Positions 1 through 64,000 of a stretch of 64,000 nucleotides of DNA are shown here, piece by piece (the stretch's first letter is position 1; every line of letters begins with the position of its first letter). Below the pieces are notes generated by a model. It ran no database searches and was not told the origin of the DNA. It worked only from the letters and a program-made list of their open reading frames with translations. The position numbers and the translations under genes were made by a program. The DNA is taken from assembly GCA_050287845.1 (NCBI GenBank), contig JBNKCR010000018.1:1-64000 (forward strand). Direction: 5' to 3'. This DNA is from Polyangia bacterium. Lineage in GTDB: Bacteria > Myxococcota_A > Polyangia > JAAYKL01.

Positions 1-51
1 GTCACCTTGCCCAGCAAGAGCGCGGTGATGATCACACTGGATCCGCAGTAG
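1..51 (+). CDS. 3' end of an upstream CDS (partial); resembles the C-terminal beta-strand of glycoside hydrolases such as GH51/GH30
   Basis: Frame 1 reads VTLPSKSAVMITLDPQ*; the 'TLPxxSvxxl' ending is typical of GH C-terminal beta-sandwich domains. Only 16 codons are visible. Confidence 0.3.
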   Translation, partial: VTLPSKSAVMITLDPQ

Positions 52-179
52 GCGAAGAACGGGGCAGGGGCAACGAGATAGGTAAAGGCAAAGTCTTCGG
101 TGTGCTCCGCTGTCGGATGTCACACGATCTGGTTGGATATGGATAAACGCTGATAGGGAAAGCGTAGAGGACAGGAAAG

Positions 180-1322
180 ATGAAAACGATACTGACACAG
201 ACAATTGCTGTCTGCTTGATCGCGGTTTCAACGGTCTCTTGTAAAAAAGAGTTGCCGGATCTGGAAGATTGGGAGCCCGTGGGTACGGGGGCCGATGGGG
301 ATACGGATACCGACACGGATACGGACACCGATACTGATTCGGATACGGACACCGATACCGATTCGGATACCGACAGCGATACGGATACATCTACTGATAC
401 CGGCGAAATTTGCGCCGAAACCCAGGTGGAATTCGAAAACCAGATTCCCACCGTGTTGCTCCTGGTAGATCGCTCCACAAGCATGGAGTCGTTTCTGGAA
501 GGTATGGCGACCCGGTGGGACGTGGCTCGGGATGCGCTGATTAACTCGGAGACCGGTTTCATCAAACAGCTCGAAGGGGAGATCCGGTTCGGCCTGACCA
601 CATATGCCGGCGAGGATGCTTCCAAGCCGGGTCAGTGTCCGGCCCTCGACATCGTCGAACCAGACTTGTTCAACTACACGGCTATCGAATCGATGTACAG
701 CGCTGCTGAGCCCCTGATACAGACCCCCACACCCAACGCGGTGGATGCGGCTGCAGACATGCTGCTTCGGGATATTCCCAATTCAAAGAAAATTATCGTA
801 TTGGTCACCGATGGACTGCCCGACACCTGCGACAATCCCGATCCCTATGGCACCGAAGAAGAGGAAGCGGCCCGTCAGGCAGCAGTGGATGCGGTTTCCG
901 CGGCGTTTGGACAGGGTGTCTCCACATACGTTATCAGTGTGGGGCTCGAGGATACCACCGGACACTTCCAGGCGCTGGCCAATGCCGGACTGGGTGTAGA
1001 GGATGCGCCTTACTACGAAACCAACGATCAGGCCGGGCTGATAAAGGCGTTCGAAGATATCATCTACGGCGCCCGCAGCTGCGTTTTCGAATTGCAGGGA
1101 GAAGTCGTGGAAGGGAAAGAAGCGGAATGCGCAGTCGCTTTCGGCGATCCTGATTTGCCAGATACAATGACCGATTTCACTTATGAAGATGCAAATGGAT
1201 GGGTACTCAATTCTAAAAATGAGATGGAGCTGGTGGGTGACGCCTGCGAAACCATTAAAACCGGAGAGGGTGAGCTCGCCGTACAATGCCCATGCGACGC
1301 ATTCGTCGCTGAAGTTGAATGA
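180..1322 (+). CDS. VWA-domain lipoprotein with Asp/Thr repeat linker
   Basis: Signal peptide ending TVSC (lipobox-like), (DT/DS)n tract, MIDAS elements DRSTS...TP...TDG, Cys-containing C-terminal domain. Confidence 0.85.
   Translation: MKTILTQTIAVCLIAVSTVSCKKELPDLEDWEPVGTGADGDTDTDTDTDTDTDSDTDTDTDSDTDSDTDTSTDTGEICAETQVEFENQIPTVLLLVDRSTSMESFLEGMATRWDVARDALINSETGFIKQLEGEIRFGLTTYAGEDASKPGQCPALDIVEPDLFNYTAIESMYSAAEPLIQTPTPNAVDAAADMLLRDIPNSKKIIVLVTDGLPDTCDNPDPYGTEEEEAARQAAVDAVSAAFGQGVSTYVISVGLEDTTGHFQALANAGLGVEDAPYYETNDQAGLIKAFEDIIYGARSCVFELQGEVVEGKEAECAVAFGDPDLPDTMTDFTYEDANGWVLNSKNEMELVGDACETIKTGEGELAVQCPCDAFVAEVE
294..404 (+). repeat. Coding low-complexity (Asp-Thr/Asp-Ser)n repeat
   Basis: Degenerate 6-nt units gatacg/gatacc/gacacg/gattcg encoding DGDTDTDTDT...DTSTDTG. 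Confidence 0.95.
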
Positions 1323-1369
1323 GTACCTCGCCTTTACTTTTATTCCACTGAATTGAATCATCCATAAAA

Positions 1370-2329
1370 TCAGATAAGCAGCGGTTCCATATCCTTGGGA
1401 AGAGAGGATTCGATACACACGGTTTTACCGGTGTACGGATGGACAAATGTCAGTTTATGGGCATGCAGCGCTTGTCTGAAATGGCCGGCCCGCGCTATGA
1501 TGGAATCGGAGAGACCTTCCTGCATGTAGTCCAGGAACAACTCCTCATCCTCCGCATACAGTTTGTCACCAACAATAATATGCCCCATGTGCTTGAGATG
1601 TACCCGCAACTGATGTTGTCTGCCGGTGCGGGGTTTGAGGCGCAGGAGGGAGCGGGTCGCGGTTTTTTCCAGGGTTTCATATTCTGTCAGCGCTGGCAGC
1701 CCTTCGGGATCTCCGGTCCACATTCTCGCTTTGATGATGGTTCGCGGATCCGGCGAAATGGGCGCTTCGATCCGTCCTGTCTCCGGCAAAAGGATGCCGT
1801 TGATAATGGCCAGATACTCTTTTTCCACCTGTCGTCTGGCAAACATCCCTTTGGCGGTGCGTTCGGCATCCAGCGTTTTTCCACATAATACAATACCCGA
1901 TGTTTCCGCATCCAGCCGGTGGACCAGTTGGGGTCTGTTTTCGGCACCGTACATTTCTTCAAGAATGTAGGTGAGGGTATTTTTCAGATATTTGGCAGTG
2001 GGATGGACCGGGAGTCTGGGCGGCTTATCCACGGCAATGAACCAGTCGTCATCGTAGATAATCTGCACATCCTTGCAGACATCCGGCTCGTCCGGGGGTT
2101 CTTTGAAAATAACGACCACGTCATCGGTGCGCAGCATTCGGTTGGGCTTGATGGGTTTGCCGGTCTGATCAAAAGCGAAGGATTTCAGGATGCGCTGGAC
2201 CCGATTTCTGGAGAGTCGGGGAATCTTGTGCGCCACAAACCGATCGGCTCGCCAACCGGAAAACTCCTTGACCACCGGGATGGTTAACTCCAGATATTCC
2301 GGTGGTATATGTTCAGGCCTGTCAATCAT
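1370..2329 (-). CDS. RluA/RluD-family pseudouridine synthase with N-terminal S4-like domain
   Basis: VHRLDAETSG catalytic motif, KPRTGRQHQLRVHL, GDKLY, QALHA; start taken at MIDRPEH (2329). Confidence 0.92.
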   Translation of the reverse strand: MIDRPEHIPPEYLELTIPVVKEFSGWRADRFVAHKIPRLSRNRVQRILKSFAFDQTGKPIKPNRMLRTDDVVVIFKEPPDEPDVCKDVQIIYDDDWFIAVDKPPRLPVHPTAKYLKNTLTYILEEMYGAENRPQLVHRLDAETSGIVLCGKTLDAERTAKGMFARRQVEKEYLAIINGILLPETGRIEAPISPDPRTIIKARMWTGDPEGLPALTEYETLEKTATRSLLRLKPRTGRQHQLRVHLKHMGHIIVGDKLYAEDEELFLDYMQEGLSDSIIARAGHFRQALHAHKLTFVHPYTGKTVCIESSLPKDMEPLLI

Positions 2330-2439
2330 CCGCGGCAATATAGCAAAGCGGAACTGCCAGCGCAATTTGCTATTGTGTAATCGGCCGGACTCATGCACTT
2401 TGAGCAGTGTCGTTTTGCGAGGAAGGAGATATATACAGC

Positions 2440-3192
2440 ATGAAATTGGTTTCGTGGAATGTGAACGGGATTCGCGCTGCCCTGAAAAAAAGTGCGGATG
2501 AATCGCTGGTATCCCTGGATGCGGATATTATCTGCCTCCAGGAAGTACGGGCGCTGCCCGATCAGTTTGAGTTGAAGTTGGCCGGATTTAACGCATTCTG
2601 GAATCCCGCAGAAAAAAAAGGGTACTCCGGTACAGGCATCCTTTCCAAAGTCCCGTTTATCAATGTTTCTCATGGAATCGGTATTGAAGCGCTGGACACC
2701 GAAGGGCGGGTAGTCACTGCCGAGACCGAAGCGTTCTATCTGGTCACCGTATATACGCCGAATTCCCAGCGGGGACTCGCCCGTCTCGACTATCGGACCC
2801 GGGTGTGGGACACCGCATTCAGAGAGTATCTGGTTCACCTGGATGCAAAGAAACCGGTGATTTTTTGTGGGGACTTGAATGTGGCCCATGAAGAAATTGA
2901 TTTGGCCAATCCCAAATCGAATATGAAGAATGCCGGATTCACTCCTGAAGAGCGGCAAAGCTTCACGCAACTGCTGGCATCGGGCTTTGTCGATTCGTTC
3001 CGGGCATTCTGCAAGGATGGCGGCCATTATACGTGGTGGAGCAATTTCGGAAAATCCCGGGAACGGAACATTGGGTGGCGCATTGACTATTTCGGAGTGT
3101 CCGAGCGTCTGCGGGCTCGAATGCGGAGCGCGTCCATTCACCCGAACATTTTCGGCTCTGATCACTGCCCCATCTCCCTTGATATTGCCTGA
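2440..3192 (+). CDS. xth: Exodeoxyribonuclease III
   Basis: MKLVSWNVNGIRA, LQE, GYSG, GDLNVAH, GWRIDY, GSDHCP; GGAG RBS before ATG 2440. Confidence 0.95.
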   Translation: MKLVSWNVNGIRAALKKSADESLVSLDADIICLQEVRALPDQFELKLAGFNAFWNPAEKKGYSGTGILSKVPFINVSHGIGIEALDTEGRVVTAETEAFYLVTVYTPNSQRGLARLDYRTRVWDTAFREYLVHLDAKKPVIFCGDLNVAHEEIDLANPKSNMKNAGFTPEERQSFTQLLASGFVDSFRAFCKDGGHYTWWSNFGKSRERNIGWRIDYFGVSERLRARMRSASIHPNIFGSDHCPISLDIA

Positions 3193-3339
3193 CGCCATAT
3201 TTTTCCGCAGCAAAATCGGTTGGAGAACGCAGGTTTGAGTTGATGCGCGGCATATCCCGGTTTATAAAATATAACAATACAGCAAATCTTATTTCAGACG
3301 CATCAACGAACCTCGCGGTTACTCGCAGGTTCAGGAGTA

Positions 3340-4662
3340 TTGGACGAAACAATCTGTATGGCATTGGACTACGAGAAAACATTTCTTGATACTGCCAAAG
3401 ACAGCATTCCCCCTGGACACGTCTGCGATGCACCGGTGGTTGTGCTTATTGCAGACGACGATCCCGTTTCCCGGCGCATTCTGAGTAAATCGCTTCATCG
3501 GGCGGAATATGAAGTGGTAACCGTGACCGATGGCGATCAGGCGCGGGATATACTCCTCAGCGATCGGCCGCCGGATATTGCCCTGCTGGACTGGGTAATG
3601 CCCGGAACGTCCGGCATTGAGCTTTGCAGAATTATCTCCTCCAAAGTATCGCGATTCGTGTTTACAGTTCTCATTACCGCCAAAGGAGATGTGAGCGATA
3701 TCATTGAAGGCCTGCAGTCCGGCGCCCACGAGTTTCTGGCCAAGCCCATCAATGTGGCAGAATTCAACGTGAGAATGAGCGCAGCGGTTCGCATTCTGAA
3801 ATACGAACGGGAGCTGAAGCAGAAGAACGGAGAAATTGCCAGATATGCCCGTATTATGGAGGATCTTGCCGCAACCCGGGCGAAACAGCTGGTTCATGCA
3901 GAACGGCTGGCCACTCTGGGAATGCTTTCTGCCGGGATAGGCCACGAAATCAAGAATCCGGTTTCGTATGTATCCGGGAATATACAGATTATCAAAAGGT
4001 ATCAGGCCACCATTCTTCATGCCATCGGCTACACCCTTGAATCCGGGACCGGAGATAAGAATCATCTGAAAATGGTGCACGACAACCTGCCGGGGCTTTT
4101 AAGCGCAGCGCATGAAGGGTTGCGAACCATCACCAATATTCTCGAAGGGCTGAGCAAATTCGCCCGCCGGGGCAGTTCCGCGCGGGTGCGTGCGCACGTG
4201 GAGCAATGTATTGATGATGCCATTGAGTTGAGCCGGAATAAATGGAAGTATCATGTGGCGGTAAATAAAGACTGTGACGCAATGCCGGACATCGATATCA
4301 ATGTTCAGGAAATCACTCAGGTCGTGGTCAATCTGTTGGTGAACGCATCGGACGCCATGCACGAGCGGGACGATGGAAAAGACAGCGTGATTGACATTTC
4401 CCTCAAACCCAACGGCCAATATCAACGGATTGTGGTGGCAGACAACGGCCCCGGGATTCCGGAACACCTCCGGGAGGATATATGGGATCCGTTTTTCACC
4501 ACCAAACCTTCGGGCAAGGGAACCGGACTTGGGCTCGCCATCTGCAGCGGCATTGTCGAAGAGCATGGCGGAGACATCTTTTATAAGAATCTGCCCAGCG
4601 GCGGTGCATGCTTTATCATCGATTTGCCCTCCACCGAAACGCGACCCAGTCTTGTTTCCTGA
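3340..4662 (+). CDS. Hybrid receiver / sensor histidine kinase (REC-HisKA-HATPase_c)
   Basis: IADDD...LLDWVMP...ITAK...KP receiver; [11 protein letters not shown]-box; NLLVNA, DNGPG, PFFTTK, GTGLGL boxes. Confidence 0.93.
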
Positions 4663-4665
4663 GAA

Positions 4666-4695
4666 GCGTGCCTGACACGCCAGTTTTTTGTTTTT
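4666..4695 (+). terminator. Possible weak intrinsic terminator
   Basis: GCGTG-cctga-CACGC hairpin followed by cagTTTTTTgTTTTT, just after the kinase stop codon. Confidence 0.35.
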
Positions 4696-4722
4696 CACAT
4701 CGAAAACAGGCATAGTCATGCC

Positions 4723-5253
4723 ATGAAACGCTTTCATTATTTTTTATATTCTCTTCTGTTCATCTGCACCATGGGGGCGGGCCCCTGTGATATCATTGAT
4801 AAGGGCGGTGATAGTGACGACGGCGATGACGCTGCGGATGCCACATGCGCAACCACCAATGTGACATGCAAACATTCGCTGGATATTGACGTCCTGCTGG
4901 CGGATGCAACGGAGTATCCGGCCGGGATGTACACTTTTGAAATCATTGCGCCGGACGAGAAACGCACGCGCTATGTCATTGAGTGCTACTTACCCCGGGC
5001 GGATTTTCGCATGGAAGAATGCACCGGAAACGTGCAGGAACTCCAGGCCCAGATAGATGCCACCGATTATACAAACATCCATTTCTATGTGAACGGCGCA
5101 CCAGAATCCTGTGAGTTTCTGGTGTATTATAACGATTGGTTGCTGCTGGATAAAGTGCTGGTGCCTGACTATGATATTAGCTATCCAAACGGCGAAAATT
5201 GTACTCCCAAGTGTTTCAATGGTGAAGAAGCCGTTGCCGTTGTGATTCATTAA
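4723..5253 (+). CDS. Hypothetical secreted protein or lipoprotein, Cys-containing
   Basis: Hydrophobic N-terminus ending MGAGPC, short acidic GGDSDDGDD tract, C-terminal YPNGENCTPKC motif. Confidence 0.7.
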   Translation: MKRFHYFLYSLLFICTMGAGPCDIIDKGGDSDDGDDAADATCATTNVTCKHSLDIDVLLADATEYPAGMYTFEIIAPDEKRTRYVIECYLPRADFRMEECTGNVQELQAQIDATDYTNIHFYVNGAPESCEFLVYYNDWLLLDKVLVPDYDISYPNGENCTPKCFNGEEAVAVVIH

Positions 5254-5289
5254 GCGTAAGACTGACCACCGATAGACTCGTCGGCGTTA

Positions 5290-6669
5290 TTGAAAACGCC
5301 GAGTTACAGAGGTGGTAATCGTTTGACGTTGAATTTGTACAGTTGGTGTTTCATCATTTTCTTTGTTCTGCATCATGGTCTGGAGATTGCACTGGCCCTG
5401 CTGCAACTCTCCCATCTGAAGCGGCGAAAAAAAAAAGTTCCCAAACATCTTAAAGGAAAAGTGTCTGTTGAGACCATTCGGAAGGCAGTCCGCTACAACC
5501 AGGAAAAATTGCGATTTGGCCTGTTGATACGAGGGCTGGAGATGATTCCGCTCTGGATGATGCTTTTGGGTGGCTTCGCTCTGTTCGACACATGGTGTTC
5601 ATCCATCGGCGCCGGTCCTGTGATTACCGGGCTGCTGTTTATCGGAGGATTGAGTCTGGCCGGCAGCATCCTGAGTCTCCCCGGAAATCTGTACTTCACC
5701 TTTGTGATTGAGCAGCGACACGGGTTCAATAAGCAGGGCGCGGTTGATTTTTTCAAGGATCAGCTGAAAGGTGCACTCATCGGTGCGTTCCTTGGCGGCA
5801 TTCTGCTCAGCCTGCTGCTGCTGATCATGGAGTTTTCCGACTACTGGTGGATTCTGGCCTATGGCGTTGTGCTCGTGTTTCAACTATTGATGATGTGGAT
5901 TTACCCACTGGTCATCATGCCCCTGTTCAATAAATTTGAACCGGTAGAGGGAGAGTTGGCAGAACATGTGGCTCATCTGGCGCACCAGGTGGGATTTCCG
6001 CTTAAAGGTGTTGTCTCCATGGATGGCTCGCGCAGATCCGCTCATTCCAACGCCTTTATCATCGGTTTCAGAGGTGCGCGCCGAATCGTGCTGTTTGATA
6101 CGCTGATTGAAAAAATCTCGACGTCGCAGCTGGTTGCCGTCCTGGCGCATGAGTTGGGGCACTACAAGCTGGGACATATCCGCAAACGGCTTGCGGTAAC
6201 CATGGTACTCGGGCTGGGTGTGTTCTATCTGTTGTACTGGATGTCCCTGCAGCCGGGGCTTTACACCGGACTTGGATTCGACCATCGAAGCTCGTATGCC
6301 GCCCTGGTGGTATTCAGCCTCCTTTTTTCCGAAATGACCTTTCCATTCGGATTCCTGTCCCGGGTGTTTTCCAGACGGGATGAGTATGCTGCTGATCGAT
6401 TCGCCGTGAATGCGGTGAAAAACAGTTTCGATTTGAAGGAGGCGCTGATTGCGCTGACCAAACAGAATCTGTCCAGTCCCGGCTCCCACAAATGGTATCG
6501 GGGATATTACAACTCTCACCCTTCATTGCGGGAACGGTTGAAAGCCATTGATGCCGAAGCCCGGAAAGGAAACTTTCCCCTGAAGCCGGTGGACGAAGCG
6601 ACGCAGTCAGATGGCGTTGATGTATACGGCTCTGTGTCGGACGAACGACACGATACCGTGGATCAGTGA
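5290..6669 (+). CDS. M48 family zinc metallopeptidase (Ste24-like); start uncertain
   Basis: Several TM segments, DGSRRSAHSNAF, HELGH zinc motif, EYAAD, SHPSL. Confidence 0.92.
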   Translation: MKTPSYRGGNRLTLNLYSWCFIIFFVLHHGLEIALALLQLSHLKRRKKKVPKHLKGKVSVETIRKAVRYNQEKLRFGLLIRGLEMIPLWMMLLGGFALFDTWCSSIGAGPVITGLLFIGGLSLAGSILSLPGNLYFTFVIEQRHGFNKQGAVDFFKDQLKGALIGAFLGGILLSLLLLIMEFSDYWWILAYGVVLVFQLLMMWIYPLVIMPLFNKFEPVEGELAEHVAHLAHQVGFPLKGVVSMDGSRRSAHSNAFIIGFRGARRIVLFDTLIEKISTSQLVAVLAHELGHYKLGHIRKRLAVTMVLGLGVFYLLYWMSLQPGLYTGLGFDHRSSYAALVVFSLLFSEMTFPFGFLSRVFSRRDEYAADRFAVNAVKNSFDLKEALIALTKQNLSSPGSHKWYRGYYNSHPSLRERLKAIDAEARKGNFPLKPVDEATQSDGVDVYGSVSDERHDTVDQ

Positions 6670-7701
6670 TACCAGGGTCGCTAGGGCGAGAAGGATTTCC
6701 CCCAGGGGATATGCGGGCATCAGATTCATCTTGCCAACCACGAAGGCGCTCCCGGCCAATGTCACTTCGAGAAGAGACTTTAACGCGAGCCAACGAAATC
6801 GCAGCTGAATCTTTTTGGATGCCAGTAGATTGGCCAGCCCTCCGGTGGCGAGCTCGAATGTAATGGCAAGAATGATGAGCATGCTCATTCCTGTTGTTTT
6901 AAACAGTCCAATAGGAAGCAGAAACGCTGTGGGAACCAGGATTCCCTCCAGAATGAATCGGCCGGCTTCCCTCACGCCGCCCGGCTTCCCCTTCAACGCG
7001 GACCAGGCGTCCGCCAGATAGGAAAAACCGCTGAATACCGTGAGCGATGTTACGCTGTACACCAGTATTCGCGTGCTCCAGGTGATACCGCCCACGTAGT
7101 AAATCGCTGCGAACAGCGACATCAGAACCGCCATGGTGCCGCTGCGCATCCCCGTCTTTTTACGGGAGATAATCCAACGGTACGCCACGTATCCAACAGG
7201 GACGCCGGCGGATGCGGCAAAAAGATAAAACGGCGTCATGTTGGATGGTGAATGCAGTGCGCCAATCACAATGGTCAGAACGTAGCCCACCGCCATCATC
7301 TGAATGGCAGTCTTGAACTTGGCCAGTGTGGAGGTGCGCATGGGCGCATCCCGAAGGGATAGGCTGGTCCGAAGCGAGGTCACCAGAAAATCTCTGCAGA
7401 ACATGGGAATGAGCAGCCACACTGGAAACACAATCATATCTGTTCCGGGGAGAAGACGTTCTGCAAAGGGGATAAAACAAACTGCGATGAAAATTTTGTC
7501 CGCAATAGGGTCGAGTAATCCGCCCAGAACGGTCGGTCCGTCCCGTCGCGCCATTCGCCCATCGATCCAGTCGGTAATCCCCAGGAGAATGATGGCAACG
7601 AGAGCAACGTACAGCTCCGGTATATCCCGGTACAGCAGGTATCCGGGAATCGGCATCAGCACGATTCGCGCAACCGTCACCATGTTCGCTGTTATTTTCA
7701 A
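6607..7701 (-). CDS. CDP-alcohol phosphatidyltransferase (PgsA-like) with long C-terminal membrane extension
   Basis: ANMVTVARI N-terminus and DWIDGRMARR...GGLLDPIADK signature; TTG start with GAGGA RBS. Confidence 0.88.
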   Translation of the reverse strand: MKITANMVTVARIVLMPIPGYLLYRDIPELYVALVAIILLGITDWIDGRMARRDGPTVLGGLLDPIADKIFIAVCFIPFAERLLPGTDMIVFPVWLLIPMFCRDFLVTSLRTSLSLRDAPMRTSTLAKFKTAIQMMAVGYVLTIVIGALHSPSNMTPFYLFAASAGVPVGYVAYRWIISRKKTGMRSGTMAVLMSLFAAIYYVGGITWSTRILVYSVTSLTVFSGFSYLADAWSALKGKPGGVREAGRFILEGILVPTAFLLPIGLFKTTGMSMLIILAITFELATGGLANLLASKKIQLRFRWLALKSLLEVTLAGSAFVVGKMNLMPAYPLGEILLALATLVSLIHGIVSFVRHRAVYINAI

Positions 7702-7737
7702 TGTATCCTCGTCCCCCGAAAGGTAATATCAACGCGT

Positions 7738-7751
7738 CGTGAACGTTCACG
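7738..7751. promoter_or_regulatory. Perfect 14-bp palindrome, candidate operator
   Basis: CGTGAACGTTCACG between divergent pgsA-like and trmH genes. Confidence 0.4.
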
Positions 7752-7891
7752 TATTCCCTGAACAACACCGGGACAATGCCGTCATCTCGTAGATTTGGCA
7801 AGAGATTATTGGTTGAATTCCTTCCGTTTTTTTTTATCAGTTCCTTTTTCTGAGTGGATTTTTTTTGCTCTCTGAGTACTCTCTCGTGCCC

Positions 7892-8605
7892 ATGACAGTG
7901 AAATTCAAACGTAAAATCAGTTCAGATGCTTTCACTCCAACGCGGCAATCCGAAAAAGAACTGCAACTGGCGGTGACAGCGCCGCAGAAGGTCCATGCCA
8001 TGCTCGGGCATATACTGTCTGAGGAAAGAAAAGAAGTTATCGAAAACGTTATTTCCCATCGCACAAATCGATTGCATGTGGCCATCGAAGGCGTGCACGA
8101 CCCCCACAATACAGCAGCAATCATTCGCACCGCCGATGCGTTCGGGGTTCAGAATATTCACATCATTGAAGGCGCAACCCGCTTTCGGTCTTCGGCATCG
8201 GTAACTCAGGGCGCCCATAAATGGATTGATGTGCACATGTACGCGGACTCGGCGACGTTTATTGCGCAGATGCAAAGCGAGGGAATCAGGGTCCTGGTAG
8301 CCGCGATGGACGGAGCCGAGAACGTTTCGGATGTGACAGTTGACCGTCCGACCGTACTTGTTTTTGGTAATGAAGCAGAAGGAATTTCTGAGCAAATGCG
8401 ACAGCTCGCCGACGGTGCGTTTAAAATTCCGATGTACGGATTTGTTGAAAGCTTCAATGTCTCTGTTGCAGCCGGAATCAGTATTGCCACTATTCGAAAG
8501 CGCGGCGAAGGACATCTGACCGATGAGGAACAGGCGATACTCAGGGCCAGATATTATCTTCGTTCGGTTCGCGCTGGGTACGATATTGTAACGCGCGCCA
8601 TGTGA
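7892..8605 (+). CDS. trmH: TrmH/SpoU-family RNA 2'-O-methyltransferase
   Basis: DPHNTAAIIRTADAFG, GAHKW, VFGNEAEG, IPMYGFVESFNVSVAA. Confidence 0.88.
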   Translation: MTVKFKRKISSDAFTPTRQSEKELQLAVTAPQKVHAMLGHILSEERKEVIENVISHRTNRLHVAIEGVHDPHNTAAIIRTADAFGVQNIHIIEGATRFRSSASVTQGAHKWIDVHMYADSATFIAQMQSEGIRVLVAAMDGAENVSDVTVDRPTVLVFGNEAEGISEQMRQLADGAFKIPMYGFVESFNVSVAAGISIATIRKRGEGHLTDEEQAILRARYYLRSVRAGYDIVTRAM

Positions 8606-8861
8606 TATTTTCGTAATTTTATCTATTTCCCGCGTCCAGTCAGCTGAAAAATGGCCCAGGATGTTTCTCTCAGGGGACTGGTAAGGTGTATCTATCAGTT
8701 CTTCACATTTATATTTATAAGGATTGCTAATATTTATTAAGACGTCAGTTGATTTATTTGTTAAAGTGTCATTAGGCTGAATCAGACGGGCAATTCGTGT
8801 GTTTTGAACAGTGAATGACACTTGATTCAGCTGGATGATGTGGTCCAACGGAGGATAGAAA

Positions 8862-11288
8862 ATGCGCTTAACCAAATATTTCTTAGCCTGCCTGTTATCT
8901 GCATTCAGTATCTGGGCGTGTTCAGATGAACAATCGGGAACTTCCGCTGATTCGGATGGTTCATCCGATACCGACAGTGACACTGATAGTGATACGGATA
9001 GCGATACCGATGGTGATACCGATGGCGATACGGATTCGGACGCGGATACCGATGCGGATTCGGATACGGATACGGACAGTGATGCGGACGGCGACACGGA
9101 TTCGCCCGATACCGAGAAGGATTCGGATTCAGAGCCCAAAACGCCGCAGGAAATTCTGGAAGAAATCTGGGGCGATTACGCGCCTCCCGAGGAATATAAT
9201 GACCCGGGACCGTATGCGGAGGCGTTTCAGAAGTCACTGTATTTCTTTGATGTCAACATGTCCGGCATCGGGATTACCGGAGGTCGGTTGCAATGGCGGG
9301 GTAATTCTGAGGTAACCGACTACGCAGTGCCGTTATTCTGCAAAACAGAGGATTACCGCTCCGAAAATTGCACGGATATGCCCGAGGAGTACATCAACAA
9401 GTATATTCATATCTTCGATCCGGATGGTATCGGCACCATCAATGTGGGCGGTGGCTTTCACGATTGCGGCGACCATGTGAAGTTCGGTTTGCCCCAGGCC
9501 TATTCCGCATCCATGCTGGCATGGTCTCTGTACGAATTCCCGGACGCCTTCATCGCTTCCGGTCAGGCGCCGCATGCACTCGATATTCTCAAAAGATTCA
9601 CCAACTATTTCCTCCGCAGCACTTTTCGTGAGGACGACGGACGGGTAATCGCCTTCTGTCATCAGGTCGGCAATGGATCTATTGACCACCAGTTCTGGGG
9701 ACCACCGGAACTGCAGAAGGCTGAAGACTTCCCTCGGCCCGCGTTTTTTGCCACCGAAGAACGGCCTGCATCGGATGTGACAGCCGCTGCATCGGCAGCG
9801 CTGACCATTGCATCAATGGTGTTTCGCCGGTTGGATGAAAAGTATGCAGATAAGTGTCTTTCCTATGGCACAGCATTATACGAGTTCGCTCATAAGTACG
9901 ATGGCACCGAAATCAGTGAAGATCTGGTGGAAGGTGAGGGCGAAGGCGTCCGTAATCCGGACGAGGATCTGGTGGCGGACACCGGCGGATTCTACACCTC
10001 CGAATATGATGACGATGACTTGGCGTGGGCAGCCATCTGGCTGCACATCGCAACAGGGGAGCAATCATATCTCGATGATATCGTCTCTGTGGAAGGGGAC
10101 CAGTATACCGGTTTTCTCGGCAGAATCATGCAGTCGACCGAGGACGGCTGGTACAATGCGTGGGCCCATTGCTGGAACACGGTATGGAGCGGGATGTTCG
10201 TGAAACTGGCCCAGGTGACCGAAGATGAGAAGTGGACGAAAATCGCCGAAGATCACGTGAACCTCTGGGCCGGGATCGATGGGAATCGCACTGTTACTCC
10301 CGGCGGATTGAGTTGGCTGTCGGGCTGGGGATCGCTGCGCTACAATGTTGCCGCACAGATGACCGCCATGACCTGGGGGAAATACGTGAACAACAAGGCG
10401 TATGCTGCCTGGGCAGATACCCAGATTCGATACATCTGGGGAGATAATCCCTTTAAAAAATCCTATATCGTCGGGTTTGGCGATGAGTGGTTCACCCACA
10501 TTCACAACCGCGCCGCCCATGGGTCGACCAAGGACAACAGCCTCGATATTCCGCCAACACCCAGTCACGTGGCGTGGGGGGCATTGCTCGGCGGACCGGA
10601 TGGCGACGATTCATATAAAGATGCCATCTGGGAATATGCGTACACCGAGGTGTGTATCGACTACAACGCCTCTCTGGTGGCCGCATTGGCAGGACTGTAT
10701 GAGAATTTTGCCATGGATGAAAATGGTGTGGGCGAAGCACCGCTGGAGAATTTCCCGCCCCTGGAACCGGAGCAGACCGAATACTGGGTGGAAGGACGCA
10801 TGGGCCAGAATGACGATATGATCACCGAGCCCAAGCTGATCATTCACAATGAAACCATTCACCCGCCGCACCTGAATCCGTCGTTATCTATCCGGTACTA
10901 TTTCAATGTCAGCGAGTTCATTGAGAACGGCCAGTCGGTTGATGACATTCGCATCCAGCTGACGTACGACGGTCGCAGTGTGGACAATGGCATGCTGAAT
11001 TCCGGCGACGGCAAGCCCACCATTGTTACCGGACCTGTTCCGTACGACGAAGAGAATGGATTGTATTATTACGACTTCGCCTTTACCGGATGCAAATTCT
11101 ACGGGTCCATCCCGCTTGAGTTTCAGATTGCGGCCACCACAATTGGCTCGGATTTAAATTATTATATGGACGGCACCAACGACTACAGTGCACAGGGGCT
11201 TCCGGAAGGGAAGGATGCTGAGCATGTGGTGACCGAGAATGTGACCATGTACAGTGATGGTGAACTGATATGGGGAGTAGAACCATGA
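8862..11288 (+). CDS. Glycoside hydrolase family 9 endoglucanase with C-terminal CBM3-like module; lipoprotein with Asp/Ser/Thr linker
   Basis: Lipobox IWAC; QKSLYFF..N, WRGNS, GGFHDCGDHVKFGLPQ, DDLAWAA.WL, WGSLRY, HNRAAH, GALLGGP, TEVCIDYNA; IRYYFNVSE and D.TNDYS CBM3c-like tail. Confidence 0.92.
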   Translation: MRLTKYFLACLLSAFSIWACSDEQSGTSADSDGSSDTDSDTDSDTDSDTDGDTDGDTDSDADTDADSDTDTDSDADGDTDSPDTEKDSDSEPKTPQEILEEIWGDYAPPEEYNDPGPYAEAFQKSLYFFDVNMSGIGITGGRLQWRGNSEVTDYAVPLFCKTEDYRSENCTDMPEEYINKYIHIFDPDGIGTINVGGGFHDCGDHVKFGLPQAYSASMLAWSLYEFPDAFIASGQAPHALDILKRFTNYFLRSTFREDDGRVIAFCHQVGNGSIDHQFWGPPELQKAEDFPRPAFFATEERPASDVTAAASAALTIASMVFRRLDEKYADKCLSYGTALYEFAHKYDGTEISEDLVEGEGEGVRNPDEDLVADTGGFYTSEYDDDDLAWAAIWLHIATGEQSYLDDIVSVEGDQYTGFLGRIMQSTEDGWYNAWAHCWNTVWSGMFVKLAQVTEDEKWTKIAEDHVNLWAGIDGNRTVTPGGLSWLSGWGSLRYNVAAQMTAMTWGKYVNNKAYAAWADTQIRYIWGDNPFKKSYIVGFGDEWFTHIHNRAAHGSTKDNSLDIPPTPSHVAWGALLGGPDGDDSYKDAIWEYAYTEVCIDYNASLVAALAGLYENFAMDENGVGEAPLENFPPLEPEQTEYWVEGRMGQNDDMITEPKLIIHNETIHPPHLNPSLSIRYYFNVSEFIENGQSVDDIRIQLTYDGRSVDNGMLNSGDGKPTIVTGPVPYDEENGLYYYDFAFTGCKFYGSIPLEFQIAATTIGSDLNYYMDGTNDYSAQGLPEGKDAEHVVTENVTMYSDGELIWGVEP
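8949..9131 (+). repeat. Coding low-complexity (Asp-Thr/Asp-Ser/Asp-Gly)n repeat
   Basis: DSDGSSDTDSDTDSDTDSDTDGDTDG...DSDS encoded by synonymously varied units. Confidence 0.95.
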
Positions 11289-12463
11289 TTCGATTTTGCT
11301 TTACACTTAACAGAAAACTTATGTTGTTATGGGCTGTGCTCTGCACGGGAATGCTGCTGCTGCCAGCCTGTGAAAAGTCTCAGGCCGAAGAAGTGAGCGG
11401 TACACCAACCGATACCGGTGACGACATTCCAGACGAAACCGATACCGTCCCAACCGACACTGGCAAAAAGGATACGGGAACCGGGCGGGATACGGCACCG
11501 AAGGATACAGGAAGGTCGACTGAAACGGACACCTGTGCCAATCTGGATTTGTCCCTCGAACGACAGCCCGCCACCATCATGCTGGTGATTGACCACTCCG
11601 CATCAATGGATTTGCAGATGGGCGATACCGATACCCGCTGGAGTGTGCTGGTGTATACCCTGATGGGTACCGTGGACAATCCGGAGAAGGGACTGGTCTG
11701 GAATCTGGAACAACGGGTTAATTTTGGTATGGTGCTCTTTACGGCCAAACGCAATCAGCCTGAAACCTGTCCCATGCTGCAGACTGTGGCGCCAGCCCTC
11801 AATAACGGGGATGAAATTGGCGATATTTTCAAGGCCGATGACGAGACCTATAAAGGCGCATCCCCGGTTCCCGCGGGGATCGACGCTGCGGTTCAGCTGC
11901 TGAAGGAGATGGAGGGGCCCAGCAAGAAAGTGATGTTGCTGGCCACTGATGGCGATCCCCAGACCTGTGATAATCTTGCAGTGAACGACGATGCGGCTGC
12001 GCAGGATGTTACAGTGAAAGCGGTTCAGGATGCCTATGCTGCCGGTATTACCACCTTTGTGATCGGACTTGATGATGCAACAGATGAACCCGCAGCGGCG
12101 TACCTGCAGCAGGTGGCGAATGCAGGTATTGGACTGGACCCCAATGACAGTGAAAAAGCAGAGTTCCATCAGGGGTTGACCGAAAGCAGCCTGGTGGATG
12201 CCATCACGAATGTGATTGTTGAGGAAGCACAGAGTTGCGTTTACGAGCTCAACGGTAAAGGCGTCGCCGAAGGCCAGGAGTCCAAAGGTACCGTGACCCT
12301 CGATGGCAAAGAACTGGAGTTGAACAACACAGAATACGGTTGGCGTCTGAAAAGTTCTTCTGAAATTGAATTGCTCGGCGGCGCCTGCGATGACATTCAG
12401 TTGGGAGAGCATCAGCTGACAGCGGATTTCCCCTGCGAAGCAATTGTTATCATCGTTGAATAG
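11285..12463 (+). CDS. VWA-domain lipoprotein (paralog of 180..1322)
   Basis: Lipobox LPAC, DTG-rich linker, DHSAS and ATDG MIDAS elements, same Cys pattern as 180..1322; ATGA overlap with the GH9 stop. Confidence 0.85.
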   Translation: MIRFCFTLNRKLMLLWAVLCTGMLLLPACEKSQAEEVSGTPTDTGDDIPDETDTVPTDTGKKDTGTGRDTAPKDTGRSTETDTCANLDLSLERQPATIMLVIDHSASMDLQMGDTDTRWSVLVYTLMGTVDNPEKGLVWNLEQRVNFGMVLFTAKRNQPETCPMLQTVAPALNNGDEIGDIFKADDETYKGASPVPAGIDAAVQLLKEMEGPSKKVMLLATDGDPQTCDNLAVNDDAAAQDVTVKAVQDAYAAGITTFVIGLDDATDEPAAAYLQQVANAGIGLDPNDSEKAEFHQGLTESSLVDAITNVIVEEAQSCVYELNGKGVAEGQESKGTVTLDGKELELNNTEYGWRLKSSSEIELLGGACDDIQLGEHQLTADFPCEAIVIIVE

Positions 12464-12499
12464 TCTCCTTCCCAGAGTCTCGGCGCTGTGCCGGGTTGC

Positions 12500-13003
12500 T
12501 CATTTTTTTCTCCATCCCGCACGGAATCGCTCTTTCACACAGGATTGAATTTTTTCTTTACTCATGTTTGGATAAGGGGCCTCTTCTTCGAGCATGCCGG
12601 TATCGATGAGGGCATTGGTTACTGCCAGCACCGGGTCTTTACGGATCTGACACTCCCAGATCACTCCGACAATCCAGCCCATCTCTTTCAGCGCTGTCTG
12701 ATTCCGGTGGTCTCTCAACACATTTTCAGTAAATTTCTGTTTCCAGAAAACCGCGTTCTTCGTTGGGGTCGTCGCATTGCTGCAACGCGGATGCCGATGC
12801 CAATAGCACCCGTGAACGAACAGGGCGGTTCGGTATTTGGGAAACACGATGTCCGGGGTACCGGGCAAATCTTTTCGATTCAGCCGAAAGCGAAATCCCA
12901 TCCGATGCAGAATGCTGCGAACGGTCAGCTCCGGCTTTGTATCTTTCGCCCGGATGCGACTCATATTCCATGAACGTTTTTCTGAAGTGAGTCGATCGTT
13001 CAT
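12500..13003 (-). CDS. vsr: Very short patch repair endonuclease
   Basis: RSWNMSRIRAKDTKPE, LPGTPD, FVHGCYWHRH, FWKQK, IWEC. Confidence 0.93.
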   Translation of the reverse strand: MNDRLTSEKRSWNMSRIRAKDTKPELTVRSILHRMGFRFRLNRKDLPGTPDIVFPKYRTALFVHGCYWHRHPRCSNATTPTKNAVFWKQKFTENVLRDHRNQTALKEMGWIVGVIWECQIRKDPVLAVTNALIDTGMLEEEAPYPNMSKEKIQSCVKERFRAGWRKK

Positions 13004-13071
13004 AATTCGAGGACCAGACCCAGTCCATTGCAACCAGCCACAAAAAAAACGGTCAGCACAGTTGTAATAAG

Positions 13072-13089
13072 ATGAGATAATAATCTCAT
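13072..13089. promoter_or_regulatory. Inverted repeat, candidate operator
   Basis: ATGAGAT-aata-ATCTCAT in the divergent vsr/TetR intergenic region. Confidence 0.35.
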
Positions 13090-13391
13090 AAACATTGTGT
13101 CCTCTGAAGCTCAGTTTCCTGTCTGGTCAAACGGGGATCCCGGCATTCGCCGGATTGCCCTGATGGGGTATAATACTGTGATTGTCGTGAAAATTGAAAC
13201 TTTCTGCCGGGGACGACTATAAAAATTAAATCGACAGAAGGACCATTGGCAGCCGCAATTCCTGTGGCAACCCCGGTATTGAATTAATTTGGTATCATTC
13301 GGCCTCCCCAAAAAACGTAGCTCGAGTATAGTAAACTGGCGTTACGTAGGATTGAACCGGAACAACAGGATGGCTCAGAAGACGGGGGAAC

Positions 13392-14012
13392 ATGACAAAA
13401 CATCGGAATAAAGAAAAATGGATTGCCGCGATTCTGGAAGCGGCCAGCGTTGAAATCGATGAGAAAGGGTATGCTGACTTCAGCATGGAAGCCATTGTCC
13501 GCCGGACCGGATTCAGCAAAGGGGGCATTTACAGGTTCTTCAGCAACAAATCTGAAGTAGCGCTGCAACTGTTCATTCAGGCCTATGAAGCCCAACTGGC
13601 GTTCGATGCGGAAGAGTGTCTGAACTGGAATCTGCCAATGGATGAGACCGTTTTTCGCCTGTTCGTGCGATACAGAATCCCGGAAGAAGGCGCCAGGGCA
13701 TTGGATCGAATCTGGATTCGATTATTGCCGGAGGTATTGAATGACAGCCGGTTCAGCGAGAAACGGGCAGAGTTGTTATCTGCCATCCGGGAAAAAATTG
13801 GAAATCTGTGTATCGCAATTGCCCATAGAGACAACATTGCCGTTCCCGGGAACTTTGCCAGCCGGCTCGCCGATTCATTTGAGCTCAGTGCCGCATTGCT
13901 CGAAGGACTGTCTGTGCAAACTGCGTTGGGGGGGGCACTGTCCCATCAGCGGGTTCTGGTGCAATCATTTATCAGTCAGATCATTCGGAATCTGTTTGTC
14001 GAAAATGACTGA
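13392..14012 (+). CDS. TetR/AcrR family transcriptional regulator
   Basis: ILEAA...EKGY..FSMEAIVRRTGFSKGGIYRFFSNK N-terminal HTH; 206 aa. Confidence 0.9.
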   Translation: MTKHRNKEKWIAAILEAASVEIDEKGYADFSMEAIVRRTGFSKGGIYRFFSNKSEVALQLFIQAYEAQLAFDAEECLNWNLPMDETVFRLFVRYRIPEEGARALDRIWIRLLPEVLNDSRFSEKRAELLSAIREKIGNLCIAIAHRDNIAVPGNFASRLADSFELSAALLEGLSVQTALGGALSHQRVLVQSFISQIIRNLFVEND

Positions 14013-14158
14013 TATTCATTTTTTAACCATGGGTGAAATCGAGGCGTTGTGCTCTTAGCACACATCCACCGCAACCGCGTGAATTACGTTATATTCTAGT
14101 GCTTTTTCCGATGTTTTTCGGTTATCCGCAGCATTATCTGATGACAAACCAAATGGAT

Positions 14159-14173
14159 TGGCATATGAAATGC
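14159..14173 (+). promoter_or_regulatory. Candidate sigma54 -24/-12 promoter
   Basis: TGGCATATGAAATGC (GG-N10-GC), ending about 80 nt upstream of the dehydrogenase ATG. Confidence 0.5.
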
Positions 14174-14252
14174 GGGTCATTCAATCAGGTGCGTTGGAGA
14201 TGCGGGTGCATATTCATAGCGCTTACAGATAATTCGCATATAGGAGGCATAG

Positions 14253-15176
14253 ATGTCGAAAACAGTGTTGGTCGCAACCGAAAAACCTTTTGCCAAGGCC
14301 GCCGTGGATGGTATCCGCGAGGTTCTGGACAGTGCCGGATATACCTTGAATCTGCTTGAAAACTACACGGATAAGTCCGAATTGCTGAATGCCATTTCCA
14401 CCGTGGACGCAGTGATTATCCGCAGTGATAAAGTCACAGAAGACGTCATTGCAGCGGGAAAAAATCTCAAAATTGTTGTTCGCGCCGGTGCGGGATTTGA
14501 CAATGTGGATTGTGCCGCAGCTACTGGCGCCGATGTGACAGTGATGAACACCCCGGGGCAGAACTCCAATGCGGTAGCTGAGCTGGCATTTGGGATGATG
14601 CTGAATCTGGCGCGTAAGAATTACAGTGGTAAAGCTGGTACCGAACTCCGCGGGAAAACAATTGGCATTCATGCCTATGGCAATATCGGCAAAATTGTTG
14701 CGGTTATCGCCAAAGGATTCGGGATGTCCGTGAAAGCCTACGATCCGTTCGTGGACAACGCCATTATCGAAGCCGATGGGGTCGAGTCCGTGGATTCGAT
14801 TGAAGCCCTGTACAGTAGCTGTGACTACATCTCCCTTCACATTCCGGCAACCGGACAGACGAAAAAATCCATTAACTATGATTTACTGTCATCCATGAAA
14901 TCCGGCGCTGCCCTCATTAACACAGCGAGAAAAGAAGTGATTGATGAGGATGGTCTGGTGAAAGCCATGACGGAACGGACGGATTTGCTTTATGGTTCGG
15001 ATTTGACGCCGGATTGTCTCTCGACACTGGTGAATATAGCGGGCGAGCGGGTATTTGTGACCGCCAAAAAAATGGGCGCGCAGACAGCGGAAGCCAACAT
15101 TAATGCGGGCATTGCCGCCGCCCGTCAAATTGTGGATTTCTTCGAAAACGGCGATGTGAAGTTCAAGGTGAACTGA
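14253..15176 (+). CDS. serA: D-3-phosphoglycerate dehydrogenase, short type III (Lys-type) form
   Basis: [49 protein letters not shown]; no ACT domain. Confidence 0.8.
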
Positions 15177-15228
15177 GCAGCGCTCGCGCTCATGTCGGCA
15201 CTTCATTTCCGTTCATGCCGGGTTTACA

Positions 15229-15421
15229 TTTTTCACCACCAAACCGGTGGGCAAGGGGACAGGGCCGGGACTTTCTATTTCGTATTCCATCATTGTGAAA
15301 GAACATAACTGGAAAATGCATTTTTGAAAGAGGTGCAGCGGGCGGTGCGAACTTTGTTATTGAACTGCCCGTGTGCGATTCGTTGAACGATGGCCCTACT
15401 GAATATACCGCCGATGGTTGA
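15229..15421 (+). pseudogene. Remnant of a histidine kinase HATPase_c C-terminus
   Basis: Translates [32 protein letters not shown], then after a 1-nt frameshift ERGAAGGANFVIELPV...*; no upstream kinase body. Confidence 0.8.
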
Positions 15422-15567
15422 TTCGGGCGTGGGAGACATCCTCCCATCCAGATGCAGTCTCGCGTATTTAAAGCAAATGATCCCTTGTACCGATTGATGT
15501 CTCGTTTTATAACGCCTCCCTGTTGATGGAATCCCGGCGGGAAGGCCGGTTGTGATGGAGTATATAT

Positions 15568-18189
15568 ATGGCAGCGAAGTATCAACCGAATGAAATCGAA
15601 TCCAGGTGGCAGCAGTACTGGGAAAAAGAGCGTACGTTCTACACCCGAGAGGAATCGGATGCCCCCAAATTCTACATGCTGGAAATGTTTCCCTATCCTT
15701 CCGGCAGACTGCATATGGGGCACGTTCGCAATTACTCCATTGGCGATGTGGTGGCCCGCTACAAAGTGAAATGCGGTTACCACGTGATGCATCCGTTTGG
15801 TTGGGATGCATTCGGTTTACCTGCGGAAAACGCCGCTATAGAGCGGGGGGTTCACCCGGCCGGATGGACTTATGCAAATATTAAAGACATGCGGGGCCAG
15901 CTTCAGAAGCTCGGTCTGGGGTATGACTGGGATCGCGAAATTGCCACGTGTCATCCCGATTATTACCGATGGGAACAGCTCATTTTTATACGGGCCTACG
16001 AAAAAGGGCTTGTTTACCGCAAAAAGGCGCTGGTGAACTGGTCAGAAAAAATGCAGACCGTGCTGGCCAATGAGCAGGTAATTGATGGGGTGGACTATCG
16101 CTATGGATTGCCGGTGATTCAGAAGGAGTTGACCCAGTGGTTCTTTAAAACCACCGCATATGCCGAGGAATTGCTCGACGGTATCGACAATGTGCTGGAA
16201 GAAAACTGGCCCAGGCGGGTGGTACTGGAGCAGCGCTCCCGAATCGGAAAGAGCCACGGCGCCCGGGTGGAATTCAAGCTGGAAGAGCCGGTCGACGGGG
16301 AAACTTTGCTGCCGGTATTTACCACCCGCCCCGATACCCTGTGGGGGGTTACATTCATGAGTCTTGCGGCGGAGCATCCAATGGCACTCAAACTCGCCGC
16401 CGGTACGGAACGGCAGGAAGTGGTGCATGGCTTTGTGCAGAAAGTGCTGGCTGAGGACAAGCGAAAGCGAGGGTCAGAGGATTATGAAAAGCAAGGGGTA
16501 TTTACGGGAAAATATTGCATTAATCCGGTAAATGGCGTTCGGGTTCCCGTGTATATCGCCAACTTTGTGCTGATGGACTACGGAACCGGGGCAGTGATGG
16601 CCGTACCAGCCCACGATCAGCGCGATTTTGAATTCGCCCGGAAGTATGGTTTGCCGGTGGAGGCGGTTATTCAGCCGGATGCAAATACAGCACTCAATCC
16701 CGCTGACATGACTGAAGCGTACGTGGACGATGGCGTTATGGTGAATTCTGCGCAGTTCACTGGCCGCAATAATCGGGAAGCCATTGAATCCATTGCCGAC
16801 TACCTGGCGGAAAAGGGATGGGGCGGAAAAACCATCAATTACCGCCTCCGCGATTGGTGTGTATCCAGACAGCGATACTGGGGCGCGCCCATTCCGGTGG
16901 TGTACTGCGACAAATGTGATGTGGTGCCGGTTCCTGAAGACCAGCTTCCCGTGACGTTGCCCGAAGATGTGAAGTTCGAAGCAGAAGGGGGTTCGCCCCT
17001 TGCAAAGTGTGAGTCGTTCGTGCACACCGTCTGTCCCGGATGTGGTGGCCCGGCCAGAAGGGAAACCGATACGTTCGATACATTCATGGAATCATCGTGG
17101 TATCAGTTGCGATACGCATCTCCCAGATATGAAGGTGGTCCGGTGGATCCGGCAGCCATCGAAAAGTGGTTACCGGTAGATCAGTACATCGGTGGAATTG
17201 AACATGCGGTGGGCCATCTGATGTATAGCCGGTTTTACCATCGACTGATGCAGGATTTGGGCTTTTTTCCTGAAACGGTGTCGCCGGAACCATTTCACCG
17301 GCTGTTGACCCAGGGCATGGTATGCAAGGAAACCCGGTTCACCCGGGACGAAAATGGCAATCCGGTGTGGCACACCGATGACGATATCGATGAAAACGGA
17401 CTGAGTCGCAAGAATGGCAGGAAGGTGCTTACCGGGCGGGTGGAGAAAATGTCGAAGTCTAAATACAACGGCGTTGACCCCGAAGCCATCATGAAAAAGT
17501 ATGGAGTGGATTCGGCGCGAATGTTTGTTCTGTTTGCAGCGCCGCCGGAAAATGATCTGGTGTGGAAGGATGAGGGCGTCGATGGCGTGCATCGGTTCCT
17601 TACCCGGGTGTGGAACATGGTACAACAGCGCATGGACGAGCTGAAGAATGCTGCGGTGTTCGACGGAAATGCAGCCGCCCTGAGTGATGCCGGACAGGAA
17701 CTTCGCAAGCTGACGCATCAGACCATCAAGGGAGTGACAGAAGATGTTCATGAACGATTCCATTTCAATACGGCAATTGCCAAAATCATGGAGTTCATGA
17801 ACGCCATTTCGAAGTTCCGTGTGGACGGGAAAAATGATGCGGACGCGGCGGTCCAGAAAGAAGCGGTGCTGGCCCTGACAAATCTGTTGTCTCCATTTGC
17901 CCCCCATATCTGTGAAGAAATATGGCAATTGCTGGGACAATCCGGCAATGTGGCCACAACGGCATGGCCCTCTTTTGATGAAGAAGCAATCAAAGAAAAT
18001 ACGATCACTATCGCCATTCAGGTGATGGGCAAGATGCGGGGTACCGTTGAGGCGCCAGCCGGTTGCTCAAAAGAGGAGATGGAAAAACTCGCCCTTGCAC
18101 ACGAAAACATTCAAAAGCATATTGAAGGTAAGACCATCCGGAAGGTCATTGTGGTCCCCGGCAAGCTGGTCAACATCGTTGCGAATTGA
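15568..18189 (+). CDS. leuS: Leucine--tRNA ligase
   Basis: MFPYPSGRLHMGH (HIGH), FTTRPDT and GTGAVMAVPAHDQRD editing domain, SRQRYWG, KMSKS, VPGKLVNIV. Confidence 0.98.
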   Translation: MAAKYQPNEIESRWQQYWEKERTFYTREESDAPKFYMLEMFPYPSGRLHMGHVRNYSIGDVVARYKVKCGYHVMHPFGWDAFGLPAENAAIERGVHPAGWTYANIKDMRGQLQKLGLGYDWDREIATCHPDYYRWEQLIFIRAYEKGLVYRKKALVNWSEKMQTVLANEQVIDGVDYRYGLPVIQKELTQWFFKTTAYAEELLDGIDNVLEENWPRRVVLEQRSRIGKSHGARVEFKLEEPVDGETLLPVFTTRPDTLWGVTFMSLAAEHPMALKLAAGTERQEVVHGFVQKVLAEDKRKRGSEDYEKQGVFTGKYCINPVNGVRVPVYIANFVLMDYGTGAVMAVPAHDQRDFEFARKYGLPVEAVIQPDANTALNPADMTEAYVDDGVMVNSAQFTGRNNREAIESIADYLAEKGWGGKTINYRLRDWCVSRQRYWGAPIPVVYCDKCDVVPVPEDQLPVTLPEDVKFEAEGGSPLAKCESFVHTVCPGCGGPARRETDTFDTFMESSWYQLRYASPRYEGGPVDPAAIEKWLPVDQYIGGIEHAVGHLMYSRFYHRLMQDLGFFPETVSPEPFHRLLTQGMVCKETRFTRDENGNPVWHTDDDIDENGLSRKNGRKVLTGRVEKMSKSKYNGVDPEAIMKKYGVDSARMFVLFAAPPENDLVWKDEGVDGVHRFLTRVWNMVQQRMDELKNAAVFDGNAAALSDAGQELRKLTHQTIKGVTEDVHERFHFNTAIAKIMEFMNAISKFRVDGKNDADAAVQKEAVLALTNLLSPFAPHICEEIWQLLGQSGNVATTAWPSFDEEAIKENTITIAIQVMGKMRGTVEAPAGCSKEEMEKLALAHENIQKHIEGKTIRKVIVVPGKLVNIVAN

Positions 18190-18211
18190 GCGCGGATAAT
18201 ACGGAGAATCA

Positions 18212-18997
18212 ATGTCGAACATTGTCATTAAAAGTGAAGCAGATCTGGTGGAAATGCGAAAGGCCTGCAAGCTGGCAGCCAGAACCCTGGTGGAAGCGGC
18301 CAAATTAATTGCACCAGGCGTTACGACAGACGAAATTAATCGATTTGTGCATGACTACACCATTAAACACAATGCCACGCCCGCCCCGCTGGGATATCGC
18401 GGATATCCCAAAAGTGTATGTACATCCGTCAATGAGGTGATTTGCCACGGGATTCCCAGTGATCGAAAGCTGAATGAAGGCGACATCATCAACGTGGATG
18501 TGACGTCCATTCTGAACGGCTGGCACGGGGATGTCTCTGCCACATTTTATGTGGGCAACGTTTCTGATGAAGTGCGTAATCTGGTGGAAGTCACCCGGGA
18601 GTGTCTGAAAAGAGGCATAGAAAAAGTGAAGCCCAAAACCCGGCTGGGAGATATTGGCGCGGTGATTCAGCAATACGCGGAGTCCAACGGTTTTTCAGTG
18701 GTGCAGGATTTTGTGGGGCATGGCATTGGTCGCAATTTTCATGAAGGGCCGCAGGTGTTGCACTTTGGTAAGGCAGGCCGGGGACAGCGGCTGATTCAGG
18801 GAATGACTTTCACCATTGAGCCCATGATCAACCAGGGCGATTACCGTTCTGTCATTCTGGACGACGACTGGACGGCGGTCACCGTTGACGGCAAGTTGTC
18901 CGCGCAATTCGAGCATACCATTGCGGTGACGAATGACGGCGTTGAAATTATGACGGCGTTCGACGAACCGCTCCTTAACAGCGAAGTTTTCAAGTAA
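18212..18997 (+). CDS. map: Methionine aminopeptidase type I
   Basis: SVCTSVNEVICHGIP, DVT, HGD, GHGIG..FHE, TIEPM, SAQFEHT. Confidence 0.97.
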   Translation: MSNIVIKSEADLVEMRKACKLAARTLVEAAKLIAPGVTTDEINRFVHDYTIKHNATPAPLGYRGYPKSVCTSVNEVICHGIPSDRKLNEGDIINVDVTSILNGWHGDVSATFYVGNVSDEVRNLVEVTRECLKRGIEKVKPKTRLGDIGAVIQQYAESNGFSVVQDFVGHGIGRNFHEGPQVLHFGKAGRGQRLIQGMTFTIEPMINQGDYRSVILDDDWTAVTVDGKLSAQFEHTIAVTNDGVEIMTAFDEPLLNSEVFK

Positions 18998-18998
18998 T

Positions 18999-20168
18999 TC
19001 AATGGGCGCAGTGATGGTGCGCAATCACATCATCGTAGATGGATTCCAGCTGTTTCACCCGCGAAACGATGTTGTACTCCGATTCCATTTTGATTCGTGC
19101 GGCAATGCCCATCTGCGCGCGGAGATCCCGATTGTTCAGCAGCGCAATCAGATGTTTTGCAATGGATGCTGCGTCACGTTCCGGCACCAGAAATCCCGTT
19201 TCGCCATGGTCGATAATATCCGGGATACCACCATGCAGGGTGCCGATTCCCGGAACACCTGAGGCAGCGGCTTCCTTGAGGACAATGATGCCGGATTCCC
19301 GGTCTAGATTTTTCGCAATGACGCTCGGGGCCATTACCACAAACGCCTGATTCATGAGATCCCGCACGTCATTGTGGGGAAGGGGGCCGGTGAAGCGCAC
19401 GTGGGACGACAGGTTCAGCTCGGAAACCAACCGTTCGCATTCCATGCGCAGCGGTCCATCTCCCACCAGCACCAGCTTAAAGTTACACCCTGCATCCCGG
19501 GCCATGGCGGCAGCCCGGATGCCGTAGATATGACCTTTTTTTTCTACAAATCTACCCACCATCAGTACGATGGGCGCCGTTCCGGCAAGGGGGGTGTTGG
19601 TGGGCTGAAACATGTCAAGGTCGATACCCAACGGATTGACAATCACTTTTTCGGCAGGACATCCAATCTGTTCCATCAGTTGCTTCAGTTCCGTGGATGC
19701 AGCAAGGAACAGATTGGCGTCGCGGAACAATGTCCGAAAACCGGAAAGGTATTTCCAGTACCCGGGATGAAACCGATCGTTGCCAAGCAGGATGGTGACG
19801 TCTCTGCCATGAAGGGAAACCACCAGCGGCAGCTTGAAGGCCCTGGCGTATGGAAGCGCGTACAGGCCATTGTGGCCAAAATGGGCGTGGAGAATATCCG
19901 GCTGCAGCTTATGGATTGATTCGAAAAACCGTTTGTTTCGTCCGGTCAGTCCATACCAGAGCGATGCCAGCGGGTGTCGCTCCTCTGGCAGTTTTTCCAC
20001 ATACTCCACCTGATGTCCCGGGAACTGTGCGTGGTTTTTCCACTGCCGGGTAAAAACCGTTGCCTCATATCGTTCGTGATGACGAAGCTCATCGTGAATG
20101 AAGGTTTCTGAATAGTGCAAAAATACATTGCGAAAGAGTCCAACATGTCGCTTCTCTGTGTCGGTCAC
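18999..20168 (-). CDS. GT4 family glycosyltransferase (WcaL-like)
   Basis: SETFI, HAHFG, HGRD, VGRFVEKKG, ESG.IVLKEAAA.G.P, HGGIPDI. Confidence 0.9.
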   Translation of the reverse strand: MTDTEKRHVGLFRNVFLHYSETFIHDELRHHERYEATVFTRQWKNHAQFPGHQVEYVEKLPEERHPLASLWYGLTGRNKRFFESIHKLQPDILHAHFGHNGLYALPYARAFKLPLVVSLHGRDVTILLGNDRFHPGYWKYLSGFRTLFRDANLFLAASTELKQLMEQIGCPAEKVIVNPLGIDLDMFQPTNTPLAGTAPIVLMVGRFVEKKGHIYGIRAAAMARDAGCNFKLVLVGDGPLRMECERLVSELNLSSHVRFTGPLPHNDVRDLMNQAFVVMAPSVIAKNLDRESGIIVLKEAAASGVPGIGTLHGGIPDIIDHGETGFLVPERDAASIAKHLIALLNNRDLRAQMGIAARIKMESEYNIVSRVKQLESIYDDVIAHHHCAH

Positions 20169-20311
20169 CCGTGGTTTCTCCTTCTCGGTTTAATTTCACC
20201 AGTCGCGTATTCAACCGGCACATTGGCACCTGGCTGCGGCTTTACCATATCCGGGCACAAAAGAGCAGGAGAATGTTCCGCCTCGAAAAATTTTTCATGG
20301 ACCCCGGGACG

Positions 20312-20755
20312 TCACCCCGGCAACGTGCTCTCCACCCACTGAACGATGCGGTTGGCGTCCATTGCGCCGGAGGCTCTGTTGACTTCCTTACCATCCCGGA
20401 ACAACGCCATAGTGGGAATGGAGCGAATATTGTACATGGCCGAAATCTGCGGTTCCTTTTCGGTGTTGAGCTTGAGGTACACAACTTTGCCTGAATGACG
20501 GCTGGCGGCGCCTTCGAATTGAGGCGCCATCATCCGGCAGGGTCCACACCAGGGGGCCCAGAAATCGACAAGGACCGGCAGATTGCTTCGGGCGATAATC
20601 CGGGAAAATATTTCTCCATTCACTTCGCTGGGCTTCGGGGAAATCAACGGCAGGTGGCACTTTCCGCATTTGCCATCGATGACATCCTTTGTGGGTGGAA
20701 TCGCGTTCGCGGCGCCACAGTGGGTACAGACAACGAGTTTGTTGTTATCACTCAT
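20312..20755 (-). CDS. trxC: Thioredoxin 2 with N-terminal zinc finger
   Basis: CTHC...CGKC zinc site plus DFWAPWCGPC; GGAGG RBS before ATG 20755. Confidence 0.93.
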   Translation of the reverse strand: MSDNNKLVVCTHCGAANAIPPTKDVIDGKCGKCHLPLISPKPSEVNGEIFSRIIARSNLPVLVDFWAPWCGPCRMMAPQFEGAASRHSGKVVYLKLNTEKEPQISAMYNIRSIPTMALFRDGKEVNRASGAMDANRIVQWVESTLPG

Positions 20756-21038
20756 GTTTACCTCCCTCTCACAAACTTTATGCCCCAATCGGTGGCGGTC
20801 AAGGAGAAGTGATTTGGTTTGCACGCCATCCGTTTCATCGTTATAATTTCTGTGGAGGTTTGCCTGGCCCAAATGCGAAAAATCAGAAAAAGTCGTCGCC
20901 CAATCCGGTCTTCAATTCATCACATTCTCACTGTTTCAAATCACGACGAACCCATGGCGGCAATAGCGCCTCGACAATAGCGTGGCACGCCGTCCAACGT
21001 GTTGGCGGTAAACCGAATTAACAAAATGGAGGTTCGCA

Positions 21039-21644
21039 ATGGAGTATTATCCGGAACATCATTTTAAGTTGCCAACCAGTCAGGATCTGGCAGTGCGACA
21101 ACCCAGAGTGAATACAGATCTGAATCGGTTCCACGAATTTGTCTGTACAATGCCCGGTTTCCGAAAAAACTATTTTCGATACGATGTGTCTGATTTTGAC
21201 CGGTGTCGCGATGAATTGAGCAGCTACAACGGACACGAACGCTGGGCGCTCCTCGCCGAAATGGATGGTGATATTGTGGCAACCGGTTCCATCGATCGCC
21301 AACCGTTCGCATGGTCTCATCATGTGGCGGAACTGCGCTGTACCGTCGCACCCCTGTTCAACCATCTGGGAATTGGCCGGATTCTGTTACATCAACTGGT
21401 GGAACTGGCCACGAACCAGGGAATTGAGCGCCTGTTTGTAGAAGTCCTCAAGGAACACCGGGGGGCACAGACCAAGCTGACCCGTGAAGGATTTTCCCGG
21501 GAAGCGGTTCGTCCCAAATATATCCGGGATGTGTACGGGAATCTCCACGACGTGGTTGTCATGTCCATTCATTTACAGGACGTCTGGGGCAGATTCGAAG
21601 AAATGCTCTATGAGATGGACTGCCATTTTTCCGCCGGATTGTAG
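21039..21644 (+). CDS. GNAT family N-acetyltransferase
   Basis: HVAELRCTV.P.F..LGIGR.LL acetyl-CoA-binding motif, GF.REAV, D..G.LHDVVVM. Confidence 0.82.
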   Translation: MEYYPEHHFKLPTSQDLAVRQPRVNTDLNRFHEFVCTMPGFRKNYFRYDVSDFDRCRDELSSYNGHERWALLAEMDGDIVATGSIDRQPFAWSHHVAELRCTVAPLFNHLGIGRILLHQLVELATNQGIERLFVEVLKEHRGAQTKLTREGFSREAVRPKYIRDVYGNLHDVVVMSIHLQDVWGRFEEMLYEMDCHFSAGL

Positions 21645-21734
21645 ATTGCATTCCATCGCACTGCCCCACCCGGTTCAGCGAGATCACGCCGTTTTTATTT
21701 TGTGATTTTTACAGACAGTAGTATTTGTATATGA

Positions 21735-22148
21735 ATGATAGATTCTCGCTGGACACAGAAGGACGAGTTAATCGACATACTGCTCGATTTAAAGCATGAC
21801 CTCGGAAAATACCTGTTTCTCCATTTGTCCCATCTGACCGTTGATTCCCCGCCGGATATGGTGAAAGAAGCGTTGAAGACTGCCCTTTTCGAGACCCGGA
21901 AAGTGGGGGGACGCGTGCAGACCGCGCGGGAAATCTGGGATCGGTATCACAGTGAAATAGACGCTCTGAATTATGCGTTTTCAAGCTATGAGTTGTTGCG
22001 CGCAGCCATTGCAGAGGCATTGGAAATGCGGCGTTTCCTGGACGCCGAGGATAGCGCTCCCGCTCCCCACGTCGGGCAAATCCAGAAGATTGCCAGACAG
22101 GTGTCAGAAACCATTCAGCAGATTATTGGGGAGGAAAGCGATGAGTGA
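21735..22148 (+). CDS. Small hypothetical protein with H-box-like motif (LKHDLGKY)
   Basis: 137-aa predicted helical ORF; its stop overlaps the next gene's ATG (ATGAGTGA). Confidence 0.7.
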   Translation: MIDSRWTQKDELIDILLDLKHDLGKYLFLHLSHLTVDSPPDMVKEALKTALFETRKVGGRVQTAREIWDRYHSEIDALNYAFSSYELLRAAIAEALEMRRFLDAEDSAPAPHVGQIQKIARQVSETIQQIIGEESDE

Positions 22149-23793
22149 TCGGATTCGTATACTGCTCGTGGACGATGGTGACACGTATGCGGAGCTTATC
22201 CACAGACACATGCCGGAATGTGAGCTGATTGTCGATAATCGGAAGGGGGATGCCCGCACCTGTATCGGAGATGGCCCATCTGCCATTTCATTTCTTGAGA
22301 CCTACCGGGGCCCCCTTGATGCCGTGTTGCTGGATATGCATTTTGACATTCCCGAGGACCGCCTGTTTACGCTGGATGAAGGAGCCAGTCTTCGCCGAAC
22401 CAAACGATTTCAGGGGGTGGCTATTCTGCGGGAGATCCATGAGCGTTTTCCGGCGCTGCCAGTGGTCCTTCTGACGTCACTCGAAGATTTGTCCCTGGTG
22501 GATGCCGCCAAAGATCTGATTTCCCAATCCATGACCTATGTTTTGGACGGCCAGGATTTGGATGCCCTGCGTGTTCGGATTGCGTCTGCCACCCGGCGAT
22601 CCAGGGTGGAGGATGACAGTAGCCGGGTGTTGTGGGGAAACAACAGCGCCATGAAATCCATTCAGCGCCGACTGACGGTATTGGCCAGGGGGAGTATGCC
22701 GGTGATCCTGGAAGGGGAGACAGGTACCGGGAAATCATGGCTGGCTGAACAGTTTGTACACTTGAACAGTCGGCGAACCGGCCCCTTCGTGGTGCTGGAT
22801 CTCTCCACCATCCCGGAGAATCTGTTATCGGCGCATCTGTTTGGCGCGGTGAAAGGTGCATATACGGGAGCGGTGGAAAATCGCAAGGGCGTCTTCGAAA
22901 TGGCAAATGAAGGGACGCTGTTTATCGATGAAATCCAGAATGCGCCTTTAGAAGTGCAGAAGCAGTTGCTGCTGGTGCTCCAGGATCGAAAGGTGCGGCC
23001 GCTGGGCAGTCCACGGGAGATTCTCGTGGACGTGAAAGTGGTGGCGGCCAGCAACCGACCGCTGGATCAGGCAGTGGCCTCCGGTTCGTTTCGCCCGGAT
23101 TTGTACATGCGCCTGTCTCCGGCCACCCGCGTTCAGATTCCGCCCCTGCGCCATCGACTGGAAGATTTGCATTATCTGGCTGATCGGTTTACCCGCCGCG
23201 CTATGCAGAACAACGACATCGCCGCAATGGTCAAAGAAGTGGCCGATGCTATCGGCAACAGAACCGTTTCGGATATTCGCCTGGTGGTCGGACGAAATTC
23301 GCGTCCCGGAGATGATGACGCTGTTCATCTGGTGGTGCCCAATCCGGTGTGGAAACTGCTCGAGAGTCACTCGTGGCCCGGAAACATCAGAGAACTTGAA
23401 ATGCTCATTTACAATCTTATCACGTTCACGCTGGTTGATACTATCGATACACTTCGCCGGGGAATTCCGATTTCAACCAGCAATCTGCAGGTGGACGCCG
23501 GCCTTGTGGGCAATCTCATTCAGAGTGCGCGGGTGCTTCCGCTGCCGGATAGCCGGCAACCGGGACAAAACACAGACGACAATGCCATTTCGGTGACGCT
23601 GAAATCCGCCACCACCCTCAACGACGTGGCCAACGATGTAGAACGCCAGTATTTTCTGTCGCTGTTTCGCTCCTGTAAACGGGATTTTTCCATGATGGCC
23701 CGCGTTCTTCTCGGGGATACGGCTAAAGCACGCGCGGTGCGGCTGCGATTTAACCAGCTGGGGTTGCGCGTCAGAGAAATCGAGCCGCGATGA
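22141..23793 (+). CDS. Sigma54-dependent transcriptional activator (atypical REC - AAA+ - Fis-like tail)
   Basis: ILLVDD...LLDM receiver; GETGTGKS Walker A, GAYTGA loop, LFIDEI Walker B, FRPDLY.RL, WPGNIRELE; GAGG RBS before 22141. Confidence 0.92.
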   Translation: MSDRIRILLVDDGDTYAELIHRHMPECELIVDNRKGDARTCIGDGPSAISFLETYRGPLDAVLLDMHFDIPEDRLFTLDEGASLRRTKRFQGVAILREIHERFPALPVVLLTSLEDLSLVDAAKDLISQSMTYVLDGQDLDALRVRIASATRRSRVEDDSSRVLWGNNSAMKSIQRRLTVLARGSMPVILEGETGTGKSWLAEQFVHLNSRRTGPFVVLDLSTIPENLLSAHLFGAVKGAYTGAVENRKGVFEMANEGTLFIDEIQNAPLEVQKQLLLVLQDRKVRPLGSPREILVDVKVVAASNRPLDQAVASGSFRPDLYMRLSPATRVQIPPLRHRLEDLHYLADRFTRRAMQNNDIAAMVKEVADAIGNRTVSDIRLVVGRNSRPGDDDAVHLVVPNPVWKLLESHSWPGNIRELEMLIYNLITFTLVDTIDTLRRGIPISTSNLQVDAGLVGNLIQSARVLPLPDSRQPGQNTDDNAISVTLKSATTLNDVANDVERQYFLSLFRSCKRDFSMMARVLLGDTAKARAVRLRFNQLGLRVREIEPR

Positions 23794-26663
23794 CACAGCT
23801 TTCGGCATATCTCCTGCTGATGATGCTGGCACAGAGCGCAGCACCTCTCGAAGACAACGACACCGATCAGGCTGCCGACGTGCCGGTTCCAATGATGCCG
23901 AACATTATGGCCCCGGCGGAGGGGATGGATTCTGAAGTCGCTGAAGATTTGAAGGCCGCGATTGCGAATCTGGCCAGAGAAAAGAATGAGCAGGGCAAGA
24001 AACTGCTGAAAAGATTCAAGTATCCCGAGGCATTGGCATCGTTTCGGGAAGCCTATGAATTGGATCCGCAGAACGCCGAAGTGCTGAATAATTTTGGATA
24101 TGCCCATGCGCTTCTGGGAAATTTTGAAGATGCGCAGAAATACTACGAAGAATCCATTCTGATCGCACCGGATCGCTCGGTGGTATACCTGAATTACAGT
24201 GATTTACTGGTAGAATTTTTCCCGGAAGATGAAAAGAGTCTGAGCAATGCGGCGGCACTGCTCATTAAAGCCAGGGAATTGCTCGGCAACAGCCCCCGGG
24301 TGATTATTCGCCAGGCCAGGCTGGAAGTTCTTCGCGGTCAGCTGCCCGAGGCGGAGCGATATTATCGCGAATATCTGGTACAGCGAAAACCGAACGACAA
24401 GCTTAAGATTGAGCTGGGCGACTTCTTTCGCGATATGGGAAAAACAGATGAGGCGATACAATGGTATGAATCCGTAAAAGATGAACCGACACTGGCCATT
24501 GCCGAAGGGCGTCTCTGGGAGATGGAAGTGGCGGCGCAAAGTGTTCGGCTGGGGTGGCAGGGGGACAAGGTATCGCCGCAGTCGGAACGGTTGGCCGCCA
24601 GCGCGCAGAAACTGTTCAACGCCAAAAAATATGTTCAGTCAGAACGGTTGTATCGCCAGGTTCTCAAGGAATCCCCCATTTATGCCGGGGCCATGGCCGG
24701 CTTTGGCGATTTGCTGTACCGGACAGGAAGAGTGCATGATGCGGAGATGTACTGGCTGAGAGCGCTGGTTATCGACCGGGACAACCCGTCGCTGTACGCA
24801 AAACTGGCGCAAATGTATCTGGACCGAAAGAACCGCGACCAGGCGTCATGGGCTGTGGTCTTTTTGTCCCGCGCACTGGAACTCCGTCCCCAATGGATCG
24901 ATTTGGAGCTGGATTTGGCGGTGGCGTTGCGGGAAACCGGAGAGCCGCTGGGGGCGCTGTCCCACGTTAAACGCTATCTGAATCGTGCTGAAGCCGATGA
25001 TGCCAAACGGCAGGACGCCATGAAATTGAAACGGGCCCTCGAAACCCTGATTCCCGCGGAGGCACTGATTGAGAGTGGTCTGGATGAAGCGGTGCAAATC
25101 GATGGCGATGAGCTGAGTCCCGCTCTGTCGGAGTCACTGCGCAAGGCAAAAGCTCATCTGAAACGGGGAAGTCTGAACGGTGCCATGGCGGCGCTGCGAA
25201 ACCTGGATGAAAAAGATCGCGGGCCGGTGGTGCTGAATCTGGAGGCGCGGATTCTGATGGGGGCAGGCAAAATCAGGGATGCGCGGGATGTGATGATCGA
25301 GTCGCTGCAGAAGGTGGAAAGCCAGCCCATTATTCATGAGCAGTTGGCCCGGGCCTACATCGAACTCGGCAATCCCCGAAGGGGACGGATTCACCTGCTG
25401 CGTGCGGAACAACTGGGATACACGGGTGCCACCTATCTGCTGGCCAAACTGGATGCCGGAGATTTGGGCGAAGATTTTATATCGATTCTGAAAGATTTGG
25501 CCCGACTTCGGCAACTGATGCTGGCGCAAAAGCGGATTCGGTCGTTTTTGCTGAACGATTCGGCCTCCATTTATCGGGCGGAAGCGCGGGCATTACGGGA
25601 TAAACTCGCAGATCGTTTTGATGCGTTCAAATCCATGGCGGCATTGACGCTGCTCTCTCTGGCCCTGGTGCTGTTCATTCTGTTCCTGCGCATCTGGGGA
25701 GGTACGGATTTGCGGCGCCTCATTGCAAAGCATCCGGACGCCGGCATTCAGATTCAACGCACGTTGTCGGCCATTCGACACGAGGTACTCAAGCACAATA
25801 CCATGATGCTGGTTGGTCTGGTGGATGCCATCGAATCCGGAGAGGATGTGTCGGCACGGGTAGACCATTTTCACAAAAAAATGCTGGGCGAAAATGGCAC
25901 CGGTGGGGTTCAGGCGCGCCTTCAGCACTATATTTCGGAGTTGAAGCAGATTGGAGATGCCCATAAGAAACGGTTGAACCTGAAGCGGAAAGATGCCGTG
26001 ACGTCTCCGCTGCTGCGGGGAATGAAACTGATACAGCGAAACCGTTCAAGACTGCTCAGATACGGGCAACTTTCGAGTGCGTCAAAAACGGCGTTGAAAA
26101 AAGATTTGAAAGCCGCCTCTTCATTGCTCAACATTGAAGGATATGAAGCGGTCCGGGATTTGTTGAATCAACTCCGAACCCTGGCAGTGAATGAGGCGCT
26201 CTTGCGTTCGGTATATGAACAGTGCATCATGGAACCGGCATTTGCGGGTGTGCCATTCGCACCGCTGCGCATGACACTGGAAATCGCTGAAAACAGCGCA
26301 GTCAACGTGGCACTCCCCAGAGCTGCATTTGAAGATATAGTGACCAACCTGATTCGCAACGCCATTCAATCCTCGCTGATATATGGCGAAGCCTCCTCGA
26401 AGGTGGAAATTGCCCTGGCGCTCCAGACCGAAGTGGATATGGTAACGGGTATCGAGCGGGCAGTGCTCCTGGTGAAGGACAAGTCGCCCCGGGAGTTGAC
26501 GGCCGAAATGTTGCGCGGGCGGTATATTGAAGAGGGGTTGGGGCTGACAGCGGATCTGGTGACGCGGTACGATGGGACGCTCGATGTGTTCAGCGGGGAT
26601 GACCAATGGCAAAAAGCAGTGGCTGTAAAATTACCCGTGGCCACCTATGGCGATGACACGTGA
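23790..26663 (+). CDS. TPR-repeat membrane protein with atypical histidine-kinase-like cytoplasmic domain
   Basis: Signal-like N-terminus, many TPRs (e.g. AYELDPQNAEVLNNFGYA), one TM helix (AALTLLSLALVLFILFL), AIRHEVLKH H-box-like, NLIRNA N-box, EEGLGL G2 box. Confidence 0.82.
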   Translation: MTQLSAYLLLMMLAQSAAPLEDNDTDQAADVPVPMMPNIMAPAEGMDSEVAEDLKAAIANLAREKNEQGKKLLKRFKYPEALASFREAYELDPQNAEVLNNFGYAHALLGNFEDAQKYYEESILIAPDRSVVYLNYSDLLVEFFPEDEKSLSNAAALLIKARELLGNSPRVIIRQARLEVLRGQLPEAERYYREYLVQRKPNDKLKIELGDFFRDMGKTDEAIQWYESVKDEPTLAIAEGRLWEMEVAAQSVRLGWQGDKVSPQSERLAASAQKLFNAKKYVQSERLYRQVLKESPIYAGAMAGFGDLLYRTGRVHDAEMYWLRALVIDRDNPSLYAKLAQMYLDRKNRDQASWAVVFLSRALELRPQWIDLELDLAVALRETGEPLGALSHVKRYLNRAEADDAKRQDAMKLKRALETLIPAEALIESGLDEAVQIDGDELSPALSESLRKAKAHLKRGSLNGAMAALRNLDEKDRGPVVLNLEARILMGAGKIRDARDVMIESLQKVESQPIIHEQLARAYIELGNPRRGRIHLLRAEQLGYTGATYLLAKLDAGDLGEDFISILKDLARLRQLMLAQKRIRSFLLNDSASIYRAEARALRDKLADRFDAFKSMAALTLLSLALVLFILFLRIWGGTDLRRLIAKHPDAGIQIQRTLSAIRHEVLKHNTMMLVGLVDAIESGEDVSARVDHFHKKMLGENGTGGVQARLQHYISELKQIGDAHKKRLNLKRKDAVTSPLLRGMKLIQRNRSRLLRYGQLSSASKTALKKDLKAASSLLNIEGYEAVRDLLNQLRTLAVNEALLRSVYEQCIMEPAFAGVPFAPLRMTLEIAENSAVNVALPRAAFEDIVTNLIRNAIQSSLIYGEASSKVEIALALQTEVDMVTGIERAVLLVKDKSPRELTAEMLRGRYIEEGLGLTADLVTRYDGTLDVFSGDDQWQKAVAVKLPVATYGDDT

Positions 26664-26677
26664 TGGAGGTGAACACG

Positions 26678-27145
26678 ATGGACACGGTAGTACTGATAAT
26701 TGAAGATGGGGATGAATACCTCGACAGTCTGAGTCAGTTCGTGCAGGGACCGGAATATCTGCAAGCCAAAAGTGGCGAACAGGCGGTGGAGATTCTCCAG
26801 ACGCGAATGGTCGATTTGATTTACCTCGACATGCGGTTTGACCGGATTCCCATGACAGATTTGCTCGGTGATCATGTGAAGGCCACCCGGGAACATAACG
26901 GCGATCCGTTGCGGGCATTTAAATTTTTGCAGAATAATCAGGGACTGTTTATTCTGGAAAAGCTGCGCAAGGAGAATCTGGTCCATATTCCGGTGATCCT
27001 GGCGTATGATTTTTCGAGGCAACAGAAACGGTACGAGCATTTAAAACGGATACATCAGAGCCTTCGCTGGGTGCCGGATGCCGTCACACCGACCGAAATT
27101 CGAAACCTGATGAACGAATGCATTGTCGAACGGGCAGGGCGGTAA
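26678..27145 (+). CDS. Single-domain response regulator (atypical receiver)
   Basis: VLIIEDGDEY, AKSGEQA, DLIYLDMRFD, QGLFIL, IPVIL; GGAGG RBS before ATG 26678. Confidence 0.8.
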   Translation: MDTVVLIIEDGDEYLDSLSQFVQGPEYLQAKSGEQAVEILQTRMVDLIYLDMRFDRIPMTDLLGDHVKATREHNGDPLRAFKFLQNNQGLFILEKLRKENLVHIPVILAYDFSRQQKRYEHLKRIHQSLRWVPDAVTPTEIRNLMNECIVERAGR

Positions 27146-27146
27146 G

Positions 27147-27845
27147 ATGCCGGTACGTGGCGATCGTCTCGCATGGCCTTATGTCCCCTGTCTGCTGATG
27201 TGCATTCTGATTGTTCAGTCTCCATGCATTGCGAAAACCGATACCGAAGGTCCGCCACGGCCCACCACCTGCGACACTCTTTCCGGCGCCACCCGGGTCA
27301 AACTGCCTCTGGCGCGCATTGTTGCGTTGGATTTGGCCATGTACGCGGGGTTGGTGATTTTGTGGCCTTACGCGTTTTCGCCAAGTGAAGGCAGTATTGA
27401 GCAGTTCAGGGAGAGCTGGACCGAACGGCCATACATGAACTACAGTAAAATCTTTTTTGAGCTGGATGACGATCCGTGGGCGATTAACACGGTCCTTCAC
27501 GGACTGTACGGTTCAGAAGTGTATCTGGCAGGTCGCACCATCGGCCATTCCGGTCTGGTATCTTTTTTATATGCCATGTTCGCTTCCGTGACCTGGGAGT
27601 ATCTGGTGGAGGGATGGTTTCATCAGCCGTCGGCCATCGATTTGGCCTGGACCCCCGTGGCCGGTGCGGTGATTGGCGAGCTGCGCTTTCAGCTACTCCG
27701 CATCATCATGATGCACGTGTCTTCCCGGATGCTGCGTAATATCCTCATGACCACCCTTGACCCCATCGGCCAACTGGAACGCGCCATCATGGGGTGCACC
27801 ATCCGATGCGGCTACAGCTTGCGGAGATCGTCCAGTTCTTTCTGA
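27147..27845 (+). CDS. DUF3943-like protein
   Basis: DDDPWAINTVLHGLYGSEVY..GR, WEYLVE.....PS.IDL..TP..G..IGE pattern. Confidence 0.75.
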   Translation: MPVRGDRLAWPYVPCLLMCILIVQSPCIAKTDTEGPPRPTTCDTLSGATRVKLPLARIVALDLAMYAGLVILWPYAFSPSEGSIEQFRESWTERPYMNYSKIFFELDDDPWAINTVLHGLYGSEVYLAGRTIGHSGLVSFLYAMFASVTWEYLVEGWFHQPSAIDLAWTPVAGAVIGELRFQLLRIIMMHVSSRMLRNILMTTLDPIGQLERAIMGCTIRCGYSLRRSSSSF

Positions 27846-29767
27846 AATCCGCCGCTGAGGATGGGGAAGCGGCACCAGGTTTTGGGATCGAGGTTTTCGT
27901 CATCCAGATGAAAGGAGGGCGCGTATCGCTCGCGTTTCCATTGATTCCGGGCCCACAGGGTGAAAAATCGAATAATCCAGTTTTTCAGCACATCGGTGGG
28001 GGCATCCAGTTCAATCTGTAGCAGTTGGAAGATTTGAACCGGGCTCTTTCGGTCGCGAATGGCCAGCTTTTCAATGGACTCCAGTACGGTATAGGGCATC
28101 AAATCAGTTTCATCCGTCTGGGAGCGTTCCAGGGGACGGAGCTCCGCAGTGGGATTCTGTGCGGTAATAACGCTCAGGAACGGCAGGGGGGGCAATCCAC
28201 AGACCCCTTTCAGTTCCACCTCGGACAGCCACTGGAGCAGATATGCCTTGTCGATACCGGCAATGGGGCTCAATCCACCACTGGTATCTCCATCCATGGT
28301 TGCATATCCCACTGCTGCTTCGGAGCGGTTACTGGTGGAAACCAGCAGGGCACCCCGGATATTGGCCAGCATCCACACCCCCGGTGCGCGCACCCGGGCC
28401 TGAATGTTCTGAAGCGCAAGGTCATCCTGTTCCCAGGAGAGCGGTCGGTTCAGGGCATGGCATAGCATATCGGTGTACGACGATACTAGACCATCCACAT
28501 CCCATTGCATGAACCGCGCGCCGATGGACTGGGCCACCGTCCGTGCCGCAGCGAGGGTAATTTCTGAGCTGTTGCGGGTCCCCTGGTACACACAGGAGAG
28601 CAGCTCGTTGACTATCGCCGACGCAGTATCCGCTGCCCCGGTCAGAAACGATGCCCTGGCGCGAATTCCTTCAGGGCCAATCTCTTTGAGTGCCAACTCC
28701 ACCATGATTCTTACGAGGACGGCCACTGCCCCGGAATCTGCCCCGCCGCTTAAGGACAGGACAAACCCTTTTGAATGGCTTTTGGTCATGTAATCCCACA
28801 GACCAAGACTGACCGCGCGAGCGAACTCATCGGACTTTACGGACGCCATCTCCCGGATGGGCTTCTGGGGCAACGGTGTACGTGGCGCTTCAAAATGGGG
28901 CGCATCACACACCACCTCCGGGGTTCGCTCACCGGACGAGCCGGACGATCGTTGGGTTTTCTGCATGCGAGTGAATTCAATATCAACATCGTGGACCAGC
29001 AGGTCAACGTCCCGGAATGTGAAACGCGGCCCGCTGGCCACCATTTTGCCGGCGGACGCGATGAGTGCACCGCCATCATACACGATTCGGCCAGCTTCGT
29101 TACCCACCATGTTGGTGTAGATATATGTGGCGGCGAAGGCCCTGGACCCTTCACGAACAAAGGACTGACGGGTTTCGTACTTGCCGAAACTGAAATGACT
29201 GGCACTGGGATTGAGGATAATATCCACACCGCGTCTGGCCAGCCGGATACCGGGACGTTCGGCGACCCAGGCGTCTTCGCAGATTTCGAACCCGATGCGA
29301 ACATTATTGATATTAAAGAACAAATCGCCAAAAGGAACCGGATTTCCATCTATGCGCAGCTCACCCCGCCGTCCGGCCTTCCATGGTTTGAACCAGCGTG
29401 GTTCATAGTGAATGCCATCGCCGGCCAGAAATTGCTTGGCCACTATCCCGCGAATCTGCCCGGTACTGATTAGTGCGGCAGCGTTATACAGCGCGCTTTC
29501 AAAGAATATCGGAAGCCCCACTGCCACAGTGATATCGGTGCAGTCCGCAGTACACGCCAACAGGGTGGAGAGTGCGGTGTCCTGCACGAAGGGTGAGAGA
29601 AAGGCATCTTCGCAGCCATATCCGGTGATAGCCATTTCAGGCAGGCACAGGAGGGAGACCCGTTGTTCTTTTGCCAGCTGAATTGCCTTGCGGATGTTGT
29701 TGAGGTTCCGGCCCCAGTGGAGCGGTGTCTGGTTCAGGGTTGCGGCAGCGACGCGTAATGCCTTCAT
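27812..29767 (-). CDS. nadE: Glutamine-dependent NAD+ synthetase
   Basis: Nitrilase domain (PEM.ITGY, EICED.W, SASH) plus LSGGADS, QNIQARVR, GYATMDGD, PTAEL, NQWKR. Confidence 0.96.
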   Translation of the reverse strand: MKALRVAAATLNQTPLHWGRNLNNIRKAIQLAKEQRVSLLCLPEMAITGYGCEDAFLSPFVQDTALSTLLACTADCTDITVAVGLPIFFESALYNAAALISTGQIRGIVAKQFLAGDGIHYEPRWFKPWKAGRRGELRIDGNPVPFGDLFFNINNVRIGFEICEDAWVAERPGIRLARRGVDIILNPSASHFSFGKYETRQSFVREGSRAFAATYIYTNMVGNEAGRIVYDGGALIASAGKMVASGPRFTFRDVDLLVHDVDIEFTRMQKTQRSSGSSGERTPEVVCDAPHFEAPRTPLPQKPIREMASVKSDEFARAVSLGLWDYMTKSHSKGFVLSLSGGADSGAVAVLVRIMVELALKEIGPEGIRARASFLTGAADTASAIVNELLSCVYQGTRNSSEITLAAARTVAQSIGARFMQWDVDGLVSSYTDMLCHALNRPLSWEQDDLALQNIQARVRAPGVWMLANIRGALLVSTSNRSEAAVGYATMDGDTSGGLSPIAGIDKAYLLQWLSEVELKGVCGLPPLPFLSVITAQNPTAELRPLERSQTDETDLMPYTVLESIEKLAIRDRKSPVQIFQLLQIELDAPTDVLKNWIIRFFTLWARNQWKRERYAPSFHLDDENLDPKTWCRFPILSGGFQKELDDLRKL

Positions 29768-29867
29768 ATCTCACCCAAGTGCGCCGGAATATATTCCGGT
29801 CTGCTGATTTCATGGTTTTTCCAGACATGATTTGCATTATTATGAAACGGTGTAAAGGAAGAAAAGA

Positions 29868-30803
29868 ATGCAGGCTACCGGTTTCAATTTCAATTCGCTG
29901 TTCCTCATCAACGTGCTTTTGGGGGCCATTTCCCTGGTGGCGTTCGGCTGCGGAGACAGGGCTGCAACTGAATTGAATCCCGCTAGTGATTTCGACAACA
30001 ACGGAACAGTCGCCGTATCGTCTGCGATGGTTCCCGCTGCGGAGAGCGACCTCAGAAGAGGGGGACAGAATTCCGGGCGCGCCGTTGTGGAAATTTCAGA
30101 TTCAAACCCCCTGTATCCGCTGACAGAAAGCCCCGAGCGACTGAAAGTCCCCGGTTTCAACCATGCCGTGTTTGTCTCTCCATCGGCGCAATCCAACACT
30201 GCCAGACCGGTAGTGATCGTGCTGCATGGCAATTTCGACCGACCGGAGTGGCAATGCGATATGTGGCAGTCGGTTGCATCCTGGTATGGCTGGATCCTGT
30301 GTCCGCGAGGCGTGAGAACCCCGTGGGCAACAGAGGCGGAAGATCGGTGGACGTATCGAGGTGGTGCGAAAACAGTAAGTAGCGAAATGATGGCAGCGCT
30401 GGCGGCTCTGGAATCCAGATTCCCCGGGGCAGTGACCCGGGAAGGCGCGGTTCTGGTTGGATTTTCCCTCGGGGCCATATTGATCCCGGAACTGATTCAA
30501 TTGCATCCGGACTGGTTTGATACGGTATTTTTAATAGAAGGTGGACTGAAACAACTTGATAGACACTTGCTGAGTATGAAACAAAGAGGAGTTGAACGGA
30601 TTGGTCTGGCAATGAGCACTGCTGGCAACAGGCAAAAAACATCAGGAATTCAAGTGAAAATTAAGCGAAAAGGCCTTGTTTCCGTCTATGTTGATATGCG
30701 CGGCGCCGGTCACAATTATCGGCAGGATTTCCGTTCAACCGGCCAAAAGGCGTTGCGATATTTACTCGGGGACACTAACGATCTGACAGTGAGCAACAGA
30801 TGA
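29868..30803 (+). CDS. Alpha/beta-hydrolase-fold lipoprotein
   Basis: Lipobox AFGC, VVIVLHG, GFSLGA nucleophile elbow, GAGH candidate catalytic His. Confidence 0.7.
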   Translation: MQATGFNFNSLFLINVLLGAISLVAFGCGDRAATELNPASDFDNNGTVAVSSAMVPAAESDLRRGGQNSGRAVVEISDSNPLYPLTESPERLKVPGFNHAVFVSPSAQSNTARPVVIVLHGNFDRPEWQCDMWQSVASWYGWILCPRGVRTPWATEAEDRWTYRGGAKTVSSEMMAALAALESRFPGAVTREGAVLVGFSLGAILIPELIQLHPDWFDTVFLIEGGLKQLDRHLLSMKQRGVERIGLAMSTAGNRQKTSGIQVKIKRKGLVSVYVDMRGAGHNYRQDFRSTGQKALRYLLGDTNDLTVSNR

Positions 30804-31627
30804 ACTCAAAATCGGTTTTCCATCCGTTCCGGCTAATTTCCTGTGCGATACTCATACTGTGCGCAGCAGGATGCGCAAAACACTCGGATTCCTCGGATTC
30901 GGGGGCACGCTTTCATTTGAAGATTCAGGACTGGAACGACGACAGCGGTCAATTTTCGGCGTCTGATCTGGCTGTCCGGTTGGCGCCGATAATTCAGAAA
31001 TTACCTGGACTGACAACCAAAGACACGCCCATGCTGTTTGTTCGCGGCAATATACATACCGATGAGACGGGAAGCGTGATGGTGCTCGAGGGGCGGTATC
31101 TCTTCAGAGTTTCCAATGCGTCTGCACATTTACCCGTGAAAGTGGTTGTCATGGGCAGTATCGAAGGAACTACCGTAGCCCGACGGGAAAGTCTGGTGAA
31201 AGGTGTTCTTAAAGATCTGAAACAGGCGATCAGCGCGAATATCCGCATCTGCAATGGTTCAAAAAAAACGTGGATTGCCGCATTGAAGTCGCCGGAACCG
31301 GATGAGCAGATTCTTGCGCTTTCCATTCTCAGAGATCAGAAAGTTGCCGCCGCTGCCCCCGGTGTGATTGGCTTATTGGATGACCCCAGAACGGAAGTCG
31401 GACAGGCAGCTGCCGAAACCGCTGCCGTACTGGCCAGCCCCGAGCACGTGAGTCGCATCATTCGCATCGCGCAGAACGGTGGTCTTGAAGTGGAGGCAAG
31501 GTGTATTCAGGTGCTTTCCAGCATTGGCGGTCCGGATGCCATTGCGTGGCTTGAAATGCTTGCGCTTGGTCATCAGAATTCCCAACTGAGGGAGCTCAGC
31601 TTTAATGCATTAAAAAGATTGAAATAA
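30800..31627 (+). CDS. HEAT-repeat lipoprotein
   Basis: Lipobox AAGC; C-terminal HEAT-like repeats (LLDDPRTEV...AAETA; LSSIGGPDA...L); ATGA overlap with the previous gene. Confidence 0.7.
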   Translation: MNSKSVFHPFRLISCAILILCAAGCAKHSDSSDSGARFHLKIQDWNDDSGQFSASDLAVRLAPIIQKLPGLTTKDTPMLFVRGNIHTDETGSVMVLEGRYLFRVSNASAHLPVKVVVMGSIEGTTVARRESLVKGVLKDLKQAISANIRICNGSKKTWIAALKSPEPDEQILALSILRDQKVAAAAPGVIGLLDDPRTEVGQAAAETAAVLASPEHVSRIIRIAQNGGLEVEARCIQVLSSIGGPDAIAWLEMLALGHQNSQLRELSFNALKRLK

Positions 31628-31751
31628 TCGATACGCCATTTTATAAACGATGACCCGTTGGCCACAAGGGAATGGATGCAGTAAAAGGTAGCATTGGTAC
31701 TGCTTTTACCAACGGGAAGAATAGAAAATAGAATATTATTGGAGTACATGG

Positions 31752-32786
31752 ATGCAACGGGTCGCTTTGGATTGGAAGAATTTGGGATTTACTTATCGGA
31801 AGACCGATTACAACATACGGTATACATGGAAAGATGGCGTCTGGGGTGAGGGCGTACTCAGTTCTGATGAGTATATTCCAATGCACATGGCAGCGACTTG
31901 TCTTCACTATGGTCAGGAAGCCTTCGAAGGTCTGAAGGTTTACGAACAGCAGAACGGAGATGTAGTTGTCTTTCGCGATGTGGAAAACGCACTGCGCCTC
32001 AATCGTTCCTGTAAAAAAATCTTCATGCCGGAAGTTCCCGAAAAAATGTTTCAGGATGCCATCGATAGAGTTGTTCACGCCAACCGTCATTTTGTACCTC
32101 CGTTTGGCACCGGAGCAACCCTGTATGTGCGTCCGCTAATCATTGGTACCGGCGCGCGAATCGGCGTACGCCCTGCCGATGAGTACATGTTTATCGTGAT
32201 GGTGACACCGGTGGGTCCATATTTCAAAGAAGGGTTCAAGCCGGTCACACTGGTTGTGGAAGAAGAGTTTGACCGAGCTGCGCCCAATGGGGTTGGGGAC
32301 GTGAAAGTGGGCGGAAATTACGCTGCTGGACTGCGCGCAAGCTTTAAAGCCAAAATGGCAGGATATACCGAAGCCCTCTATCTCGACGCCCGGGAAAAGA
32401 AGTATCTGGATGAATCCGGTCCTGCGAATTTCTTCGGTGTAACGCGGAATGGTCAATATGTAACACCGGCCAGCAACTCGGTATTGCCATCGATTACCAA
32501 CATGTCACTGATTCAGATTGCAGAAGATATGGGAATGCGACCCCAGCGACGCTCCATTGCCGTGGATGAGATATTTGATTTTGTGGATGCCGGATGTTGC
32601 GGTACTGCGGCAGTGATTACGCCGGTCAAATCGATTACCTGGCGGGATAGAAAAGTGGAATACTGTCTGGACGACAAGCCCGGAGACTATTGCACCCGGT
32701 TATACAACCGGCTCGTCAACATTCAGTTGGGTCTGGAAGCCGACAAGTATGGCTGGATTCGAAAATTGCCTCTGTTCGAGGGATAA
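31752..32786 (+). CDS. ilvE: Branched-chain amino acid aminotransferase
   Basis: LHYGQEAFEGLK, LYVRP, PVGPYF, KVGGNY (PLP Lys), E...ANFF, LPSIT, GTAAVITP. Confidence 0.96.
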   Translation: MQRVALDWKNLGFTYRKTDYNIRYTWKDGVWGEGVLSSDEYIPMHMAATCLHYGQEAFEGLKVYEQQNGDVVVFRDVENALRLNRSCKKIFMPEVPEKMFQDAIDRVVHANRHFVPPFGTGATLYVRPLIIGTGARIGVRPADEYMFIVMVTPVGPYFKEGFKPVTLVVEEEFDRAAPNGVGDVKVGGNYAAGLRASFKAKMAGYTEALYLDAREKKYLDESGPANFFGVTRNGQYVTPASNSVLPSITNMSLIQIAEDMGMRPQRRSIAVDEIFDFVDAGCCGTAAVITPVKSITWRDRKVEYCLDDKPGDYCTRLYNRLVNIQLGLEADKYGWIRKLPLFEG

Positions 32787-32889
32787 GCCCAGGCACTGTT
32801 CTGTTGGCGAAGAGGCGAGCTCACGGAGACCCTTTGAACGAGTGGGATAACGGGGCTTGTATAACAACTGAGAATTGCCGAGTTGTGAC

Positions 32890-33291
32890 TTATTTCTTTG
32901 CGGGCATTTTCAGAATTTCAACTTCAACTCTGACAATTCCCTGACGAATCATATCCAGACGGTTGGCGGCTGCCCGTGACAAATCAATGATTCGTTTTCG
33001 ATCGCCGAACGGCCCGCGATCATTGATTTTTACAATGACTGTTTTCATATTCGCCAGATTGGTGACCTTGACCTTTGTACCAAATGGCAATGACTTGTGA
33101 GCGGCCGTCAATTTGTTCCGGTCATATACCTCACCGCTGGCGGTCTTTCGGCCATGCAATTTGTCGGAGTAGTAAGACGCAATTCCAGTGAGACGGCTCC
33201 CCGGATGCATCCTGCCGGCACAGGCGGGAACGGTGAAGAATTGCAATGCGACTACCACATAGAGCAGCGTTCTGGTGCACGCCGGAGTCAT
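32890..33291 (-). CDS. rlpA: Septal ring lytic transglycosylase RlpA family (DPBB domain only)
   Basis: GIASYY...[32 protein letters not shown]. Confidence 0.92.
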
Positions 33292-33357
33292 GTTTCACTT
33301 ATATCACAACACCGGATGTCTGAAACGATAAAGGAAGCGAAAAAGCAATCCGGGATT

Positions 33358-34233
33358 TCAGGGAATAATTTTATTGATGGGATATTCGATAATGCCTTCA
33401 GCGCCCGCTTCTTTCAGTTTGGGCAGCAGTGTTCGCACGATGGATTCTTCGACAATAATTTCAATCGCACGCCAACTTTCATCGCTGAGATACGAAACGG
33501 TGGGGTTATGCAGTGAGGGCAGTAGCGCGATGATGGTATCCAACGTGTCCACGGAGCAATTCAATTTCAAACCAACAAAATTTCGCGCCCGGATGGCGGC
33601 TTCGAGCATAAGAGCGATTCTCGATATTTTGTTTCTCTTCCACGCATCTTTCATGGCGTCGCGATTGGCAATCAGTCGCGTGGTTGAAATTTGGATATCG
33701 TCAATGATTTTGAGGTTATTGGCGCGCAAGGACGATCCGGTTTCGGTAATTTCCACAATGGCGTCGGCCAGCTTTGGGGGCTTGACCTCAGTGGCGCCCC
33801 ATGAGAATTCAACCTTTGCGCTGACACCGTGTTTTTTCAGATATTCTCTGGTAAGATTCACTACTTCAGTGGCGATGGTCTTTCCTTCGAGATCTTTTGG
33901 GCCTTTTATATCAGAATCATTGGGGACGGCCAAAACCCATCGGACATTGCCGTAACTGGCTTTGGCGTATTCCAGCTCAGCGACCTGTTCAACATCTGAA
34001 CCGTTTTCAACGATCCAGTCCAATCCGGTCAGTCCAATATCCAGAATCCCGTTCTCAACATATCGGGACATTTCCTGGGCACGAATCAGCATGCATTCGA
34101 TTTCAACATCATCAATGGATGGATAATAACTTCTGGAACGAAAAGTAATATTGTAACCCGCTTTGGCGAACAATGCGGCGGTGCTTTCCTGCAAACTGCC
34201 TTTGGGAATTCCAAGTTTCAATTTCTGGCTCAT
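33358..34233 (-). CDS. hisG: ATP phosphoribosyltransferase (long form)
   Basis: [38 protein letters not shown]-terminal regulatory domain. Confidence 0.96.
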
Positions 34234-34245
34234 AGCGACTCTCCC

Positions 34246-34626
34246 TTATTTTTTATATACCTGGCTCGGATCGAATACGATTTCCTCAACGATATTCAGC
34301 TCACCATCATCATCCAGCCGGCGATAAAAACATGAATTATATCCCTTGTGACAAGCCGCGTTGCCGATTTGATTCACTTTCACCAGAACGGTGTCTTCAT
34401 CACAATCCACGTAAATCTCTTTTACTTCCTGAATATTTCCCGAACTCTCTCCTTTGACCCACAACTGATCACGGGATCGAGAATAAAAGGTGGCTTTCTT
34501 TGTTTTCACGGTATGCGCAAACGCTTCTTCGTTCATAAAGGCAACCATCAGAACTTTACCGGTTTCGTAGTCCTGAACAATTGCGGGCAATAGGCCGTTT
34601 CCAAGTTTGTCAAAGTTTAATTTCAT
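34246..34626 (-). CDS. hisI: Phosphoribosyl-AMP cyclohydrolase
   Basis: GLLPAIVQD, YSRSR..LW.KGESSG, DCDED, ACHKG..SCF. Confidence 0.96.
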   Translation of the reverse strand: MKLNFDKLGNGLLPAIVQDYETGKVLMVAFMNEEAFAHTVKTKKATFYSRSRDQLWVKGESSGNIQEVKEIYVDCDEDTVLVKVNQIGNAACHKGYNSCFYRRLDDDGELNIVEEIVFDPSQVYKK

Positions 34627-34792
34627 TTTGAATAGCTCCATCAGTGGCTGGAATTATCGGGTGTTTGCGACCAGAGACAGGCGGATAATAGAGAATATTT
34701 TTTGTTTTGCAACGCCAGATTGTGTTTTTGGAAGAAAAAAGATGAATGAAAAAGATTCAGCGGGAAGAATCAGATGCGATTTCTGAATCGAA

Positions 34793-35680
34793 TTATTCAG
34801 CCGAGTTTTCTGCTGGTTTCGCTGCTGCTGCCGGCTTGGCTACCGCTGCTGGTTTAGCCGGTTTGGCCGCAGGCTTGGCCGCTTTAGCCGGTTTAGCCGC
34901 AGGCTTGGCCGCTGCTGCGTCCTGATTTTCTTCGTTGACGATTTCGAGCAGTTCGATTTCGAAAATAAGTGCGCTATTCGGACCAATTTTCGATCCAGCG
35001 CCGCGCTCCCCATAACCCAGATCCGGTGGAATAAACAGCGTCCATTTTGAACCGACTGGCATCAGTTGAAGCGCTTCGGTCCATCCTTTCACCACACGGC
35101 CAACGGGGAAAGTTGCCGGACGGTTGCGTTTGTAGGAGCTGTCAAACTCTGAACCGTCAATCAGCGTCCCTTTGTAGTGAACAGATACGCGATCTTCCGC
35201 AGTGGGTTTGGGACCATCGCCTTCTTTTTCGATTTTATACTGAAGTCCGGATTCCGTTGTAACAACGCCTTCCTTCTTTTTATTTTCTTCAAGGAATTCA
35301 TCGGCCTTCTTTTTATTTTCAGCGGCAGAAGCTTCACGCTCTTTGCGTTCTTCCTCTCGTCTGATTTTTGAATGCTCGCGTTTCACTTCGATGCGCGCTT
35401 TATCATCCAGAAGCCCCGCCTCGGGGTCGTCCTTGTCGGCCATACCATCAACAACGCCTTTCAGAAAGACGTCGTTTTTCAGTTCCATTCGATTGCGGGA
35501 CGCGGAACGTCCCACATCATATCCGACCGCATAGTTCAATTTGTCGTTCAGGTCCTTCAGATCCTTTTTCGTGACTTCAGCTTTCTTGGGCGCCTCCGGT
35601 TCTTTACATTCGGGGCAGGGCTTATTATTGCATGCAACAAACAGCAGAGTTACGGCACAGGTTGCAATCACTTTGTACAT
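34793..35680 (-). CDS. FKBP-type peptidyl-prolyl cis-trans isomerase (FkpA/Mip-like lipoprotein) with Lys/Pro/Ala tail
   Basis: Lipobox FVAC, NYAVG dimerisation domain, TESGLQY, VHYKG.L.DG.EFDSS, GWTEAL, IPP.LGYG, LIFEIEL. Confidence 0.93.
   Translation of the reverse strand: MYKVIATCAVTLLFVACNNKPCPECKEPEAPKKAEVTKKDLKDLNDKLNYAVGYDVGRSASRNRMELKNDVFLKGVVDGMADKDDPEAGLLDDKARIEVKREHSKIRREEERKEREASAAENKKKADEFLEENKKKEGVVTTESGLQYKIEKEGDGPKPTAEDRVSVHYKGTLIDGSEFDSSYKRNRPATFPVGRVVKGWTEALQLMPVGSKWTLFIPPDLGYGERGAGSKIGPNSALIFEIELLEIVNEENQDAAAAKPAAKPAKAAKPAAKPAKPAAVAKPAAAAKPAENSAE
34853..34912. repeat. 30-bp tandem duplication inside the KPAA tail
   Basis: tttagccggttt(g/a)gccgcaggcttggccgc twice, one mismatch. 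Confidence 0.9.
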
Positions 35681-35883
35681 GGCTTTCTCCTTTTCATTAT
35701 TGAATCTAATCAAATAACGTATGTCTCACCGGGGACCATATTGCGGTGTTTCTGATTTTCATCGCAGAATTCCGTATTCTTCGTTCAATCAGACATCCAC
35801 CGATGTGGTCCAGTGAACGGGATATTTTCAGTTCGATCGCATTCCGTCAATCCCGAAAACTGTTTTTTTTAATGACAGTAAGA

Positions 35884-37983
35884 TTATTTACGAAATATCA
35901 CTCGCTGCATTTTCTTGCGAACACCGAGATATTTCTGCACAAGAGTCCTATATTCCGTAGAAATCTTTCCTGTCGGATTGTAAATATTATTCATTTCTCT
36001 TCGATCCTTTTTCAGATTGAAAAGTTCATAGTATTTTGATGCGAAATCATAGTGAATGCGCAAATCACCTTTTTGCAATGCCACCTCTGACCGTTTCACA
36101 CCAAGCAGTTCAACAATAACCGCGTTATCCGTATTCTTCATCATCGGACCGAAATCATTTCTGATCCGGTTGGCAGCAGCTGCGAACAGCGGTTTGGGAC
36201 CTTTGAGGAATAGCCATGGGAACAGATACATGGTCGACGTGGGTTCGGAAATGATGTGTCCATTGACACCGGGAATACGGATGATCAGGGCGACATTTGA
36301 TCCTTCCACGTAGATGCAGTTGTGTCCATCCCGACCGTGTTCTTTGAATTCTTCCCCATGGTCACCCATGACGATGACAATTGTTGATTTGTCCAGCTGT
36401 TGTTTCTTCAGATGTGCAAGTATTCTGGAAAGTTGCTCGTCTGAATAGCGGATTTCCTGCCGAAAGCGCTGTATATCAGTTTCATCGGGCATGTCCTTAT
36501 AATGAGTCAGATAGCTGGCATGCGGCGCACTGAGGAACACCCAACCGAAAAATGGCTTCTTGTCTTCCAGTGAATGGTCAATTTCCTGAATGGCTTTATC
36601 GGCAATAAGGCGATCGCATTTGCTGCTTTTCGTGCTTCGACAAATCAGATGGTTCCGCTCGAATCCCTGTTCGAAACCGTGATTCAGCTTTGAAAATACT
36701 CTGGCAAAATTGTGCGAAACCCGGAATGTCTGATATCCGGCTTTTTGCAGAAGCTCGGCAACGGTGATTTCAGATTCTTCCAAACTTCCAAATGCCGGAT
36801 TCCGGCTCAGTCGAAGTCTGGTGAACGAAGGGTATGTCATGGACATGAGCGATGAAAGGGAAACCATTGTCTTCATTGATGATGAAAATGCGAACTCGAA
36901 CGAGTAGGCCCCGTCTTTTCGCATTTTTTCAAGTGTCGGAGTGTTTCGCCATTTCCTGTTGTACAGCGAGGTCTGATCGTAACGAAGTGATTCCACTGTG
37001 ACCAGTAAGATGTTGTAGTCCTTAAGAGAAAAAGTCGGGGGGAGGGTCGGGAACTGAGTCGCTTTGAGGAAATCATGCTGATGCAGTTTTCCAGCAGCAA
37101 GATTCACCGTTGTATCCGCTTCGGGGGCGACAATATCACGATCGATCATATTGGCCTGTCCCAGAAGGGTATACCGCTCATACAGAGGGGTTGTCGTGGA
37201 AAACTGATTCGCAGATGAAAAGTGCGGAACCAGAAAGAAAACGTGGGCAAAAATGAGTAGCCAGATGCTCTGGAACACACGGAATCCCCGCGACTGAGAT
37301 GTGAGTCGGGAGAGCAACAATCCGAGTCCGAGGGTAAACAGGATGAAGGTGAACGACAGTATACTCAGATGCAGGGTGGGATAGACATCCGGATAGAGAA
37401 TAAAATTGAGATAGTGCAATATAGCGGCCGCTGCGATTACCACAGACGGCGGCAGAAATTTACGCATCATGTGTTGCCGGCGATGCTTCCATGTGTCTGA
37501 GACAGGCGCCAACATCTCGAGATATATCACTGAAAGGAATATTCCCCCCAGAACAAATACGACGGCAAACAGCCAGTATCCCTGAAAGCGTATATAACTC
37601 GTTAAACAGTTATATATCATCAAGGTGATCAGCACACACCATGCGAGGCCAATACATGCAATGACAGGCCGGTGCCCTGGCACCCGTTGATATGCGTAAA
37701 GAGTCAGTGCGATTTGTCCCAGATAAATGATGTCGTATCGCAAGTGATGCAGTGCGCCGTTCAATGACAAGGTGAGCACATGAAACCAGCGACCGGGTTT
37801 CAGCAGCAGCATATCTCCTGGGATATGCAATATTTCCAGCGCAGCCAGCAGTATCAGCGCTATTGAAAACGCAAAGAATATGTGAAGAATGCCCGGTGGG
37901 GAAAGCTGCTCGGGGGGAAAGAAAAACTTTCCTGATAATGTTGAGAGATATCGACGGAAATTGGATTGTGAAAGCATTGACAC
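35884..37983 (-). CDS. Membrane-anchored sulfatase / alkaline-phosphatase-superfamily protein
   Basis: Multi-TM N-terminal half; NILLVTVESLRYD, TP.L, PH..Y, GDHGEEF.EHG. Confidence 0.8.
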   Translation of the reverse strand: MSMLSQSNFRRYLSTLSGKFFFPPEQLSPPGILHIFFAFSIALILLAALEILHIPGDMLLLKPGRWFHVLTLSLNGALHHLRYDIIYLGQIALTLYAYQRVPGHRPVIACIGLAWCVLITLMIYNCLTSYIRFQGYWLFAVVFVLGGIFLSVIYLEMLAPVSDTWKHRRQHMMRKFLPPSVVIAAAAILHYLNFILYPDVYPTLHLSILSFTFILFTLGLGLLLSRLTSQSRGFRVFQSIWLLIFAHVFFLVPHFSSANQFSTTTPLYERYTLLGQANMIDRDIVAPEADTTVNLAAGKLHQHDFLKATQFPTLPPTFSLKDYNILLVTVESLRYDQTSLYNRKWRNTPTLEKMRKDGAYSFEFAFSSSMKTMVSLSSLMSMTYPSFTRLRLSRNPAFGSLEESEITVAELLQKAGYQTFRVSHNFARVFSKLNHGFEQGFERNHLICRSTKSSKCDRLIADKAIQEIDHSLEDKKPFFGWVFLSAPHASYLTHYKDMPDETDIQRFRQEIRYSDEQLSRILAHLKKQQLDKSTIVIVMGDHGEEFKEHGRDGHNCIYVEGSNVALIIRIPGVNGHIISEPTSTMYLFPWLFLKGPKPLFAAAANRIRNDFGPMMKNTDNAVIVELLGVKRSEVALQKGDLRIHYDFASKYYELFNLKKDRREMNNIYNPTGKISTEYRTLVQKYLGVRKKMQRVIFRK

Positions 37984-38108
37984 CGACCCGTGAGCTTTTC
38001 ACCATGGCGAAAAGGGCATTCGTGTTGAAAAACCGGTTATAGAAGCATAGGGCTCAAAATCAAGTGCATTTTGCAATGGTGGGAACAAATGTCGCTGTCT
38101 GAGCACAC

Positions 38109-38732
38109 TCACATTCGACGATAAACGCCCATGACCACCCCCAGCAATTGCATGGGGAGAAAATCCTGGCGACGTACCATCACAGGAGCACAATTGCTGT
38201 TTGCGGGAACAAACCGGATATGATCACGCTCGGGATGATAGTACCGAACCGCTGCGTTGTCGCCGAGCAGCGCCACAACGACATCGCCTTTTTCGGCAAA
38301 CATCTGTTTTTTCACAAAAATAAAATCGCCGTTGTGAATTCCGGCCTGAAGCATGGCATCGCCGTTTACCCACATGCCAAAAACTTCTTTGGTGTTGCCA
38401 AGAAGGAATCGGTCAACCGTAATGTAGTCTTCAATATTCTGTTCGGCCAGAACAGGTTGTCCGGCTGTGACCCGACTCACAACAGGAATCTTCACGGTAT
38501 CCACCTGCTTTTTTTCTTCCATGTTCACAGGTCGGAGTGCCCGGGATTTCATATCTTCCCGTTTGAGATACCCCTTTCGTTCCAATGCGCGGAGATGATC
38601 GTTCACGCCATTGGTTGAACGAATCCCCATGTGACGTCCAATTTCTCTCAGTGTTGGGGGATAGCCACGATCTGCAATGGAACTGGTGATATAATCGAGA
38701 ACTTTTTCCTGTCTCTTGGTCAATCCTTGCAT
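38109..38732 (-). CDS. lexA: LexA repressor, catalytic Ser/Lys dyad substituted
   Basis: LTKRQ, GYPPTLREIG..MGIRSTNGVNDHLRALERKG winged HTH; VTAG.P cleavage loop; S24-like domain reads GDAM and AVR; GGAGG RBS. Confidence 0.93.
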   Translation of the reverse strand: MQGLTKRQEKVLDYITSSIADRGYPPTLREIGRHMGIRSTNGVNDHLRALERKGYLKREDMKSRALRPVNMEEKKQVDTVKIPVVSRVTAGQPVLAEQNIEDYITVDRFLLGNTKEVFGMWVNGDAMLQAGIHNGDFIFVKKQMFAEKGDVVVALLGDNAAVRYYHPERDHIRFVPANSNCAPVMVRRQDFLPMQLLGVVMGVYRRM

Positions 38733-38788
38733 ATAAAATACTCCTCCACAAAAAGACAACCTGTTATTTGGTGCAGTAATTGATTGTT

Positions 38789-38818
38789 ATACTACTGAAC
38801 AGCCGGTTACGGAGTCAA
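38789..38818 (-). promoter_or_regulatory. Sigma70-like lexA promoter with an overlapping candidate LexA box
   Basis: Minus strand TTGACT-18 nt-TAGTAT; the spacer contains GTAACCGGCTGTTCAG, ending in the GTTCAG half-site of myxobacterial LexA boxes. Confidence 0.55.
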
Positions 38819-38864
38819 ATAAGTGACCATTTTAGGTGAATTTCATGAAAATATCTGATGGATA

Positions 38865-41800
38865 CTAACGGATATCAATTTGTCCACTGTTCATATGTTC
38901 GGTTGTCCGCAGGAATTGCTGATAATCGGAATAGTGTTCCGGAGAAACGCGGTCGATGTGAATATCAGCGGTCATCTCCACCGTTAATTGTTGATTCCCT
39001 TGCGAAAACTGCTGACAGTAGCCGGCTTGCGGCGTTGTGATACGGATGCATGCATCCTGGGGAGTCTTTTTCACTTTCATTGATGATGGCAGTGATATGT
39101 GCACGATTCGACGTGTTTTCTGGTAGGCAGCCAGCACCAGCGGCAGCATTCTCGAGGATTCGCCGCTGGAAAACTGCGTGAAATCCACCGACAGTGGCAG
39201 GTTTAAATGTTGCCCATCATCCGTGAACTGTACTATATCAGGTACGTCTATATTACATTCAACAATGAGCGGTTCCTGAAGTGCCGACTCATTACGTATG
39301 GTGTACGTATTGAGAACCGCTTCGGGAAAGTAGCCGCTGAGCAGATGGGTTTCAATCAGTTTTCGCCGTTGTGACGAGGGTTTCTGCAGTTCTTCGCGAA
39401 GATATGCCGCCTCGTCTCCCTTGAGTGACAGGGTAACAGTACCGGTCGCATTGCCATCAACCGAAACCTTCAGTGATGCGTCCACTGTTGTTTCGTCTTC
39501 TGGAATCTGTCCCTTATCCATTTTTTCAATACTGCAACTTTGTGGAAGCAAAGTGGATTGATTTCGCAGGTGGGTGGGTATCAGACCAATTGGTCCGTAT
39601 TTCTGATCGAGACTTATCCATCGGTTGTCTGAAAGCTTCACAACGGGAACGGTGTATCGGTTCAATTGGGCAACATTTGCCTGGGTGCTGTCGTCCCATG
39701 GGGTACTCGCGATGCCCAATTCGGCTGTCAGACCTGAAAGCCTGGCCATATATACAAAAAGTCGCGCTCTGTTTCCCCGTCGTCGACTGAATATATGGGA
39801 GGCTGGCTCAAACCACTGCATATCATCTGCTATGTTCGTCATAATCCAGTTGTATATTGCCGCTGCCTTTGCATCAGGATCCGGGCCTACATCTCTGAGA
39901 ATATGGGTGTTGATAAACCGGATAATCTCCGGGTCCGGCTGGGATTTGCCATGAAGCTGTCTGTTCAGCCATTGGCAATATTCATTCATGGATGCATTGG
40001 CGGTGACACGCACGGATGGCAGATACTCCACCGGATCCGGTGCACTCGGTTCGCTGGATAAAGGGGGAATATTCCTGGCCCGAAAGGTGACAGTCTGTAT
40101 TCCATCGAAATGGTTTTCTTCCGGTTGAGGTGCATTTCCCCGAATATCGTATTGCATTCGCGCCCCTGCCGGCGCGACAACAATCAGTTCAGAACGAACG
40201 AAGGTGGACTGAAAATCCCGGAAGAAAAAAGGTTCCGTGTCAAAACCACCGGGAAAGATTGAATGGGGCGGCGCATGGGTGAGGCTTTCAAACTCGATGA
40301 AATCTCCAACCGCCAGATGGGGCAGGGAGATACTGGATTTATACTCAACAGAAGTGGGATACAGAATTTCGAGATTGGGTTTGATCACTCGGGCCGTCAG
40401 GATTTCCGCCCCTGGCGGTACGTCCAGTTCACCGTGGGTATCCACCGCATCTACGGAGTTCACTTTTCCAATCCAATGGGTCAGCTGCATGCCCGAACCG
40501 AAATCATCCACGAGATACACCATCCGGTCGAGAATCCACGCAAAATCGGTGGATACATCGGGATTCTCCGCAAGGTGCGCGCGGATGGTCTGAAGGCCGT
40601 CGATACGATAGGATTCAATTGCTGATTTTCCGGTGACGAGTTCGCATGTGTTAAAAAAGTCCGGATTCATTGGCCAGAGTGTCATTCTCCCACAGATTTT
40701 CCTGGCCTTTTTCACTTCTCCCGCTGCCAGGTAGGCATCAAGAAGCAGGATTTGGGTTTGAATGTCCAGAGGGAATTTCGATGCGGTTTCTTCAAGCTTG
40801 GAAATACTTTTCTGCAGGTGGCCGGCGTTTGACAATGTGCTGGCCACATTCAATTGCAAATCAAGGTTGTCGGGCTGCAAGGCCGCGATTTGGCGAATCC
40901 GGTTGGCCGCTTCGCTGAACTTTCCGTTCCGAGCCAATTCCGTGGCAAAAACCGATGATGCGGCCGCGCATTGAGAAATGTTTCTGGAAGCGCGTTCTGC
41001 AAGATCGTAGTTCTCATCGCCAAGGGCAAGGGCATATTCCCAGTTATGCACTGCACAGTTGGCGCCCACCAGTTTCTTCAATTCATCCAGTGTGTGGTGT
41101 GCAGATTTCTTCCATTGATTGTCACGATAGTAATCCAGCAGGGTGAAATACAGGATCGGCTCCGTGGGCACCGTCGCAATCGCTTGTTCCAGCATCGCAA
41201 TGGCATCTGCTGTTCTGCCATTCCGTTGTTCGTGCTCCGCGAGAAACACTGCGGCTCTGGCAAAATGGGCATTCTGTTCCAGGGCACCCCGATACAGCGA
41301 GCGCGCATTTTCCATACCGGTTTCAAACGCATTGAAGGGTGTCATCAGCTCGTATTCCGCACGACGCAACTGTAGCCGGGCAACGACGTGTTTACGAGGC
41401 ACACGCGGATTGAGCCATGACACAGGGTCGACATTCCAGATATCGTATTGCATTTTGGCCAACGTGGCAGATTCGGTCTGCGGTACGGGAACCGGCATTG
41501 TATGAGTGGCGCCCGGCGCGGTATGATGGGCAGAGAGGCGCCAGACTGTACCCGAAGCGACAGCTTCCATCCCGTCGGTGAGCACAGAGAGGGAAAACGC
41601 CGGGGTATATTCCGGAGAATACGCTTCAATCCGTACTTCGTGGACCCCCTGTATCAATGGAACAGAAAACCACCTGTTCTCTGGAAGCCACCGGGCCTCA
41701 GACCTCTGTGCCCACGCCTCATGGCCATTAATCCATACGCGCATGTCCGCGGTGCCATGAAGACGAAAATAGAAGGTGCCGGACTGGTCTGCCCGAATGG

Positions 41801-42518
41801 TTGTTCTGGCCACCACTGTGCCGGAAAACTGATTCATCGGCGGGTCAGCGGTGATGTGACATACGGAATACTCTCTGTCATGCACTGGCAATGAGGGGCG
41901 ACCACCGCCACCTTCCAGCGCTTGGGGCCAGACATCCAGACGCCTCAGCGCTTCAACAGATTGCTGTCCCTTTCTATCCGCACCAAATGTTCCCGCGATG
42001 GTCCAGGAGGTGATGCAGCCGGTACTTGCCAGTACTGCAGCAGATTCCCCGGGATTCCCGCTGTTCTGGAGAAATGAAAAATGCAGGGTTTTCAGTTGAA
42101 ACACGGCTTCTGGCGCCAACTCGCCAGGACGGTTGGACCAGCTGGTGAGCCATGGTGTGAGGCGGTCTTCGAAATCCCGGACCCTGTTGCGGATTTCCAC
42201 AATCGCCACAGCCGCCGCCAGACCTTCCCAATGAAGCGCCCTGGATTTTCGCGCCGCTTCCACCGTCTCGATATAGCGCTCCAGTGCCAACTCCGGTCGG
42301 CCGGTGTCATTATATACAGTGGCGAGCAGAAACCGGTCTCCGGGGGTGTCGCGTTTTATCAGCTTCTGTTCGAGGTCGGCATCCTCTATGTCTGAGAAAT
42401 ACAGCGGCAAGACTTTTTCAGACAACGTTTTTGAATGCTTCAACCCTGATGCGCACCCGCAACAGAGCAGAAGGGGGGAAAGAATTATCCATACTGATTT
42501 CAGAGTTTGTTTCATCAT
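38865..42518 (-). CDS. Large TPR / DUF3857 / transglutaminase-like lipoprotein (catalytic Cys absent)
   Basis: CCGC lipobox-like, TPR segments, ARVIKP...L.VGD.IE DUF3857-like region, IYNWI...SRRRGNRARL core. Confidence 0.75.
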   Translation of the reverse strand: MMKQTLKSVWIILSPLLLCCGCASGLKHSKTLSEKVLPLYFSDIEDADLEQKLIKRDTPGDRFLLATVYNDTGRPELALERYIETVEAARKSRALHWEGLAAAVAIVEIRNRVRDFEDRLTPWLTSWSNRPGELAPEAVFQLKTLHFSFLQNSGNPGESAAVLASTGCITSWTIAGTFGADRKGQQSVEALRRLDVWPQALEGGGGRPSLPVHDREYSVCHITADPPMNQFSGTVVARTTIRADQSGTFYFRLHGTADMRVWINGHEAWAQRSEARWLPENRWFSVPLIQGVHEVRIEAYSPEYTPAFSLSVLTDGMEAVASGTVWRLSAHHTAPGATHTMPVPVPQTESATLAKMQYDIWNVDPVSWLNPRVPRKHVVARLQLRRAEYELMTPFNAFETGMENARSLYRGALEQNAHFARAAVFLAEHEQRNGRTADAIAMLEQAIATVPTEPILYFTLLDYYRDNQWKKSAHHTLDELKKLVGANCAVHNWEYALALGDENYDLAERASRNISQCAAASSVFATELARNGKFSEAANRIRQIAALQPDNLDLQLNVASTLSNAGHLQKSISKLEETASKFPLDIQTQILLLDAYLAAGEVKKARKICGRMTLWPMNPDFFNTCELVTGKSAIESYRIDGLQTIRAHLAENPDVSTDFAWILDRMVYLVDDFGSGMQLTHWIGKVNSVDAVDTHGELDVPPGAEILTARVIKPNLEILYPTSVEYKSSISLPHLAVGDFIEFESLTHAPPHSIFPGGFDTEPFFFRDFQSTFVRSELIVVAPAGARMQYDIRGNAPQPEENHFDGIQTVTFRARNIPPLSSEPSAPDPVEYLPSVRVTANASMNEYCQWLNRQLHGKSQPDPEIIRFINTHILRDVGPDPDAKAAAIYNWIMTNIADDMQWFEPASHIFSRRRGNRARLFVYMARLSGLTAELGIASTPWDDSTQANVAQLNRYTVPVVKLSDNRWISLDQKYGPIGLIPTHLRNQSTLLPQSCSIEKMDKGQIPEDETTVDASLKVSVDGNATGTVTLSLKGDEAAYLREELQKPSSQRRKLIETHLLSGYFPEAVLNTYTIRNESALQEPLIVECNIDVPDIVQFTDDGQHLNLPLSVDFTQFSSGESSRMLPLVLAAYQKTRRIVHISLPSSMKVKKTPQDACIRITTPQAGYCQQFSQGNQQLTVEMTADIHIDRVSPEHYSDYQQFLRTTEHMNSGQIDIR

Positions 42519-45500
42519 GGCCGTTCATTCCGGAGATGGAGAGTAATCTGTCGGCGTTCCATGGCATCGATTTTCAGAATAAAATCCATAAATGCATTGT
42601 ACTGCTCTGGCAGCACAACCTGTTGCCTGAAAATCAAGGAACGGGTCACCGCAGCGCCTTCCGGGGTGGCACGGACGATTCGGCGATAAACGCCAAACTC
42701 GGATTCCATCACCAATTCACCAACTGGAATTCTGGCTGTCATTTCTTTGGGAACAACGTATTGCACGTCGAGCGAACTCGTTCTGGCCGGTCCGAGAACA
42801 AGAGGATGAACCCGCTTTTTCAGTTGAGCATACTTGCGTTTCAGATAGAGCGGCGGAAGCAGGCGAAAGGTGGCGACATTTTTATTGATGTGGCAGAAAT
42901 TTGCGACCGATGCGTCAAAATGGATTTCCGGGGGCGCCTCCAGGTCATTCATCAAACGGAAATCCGCACGATCCACATGAAGTCCAGGATACTTTTCAGT
43001 GAACTGTTCCTCCAGTATATCGCGGTTCTGAGCCGTGGAATAATTTTTGCGCAGCCATGGCGCAAACAATGGGCCACGAGCGATGATGTCTGTCGTCATT
43101 TTCATGCTGCAGTCCGATTCAATCCGCAGCACTGACGATTCGTTGAAAACCGACTGGGTTTCGCCGGTCACTGGCGTTTTACGCAGCGCCACTTCAGTGG
43201 TTCCGATAACCAGCGCACTGATACCCTGATCTTCAAATGGCAAATCTCCGGTTCCGTGAAACGTTGCGGTGCCATCCAGCCACAAATCATCATCCGGCAA
43301 GTAGGCAATGGCATGATTGAACAATGCCAGCGACGGATACTTCATCTTGAGTTCTCCGGCGGAACGCGTTCGAACCAGAGCGAGATGAGCTCTGATGCCT
43401 GCTTCCCTCAACATGGCTACCAGAAGAGAGGCGGTATCTTTGCAGTCTCCGAATCCCCGGGCAAGCACCCGGGGGGTACTGTAGGGTTTGTACCCATGAA
43501 TGCCGAATTCCAGTCCCACATACCGGATGTTGGTGGTGACCCAGTTGTAAATAGCCGCTATCTTCTGTTTTTTACTTTTCAGTTTTGCGGTGAGTTCCCT
43601 GACCAGTTGCTGAACCGCGTCTCCTCCCAGCAGTTGTGGGCGAATCAGATCTCGATACCACCGTTCCATATCGGTGAAGGATTCCCAGGACGTTGCATGA
43701 ATCACCTTTACCAGTGACATGCTTCCCGGTATACCGGGCTCTTCGGGGATGGCTGGCAGGTCGCTGGCAGTATATACATTTGTGACAGTGCTGCTATTTT
43801 GTATCACCCGTGGCGGCGCAAGGAAATCCGCTTCAATCCGAATATTGAAATCCGCAGGACGTATCAGTACAAACTGAAACTGCTCCACCGGCATGTCTCC
43901 ATTGACTGGCACAATCGCACCGAAGTACCGGCCGAACATGCGCTCTCTCCGGATGTCATCAATCCGAAACTGATACTCCACAACGTCACCAATTGCAGGT
44001 TTGGGCACTTCAATCACTTCGGCGTCAATATCGTAGTACAGACGATACCAGGGTTCTGAAACCGGGAATGTACCGCGTGCTGTGGCTTCAAGTGTCCGTC
44101 CATCCGCGCGGTACAGTCGTGCTTTCTGAATACGGACAGACTGATCTGATGAAAACTGCTCACTGTATTGTTGCCATTGTCGCGCTCCATCTTCAGTGGC
44201 AATAGCCACCGCCACCTGGGTCACGGTGGAGGACAACCCGGATGCATGGACCCGCGTGATGGTATTGTTCACCAGGTAGCAGTCCTTCCGTTGCTGCAGA
44301 CAGCGTTCCTTCCGCTTTTTCAACTCCGTTTCCCCGATGAGATACGGCGTGTCAAAAGAATCAGAAGGACGTAGATGTTCAAGCAGGTCGCGCAGTGCTT
44401 TATCGCCCGGATTCTGCTGAAGTGCTTCGCGGTAATGACGGATTGCCAGTGCTTCATTGGTTTTGAGGTAGTATTCTCCCGCAAGTTTCCGGAACTCACT
44501 TACTCCCGGCGCCTCCAGGAGTAGAGCACTCAATAATTTTTCCTGTGCGTGACCAGGAGCCGCCATTCGCAGACGCAACAGCTCAGTCAGCATCTCCACG
44601 GGGGGAGCGCCAATTTTTTTCCACTGCGCCAGAACAGCCCGGGATCTGGATTCCATTCCTTTGCCTGTGATGTGAAGTTTGCGCAAATGAATGCTGAAGT
44701 CTGAATACGCCGATTCGATGGCGTTTGAAAAAATTTGCGTTGAGTAGATGTCAGCAACTGTTCCCACCAAACTTTCGGCTGCACATTGTTTTTCCATGGG
44801 GGTCGCGTCCGGTCGACTCAATTCATTTCGCAGTTTCCGGGCCGATTCCGGCAGGGTATGGGCGTACAGCCCGAGCAGTGCACAGCGGGCTTCTGGCTGG
44901 GATGGATTCTTTTTCAATATCTTCTGGAGCCGCACGATATTCTCCCGGTCGGGTCGGGTATCCAGACTCAACAGCAACAGTTGTATCGCCGCGACGTTCC
45001 GGGAGGCGTCATCTATGTTCACTTGACGGTACGCCTGTCTTTTTTCGTTTACATCATCGGAGAGGGACGCCCATGTTTTGCATGGGGAGAGGGTTCCCAA
45101 CGTTTCACACGCGGTCTGGGCGGCATCTTTTACTTCGGTATCTTTACCAACGCTTCCTGTAAGTTGCGCGTATTCAGCATAATTGCCCAGATGGGTGGGG
45201 CGCACATTTCTTTTCCCGGGACGGGGACGCAACATGTCGAGCAATGTACGATGTGGTACGATGGCTGTCCGGATGTGGTCGTAGGTTCTGAATCCCTGTG
45301 CCTGCGATGAAACCGAATGCAGGGGCTCGCCCGATGGCGAGAGAATTCGAGCGAAGAATTCTGACGTTCCCGATTCATTGCTGCAAATCTTTACCGTGAG
45401 AAGATTTTCTCCAGCAGGCAGATTCAATGGGACGTCGTGACGATTGATGTCAGCCCGATACCAGTTTGTATCTTCGAGTATCAGGGTGTCGTTCAAGAAA

Positions 45501-46120
45501 ACCCGGGCCTGACCGCCCGCACCGAACAACAGGTGATGACGACCGCCCCGGGGGGATGCCACGGTGGTCTGCGCCATGACACAGATATTTTCTGTTGCTG
45601 AGAACACCGACTCAAATGTTACTTTCCCCAGTCGTCGCGTCAGCCAGCTCGATGGAAATACACATGGTGCATCGATTTCAGATGGTACGCAATTGGGCGA
45701 TATTTCCGGTTGGCTCATATGATAAGCGCTGGAAAGAAACTTCTCGGTCAGTCCGATGGATGACTCATTGGGAAACGGACCTGTGATTTGCCAATCGGTT
45801 AAAAAACCCATATCCGCAACCGCGGCATTGGCTTTTGCTGGGTGGCCGGTGAGCAGATTCAGTTTGGCCAACAAGTATTGGATGCGCGTCCTGGCAGCCG
45901 GATGCAGTCCTTTCAGTTGCATTGTTCCTGTCAGCACCTGATGGATCATGTCTTTTCCAACTATTGGATATTCTTCGAAAATTTTCAAAACGTACAGGTC
46001 AGCGAATCGGGACCCGGGGGAGAGTGCAAGCATTTCAGCGGGGCGGGATTCCCCGCGAGCCGACGCGACACTGCCGACGAACGGGATGAGTATGATCAGA
46101 AAAATAATAAAATGTTTCAT
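42515..46120 (-). CDS. DUF3857 and transglutaminase domain-containing protein
   Basis: Signal peptide at MKHFIIFL (46120); GDVVEY, IRYVGLEFGIHGYKPY, GDCKD, FNHAI, WLDGT triad; ATGA overlap with the downstream gene. Confidence 0.85.
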   Translation of the reverse strand: MKHFIIFLIILIPFVGSVASARGESRPAEMLALSPGSRFADLYVLKIFEEYPIVGKDMIHQVLTGTMQLKGLHPAARTRIQYLLAKLNLLTGHPAKANAAVADMGFLTDWQITGPFPNESSIGLTEKFLSSAYHMSQPEISPNCVPSEIDAPCVFPSSWLTRRLGKVTFESVFSATENICVMAQTTVASPRGGRHHLLFGAGGQARVFLNDTLILEDTNWYRADINRHDVPLNLPAGENLLTVKICSNESGTSEFFARILSPSGEPLHSVSSQAQGFRTYDHIRTAIVPHRTLLDMLRPRPGKRNVRPTHLGNYAEYAQLTGSVGKDTEVKDAAQTACETLGTLSPCKTWASLSDDVNEKRQAYRQVNIDDASRNVAAIQLLLLSLDTRPDRENIVRLQKILKKNPSQPEARCALLGLYAHTLPESARKLRNELSRPDATPMEKQCAAESLVGTVADIYSTQIFSNAIESAYSDFSIHLRKLHITGKGMESRSRAVLAQWKKIGAPPVEMLTELLRLRMAAPGHAQEKLLSALLLEAPGVSEFRKLAGEYYLKTNEALAIRHYREALQQNPGDKALRDLLEHLRPSDSFDTPYLIGETELKKRKERCLQQRKDCYLVNNTITRVHASGLSSTVTQVAVAIATEDGARQWQQYSEQFSSDQSVRIQKARLYRADGRTLEATARGTFPVSEPWYRLYYDIDAEVIEVPKPAIGDVVEYQFRIDDIRRERMFGRYFGAIVPVNGDMPVEQFQFVLIRPADFNIRIEADFLAPPRVIQNSSTVTNVYTASDLPAIPEEPGIPGSMSLVKVIHATSWESFTDMERWYRDLIRPQLLGGDAVQQLVRELTAKLKSKKQKIAAIYNWVTTNIRYVGLEFGIHGYKPYSTPRVLARGFGDCKDTASLLVAMLREAGIRAHLALVRTRSAGELKMKYPSLALFNHAIAYLPDDDLWLDGTATFHGTGDLPFEDQGISALVIGTTEVALRKTPVTGETQSVFNESSVLRIESDCSMKMTTDIIARGPLFAPWLRKNYSTAQNRDILEEQFTEKYPGLHVDRADFRLMNDLEAPPEIHFDASVANFCHINKNVATFRLLPPLYLKRKYAQLKKRVHPLVLGPARTSSLDVQYVVPKEMTARIPVGELVMESEFGVYRRIVRATPEGAAVTRSLIFRQQVVLPEQYNAFMDFILKIDAMERRQITLHLRNERP

Positions 46121-46406
46121 TGCTGGCAAGTATATGAGGCTGCTGTTGAAAAGCAAATTGCATCTGCTGCAGACAATGGCGAATGATGTGATTTTGACGG
46201 GTATATCCCATTTCTTTTTTCTGCAATGCATTCTATTCTGATGACATCCGGCGACGACCGAAGTTCCCGAGCAACCGCTGGATTGCGAAACGCCTGAGAC
46301 TGACACATTGAAATTCCCGCTATTCAAACCACCCCGGCAGGTTGAATTTCGGGGAAACAATGTGGTAGGACCGGTTCGATAAATTCTCGAAAAAAAGGAA
46401 TCCCCC

Positions 46407-47096
46407 ATGAAACCATGGATTAAAATCGATGAAAAGCAGACTGCCGATGGCATGCTTCAGCTGATGCGCCGGGGAAAAAAGGATTTCATTATCAAACTGG
46501 ATAACCAGATTCTGATGAACAGCCATCTCAGTTTGACTGAGCAGGCGCTGGCGACCAGTGCTGTCGGTCGATTGCAGAATCCGAACGGTGCGCGGATTCT
46601 GATTAGCGGGCTGGGAATGGGGTACACGCTTAAGTCGGCATTAGATGTATTACCATCAAGGTGCAGCGTTACCGTAGCGGAACTCAATCCCATTGTTGTT
46701 GAGTGGTGCAGGGGAGAACTGGGATCACTGACGGAATACCCGCTGAATGACCATCGGGTGAGGGTAGTCACCGGCGATGTGAAGGAAGTTATCATGGATG
46801 CTGCCTATCTCGCCCAAAATCCGTTCGACGCCATTATTCTGGACCTCTACGAAGGAACTTCGGAAGCCAATTTCGATGATATGCACGACCACTACGGTCT
46901 GGAAGCATTGCAGCGAACAAAGGACGCCCTGAAAAACAACGGTGTGCTGGCGGTGTGGACCGAGGGCGAGGACCGGGGATTTGAAAGACGCCTTGGACGC
47001 GCCGGGTTTACTGTTGAACAGACCCGTCCCGGCAAGGGTGGACCGCGTCATGTGGTCTATGTTGCGGCAAAGAAATCGAACCGTCGGGGCAAATGA
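46407..47096 (+). CDS. Spermidine-synthase-like class I SAM-dependent methyltransferase
   Basis: LMNS....TE..LA, ILISGLGMGYTL, VAEL, GDV, FDAIILD, GVLAVW. Confidence 0.82.
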   Translation: MKPWIKIDEKQTADGMLQLMRRGKKDFIIKLDNQILMNSHLSLTEQALATSAVGRLQNPNGARILISGLGMGYTLKSALDVLPSRCSVTVAELNPIVVEWCRGELGSLTEYPLNDHRVRVVTGDVKEVIMDAAYLAQNPFDAIILDLYEGTSEANFDDMHDHYGLEALQRTKDALKNNGVLAVWTEGEDRGFERRLGRAGFTVEQTRPGKGGPRHVVYVAAKKSNRRGK

Positions 47097-47255
47097 ATCT
47101 CACCGGCAACGTGTTGTATATATTTAACTTATGACCACCTCTTACAAGTTGAGTGTCGGTTTTTTTTGTGGCGTGTTTATTTTTTCGCTTTAAATAAAAG
47201 TTGAATAACACAAATACATCGTTTGCTATTGAACAACATAGGAAAGGGCAGCATC

Positions 47256-47942
47256 ATGTCACACGATCTGAGTCTCCAGTCAATGCCTTTGGTTTTTGCA
47301 TTTATTCTACTTGTCAGTTGTTCCGCAGTGCGCTCTCCCATTCAACAGGTGCCGGTCAAAAGTCGTCAAACGATAGAAGAGACAGATGGCCGTGCTGTGG
47401 CCGTTCGCCTGACACAGGCGACCACCGTGGCAGGCATTTCTGTGCCCGCGGGATCAATCATGCGACAGACCAGCGATACGCAGTGCAGTGTATTTCCGGC
47501 GGAGACAGTATTGATTGGCAACGTACAGATTCCGGCGGCGTCAGAAATTGAACTGGTGTTGTCCGGAGATGTGTATGCGTGGAATGGTATGGTGAAGGTG
47601 GGGGACACCACAACGTATCATGAACTAAACCTGGCGGCAGGCGATACAATACGTTTTACTGGAGATTTGGCGGTTCAACCCATTCTGGCGCAGCTACGTC
47701 TGGGGTCGCACAGGGAATTTGCGGGTCAGTGGTATCCTGCACAGACCGTTATTCATCTGGATGCAAACCGAAAAGTCGTGCAGATATCGCCCTCTTTGCC
47801 TCTGGATGCGCTGACGACGCAACAGGAATCGTACTGGAAACAGAAAGCAGAGCACGAATCGCGGTGCGTTGAGATCTGTGCCAACCATAAAAAGAAATCT
47901 CCCGAGCACAAGAGCTGCATGGAATATTGCATGAACCGATAA
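47256..47942 (+). CDS. Hypothetical lipoprotein with internal beta-repeats
   Basis: Lipobox LVSC; four repeats like xGxxxPAxSxI; C-terminal CxxxC...CxxxC. Confidence 0.6.
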   Translation: MSHDLSLQSMPLVFAFILLVSCSAVRSPIQQVPVKSRQTIEETDGRAVAVRLTQATTVAGISVPAGSIMRQTSDTQCSVFPAETVLIGNVQIPAASEIELVLSGDVYAWNGMVKVGDTTTYHELNLAAGDTIRFTGDLAVQPILAQLRLGSHREFAGQWYPAQTVIHLDANRKVVQISPSLPLDALTTQQESYWKQKAEHESRCVEICANHKKKSPEHKSCMEYCMNR

Positions 47943-48041
47943 TTCATGGACGGACCAGCTTTGTCAACGAAGACGCTACAGGTATATTGACCAGTGATTC
48001 TGGCAATTTTCGAGTTACAACCAAAAAAAGAAGCGCCCCGC

Positions 48042-48068
48042 TCAAGAACCCATCCGGAATGCCGACAT
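48042..48068 (+). promoter_or_regulatory. Sigma28 (FliA) promoter
   Basis: TCAA-N15-GCCGACAT upstream of flaG-fliD-fliS. Confidence 0.7.
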
Positions 48069-48225
48069 AACAAGTGTAGTCATGGAAGATAAATTCAGGC
48101 TGCACAGTGTACGAATATCTGACGCCTCTTCCATGTATTGCCGTTGACAACAATTGGCGCGGGAACAGGATGAACATTCCACCGCGCCGACTATCCGGAC
48201 GGAACCGGATAAGTGAGGTGGTAAG

Positions 48226-48573
48226 ATGCCAAATACAAAAACGATTGCGGGAATCCAGCGCGGGCCGGACTTTGAACGGGAAGTTCACGAAGTTCATCAT
48301 GTGAAACGGCTTGATAACGAGGTGAAGAACAACTCTAAAGCGGAGGTGAATGAGCCACTTATCAAGGCAGCGGTAGACGCGGGAAAGGAGGTTGCGTCTT
48401 CGATGGGACAATGGGTGGACGTGACCTATGACCGGGAGAATGAGATGATCATCATGAAAATCCGAGATATTAACGGAGACGAAGTGGTGCGTCAGATTCC
48501 CCCGGAGGAAATGATTCGAACCGCTCAGAGAGTCAAACAGCAGCAGTCGCAGTTTCTGAACAGTGTGGTTTGA
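48226..48573 (+). CDS. flaG: Flagellar protein FlaG
   Basis: IRD..G.EVVRQIPPEE signature; directly upstream of fliD. Confidence 0.88.
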   Translation: MPNTKTIAGIQRGPDFEREVHEVHHVKRLDNEVKNNSKAEVNEPLIKAAVDAGKEVASSMGQWVDVTYDRENEMIIMKIRDINGDEVVRQIPPEEMIRTAQRVKQQQSQFLNSVV

Positions 48574-48602
48574 AGACGTTTTACAGATAAGGAGCAGCTA
48601 AC

Positions 48603-49904
48603 ATGGGAATCACATTCTCGGGAATCGCTTCCGGTATTGATACCGGCGCCATCGTTGAGTCGTTTGTTTATTCGGAACGGGCGCCGATCCGTGCCATGGA
48701 AGCGCAGAAAAAGGACTACAACAGTCAGCTGGATAATGTTCGTACGCTGAACTCCAGGATGCAGGCGCTTCAGAAGACCATGCAGGGACTGAGCAGCATC
48801 GGCGATTTTCTGTCTTTTTCTGCGGAATACTCGGAGAAAGATGCCATGTCGGTGTCAGCCAATGGCGACGCATCACCCGGTGTGTACACCGTCAACGTGG
48901 ACCGGCTGGCTAGAGCGGAAAGAGACTATTCCACCGCAACCTTCAGCAGCAAGGACACGAAGGGAGTCGCCGGTACCGGGACGCTTTCAATCACAGTTGG
49001 CGCCAATGACGCCGTGGATATTGATGTTACCGATTCGATGACACTTGAAGATATTGTTAATAAGATCAACGGATCGGAAGCCGAGGTGTCCGCAAGTCTC
49101 GTATTCGATGGCAGTGAATATCACGTGCAGATTTCAGGGTCAAAGACCGGAACAGTGGCTGAGGCCGGCATTTCATTCGGTGAAAGTGGCACCTTGAACT
49201 TCGGATTTGCGGAGTACCAGGGGGCGCAGGACGCCCAGATGACCATTGATGGGATTACTGTCAGCAGTTCAACCAATACGTTCGAGGATGTCCTCACCGG
49301 AGTCACTATTAATATTAATGAAGAGACGACGGATTCATTTCAGATGGAAATCAAGGCGGACAACTCCAGCATCAAAGAAACGTTGGAGGGCTTTGTCGAC
49401 AGTTATAATGAAATTCTGGGGCTGGTGAAAAAGGATACCACATCGAATTCAACGTTGCGTTCACTGCGATTACAGATGGGGACAATGATTGCCAATGCGC
49501 TTGGGGATGTGGGGGGCACCTACACCGCTTTATCTCAAATTGGAATTTCGACCAACAATGACGGCACTTTGAAGCTGGATGGGTCTGATTTGGAAGACGC
49601 CCTTGCCCGGGATACGCGAGGTGTGGCTCAACTTTTCTCCGGAAGTGACGATGGTACTGTCGATGGGATGGGGGATTTGCTCGATGAGTTTATCGATCGG
49701 TATGTGTCCAGTGTGGATGGCGTGCTGAAAACTCAGGAAAGTGGTCTGCAGAGAATGATCACCAATATCGACGATTCCATATTGCAGGCAGAAGATCGGG
49801 TGACGGCTTACGAGCAGGGTCTTACGACCAAATTCACTGCGATGGAAATCAGTATGAACGAGCTGCAGTCTCAGATGAGCTATATGAACATGATGGGCTT
49901 TTAA
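48603..49904 (+). CDS. fliD: Flagellar filament capping protein
   Basis: FSGIASGIDT, V..LA, AQDA...IDG....SSTN, FV.SYN, LSQIGI....DG.L, KF.AME. Confidence 0.95.
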   Translation: MGITFSGIASGIDTGAIVESFVYSERAPIRAMEAQKKDYNSQLDNVRTLNSRMQALQKTMQGLSSIGDFLSFSAEYSEKDAMSVSANGDASPGVYTVNVDRLARAERDYSTATFSSKDTKGVAGTGTLSITVGANDAVDIDVTDSMTLEDIVNKINGSEAEVSASLVFDGSEYHVQISGSKTGTVAEAGISFGESGTLNFGFAEYQGAQDAQMTIDGITVSSSTNTFEDVLTGVTININEETTDSFQMEIKADNSSIKETLEGFVDSYNEILGLVKKDTTSNSTLRSLRLQMGTMIANALGDVGGTYTALSQIGISTNNDGTLKLDGSDLEDALARDTRGVAQLFSGSDDGTVDGMGDLLDEFIDRYVSSVDGVLKTQESGLQRMITNIDDSILQAEDRVTAYEQGLTTKFTAMEISMNELQSQMSYMNMMGF

Positions 49905-49929
49905 CTGAATTTCGACGAGGAGATGCTGT

Positions 49930-50355
49930 ATGCAAAATCTAATGGGGTATCGGCAACAGGCGTACAAGAAAGTGCATGTGGAGACCGCCAATCCGGGACG
50001 CGTTCTGCTTCAATTGTACGATGCCGCAATTCGCTTTGTTGAACAGGCGCAGGTTCAGATTGATTCAGGTCAGGCAGGCCCCAAAGGAGAAAGTCTACGA
50101 AAGGCCCATGCAATTGTTGCAGAGTTCATTAATGCGCTCGATCATCAGATGTCTCCGCAACTGTGCTCCAATCTGGAGCAGATTTATGGTTTCATGCTGG
50201 AGAAGATGGCAGAGGCAAATGTGAACATGGATTCCGGCGCGCTGGTGCCGGTTCTCAAGCATTTGCGGGAAATGCGCGGCACCTGGCAAATCGCAGTGGA
50301 TCAGTCCGTGGCGGAGTCATCTGCAAACACGGGCGGCATCGGAAGCGCACTATGA
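49930..50355 (+). CDS. fliS: Flagellin export chaperone
   Basis: AY...VETA.P...LLQLYD.AIRF, KA.AI, L..NL..IY.F, TW. Confidence 0.93.
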   Translation: MQNLMGYRQQAYKKVHVETANPGRVLLQLYDAAIRFVEQAQVQIDSGQAGPKGESLRKAHAIVAEFINALDHQMSPQLCSNLEQIYGFMLEKMAEANVNMDSGALVPVLKHLREMRGTWQIAVDQSVAESSANTGGIGSAL

Positions 50356-50777
50356 ACCAGCACGCCATATTAAAAACATTAAAAGACTGGCTGGCCAATC
50401 TTGAGTCGATGAACCGACTTCCCGTCCGCTTTTCGGAGGATCAACAAACTATTGACGCCCGTCTCGCTGAGCGTCAACAAATTATTGACTCCCTTCAGCT
50501 TCTTGACGGTAAGCTGACGGAAATCCGAGCTCTCCGGGCATCCAAATGGACTGATTTTTCCCCTTCAACAGTAAAAAAATTTGAACGTTTGATTCAAAAA
50601 GGCAATGTGATTTTAGCTACTTGCGCAGCGAGAGACAAGGAAAGCCTTGATATTGCAACGAATTTGCGAAAAGAGGTTTCCGGCAACATATCTAACCTAC
50701 GAAAATCAAAGGGATATCTCGTAACATCCCACGTGGTCAAAAAGTCCTCCTCGGTCATCGTCGACAGTCACGCATAA
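50352..50777 (+). CDS. Hypothetical helical protein in the FliT/FlgN position
   Basis: ATGA overlap with fliS; ERQQII..L..LD; C-terminal KGY...IVDSHA resembles FliT/FlgN-type chaperone tails. Confidence 0.6.
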   Translation: MNQHAILKTLKDWLANLESMNRLPVRFSEDQQTIDARLAERQQIIDSLQLLDGKLTEIRALRASKWTDFSPSTVKKFERLIQKGNVILATCAARDKESLDIATNLRKEVSGNISNLRKSKGYLVTSHVVKKSSSVIVDSHA

Positions 50778-50780
50778 AAC

Positions 50781-50795
50781 TGGCATCGCTTTTGC
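50781..50795 (+). promoter_or_regulatory. Sigma54 -24/-12 promoter upstream of flagellin
   Basis: TGGCATCGCTTTTGC (GG-N10-GC, near consensus) just after the preceding stop codon. Confidence 0.75.
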
Positions 50796-50832
50796 GATAA
50801 CACCTGTCAGGCCAATGAATGGCAGGTGAAAA

Positions 50833-51108
50833 GTGACTGAAACTCAATTAGCAAAAAAAGAAAATAGAAAGAAAGCGGACGTTGTTCTCAAAGAGAGATT
50901 CATTCGCAGGGACAACCGTGAGTATCCCGGCAACAGTGTCTTTCTCGCGGATCCTGATGAGATAATCGCTCAACTGTCCGCTCACTTCATGCTGAACAGG
51001 CTGAACAGTTGCGTCCTGCCCGCTGGCGTTGATGACGCAGAGTCAGACGATTTGCCGCGTTTCCAACAATCGCATAGGGACGGGCTTCAAGTACCCAAGG
51101 AGGGATAA
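50833..51108 (+). CDS. Possible small ORF in the flagellin leader
   Basis: 91 codons from a GTG preceded by AGGT; the TAA stop ends 1 nt before the fliC ATG; no recognisable family. Confidence 0.35.
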   Translation: MTETQLAKKENRKKADVVLKERFIRRDNREYPGNSVFLADPDEIIAQLSAHFMLNRLNSCVLPAGVDDAESDDLPRFQQSHRDGLQVPKEG

Positions 51109-51109
51109 G

Positions 51110-51940
51110 ATGGGACTGGTAATTAATACCAATATTGCTTCTATGAACGCTCAACGGAATTTGAGCAGGACTGAAGATTCACTCAACACCAGTATGGCGC
51201 GATTGTCTTCGGGAATGCGTATTACGGCATCCAAGGATGATGCGGCGGGGTTGGCAATTTCAGAAAAATTACGAGCCCAGATTCGTGGTCTGGCCCAGGC
51301 GGAACGGAATTCCCATGACGGAATCTCCCTGGTCCAGGTCGCAGAGGGTGCTTTGAACGAGGTGGGCAACATCCTTATCCGACTTCGGGAACTGGCAGTG
51401 CAGTCAGCAACGGGAACACTCGGCTCAGAGGAACGCGGTTATCTCAATAACGAATTGAATGAATTGATGGAAGAGATGGACCGTATCGCCGGCGTCACAG
51501 ACTTTAACGGCATGCAGCTGCTGGACGGCAGCGCGTCTTTCGATTTGCAGGTGGGGATTCGGAATCACCCGGATGATCGGATTCAGGTGGTGATCAGCAC
51601 GATGAGTACGGTGGGTATCGGACTGGAGGGGGTTCAGATTGATGGCGCTACGGGTTCAAATGCGCGACTGGCGCTGGATGCCATTGACGTTGCCATCAAT
51701 AGCGTGTCTGAGATTCGAGGTGAACTGGGTGCCATTCAGAATCGACTGGCAAGTACCATTAAGAACCTTGCGACACAGCGCGAAAATCTTTCAGCCGCAA
51801 ACAGCCGAATCCGGGATGTGGATGTGGCGGACGAGACAGTGCGGCAGACCCGGGCACAGATTCTGATGCAGGCAGGCATTTCAGTACTGTCTCAGGCAAA
51901 TCAGTTGCCACAGATGGCCTTGCAGCTGATTGGCGGCTAG
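51110..51940 (+). CDS. fliC: Flagellin (276 aa, minimal variable region)
   Basis: INTNIAS..AQRNL, RLSSG.RI..SKDDAAGLAISE, RG.LGA.QNRL, SRIRD.D.A.E, QANQ.PQ.AL.L. Confidence 0.98.
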   Translation: MGLVINTNIASMNAQRNLSRTEDSLNTSMARLSSGMRITASKDDAAGLAISEKLRAQIRGLAQAERNSHDGISLVQVAEGALNEVGNILIRLRELAVQSATGTLGSEERGYLNNELNELMEEMDRIAGVTDFNGMQLLDGSASFDLQVGIRNHPDDRIQVVISTMSTVGIGLEGVQIDGATGSNARLALDAIDVAINSVSEIRGELGAIQNRLASTIKNLATQRENLSAANSRIRDVDVADETVRQTRAQILMQAGISVLSQANQLPQMALQLIGG

Positions 51941-52007
51941 ACCGAATAAATTCTGAGAAGAACGACAACCGGACTGTGTTGTCCTGACAAACAACGGAGA
52001 GAAATAA

Positions 52008-52418
52008 ATGTTGCATGAACACCTGAATGTTGAGCAGACGCCTGTTGTGCAGGTGCCGGAAGAAGTGGATCGAAAAGAACTTCTTGTAGCGCTTTACGCC
52101 AGTGCGATTCGGAATGTCCAGCAGGCGAAAGAGGAAATTGATGCCGGTGCAAAGAAGGCGGAAGAGCTGCTGACCCTCGGAAAAGCGTATTGGATCGTTG
52201 AGTATTTCATTGATTCACTCGACTTTGAAGTTGCGCCGGAACTCTGTGCCGACCTCCAGTCATTGTATCATTCCATGATGGAGAAAATGACCGAGGCCTA
52301 TCAGACAATGAAGAGTGAGCCTCTGATACCGGTTATCGCGGCATTGAAAGAACTGCACATGACCTGGCAGGAAGCGGTTGCCATTGTCTCCGGTGAACAG
52401 ACCATTGGTCAGGCGTAA
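52008..52418 (+). CDS. fliS: Second FliS-like chaperone
   Basis: LL..LY.SAIR...AK, KA..IV....SLD, L..DL..LY, L...W.EA; divergent N-terminus. Confidence 0.8.
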   Translation: MLHEHLNVEQTPVVQVPEEVDRKELLVALYASAIRNVQQAKEEIDAGAKKAEELLTLGKAYWIVEYFIDSLDFEVAPELCADLQSLYHSMMEKMTEAYQTMKSEPLIPVIAALKELHMTWQEAVAIVSGEQTIGQA

Positions 52419-52519
52419 CAGGCAGTATTAACAATTCAGTAGACGTCGCACCGTGACGCCGACCATGAAAAATCATGACCGACGAACGGGGCGGTGCGCA
52501 AAAAAAAGGGGTCGATACC

Positions 52520-53263
52520 ATGACGCTTAAAACCATCACCATCAATACTTCAACAACAATCGCATCCCCTGAGATCAGGTTGGCGGAGGTTCCGTATGCC
52601 GGAATCTGGCAGTACGTGGGGAGTTGTATCGACTACTCGACCGACGCTACCAGTGGGGTTATCAGGGATTTGAATCACGCGACGCAGGCAGCGGCGAATC
52701 GGCTTGCCAAAAAGTTGTCTCTCCGCAACATCTCAATAGAGGTCGTGATCGATCCACTGATTCCGCCCACCAGTCTGTCCTTTGCACAGATGGTTCCACT
52801 GATTGAGGAAATCGGCGAAAACGCATCTGCATCTGTTGAGCCGGGACCGGGGACTGTGGTGTTGAGAACCTGGTGGCGCGGCGGGTATGCGGGGGTGGAC
52901 GCCATCGGCAGAGACGCCACCGTTCCGGACGTGATCAAACAGAACCTGATGATGCCCGGCTTTTCGACCAAGGCAGGAGAATGGGATACGGGCTTTGGCC
53001 TGCACTCTGCTTCTCAACGGGCGAAAGCCCTCAACGGCATGATCGAATTCTTTGACAGTGAGGATGAAGGTCCTGCTTTCCGATTTGCGATTCCGGTAAA
53101 AATGGCGTCATCCGCGGGTTCGCCGGAAGCCCGGGTGGAAGTACCGGAATACGCGGTCCGGGAAGTACCTGCCGCGATTGATTTTAACTGGTATTTTCCC
53201 GCCGTTGGGGATTCTGCCGAAATAACCGGAAATACAACCGAAGCACGTCTGTTCAAGGCCTGA
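52520..53263 (+). CDS. Stand-alone degenerate HATPase_c-domain protein (start may be 52475)
   Basis: ENA N-box, PGFSTK F-box, DTGFGL G2 box, G.AFRF.IP; no DxGxG and no H-box. Confidence 0.65.
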   Translation: MTLKTITINTSTTIASPEIRLAEVPYAGIWQYVGSCIDYSTDATSGVIRDLNHATQAAANRLAKKLSLRNISIEVVIDPLIPPTSLSFAQMVPLIEEIGENASASVEPGPGTVVLRTWWRGGYAGVDAIGRDATVPDVIKQNLMMPGFSTKAGEWDTGFGLHSASQRAKALNGMIEFFDSEDEGPAFRFAIPVKMASSAGSPEARVEVPEYAVREVPAAIDFNWYFPAVGDSAEITGNTTEARLFKA

Positions 53264-53289
53264 TTCAAAACTGAGCGTGAGATGGTGAT

Positions 53290-54333
53290 ATGTTACGTCT
53301 GGAAATGATAAACAAGGTGGCGGATGTCAAAGGTACGGTCGTGGAAGTGCTATCCTGGCCCAATGGTGAACCGGCGGGATATCACTGGGACAATGGCCGG
53401 GACTTTGCGAATGGCGGCGCACCGGTCGCATTTGATTTCAGGAAGTCCAGTAGCGAGCTGCCCTGGAAGGATAAAATTCACGCTGTGATTTGGTTCTTCG
53501 GACCGTCGAAAGTGAAATCTCCGCAATCTGTTCTCGCATGGCTGCATGCACGCATGTCCGATGATGGTATGATTCATCTGACAAACGAGATTCCATGGCA
53601 TGGTAAGACGTCGCAGACTCAGGAGTTTGCCCTGTACAATAATGAGGAAATTCACGCACTGCTGGTGCGCAATGGTTTTAATTGCATTGAGCACCTCGAA
53701 GAAGGGCTGTATTTCAGACATTGGCGCGCCCGCAAATCCACCAACGTTGTGCCAGAGCGCTTTATGAAAGTGGAAACCGAACTCACAAACGGCGATTGGC
53801 AGGCAGCGGTGGCGGCATTGGGGAAATTGGACGATCAGTTGGATTCGCTTCCCGCGGTGAGAGAATATGCATTGCTGCTGGCGGCCTGTCATGATTTGGC
53901 GGGTAACACGGCACGCAGCTATGCGGCGTTGACCGAAGCGCTCCGACTGGACCCCCGTTGCGGCCGTGCGTTGTGCGGGTTGGGCAGGTTGGCAGCGCTG
54001 AATGACGATTTGGATGGCGCATTGCTGTTTTTTGATTCTGCGTTGAGAAAATCGCCGTATCTGGTTGCTGCGCTGGAAGGCCGGGCAACCGTAAACGAAA
54101 TGTTGGGGAATTACCGTTCGGCATATGAAGACCTGCTGGATGCCACCAGTTTTCGTCCCGGAGACAGAGAATTGCTTCTGGATGTGATTCGGGTGGGAAA
54201 TCAGCTGGGGTTGCACGAAGAAGTTACTTCGTTGCTCTTTACCCGAGCGGACACGGGTACGGACTGGGACAGTTTTCAACTCACGCCGGAACATACAGCC
54301 GACGACCCGCGCATCGAGCATGTGATCGGCTGA
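53290..54333 (+). CDS. Degenerate methyltransferase-like domain plus TPR protein
   Basis: LPW.D....V..F...P..VL......M..DG.I.L N-terminal pattern; TPRs (EALRLDP...RALCGLGRLA; ALRKSP). Confidence 0.65.
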   Translation: MLRLEMINKVADVKGTVVEVLSWPNGEPAGYHWDNGRDFANGGAPVAFDFRKSSSELPWKDKIHAVIWFFGPSKVKSPQSVLAWLHARMSDDGMIHLTNEIPWHGKTSQTQEFALYNNEEIHALLVRNGFNCIEHLEEGLYFRHWRARKSTNVVPERFMKVETELTNGDWQAAVAALGKLDDQLDSLPAVREYALLLAACHDLAGNTARSYAALTEALRLDPRCGRALCGLGRLAALNDDLDGALLFFDSALRKSPYLVAALEGRATVNEMLGNYRSAYEDLLDATSFRPGDRELLLDVIRVGNQLGLHEEVTSLLFTRADTGTDWDSFQLTPEHTADDPRIEHVIG

Positions 54334-54546
54334 TACCGCGATCATTGGGTTGCCCACTTCGCGAATCATTCATTTCAGCACAACAATATTCATTGAGATA
54401 ACCGGTCCGGGACTGGACGCAGAGGGTGTTTGACGCTATGCTTTTTCCTGCGATTCTGACCATCCACTTCGGCGGAAAACGATTTTTGAAGCTGGGAAAA
54501 AGGATTTATGACAGTTCCATTGGTGCACTTTTATACTGGTTACCGA

Positions 54547-55230
54547 ATGAAAACTTTCGAAAAAATCTTCCCGTTTTTATTCCCCACTTTTTTCATCTTC
54601 GCATGCCAGACCAGTCCGCTTGATTTTGAATTGGCCGACTCCGCCTCTGCGACGGCAACAACAGATACAGATACGGGAACGGCTAATTATGTGATGGATT
54701 CAGATTCACACATTGTCGATTGGCAATACGATACAGGCGACGGAACAGGGGGACAGGATGAATCATGTTACCTGCGTACGGGAAGCGATGGACCGGTTGC
54801 CTGGTGCGATTCACCGGATTTGCATGCGCAGGCTTGCGATACCTTTGAGTCGAAGTGCTGTTGTCGGCTGGCGTGCTCTCCAGCGATATGTGCAAGCGGA
54901 GTGGACTTCAATACGCCGTGTCAATACTTCGATGTTGTCGAAAAGAACGGATATTGCAGTCACCCTGCGGATAATATTCCTGTGGACTACACATGCATGG
55001 GCCAATGTACGCCGCGCAGCGACTGCAGTCAGGTGGATGACGACGGCAGCTGCATGGACACCGATGCACCGAAGTCAGGTATGTGTCTGATTTATGACAC
55101 AGAAAACAATCCGGTATTCTGTCAGAAAAACTGTGAGATGACATTCTGCGACACATCCCATATGTGTGCTCCTCTTTTTGATTCCGCTGGGCAATTCAGT
55201 CAAAAAGGCGCTTGCGTTCCGGTGAATTGA
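54547..55230 (+). CDS. Cysteine-rich lipoprotein
   Basis: Lipobox IFAC, Thr/Asp linker, 20 further Cys. Confidence 0.75.
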   Translation: MKTFEKIFPFLFPTFFIFACQTSPLDFELADSASATATTDTDTGTANYVMDSDSHIVDWQYDTGDGTGGQDESCYLRTGSDGPVAWCDSPDLHAQACDTFESKCCCRLACSPAICASGVDFNTPCQYFDVVEKNGYCSHPADNIPVDYTCMGQCTPRSDCSQVDDDGSCMDTDAPKSGMCLIYDTENNPVFCQKNCEMTFCDTSHMCAPLFDSAGQFSQKGACVPVN

Positions 55231-55486
55231 CTGGCAAAGTAACTATCCGTAATTTCAGAGTAAATCATTGGTGTTTCACTCCCCATGAGTGGGTCGTGAA
55301 CGCGCATTCTGAAAGCATATTTTTATGACAATATTGTGACAGATATTTGCTAGAGCGAATCCTGTCAGCGTTGATTGTAAAGCGAAATGGATATGTGAGC
55401 GTTTCAGTTGGACAGAACGTTCGGAGTCGGGCAACCGGGAATGGTGTGAGTCCAGCACCGATAAGATTTAAAGACACGATTGAAAT

Positions 55487-56299
55487 ATGCATTCTGGAAA
55501 AACAGAAGTGAACATCACGATCAAAGACGGGCTGAAAGTCGCGGGCACTACCAGTACCGGTGGATTCATTGTTCCCCCGCGCCCCCTGAACATCATTGTG
55601 GGGGCGTTTGGCAGTGGCAAAACAGAAGTCGCTGTGAACTGGTCCATTGCGCTGGCCAGAGACGGATATGGCGTTCGACTGGCCGATTTGGATGTTGCGA
55701 ATCCGTATTTCCGCTCACGGGAAGCGCAGGGGGAATTGCGACAGAATGGCGTGGAACCGGTAATTCCGGCGGGAGAAGTGCAGTTTTCAGATTTACCCGT
55801 GCTCATTCCTCAGATTAAAGGGATGCTGCAGCGGGAAACCGGGGATTTTTCTTTTTTTGATGTGGGCGGTGATGAAGCCGGCGCCAAAGTTCTGGCTTCC
55901 CTTCGCAACGCATTCCCCAATACGCCATACGCCCTGTATCAGGTCATCAACAGCCGACGACCGTTCACCGACAGCGTTGCCGGGTGCATTGAAATGAAAA
56001 AAGCGCTTGAACGAACCTCGGGGCTGCGAATTACTTCGTATATCATTAATTCCCATCTGATGTCGTTGACTACCCTGGATGTTGTGGCCGAAGGGATGGA
56101 TTTCGGCGAAAAATTGGAAGCCGAAACCGGGGTTCCGGTGTCATTTGTCACCGTCATGCACGATGCGGTGGATGTTACAAAGTTGAAAAAAATCGCAAGG
56201 TATCCTATTGCTGAGATGACACGACGGATGCTGCCTCCCTGGTTAACGAGAAATGCTGCCCAGGCCTGGCCGCTTTCCGCCGGGGACAGACGAGGTTGA
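55487..56299 (+). CDS. P-loop ATP-binding protein of the type found upstream of vor operons
   Basis: GAFGSGKTE Walker A, DLD.ANPYFRSRE, DVGGD..GA, N..RPFT, NSHL. Confidence 0.8.
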   Translation: MHSGKTEVNITIKDGLKVAGTTSTGGFIVPPRPLNIIVGAFGSGKTEVAVNWSIALARDGYGVRLADLDVANPYFRSREAQGELRQNGVEPVIPAGEVQFSDLPVLIPQIKGMLQRETGDFSFFDVGGDEAGAKVLASLRNAFPNTPYALYQVINSRRPFTDSVAGCIEMKKALERTSGLRITSYIINSHLMSLTTLDVVAEGMDFGEKLEAETGVPVSFVTVMHDAVDVTKLKKIARYPIAEMTRRMLPPWLTRNAAQAWPLSAGDRRG

Positions 56300-56301
56300 A
56301 C

Positions 56302-56556
56302 ATGCCGCTGATAAAAGTAGAGAACGACAAATGCAAGGGATGTGAACTGTGTATCAGCGCATGTCCGCAGCAAATTATCAAACTGTCGGATGACATTAAC
56401 TCGCAGGGATTTCGCTTTGCGGTGGTGGATGATAAATCCCGTTGTATTGGTTGTAAACTGTGCGCCATATCCTGCCCCGATCTGGCTATCGAGGTATTTG
56501 CGGAAGGCTGCTATTATCAATTTTATCCATACGAAGTCCTGGAAAAACGCTCATGA
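56302..56556 (+). CDS. 2x[4Fe-4S] ferredoxin-type (delta) subunit of 2-oxoacid:ferredoxin oxidoreductase
   Basis: CKGCELC...CP and CIGCKLC...CPD. Confidence 0.9.
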   Translation: MPLIKVENDKCKGCELCISACPQQIIKLSDDINSQGFRFAVVDDKSRCIGCKLCAISCPDLAIEVFAEGCYYQFYPYEVLEKRS

Positions 56557-57626
56557 CGAAAATTCTGATGAAAGGCAATGAAGCAATTGGCGAAGCCGCT
56601 ATCAAGGCGGGTTGTCTTCATTTTTTCGGATATCCGATCACGCCTCAGAACGAATTGCCCGAATATCTGTCACGGCGGTTACCGCAAGTGGGGGGGCGGT
56701 ACGTTCAGACCGAAAGCGAAGTGGCCACCAGCAATATGATATTCGGCGCTGCGGGCGTCGGGGTCCGGGTGATGACGTCATCATCGTCTCCGGGCATCAG
56801 TTTAATGTCCGAGGGATTGTCTTATCTCGCCGGTGCGGATTTACCCGTGGTGGTGGTGAATATGATGCGTGCCGGTCCCGGATTGGCCGGAATTTTGCCC
56901 GCGCAGAGCGATTATGCCCACGCAACCCGGGGCACGGCACATGGTGATTTTAAATTATTGGTCCTGGCACCGGCATCTGTTCAGGAAGCCGTGGATTTGA
57001 CCATGCTCAGCTTTGAACTGGCCGACCGATACCGCATGCCGGTGATGCTGCTGGGCGATGGAATGATTGGTCAGATGATGGAGCCGGTATCGTTTCCGGA
57101 CGTGGAAGTGGGGCCTCCCATGGACGCATCGGATTGGGCGCTCACCGGATGTCGGGGCAGGGAACCGCGTCTGGTCAGTTCCCTTTTTCTTGATCCGGTG
57201 GAACTCAACGAAAAGAATCACGAACGTTTTCGAAGATATGATATAGTCGCACAGAACGAAACGCGATTTGAGCTGTATAACTGTGATGAACCATACGATA
57301 TTCTGATTACTGCCTTCGGGGTGATGAGTCGGGTGTGCAAATCAGCGATCACGGAATTGACCAACCAGGGTATCCGGGTTGGTCTGTTTCGGCCCATCAC
57401 GGTGAGCCCATTTCCCGCTGATGCGTTGTCCAGGGCAATTTTCAGTGCAAAGCGCGTTCTCGATGTAGAAATGAACATGGGCCAAATGCTTGTGGATGTC
57501 CAACTGGCAGCAAAGGGTAGAGTGGAAGTGGATTTTCTCGGTAAGTGCGGTGGTCTCACACCATCCATCGAGGACATTGTGGACGGGGTAATGGAAAGTG
57601 TGGCCCGGGCACAGGGGGTAATGTGA
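56553..57626 (+). CDS. vorB: 2-oxoisovalerate-type ferredoxin oxidoreductase alpha-type subunit
   Basis: MKGNEAIGEAA, GYPITPQ, Q.ESE, TSSSSPGISL, GPGL..I.PAQSDY, GQMMEP, EMN.GQM. Confidence 0.88.
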   Translation: MTKILMKGNEAIGEAAIKAGCLHFFGYPITPQNELPEYLSRRLPQVGGRYVQTESEVATSNMIFGAAGVGVRVMTSSSSPGISLMSEGLSYLAGADLPVVVVNMMRAGPGLAGILPAQSDYAHATRGTAHGDFKLLVLAPASVQEAVDLTMLSFELADRYRMPVMLLGDGMIGQMMEPVSFPDVEVGPPMDASDWALTGCRGREPRLVSSLFLDPVELNEKNHERFRRYDIVAQNETRFELYNCDEPYDILITAFGVMSRVCKSAITELTNQGIRVGLFRPITVSPFPADALSRAIFSAKRVLDVEMNMGQMLVDVQLAAKGRVEVDFLGKCGGLTPSIEDIVDGVMESVARAQGVM

Positions 57627-58381
57627 AAAGGATATTCGCACATACCGAAGGCATGATTACCGATCCGATGCATTATTGCCCCGGATGCACCCACGGCATT
57701 ATTCATCGTCTGGTAGGCGAAACGCTCATTGAACTCGGCATTCGCGAGCAGGCGGTAGGGATCTCTCCGGTTGGATGTTCGGTATTTACCTACAAGTATT
57801 TCCGCTGCGATATGTTTCAGGCTTCCCATGGCCGGGCGCCGGCGGTAGCCACAGGGGCCAAACGATGTCGCCCCGATTTGATTGTGTTCTGCTATCAGGG
57901 AGATGGCGATTTGGCGGCAATTGGTACATCGGAAATCATTCACGCGGCCAATCGGGGCGAAAAGATCACATGCATTTTTGTAAATAACGCTATCTATGGA
58001 ATGACCGGTGGTCAGATGGCGCCAACGACAGTTCCCGGCCAGCGTACGTCGACAACACCAGGCGGCCGAAAAGTGGAAGAAGACGGTTTTCCGTTGAAAA
58101 TGTCAGAAATTCTGGCTCAACTTCAGACTCCGGGGTATATTGCCCGGGTTTCCATGCATTCACCAGCTGAAATAATCAGGGCAAGGCAAATTGTCCGCAA
58201 AGCGTTTGAATACCAGGTGAATAATACCTGTTTCAGTTTTGTCGAGTTCCTCTCGACATGTCCGACGAACTGGGGACTTTCTCCAGTGGATTCACTGAAC
58301 TGGATTAAAAACAATATGCTGCCTTATTATCCGCTTGGAGAACATAAAGTTCCTGAGCAGGAAACGGGAGGTGTTCAATGA
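57623..58381 (+). CDS. 2-oxoacid:ferredoxin oxidoreductase beta (TPP-binding) subunit
   Basis: HYCPGC.HG, PVGCSV, HGRAPAVATG, YQGDGD...IG, NNAIYGMTGGQMAPT, CPTNW; GTG start overlapping the previous stop. Confidence 0.92.
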   Translation: MKRIFAHTEGMITDPMHYCPGCTHGIIHRLVGETLIELGIREQAVGISPVGCSVFTYKYFRCDMFQASHGRAPAVATGAKRCRPDLIVFCYQGDGDLAAIGTSEIIHAANRGEKITCIFVNNAIYGMTGGQMAPTTVPGQRTSTTPGGRKVEEDGFPLKMSEILAQLQTPGYIARVSMHSPAEIIRARQIVRKAFEYQVNNTCFSFVEFLSTCPTNWGLSPVDSLNWIKNNMLPYYPLGEHKVPEQETGGVQ

Positions 58382-59001
58382 GGTGTACGGATGTGCTGTT
58401 TGCCGGCTTCGGTGGCCACGGGATGTTGATGGCCGGAAAGCTTTTGGCTCAATCCATGATCAAACAGGGACGGCAAGTTTCATGGCTTCCTGCCTACGGT
58501 GCGGAAATGCGAGGGGGAACCGCAAACGTGACAGTCTGCATTTCAGATGGAGAGGTCATGTCGCCGTATATTGAACGGCCCAACGCGCTGGTCGTTATGA
58601 ATACGCCATCACTGAACAAGTTTGGTCCCCGCGTGAAACCGGGCGGTTTGATTCTACTGAACTCCACATTGATCAGAGAACCGTTCGAGCGGTTGGATTG
58701 TCCGGTGATGAGCCTGCCTGCCAGTCGAATTGCCATGGATATGGGAAATGCAAAAGCGACAAATCTGATTTTACTGGGCGCATATGCAGGCATTACACAA
58801 ATCACAACACAGAGCGAAATGACCGAAGTGATTCAGGAAACATTTACCCGAAAGCCCAAATTCATTCCAATAAATGTGTCCGCCTTTGTTGCCGGATGGA
58901 AAGAGGGAAATCGCCTGCGTCAGGAATTCGGTTTTGAGATCACCGCGGATGAAGAAGATGAAAATGAGTTGAATTCTTCGTATGCGTATTCAAACGGATA
59001 A
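58378..59001 (+). CDS. 2-oxoacid:ferredoxin oxidoreductase gamma subunit
   Basis: AGFGG.G....G, P.YG.EMRGGTAN, MN.PS, N...LGA. Confidence 0.92.
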   Translation: MRCTDVLFAGFGGHGMLMAGKLLAQSMIKQGRQVSWLPAYGAEMRGGTANVTVCISDGEVMSPYIERPNALVVMNTPSLNKFGPRVKPGGLILLNSTLIREPFERLDCPVMSLPASRIAMDMGNAKATNLILLGAYAGITQITTQSEMTEVIQETFTRKPKFIPINVSAFVAGWKEGNRLRQEFGFEITADEEDENELNSSYAYSNG

Positions 59002-59067
59002 CCAGACTGGCACGCAGATGATGCCATTCTGTCAAGTTGATGGAATACCCGATTTTATGATTGAGTT

Positions 59068-59832
59068 ATGTACATTCGTATAGATGGAAAGCAAGTAGAA
59101 GCAAAAAAATGGGATACCGTACTCACCGCAGCCCGTCGGGCCGGTATCGACATCCCATCGTTGTGTTATCATCCGGCACTGGAAACCGCTGCCGCCTGTC
59201 GCATGTGTGTGGTGGAGGTATTTCACGTTGGATGGTCCGATCCCCAGATAGTAGCTTCATGCGATTATAAAGTCTCTGAAGGACTTGAAGTATCGACACA
59301 CACCGAAAAGATACAGAAATTGCGACAGTCCACCATCGAGTTGCTGCTGGCCCGTGCTCCCGCAAGCCCGGCACTTCAGAGATTGGCGGAAGATTTCAAT
59401 TTATCACCCCGGTCACTGCCTCTGGTTCCCGATGCCGGAAATTGCATTCTCTGTCTGTTGTGCACCCGGGTATGTGAGCAAATGGGATGCCATGCGATTT
59501 CTGTGGCTGGCCGAGGTGAGAAGCGATTTATATCAACGCCATACAACGGCCCCGCTGACACATGCATCGGTTGTGGCGCATGTGCGCGAATCTGCCCCAC
59601 CAATTGCATTGAAATGACAGAAACGTCGACCACGATTACCATCTGGGGAAAAGAATTTGAGAGAGTTCAGTGTGACGCCTGTGGCTCTCCCCTTATTTCA
59701 AAGGCCTATCGCGAATATGCCATTGCCAGCCGCGAATTGTCCGATGATTATTATTCGCAGTGCCCTGAATGCAAGCGAAATGAAACCGCGCAGAAATTTT
59801 CGGGTCTTCTGTTGAAGGTGCACCATGGATAA
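59068..59832 (+). CDS. [2Fe-2S] + 2x[4Fe-4S] electron-transfer protein (NuoG/hydrogenase N-terminal-like)
   Basis: IPSLC, ACRMCVVE, ASC; CILCLLCTRVC; CIGCGAC..ICP; C-terminal CDAC...CPEC. Confidence 0.85.
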   Translation: MYIRIDGKQVEAKKWDTVLTAARRAGIDIPSLCYHPALETAAACRMCVVEVFHVGWSDPQIVASCDYKVSEGLEVSTHTEKIQKLRQSTIELLLARAPASPALQRLAEDFNLSPRSLPLVPDAGNCILCLLCTRVCEQMGCHAISVAGRGEKRFISTPYNGPADTCIGCGACARICPTNCIEMTETSTTITIWGKEFERVQCDACGSPLISKAYREYAIASRELSDDYYSQCPECKRNETAQKFSGLLLKVHHG

Positions 59833-60226
59833 GTCGCTGGTTGTCATCCCGTCAAGATGTGTTGGTTGCGGCACCTGTAAACTGGCCTGTTCTATGGTGA
59901 AGGGAAAAGGGGAGGGAATTGCCCGGCACAGAATTCATATTTACACCTCTTCTCCGGATACCCATGTGCAGGTTGCCTGTTTGCAATGTGTTGAAGCGGC
60001 CTGTATGAAAGTGTGTACTTCGGGCGCGCTGGTACGAAATCCCGATACGGGCGCGATCGAAGTAAACGAAAGCAGATGCATTGGCTGCGGGCTGTGTGAA
60101 ATTGCCTGCCCATTTGGACATATGCATTTTTCCACACAACGGCAGAAACCTGAAAAATGTGACCTTTGCGCCGGCGACCCTGCCTGCGTCCGGTTCTGTC
60201 CACACGGTGCACTCGAATACCGATAA
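59825..60226 (+). CDS. 4Fe-4S dicluster protein (DmsB/HydN/AorA-like)
   Basis: CVGCGTC..AC, CLQC....C..VC, CIGCGLC..ACP, KCDLC...PACV..CP. Confidence 0.88.
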   Translation: MDKSLVVIPSRCVGCGTCKLACSMVKGKGEGIARHRIHIYTSSPDTHVQVACLQCVEAACMKVCTSGALVRNPDTGAIEVNESRCIGCGLCEIACPFGHMHFSTQRQKPEKCDLCAGDPACVRFCPHGALEYR

Positions 60227-60275
60227 TTCGAATCAATATCGAAACAATCATGTGATAGAAACAATAAGGTAATAG

Positions 60276-61496
60276 ATGATGAAAAAAGCGCTGATTTATT
60301 TTCGCAGATGGTCGTTCTGGGCATTGAGTCGCCTGTTCAGTTTTGTGTATCTGCGTCCAAAATTCCGTCTGGAAATACGCGACAAGGACAAGCGAATTCC
60401 CAAACGCCCGTTTATCATGGTCTCCAATCATGGCACTTTTTTCGATCCATGGCTGATTGGACATTTGAGTCCATATCCACTGTCCATCATGATGAATGAG
60501 GAAGGATTCAAAGCGCCGTCCTTCACTCAATGGTACCTGAAAAATATCGGTGCCTTCCCCAAGAAAAAAGGGGAATCGGACATCGCGGCCATGAAGTATA
60601 CACTGAAAACTCTCAAGGAAGGCTATCCGGTGCTGATTTTCCCGGAGGGGCAAACCACGTGGGATGGAAAAACCCAACCGATTTATGGTGGCATCGAAAG
60701 TATTATCAAGCGTTCCAAACTGCCATTGGTGATGATGCGGATTACCGGGAATTTTATCAGCAAACCCTGGTGGTCCGAAGCGTTCCGGAAGGGCAGGGTT
60801 ATCATTCACAGAGATATTCTGTACCCCGAGCAGCTTGCGCAGATGAGTAAAAGTGAAATTCGAGACACCATCATTGGCTTCATTGCCAATAACGACCTTG
60901 AAGATGAAGACATGAAACAGACAACGTTTGTCGGTCCGCCGGCAACGGAAGGCATCAACCGTTTTGTCTGGATGTGTCCAGCCTGTGGCGTGGAAGATCA
61001 CATGACAGGAATAGAAGACCAGGTGAGCTGCACCGGTTGTTCAGCATCATGGAAAATGGATTCCCACTTCAGGCTGGCACCGTCGAATGACAAAGCGACG
61101 CCGGTTGGAAGTCTGCTGGACTGGGCTAATTGGCATAAAAAACAGGTCAAAGAAAAAATTGCAGGCACAAAAGACAGCGAATGTCTGACATCAAACGAGC
61201 AGGTCCACTATTGCGATGTGACTGATCATGGTGAATACCCCACCATCTCTGTCGGAAGGCTGTCATTAACCCCCCATACGCTTTCGTTTGTACCAACGGA
61301 TGCCGCCATTGCCCCCTTTGAACTGCCGGTAGAAAAAATCAATGATTACGTTTTTCAGATGAAAACCATTTTTGAATGCCGCTCAGAAGGCAAATTGTAC
61401 AAGTTTCGTTTCGAAGACGACAGCCCCATGAAATGGGTGTACTATTTCAGATATCTCAATAACTACGCGGAATGCGAAGAACGCGGATATATCTGA
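60276..61496 (+). CDS. 1-acyl-sn-glycerol-3-phosphate acyltransferase family protein with C-terminal zinc-ribbon-like extension
   Basis: NHGTFFD (HX4D), IFPEG..T.DG; CPAC...CTGC in the C-terminal half. Confidence 0.85.
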   Translation: MMKKALIYFRRWSFWALSRLFSFVYLRPKFRLEIRDKDKRIPKRPFIMVSNHGTFFDPWLIGHLSPYPLSIMMNEEGFKAPSFTQWYLKNIGAFPKKKGESDIAAMKYTLKTLKEGYPVLIFPEGQTTWDGKTQPIYGGIESIIKRSKLPLVMMRITGNFISKPWWSEAFRKGRVIIHRDILYPEQLAQMSKSEIRDTIIGFIANNDLEDEDMKQTTFVGPPATEGINRFVWMCPACGVEDHMTGIEDQVSCTGCSASWKMDSHFRLAPSNDKATPVGSLLDWANWHKKQVKEKIAGTKDSECLTSNEQVHYCDVTDHGEYPTISVGRLSLTPHTLSFVPTDAAIAPFELPVEKINDYVFQMKTIFECRSEGKLYKFRFEDDSPMKWVYYFRYLNNYAECEERGYI

Positions 61497-61539
61497 ACAG
61501 AATCCACACCGCATTGGCAACCGAACATTGACTCCGGGG

Positions 61540-63342
61540 TTACAGCAGTGTTTCCAACTGATCAATGAGGGAATCCAGTCGCTTTATGAGGGCCACAATC
61601 GGCGCCGGAGTGGAGAGATCGGCACCGGCTCGCTGAAGAAGTTCCAATGGAAATAGAGATGATCCGGACTTTAGGAAATTGAGATACGCATCGCGCTGCG
61701 CTTTGTTCCCATGGAGTACTTTCTGACTCAATGCCGTGGCGGCAGCGAGTCCGGTTGCATATTTATACACGTAAAATGCGCTGTAAAAATGGGGAATTCT
61801 CGCCCATTCCATGGAAAGCAATTCATCGAAAACCAGGGTCGGACCAAAGTATGCTTTCACCAGTTCTGAATATTCGGCCTTCAGCCGTTCCACTGTCAGT
61901 GCCTCTCCGGATTCTATGATTTCGTGGGAAATCTTTTCAAACTCGGCAAACATCGTCTGTCTGATCACGGTTGCCCTCAGTTGATTGATTTCCCTGTCGA
62001 TAATGTATGCCTTCATCTGGTCATCCGTGGCGGTTTTCAGCAGATGGTCAGTAAGCAGCTGTTCGTTGAAGGTGGAGGCAACCTCGGCAACGAAAATCGT
62101 ATAATCATAATTTGCGAAGTGTTGATTCCGGGCACTGAACCAGGTATGCATCGAATGTCCGGCTTCGTGAGCCAGGGTATACAGGCTCAGCAGCGAATCC
62201 GTTTTGTAATTCATCAGAATGTACGGTGGCACATCGTAACCACCGGCCGAAAAGGCGCCGCTTCTTTTTCCCCTGTTCTCATATCGGTCCACCCAGCGAT
62301 CGCTGGTCAGCCCTTTTTTCAGGATTTTAAGATATCCGGATCCCAGGGGAACAAGGGCCTCTCCAATGATGTCAACGGCTTCATCATAACCGCACTTCCA
62401 GTTCACCGATGAAATCAACGGCACATAGGTATCGAAAAAATGGAGTTCCCGCAGTTTCAGATGTTTTTTATGCAACTGCAGGTATCGATGATTGGTGTGC
62501 AAGTGCTCCCGCACAGTGTGAATCAGATTGTCGTACACCGATATCGGTACATCGTCTGCAAATAGCGAACGCTCTCTGGCGGAGGCGAAATTTCGGACCC
62601 TGGCCTGATACACATCCTGCTGTACTGACGCACTATAGGTTTCTGCCAAAGTGTTTTCGAATTCAGCGTATCTGGTAAACAGCTGTTGAAACGCGGCTTT
62701 TCGAACTGCGCGGTGGGGATTTTCCAACAACAGTCCGTAGCTGCTCTGAGTGAGCGTTACCGATTTGCCATCCACTTTCACGTCGCCGAATTTAAAGTCA
62801 GTATCGTTTAACTTTCGAAAGATATCTCCGGCGCTTCCGGATATTTCTCCCTGCATCGCGAGAATCCGCTCTTCCTTGTGACTCAGAATATGACGTTTCT
62901 GCCGCAGTATTTTTTGTATGGTGATTACGTAATCGGCCAGACACTCACTTTTGAGGAACTGTTCAATTTTACGTCCGGGAATGGCCAATATCGCCGGCGT
63001 AATAAAACTCGACGCCTCTTCGATTCGGGTCGCCAGACGCGTGTACTGCGCTACCAGTTCCTGGCTTTCGCTGCTCGCGAGATCCACTGACTGGGTCAGA
63101 AACGCATAAGAACCCAGACGCTCGAGCCGACGTCCGATCTCCACATCAAAATCGAGCAACGCTGCCAGTTTCTGAGCGTCCCGGGTCATTGATTTCTGAT
63201 GTTCGGCATACTGGGGATACAAATTTTCCAGCTTGGTGAATGCCCGTTTCCATGCAGCGCGTGTCTTAAAAATCTTTTCGAGATTCCATGTGTCCGCGGT
63301 GGGAATCTCTGCCCGGGGTTCAACCTGTTGTTTTCTGGCCAT
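61540..63342 (-). CDS. pepF: Oligoendopeptidase F (M3B)
   Basis: TW.L..IF, W.D.YEN.GKRSGAFS, TLAHEAGHSMH, AEVAST.NE, RQTMFAEFE, W.RIPHFY..FYVYKYATG. Confidence 0.96.
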   Translation of the reverse strand: MARKQQVEPRAEIPTADTWNLEKIFKTRAAWKRAFTKLENLYPQYAEHQKSMTRDAQKLAALLDFDVEIGRRLERLGSYAFLTQSVDLASSESQELVAQYTRLATRIEEASSFITPAILAIPGRKIEQFLKSECLADYVITIQKILRQKRHILSHKEERILAMQGEISGSAGDIFRKLNDTDFKFGDVKVDGKSVTLTQSSYGLLLENPHRAVRKAAFQQLFTRYAEFENTLAETYSASVQQDVYQARVRNFASARERSLFADDVPISVYDNLIHTVREHLHTNHRYLQLHKKHLKLRELHFFDTYVPLISSVNWKCGYDEAVDIIGEALVPLGSGYLKILKKGLTSDRWVDRYENRGKRSGAFSAGGYDVPPYILMNYKTDSLLSLYTLAHEAGHSMHTWFSARNQHFANYDYTIFVAEVASTFNEQLLTDHLLKTATDDQMKAYIIDREINQLRATVIRQTMFAEFEKISHEIIESGEALTVERLKAEYSELVKAYFGPTLVFDELLSMEWARIPHFYSAFYVYKYATGLAAATALSQKVLHGNKAQRDAYLNFLKSGSSLFPLELLQRAGADLSTPAPIVALIKRLDSLIDQLETLL

Positions 63343-63371
63343 GAGGCTTCCTTCCATTTTCTTCGTTGAAA

Positions 63372-64000
63372 TCAGTCGAGGGGTATCAGACTGTCCCGAC
63401 TGGCTTGTATATAAATTGAAAATACGGTTTCTTTGCCAGGGTCAGATGCTACATCCACTGAACCGCCATGGGCAAAGGCAATATTATAGACCATCGACAG
63501 GCCGATGCCCGTGCCCTGATCTTTTTCCTTGGTCGTAAAAAATGGGTCAAATATTTTTTGCAGAGTCGCCGGATTCATTCCCGGTCCATCGTCTTTCACC
63601 CGAATGCAGATATAATCCTGGCCCTTGTCAGTGCTCAGGTCTTCGGGAATCCGATCTTTTTTAACCGGTGAAGCGGAAAGTTCAATCGTGCCCTCGTTGG
63701 TACCAATGGCGTCCCGAGCATTGATGCACAGATTCAGAAGCGCCTGGGTCAGGGAGGTCCGGTCCGCTTTCACGGTCAGGGGGGTTGTATCGCGGATGTG
63801 AATGCGGATATTGTCGGGGAGTGTATTCCGCATGATAGATACCGTGTCGTTCAATATTTCAAGCAAATCTATCGCCGACGTTTCCACCAGCGCACTTCGT
63901 GAGAAAGTACTCAACCGGTCCAGAATATGAGATGCGGTCTGTCCGCAATCCGATATAGTGTCCAGATAGGTGGCGATAGACCGGATGTCTCTGGTTTCTC
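63372..64000 (-). CDS. Sensor histidine kinase, C-terminal part (5' end beyond the window)
   Basis: Frame open to the window edge; NLCINARDA, DDGPG, FDPFFTTK, GTGIGL. Confidence 0.9.
   Translation of the reverse strand, partial: ETRDIRSIATYLDTISDCGQTASHILDRLSTFSRSALVETSAIDLLEILNDTVSIMRNTLPDNIRIHIRDTTPLTVKADRTSLTQALLNLCINARDAIGTNEGTIELSASPVKKDRIPEDLSTDKGQDYICIRVKDDGPGMNPATLQKIFDPFFTTKEKDQGTGIGLSMVYNIAFAHGGSVDVASDPGKETVFSIYIQASRDSLIPLD

Follow-up and report, generated by a model that had tools for sequence, protein, structure and literature searches.

Can a chromosomal LexA that lacks both residues of its Ser-Lys catalytic dyad still act as the SOS repressor of its host and, if it cannot, what does it regulate and which protein answers DNA damage in its place? 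A non-cleavable LexA is the classic means of blocking SOS induction, usually at a cost. The question is posed by lexA1, the gene for a catalytically dead LexA of 207 amino acids (ORF and translation at 38109..38732, minus strand) within a 64,000-nucleotide stretch of Polyangia DNA, hereafter the window. A first-pass annotation had predicted a non-cleavable repressor and proposed that SOS control had been rewired or that the protein had become a repurposed global regulator.

The reading developed below, which we hold to be moderately probable, is that LexA1, uncoupled from DNA damage, represses itself and a few housekeeping genes, and that the mutasome is run by a second protein, LexA2. A lineage that has fixed an uncleavable LexA, apparently twice and by the same Lys-to-Arg change, would indicate that a master regulator can uncouple from its signal once a paralog carries the damage-inducible genes. 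The dead and intact sister genomes within one family form a natural before-and-after series, and the predicted operators of both LexAs make the division-of-labor model testable with two purified proteins.

The lexA1 gene and its product

LexA1 belongs to the LexA repressor family by its score of 201.8 bits against the TIGR00498 profile (cut-off 110.95). It comprises (i) an N-terminal winged-helix DNA-binding domain (PF01726, 93.9 bits; residues 1-65, 38538..38732) that is intact, as the first-pass annotation had stated, and has an intact recognition helix, STNGVNDHL, and (ii) a C-terminal peptidase S24-like domain (PF00717, 86.7 bits; residues 83-190, 38163..38486) that is retained without the dyad; these and all features of the locus given below lie on the minus strand. 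Alignment with solved structures pairs Ala126 (GCC, 38355..38357) with the catalytic serine, E. coli S119, and Arg163 (CGG, 38244..38246) with the catalytic lysine, K156, in agreement with the original assignment. By the defining features of S24 repressors, taken from the accessible part of PMC8565304, LexA1 is not a canonical self-cleaving SOS repressor, since the Ser-Lys dyad is missing. In the segment N159-A160-A161 (38250..38258), residues 159 and 161 replace a Glu and a Thr (E. coli E152 and T154) that are present in 94/95 and 95/95 intact relatives, respectively. The scissile loop, S86-G91 (38460..38477), reads SRVTAG; it retains the Ala90-Gly91 bond, the equivalents of G80 and A83 are altered, and the loop is relaxed among dead lineages. 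A single-sequence structure prediction of LexA1 was too poor for use, with a mean pLDDT of 48 and values under 50 in the C-terminal domain.

LexA1 has very probably lost self-cleavage, as initially predicted, because S-to-A and K156R substitutions each block cleavage in model LexAs. As far as the accessible text of these papers goes, S125A abolishes cleavage of P. aeruginosa LexA (PMC11787620) and K156R has been employed as an uncleavable allele of E. coli LexA (PMC5760743). LexA1 matches engineered non-inducible alleles such as S119A and K156R of E. coli and S125A of P. aeruginosa both in the residues exchanged and in where they lie. In contrast to them, its substitutions arose naturally, occur together, and have been fixed by selection.

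The coding region is preceded by a ribosome-binding site, GGAGG (38743..38747), and a sigma-70-like promoter (38789..38818) composed of TTGACT (38813-38818) and TAGTAT (38789-38794), which is a consensus match only; both elements had been claimed at first pass, and the promoter layout is common to 19/19 family genomes. A predicted LexA1 operator, GTAACC-GGCT-GTTCAG (38795..38810), sits between the -35 and -10 elements, and a second candidate operator, CTGCAC-CAAA-TAACAG (38761..38776), likewise predicted, is present in the four genomes of the genus. Further upstream lie two tandem large DUF3857/transglutaminase-like genes (38865-46453; 1217 and 1312 amino acids). The nearer one, a TPR/DUF3857/transglutaminase-like gene (38865..42518), is a conserved neighbor of lexA within the family and marks the native locus.

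Distribution in the family and number of origins

The family comprises 21 genomes of uncultured Polyangia, among which lexA1 is complete in 19 and of unknown state in two. The dyad is lost in 9/19 ("dead" genomes) and retained as Ser/Lys in 10/19 ("intact" genomes). Eight of the dead genomes, namely 4/4 of the genus and four others of the family, carry the Ala/Arg pair, and the ninth carries Gly/Arg. Dead lexA1 is the native copy, because its upstream neighbor is the same as that of intact lexA (identical in 6/9 dead and 6/10 intact genomes). Outside the family, Ser/Lys was found in 60/60 class genomes whose lexA was read, these being a subset of the class. A P0132 query against 401 class genomes returned no relative above ~59% identity, and the best 30 loci of that search, which were the ones read, all have Ser/Lys; the search included the unpublished G363 and G331, and no claim depends on either.

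As the first-pass annotation had proposed, the loss of Ser and Lys was mapped on a species tree, here built from RpoB, RecA, and NrdJ with IQ-TREE fast searches. The dead genomes form two separate clades: clade A (the genus with G009, G014, and G012) and clade B (G013 and G016). Constraining the two together is rejected (AU p=0.002 from 2000 replicates, flagged by the program as too few). Both clades also stand apart in a lexA tree with the catalytic columns masked, in which a single clade of all 17 dead rows tested is rejected (p=0.028) and a union of A and B alone is not (p=0.265). Judged by these trees, two origins of dead lexA1 within the family would be the better reading, with one origin followed by allele transfer second.

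Authenticity of the substitutions and selection on lexA1

An assembly error or a decaying gene is an extremely improbable source of the two substitutions, and for this lexA1 the sequence comparisons effectively refute it. Sequencing error is excluded because the same pair recurs in the genus and in other family genomes, and the substitutions are common to several genera with differing synonymous codons. The first-pass annotation had dismissed error on the ground that Lys to CGG requires two base changes; the dismissal stands, through recurrence in relatives and independent contigs, but its argument does not, because Lys reaches Arg by one change (AGA in G014) and CGN follows synonymously. Contigs of independent studies span both codons. 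The contig of run X13 differs by one base, outside the Arg codon, and a contig of RNA library X6 covers the whole of lexA1 with CGA as its Arg codon, its library origin being no proof of transcription. Together, the 20 coding differences of X6 among those listed (28 of 30) and the one of X13 are synonymous in 21/21 cases.

Dead lexA1 is under strong purifying selection in the genus. Whole-gene omega (NG86) is 0.015-0.031 for 5/6 pairs, the sixth being saturated, and that of the C-terminal domain is 0.011-0.026; these values are rough because dS is near saturation (1.3-2.7). Decay of a duplicate, which the first-pass annotation had itself raised, is contradicted by the low omega, the native locus, the intact promoter, and the purely synonymous nature of the listed variants. 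Decay has some footing in clade B, whose two members show a raised C-terminal omega (0.38) and long branches, so that relaxation is real there.

Release of the enzyme and substrate roles

Residue conservation was compared over 141 distinct sequences (19 dead, 95 intact family-like, and 27 outgroup). Arg occupies the Lys position in 19/19 dead sequences (codons CGG, CGC, CGT, or AGA), and Ala occupies the Ser position in 16/16 clade-A sequences (GCC, GCG, or GCA). The wing motif EDMKSRAL and the STNGVNDHL core are present in all 19 dead sequences. Clade A keeps 53/59 conserved columns of the N-terminal domain, 26/46 of the C-terminal domain, and 4/13 of the cleavage loop. The loop reads GRVAAG in 1/19 dead versus 91/95 intact sequences, with its P2 Ala in 3/19 versus 95/95 and its Ala-Gly bond in 14/19 versus 122/122; the other five dead sequences have Pro-Gly, Ser-Gly, or Thr-Gly instead. 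The earlier statement that the scissile bond is kept holds for LexA1 itself and fails for these five relatives. RecA contacts were mapped from the accessible parts of PMC9926225 and bioRxiv 2023.10.30.564768. The equivalents of contacts L113 and E152 are mostly replaced in dead sequences, as are those of the loop and active-site neighbors G80, A83, A90, and T154; the equivalents of F111, V146, K135, and D151, which belong to the RecA pocket, are retained. On these patterns of columns, motifs, and RecA contacts, the enzyme role and the substrate role both appear to be released, with DNA binding and the fold retained.

Cleavage in trans had been suggested at first pass; a UmuD-like form of it, with LexA2 or a different S24 protein cutting LexA1, is very unlikely. 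It would find an Ala-Gly bond in LexA1 and in 14/19 dead sequences, an intact LexA2 in 8/9 dead genomes, and a precedent in UmuD, whose cleavage is intermolecular according to the accessible text of PMC9926225. A substrate should, however, retain Ala-Gly and the P2 Ala, and the losses at both positions disfavor cleavage in trans; several RecA-facing residues are released as well, and LexA1 and LexA2 share only ~30% identity. It is also unlikely that LexA1 remains damage-responsive through sequestration, in which activated RecA filaments would hold free LexA1 and partly derepress its targets without any cleavage. Catalytically dead LexA variants do form complexes with RecA filaments (PMC11787620, PMC9926225, and bioRxiv 2023.10.30.564768, in their accessible parts), V153 (Ala in most of the family) is retained along with the four pocket residues above, and both RecA copies keep their L2 Phe motif. 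Set against this are the relaxed or replaced equivalents of G80, A83, A90, L113, E152, and T154, the mostly hydrophobic-core character of the retained residues, and the presence of the RecA-binding pocket only in the cleavable conformation, as described in the accessible part of bioRxiv 2023.10.30.564768.

Predicted operators and regulon of LexA1

The lexA promoters of 19/19 family genomes share TTGAC-N12/13-GTTCAG-TA, a predicted autoregulatory operator. GTTCAG is the right half of the M. xanthus LexA box that was tested by gel shift (PMC9705874, accessible part). Pattern searches in relatives located a further predicted operator just upstream of the RNase G/E gene rng (TIGR00757), where it occurs in 7/9 dead, 8/10 intact, and 2/2 unknown-state genomes (17/21 in the family) and in 0/6 outgroup genomes; it is absent in G012 and G014, and its left half overlaps a possible -10 element. 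A third cluster of half-sites lies between nrdJ, for a class II ribonucleotide reductase, and a divergent ABC ATPase gene, putatively FtsE-like. At least two half-sites are found upstream of nrdJ in 18/20 genomes and none in clade B, and they are arranged in tandem in 4/9 dead versus 11/11 other genomes. The nrdJ region presumably also holds motifs resembling DnaA and NrdR boxes and, because of these and the -10 overlap at rng, another factor could own the GTTCAG sites. The rng and nrdJ sites are common to intact genomes, so the housekeeping regulon would be older than the catalytic loss.

Besides lexA, only rng and nrdJ are conserved predicted targets. Among 40 pattern matches examined in relatives (20/29 and 20/42), rng alone recurred upstream of the same gene. 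The GTTCAG half-site is mildly enriched genome-wide (617 observed versus 514 expected), and operator matches number 13 with a spacer of 4 against 2-8 for the other spacer lengths, 3/13 belonging to the training set. With so mild an over-representation and two conserved targets, the proposal of a repurposed global regulator is not supported. Two candidate LexA1 sites were rejected: that of dnaJ in G000 is missing from the other 20 genomes, and that of gyrB is unconserved across 28 loci.

The operators at recA and repair genes that characterize a canonical SOS repressor are likewise missing for LexA1 in the regions searched. In G000, no LexA1-type box was detected by the criterion applied upstream of uvrA, ssb, uvrC, recQ, mfd, and polA, which were picked by motif and some of them wrongly, nor at the starts of the recA operons. 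In relatives, the 1.5 kb upstream of recA contains no conserved LexA1 box, the recA/recN operon promoters falling outside this span.

A doubtful possibility, modeled on what has been proposed for Synechocystis LexA, is that LexA1 is non-cleavable and yet switched by a new input, which might be an ATP-dependent protease, a partner protein, a ligand, or phosphorylation. The strong constraint on the C-terminal domain in the genus and the fixed rather than drifting Arg163 are consistent with such an input, as is a near-palindromic site upstream of rpsT in 4/4 genus and 0/2 intact genomes. For Synechocystis LexA, a possible phosphorylation change at Ser173 is described in the accessible part of PMC7567884. 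Folding and dimerization would explain the C-terminal constraint equally well, and no new conserved surface is evident because the only changes that clade A has fixed besides the dyad are two conservative I-to-L substitutions. Some intact genomes are likewise enriched in near-perfect palindromes, and palindromic-site counts are similar there. A candidate site upstream of rpsF is present in 2/3 genus genomes read, the G003 locus being cut by a contig end.

LexA2, its box, and the mutasome

The search proposed at first pass for a second intact lexA and for recA yielded both in G000. Its second LexA (contig C79) has Ser, Lys, and Ala-Gly all intact and is followed by ImuA-like and ImuB-like genes. 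The lexA2 promoter box, CCATACA-N2-TGTATGG, is conserved in most family lexA2 promoters, and in G000 it marks lexA2-imuA-imuB, dnaE2, and a DUF763 gene and is also found upstream of a DNA-methylase gene; the literature searched held no match to it. LexA2 thus has the traits of a cassette regulator: an intact dyad, a place at the head of imuA-imuB, and its own palindrome shared with dnaE2. The idea that SOS control has been rearranged is supported, and the rearrangement indicated is one that the first-pass annotation had named only as a check: an intact LexA2 whose own box marks imuA-imuB and dnaE2.

lexA2 is present in 8/9 dead and 9/10 intact genomes, in G014 and G016 only as pieces that end at contig ends. 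No second LexA and no dnaE2 were found in G012 (88% complete), and no dnaE2 was found in G014. LexA2 probably came first and freed LexA1, since it is widespread in the family, including genomes with intact LexA1. G011 (L434, L444; C96) has a different LexA beside a DnaE2-like gene, replacing the family lexA2, and G014 (L431; C479) has a UmuD-like and UmuC-like pair.

G000 carries two recA genes, whose operons are fixed across the family loci read (L105:5200-8248, L106:1209-2732). One follows cinA and a 2'-5' RNA ligase gene, the other a Mg-chelatase-like gene; orthology was assigned by upstream neighbor.

A large LexA2 regulon, as the enrichment of CATAC-N4-GTATG (30 sites) might indicate, was rejected, the matches being mostly two repeated elements with four true-looking boxes. 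A short palindromic repeat of G000 with the core CATACCCCGGTATG occurs in ~20 intergenic copies, with a related variant (C99:26200, C104:4180, and many contig ends). It is REP-like, mimics the LexA2 box, and is the main source of these matches. At L098:735-3168 (C91 of G000), a C5 DNA methylase gene has a perfect LexA2-type box 130 bases upstream, and the two following ORFs look to us like nucleases. The locus may be either a restriction-modification unit that responds to damage or a promoter remnant.

A proposed division of labor between two LexA proteins

In the preferred model of a damage-uncoupled LexA1, the native family LexA would have become a pseudo-protease repressor that still dimerizes and binds a Myxococcus-type operator, N6-N4-GTTCAG, and that activated RecA can no longer switch off. 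LexA1 would repress its own promoter, and this negative autoregulation would set a fixed level for a small housekeeping set, namely rng together with the divergent region that separates nrdJ from the ABC-ATPase gene. The damage-inducible mutasome (imuA-imuB, dnaE2, and DUF763) would be under cleavable LexA2 reading CCATACA-N2-TGTATGG. We infer site binding and repression by LexA1, damage induction through LexA2, and the order of events from genome comparison.

The known systems cited next are described as in the accessible text of the papers. LexA1 is like Myxococcus xanthus LexA in its operator right half GTTCAG, small regulon, and company of two recA genes (PMC9705874). M. xanthus LexA, with the operator consensus CTRHAMRYBYGTTCAGS, is in contrast reported to be cleavable with RecA1 and has boxes at recA2 and lexA (PMC9705874), whereas LexA1 has no dyad, a left half of about GTRNAC, and rng and nrdJ as predicted targets. 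Synechocystis sp. PCC 6803 LexA is likewise a natural, chromosomal, non-cleavable LexA, and it regulates non-SOS genes (PMC3091678, PMC7567884); the loss of catalytic residues in a chromosomal LexA, which marks this type of repurposing, is found in LexA1. The Synechocystis protein differs in having Ser replaced by Asp, Ala-Gly replaced by Gly-Gly, and a broad regulon (PMC3091678, PMC7567884). Relative to that precedent, the new elements of LexA1 would be the residues changed (S to A and K to R, in several genera), the apparent recurrence, the small predicted regulon, and the intact paralog LexA2. In the Pseudomonas putida lexA2-imuA-imuB-imuC cassette, a second lexA also heads and controls a mutasome operon (PMC5261740); unlike that arrangement, the dnaE2 that shares the box is here on a separate contig, and the primary LexA has lost its dyad. 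No report of this dead-LexA lineage was found in the literature searched, a scope outside which fall supplements and most subscription papers.

Divergent copies outside the family

In a wider survey of 150 LexA representatives (50% clustering), 129/150 have Ser/Lys. Eight are plausible full-length Lys-to-Arg proteins, all of them among the 75 with an STNGV-type helix, whereas the remaining 75 contain none; 10 rows that looked truncated or frameshifted were left out before the tree of this set. The Lys-to-Arg rows outside the family are long-branched and not reliably countable as separate origins. The existence of the Ser/Arg intermediates P0105, P0124, and P0154 suggests that Lys was lost first.

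A broader reading, tentative at best, is that the Myxococcota-type LexA has repeatedly become a pseudo-protease maintained by selection, each time with Lys going to Arg before Ser went to Ala or Gly. Within the family this would have occurred at least twice, after LexA2 had taken charge of the mutasome, and it would have recurred in divergent copies elsewhere, of which one has phage-like surroundings. The signal to which the dead protein might now respond would be new and unrelated to damage, and it would tie together RNA turnover (RNase G/E), dNTP supply (NrdJ), and, in the genus, a ribosomal protein gene.

At L364:4658-6418, a dead Ala/Arg LexA with a Myxococcota-type helix lies ~25 bases after a tmRNA gene (RF00023, 107.7 bits). 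It precedes a RadC-like gene, and a phage-type endonuclease is nearby; this LexA may be mobile and act as a dominant, non-cleavable copy that prevents derepression in the host. No relatives of P0001 were found in viral contigs. Many short proteins of viral contigs L366-L429 consist of a LexA-type DNA-binding domain alone, and several of these have an STNGV helix and no protease domain.
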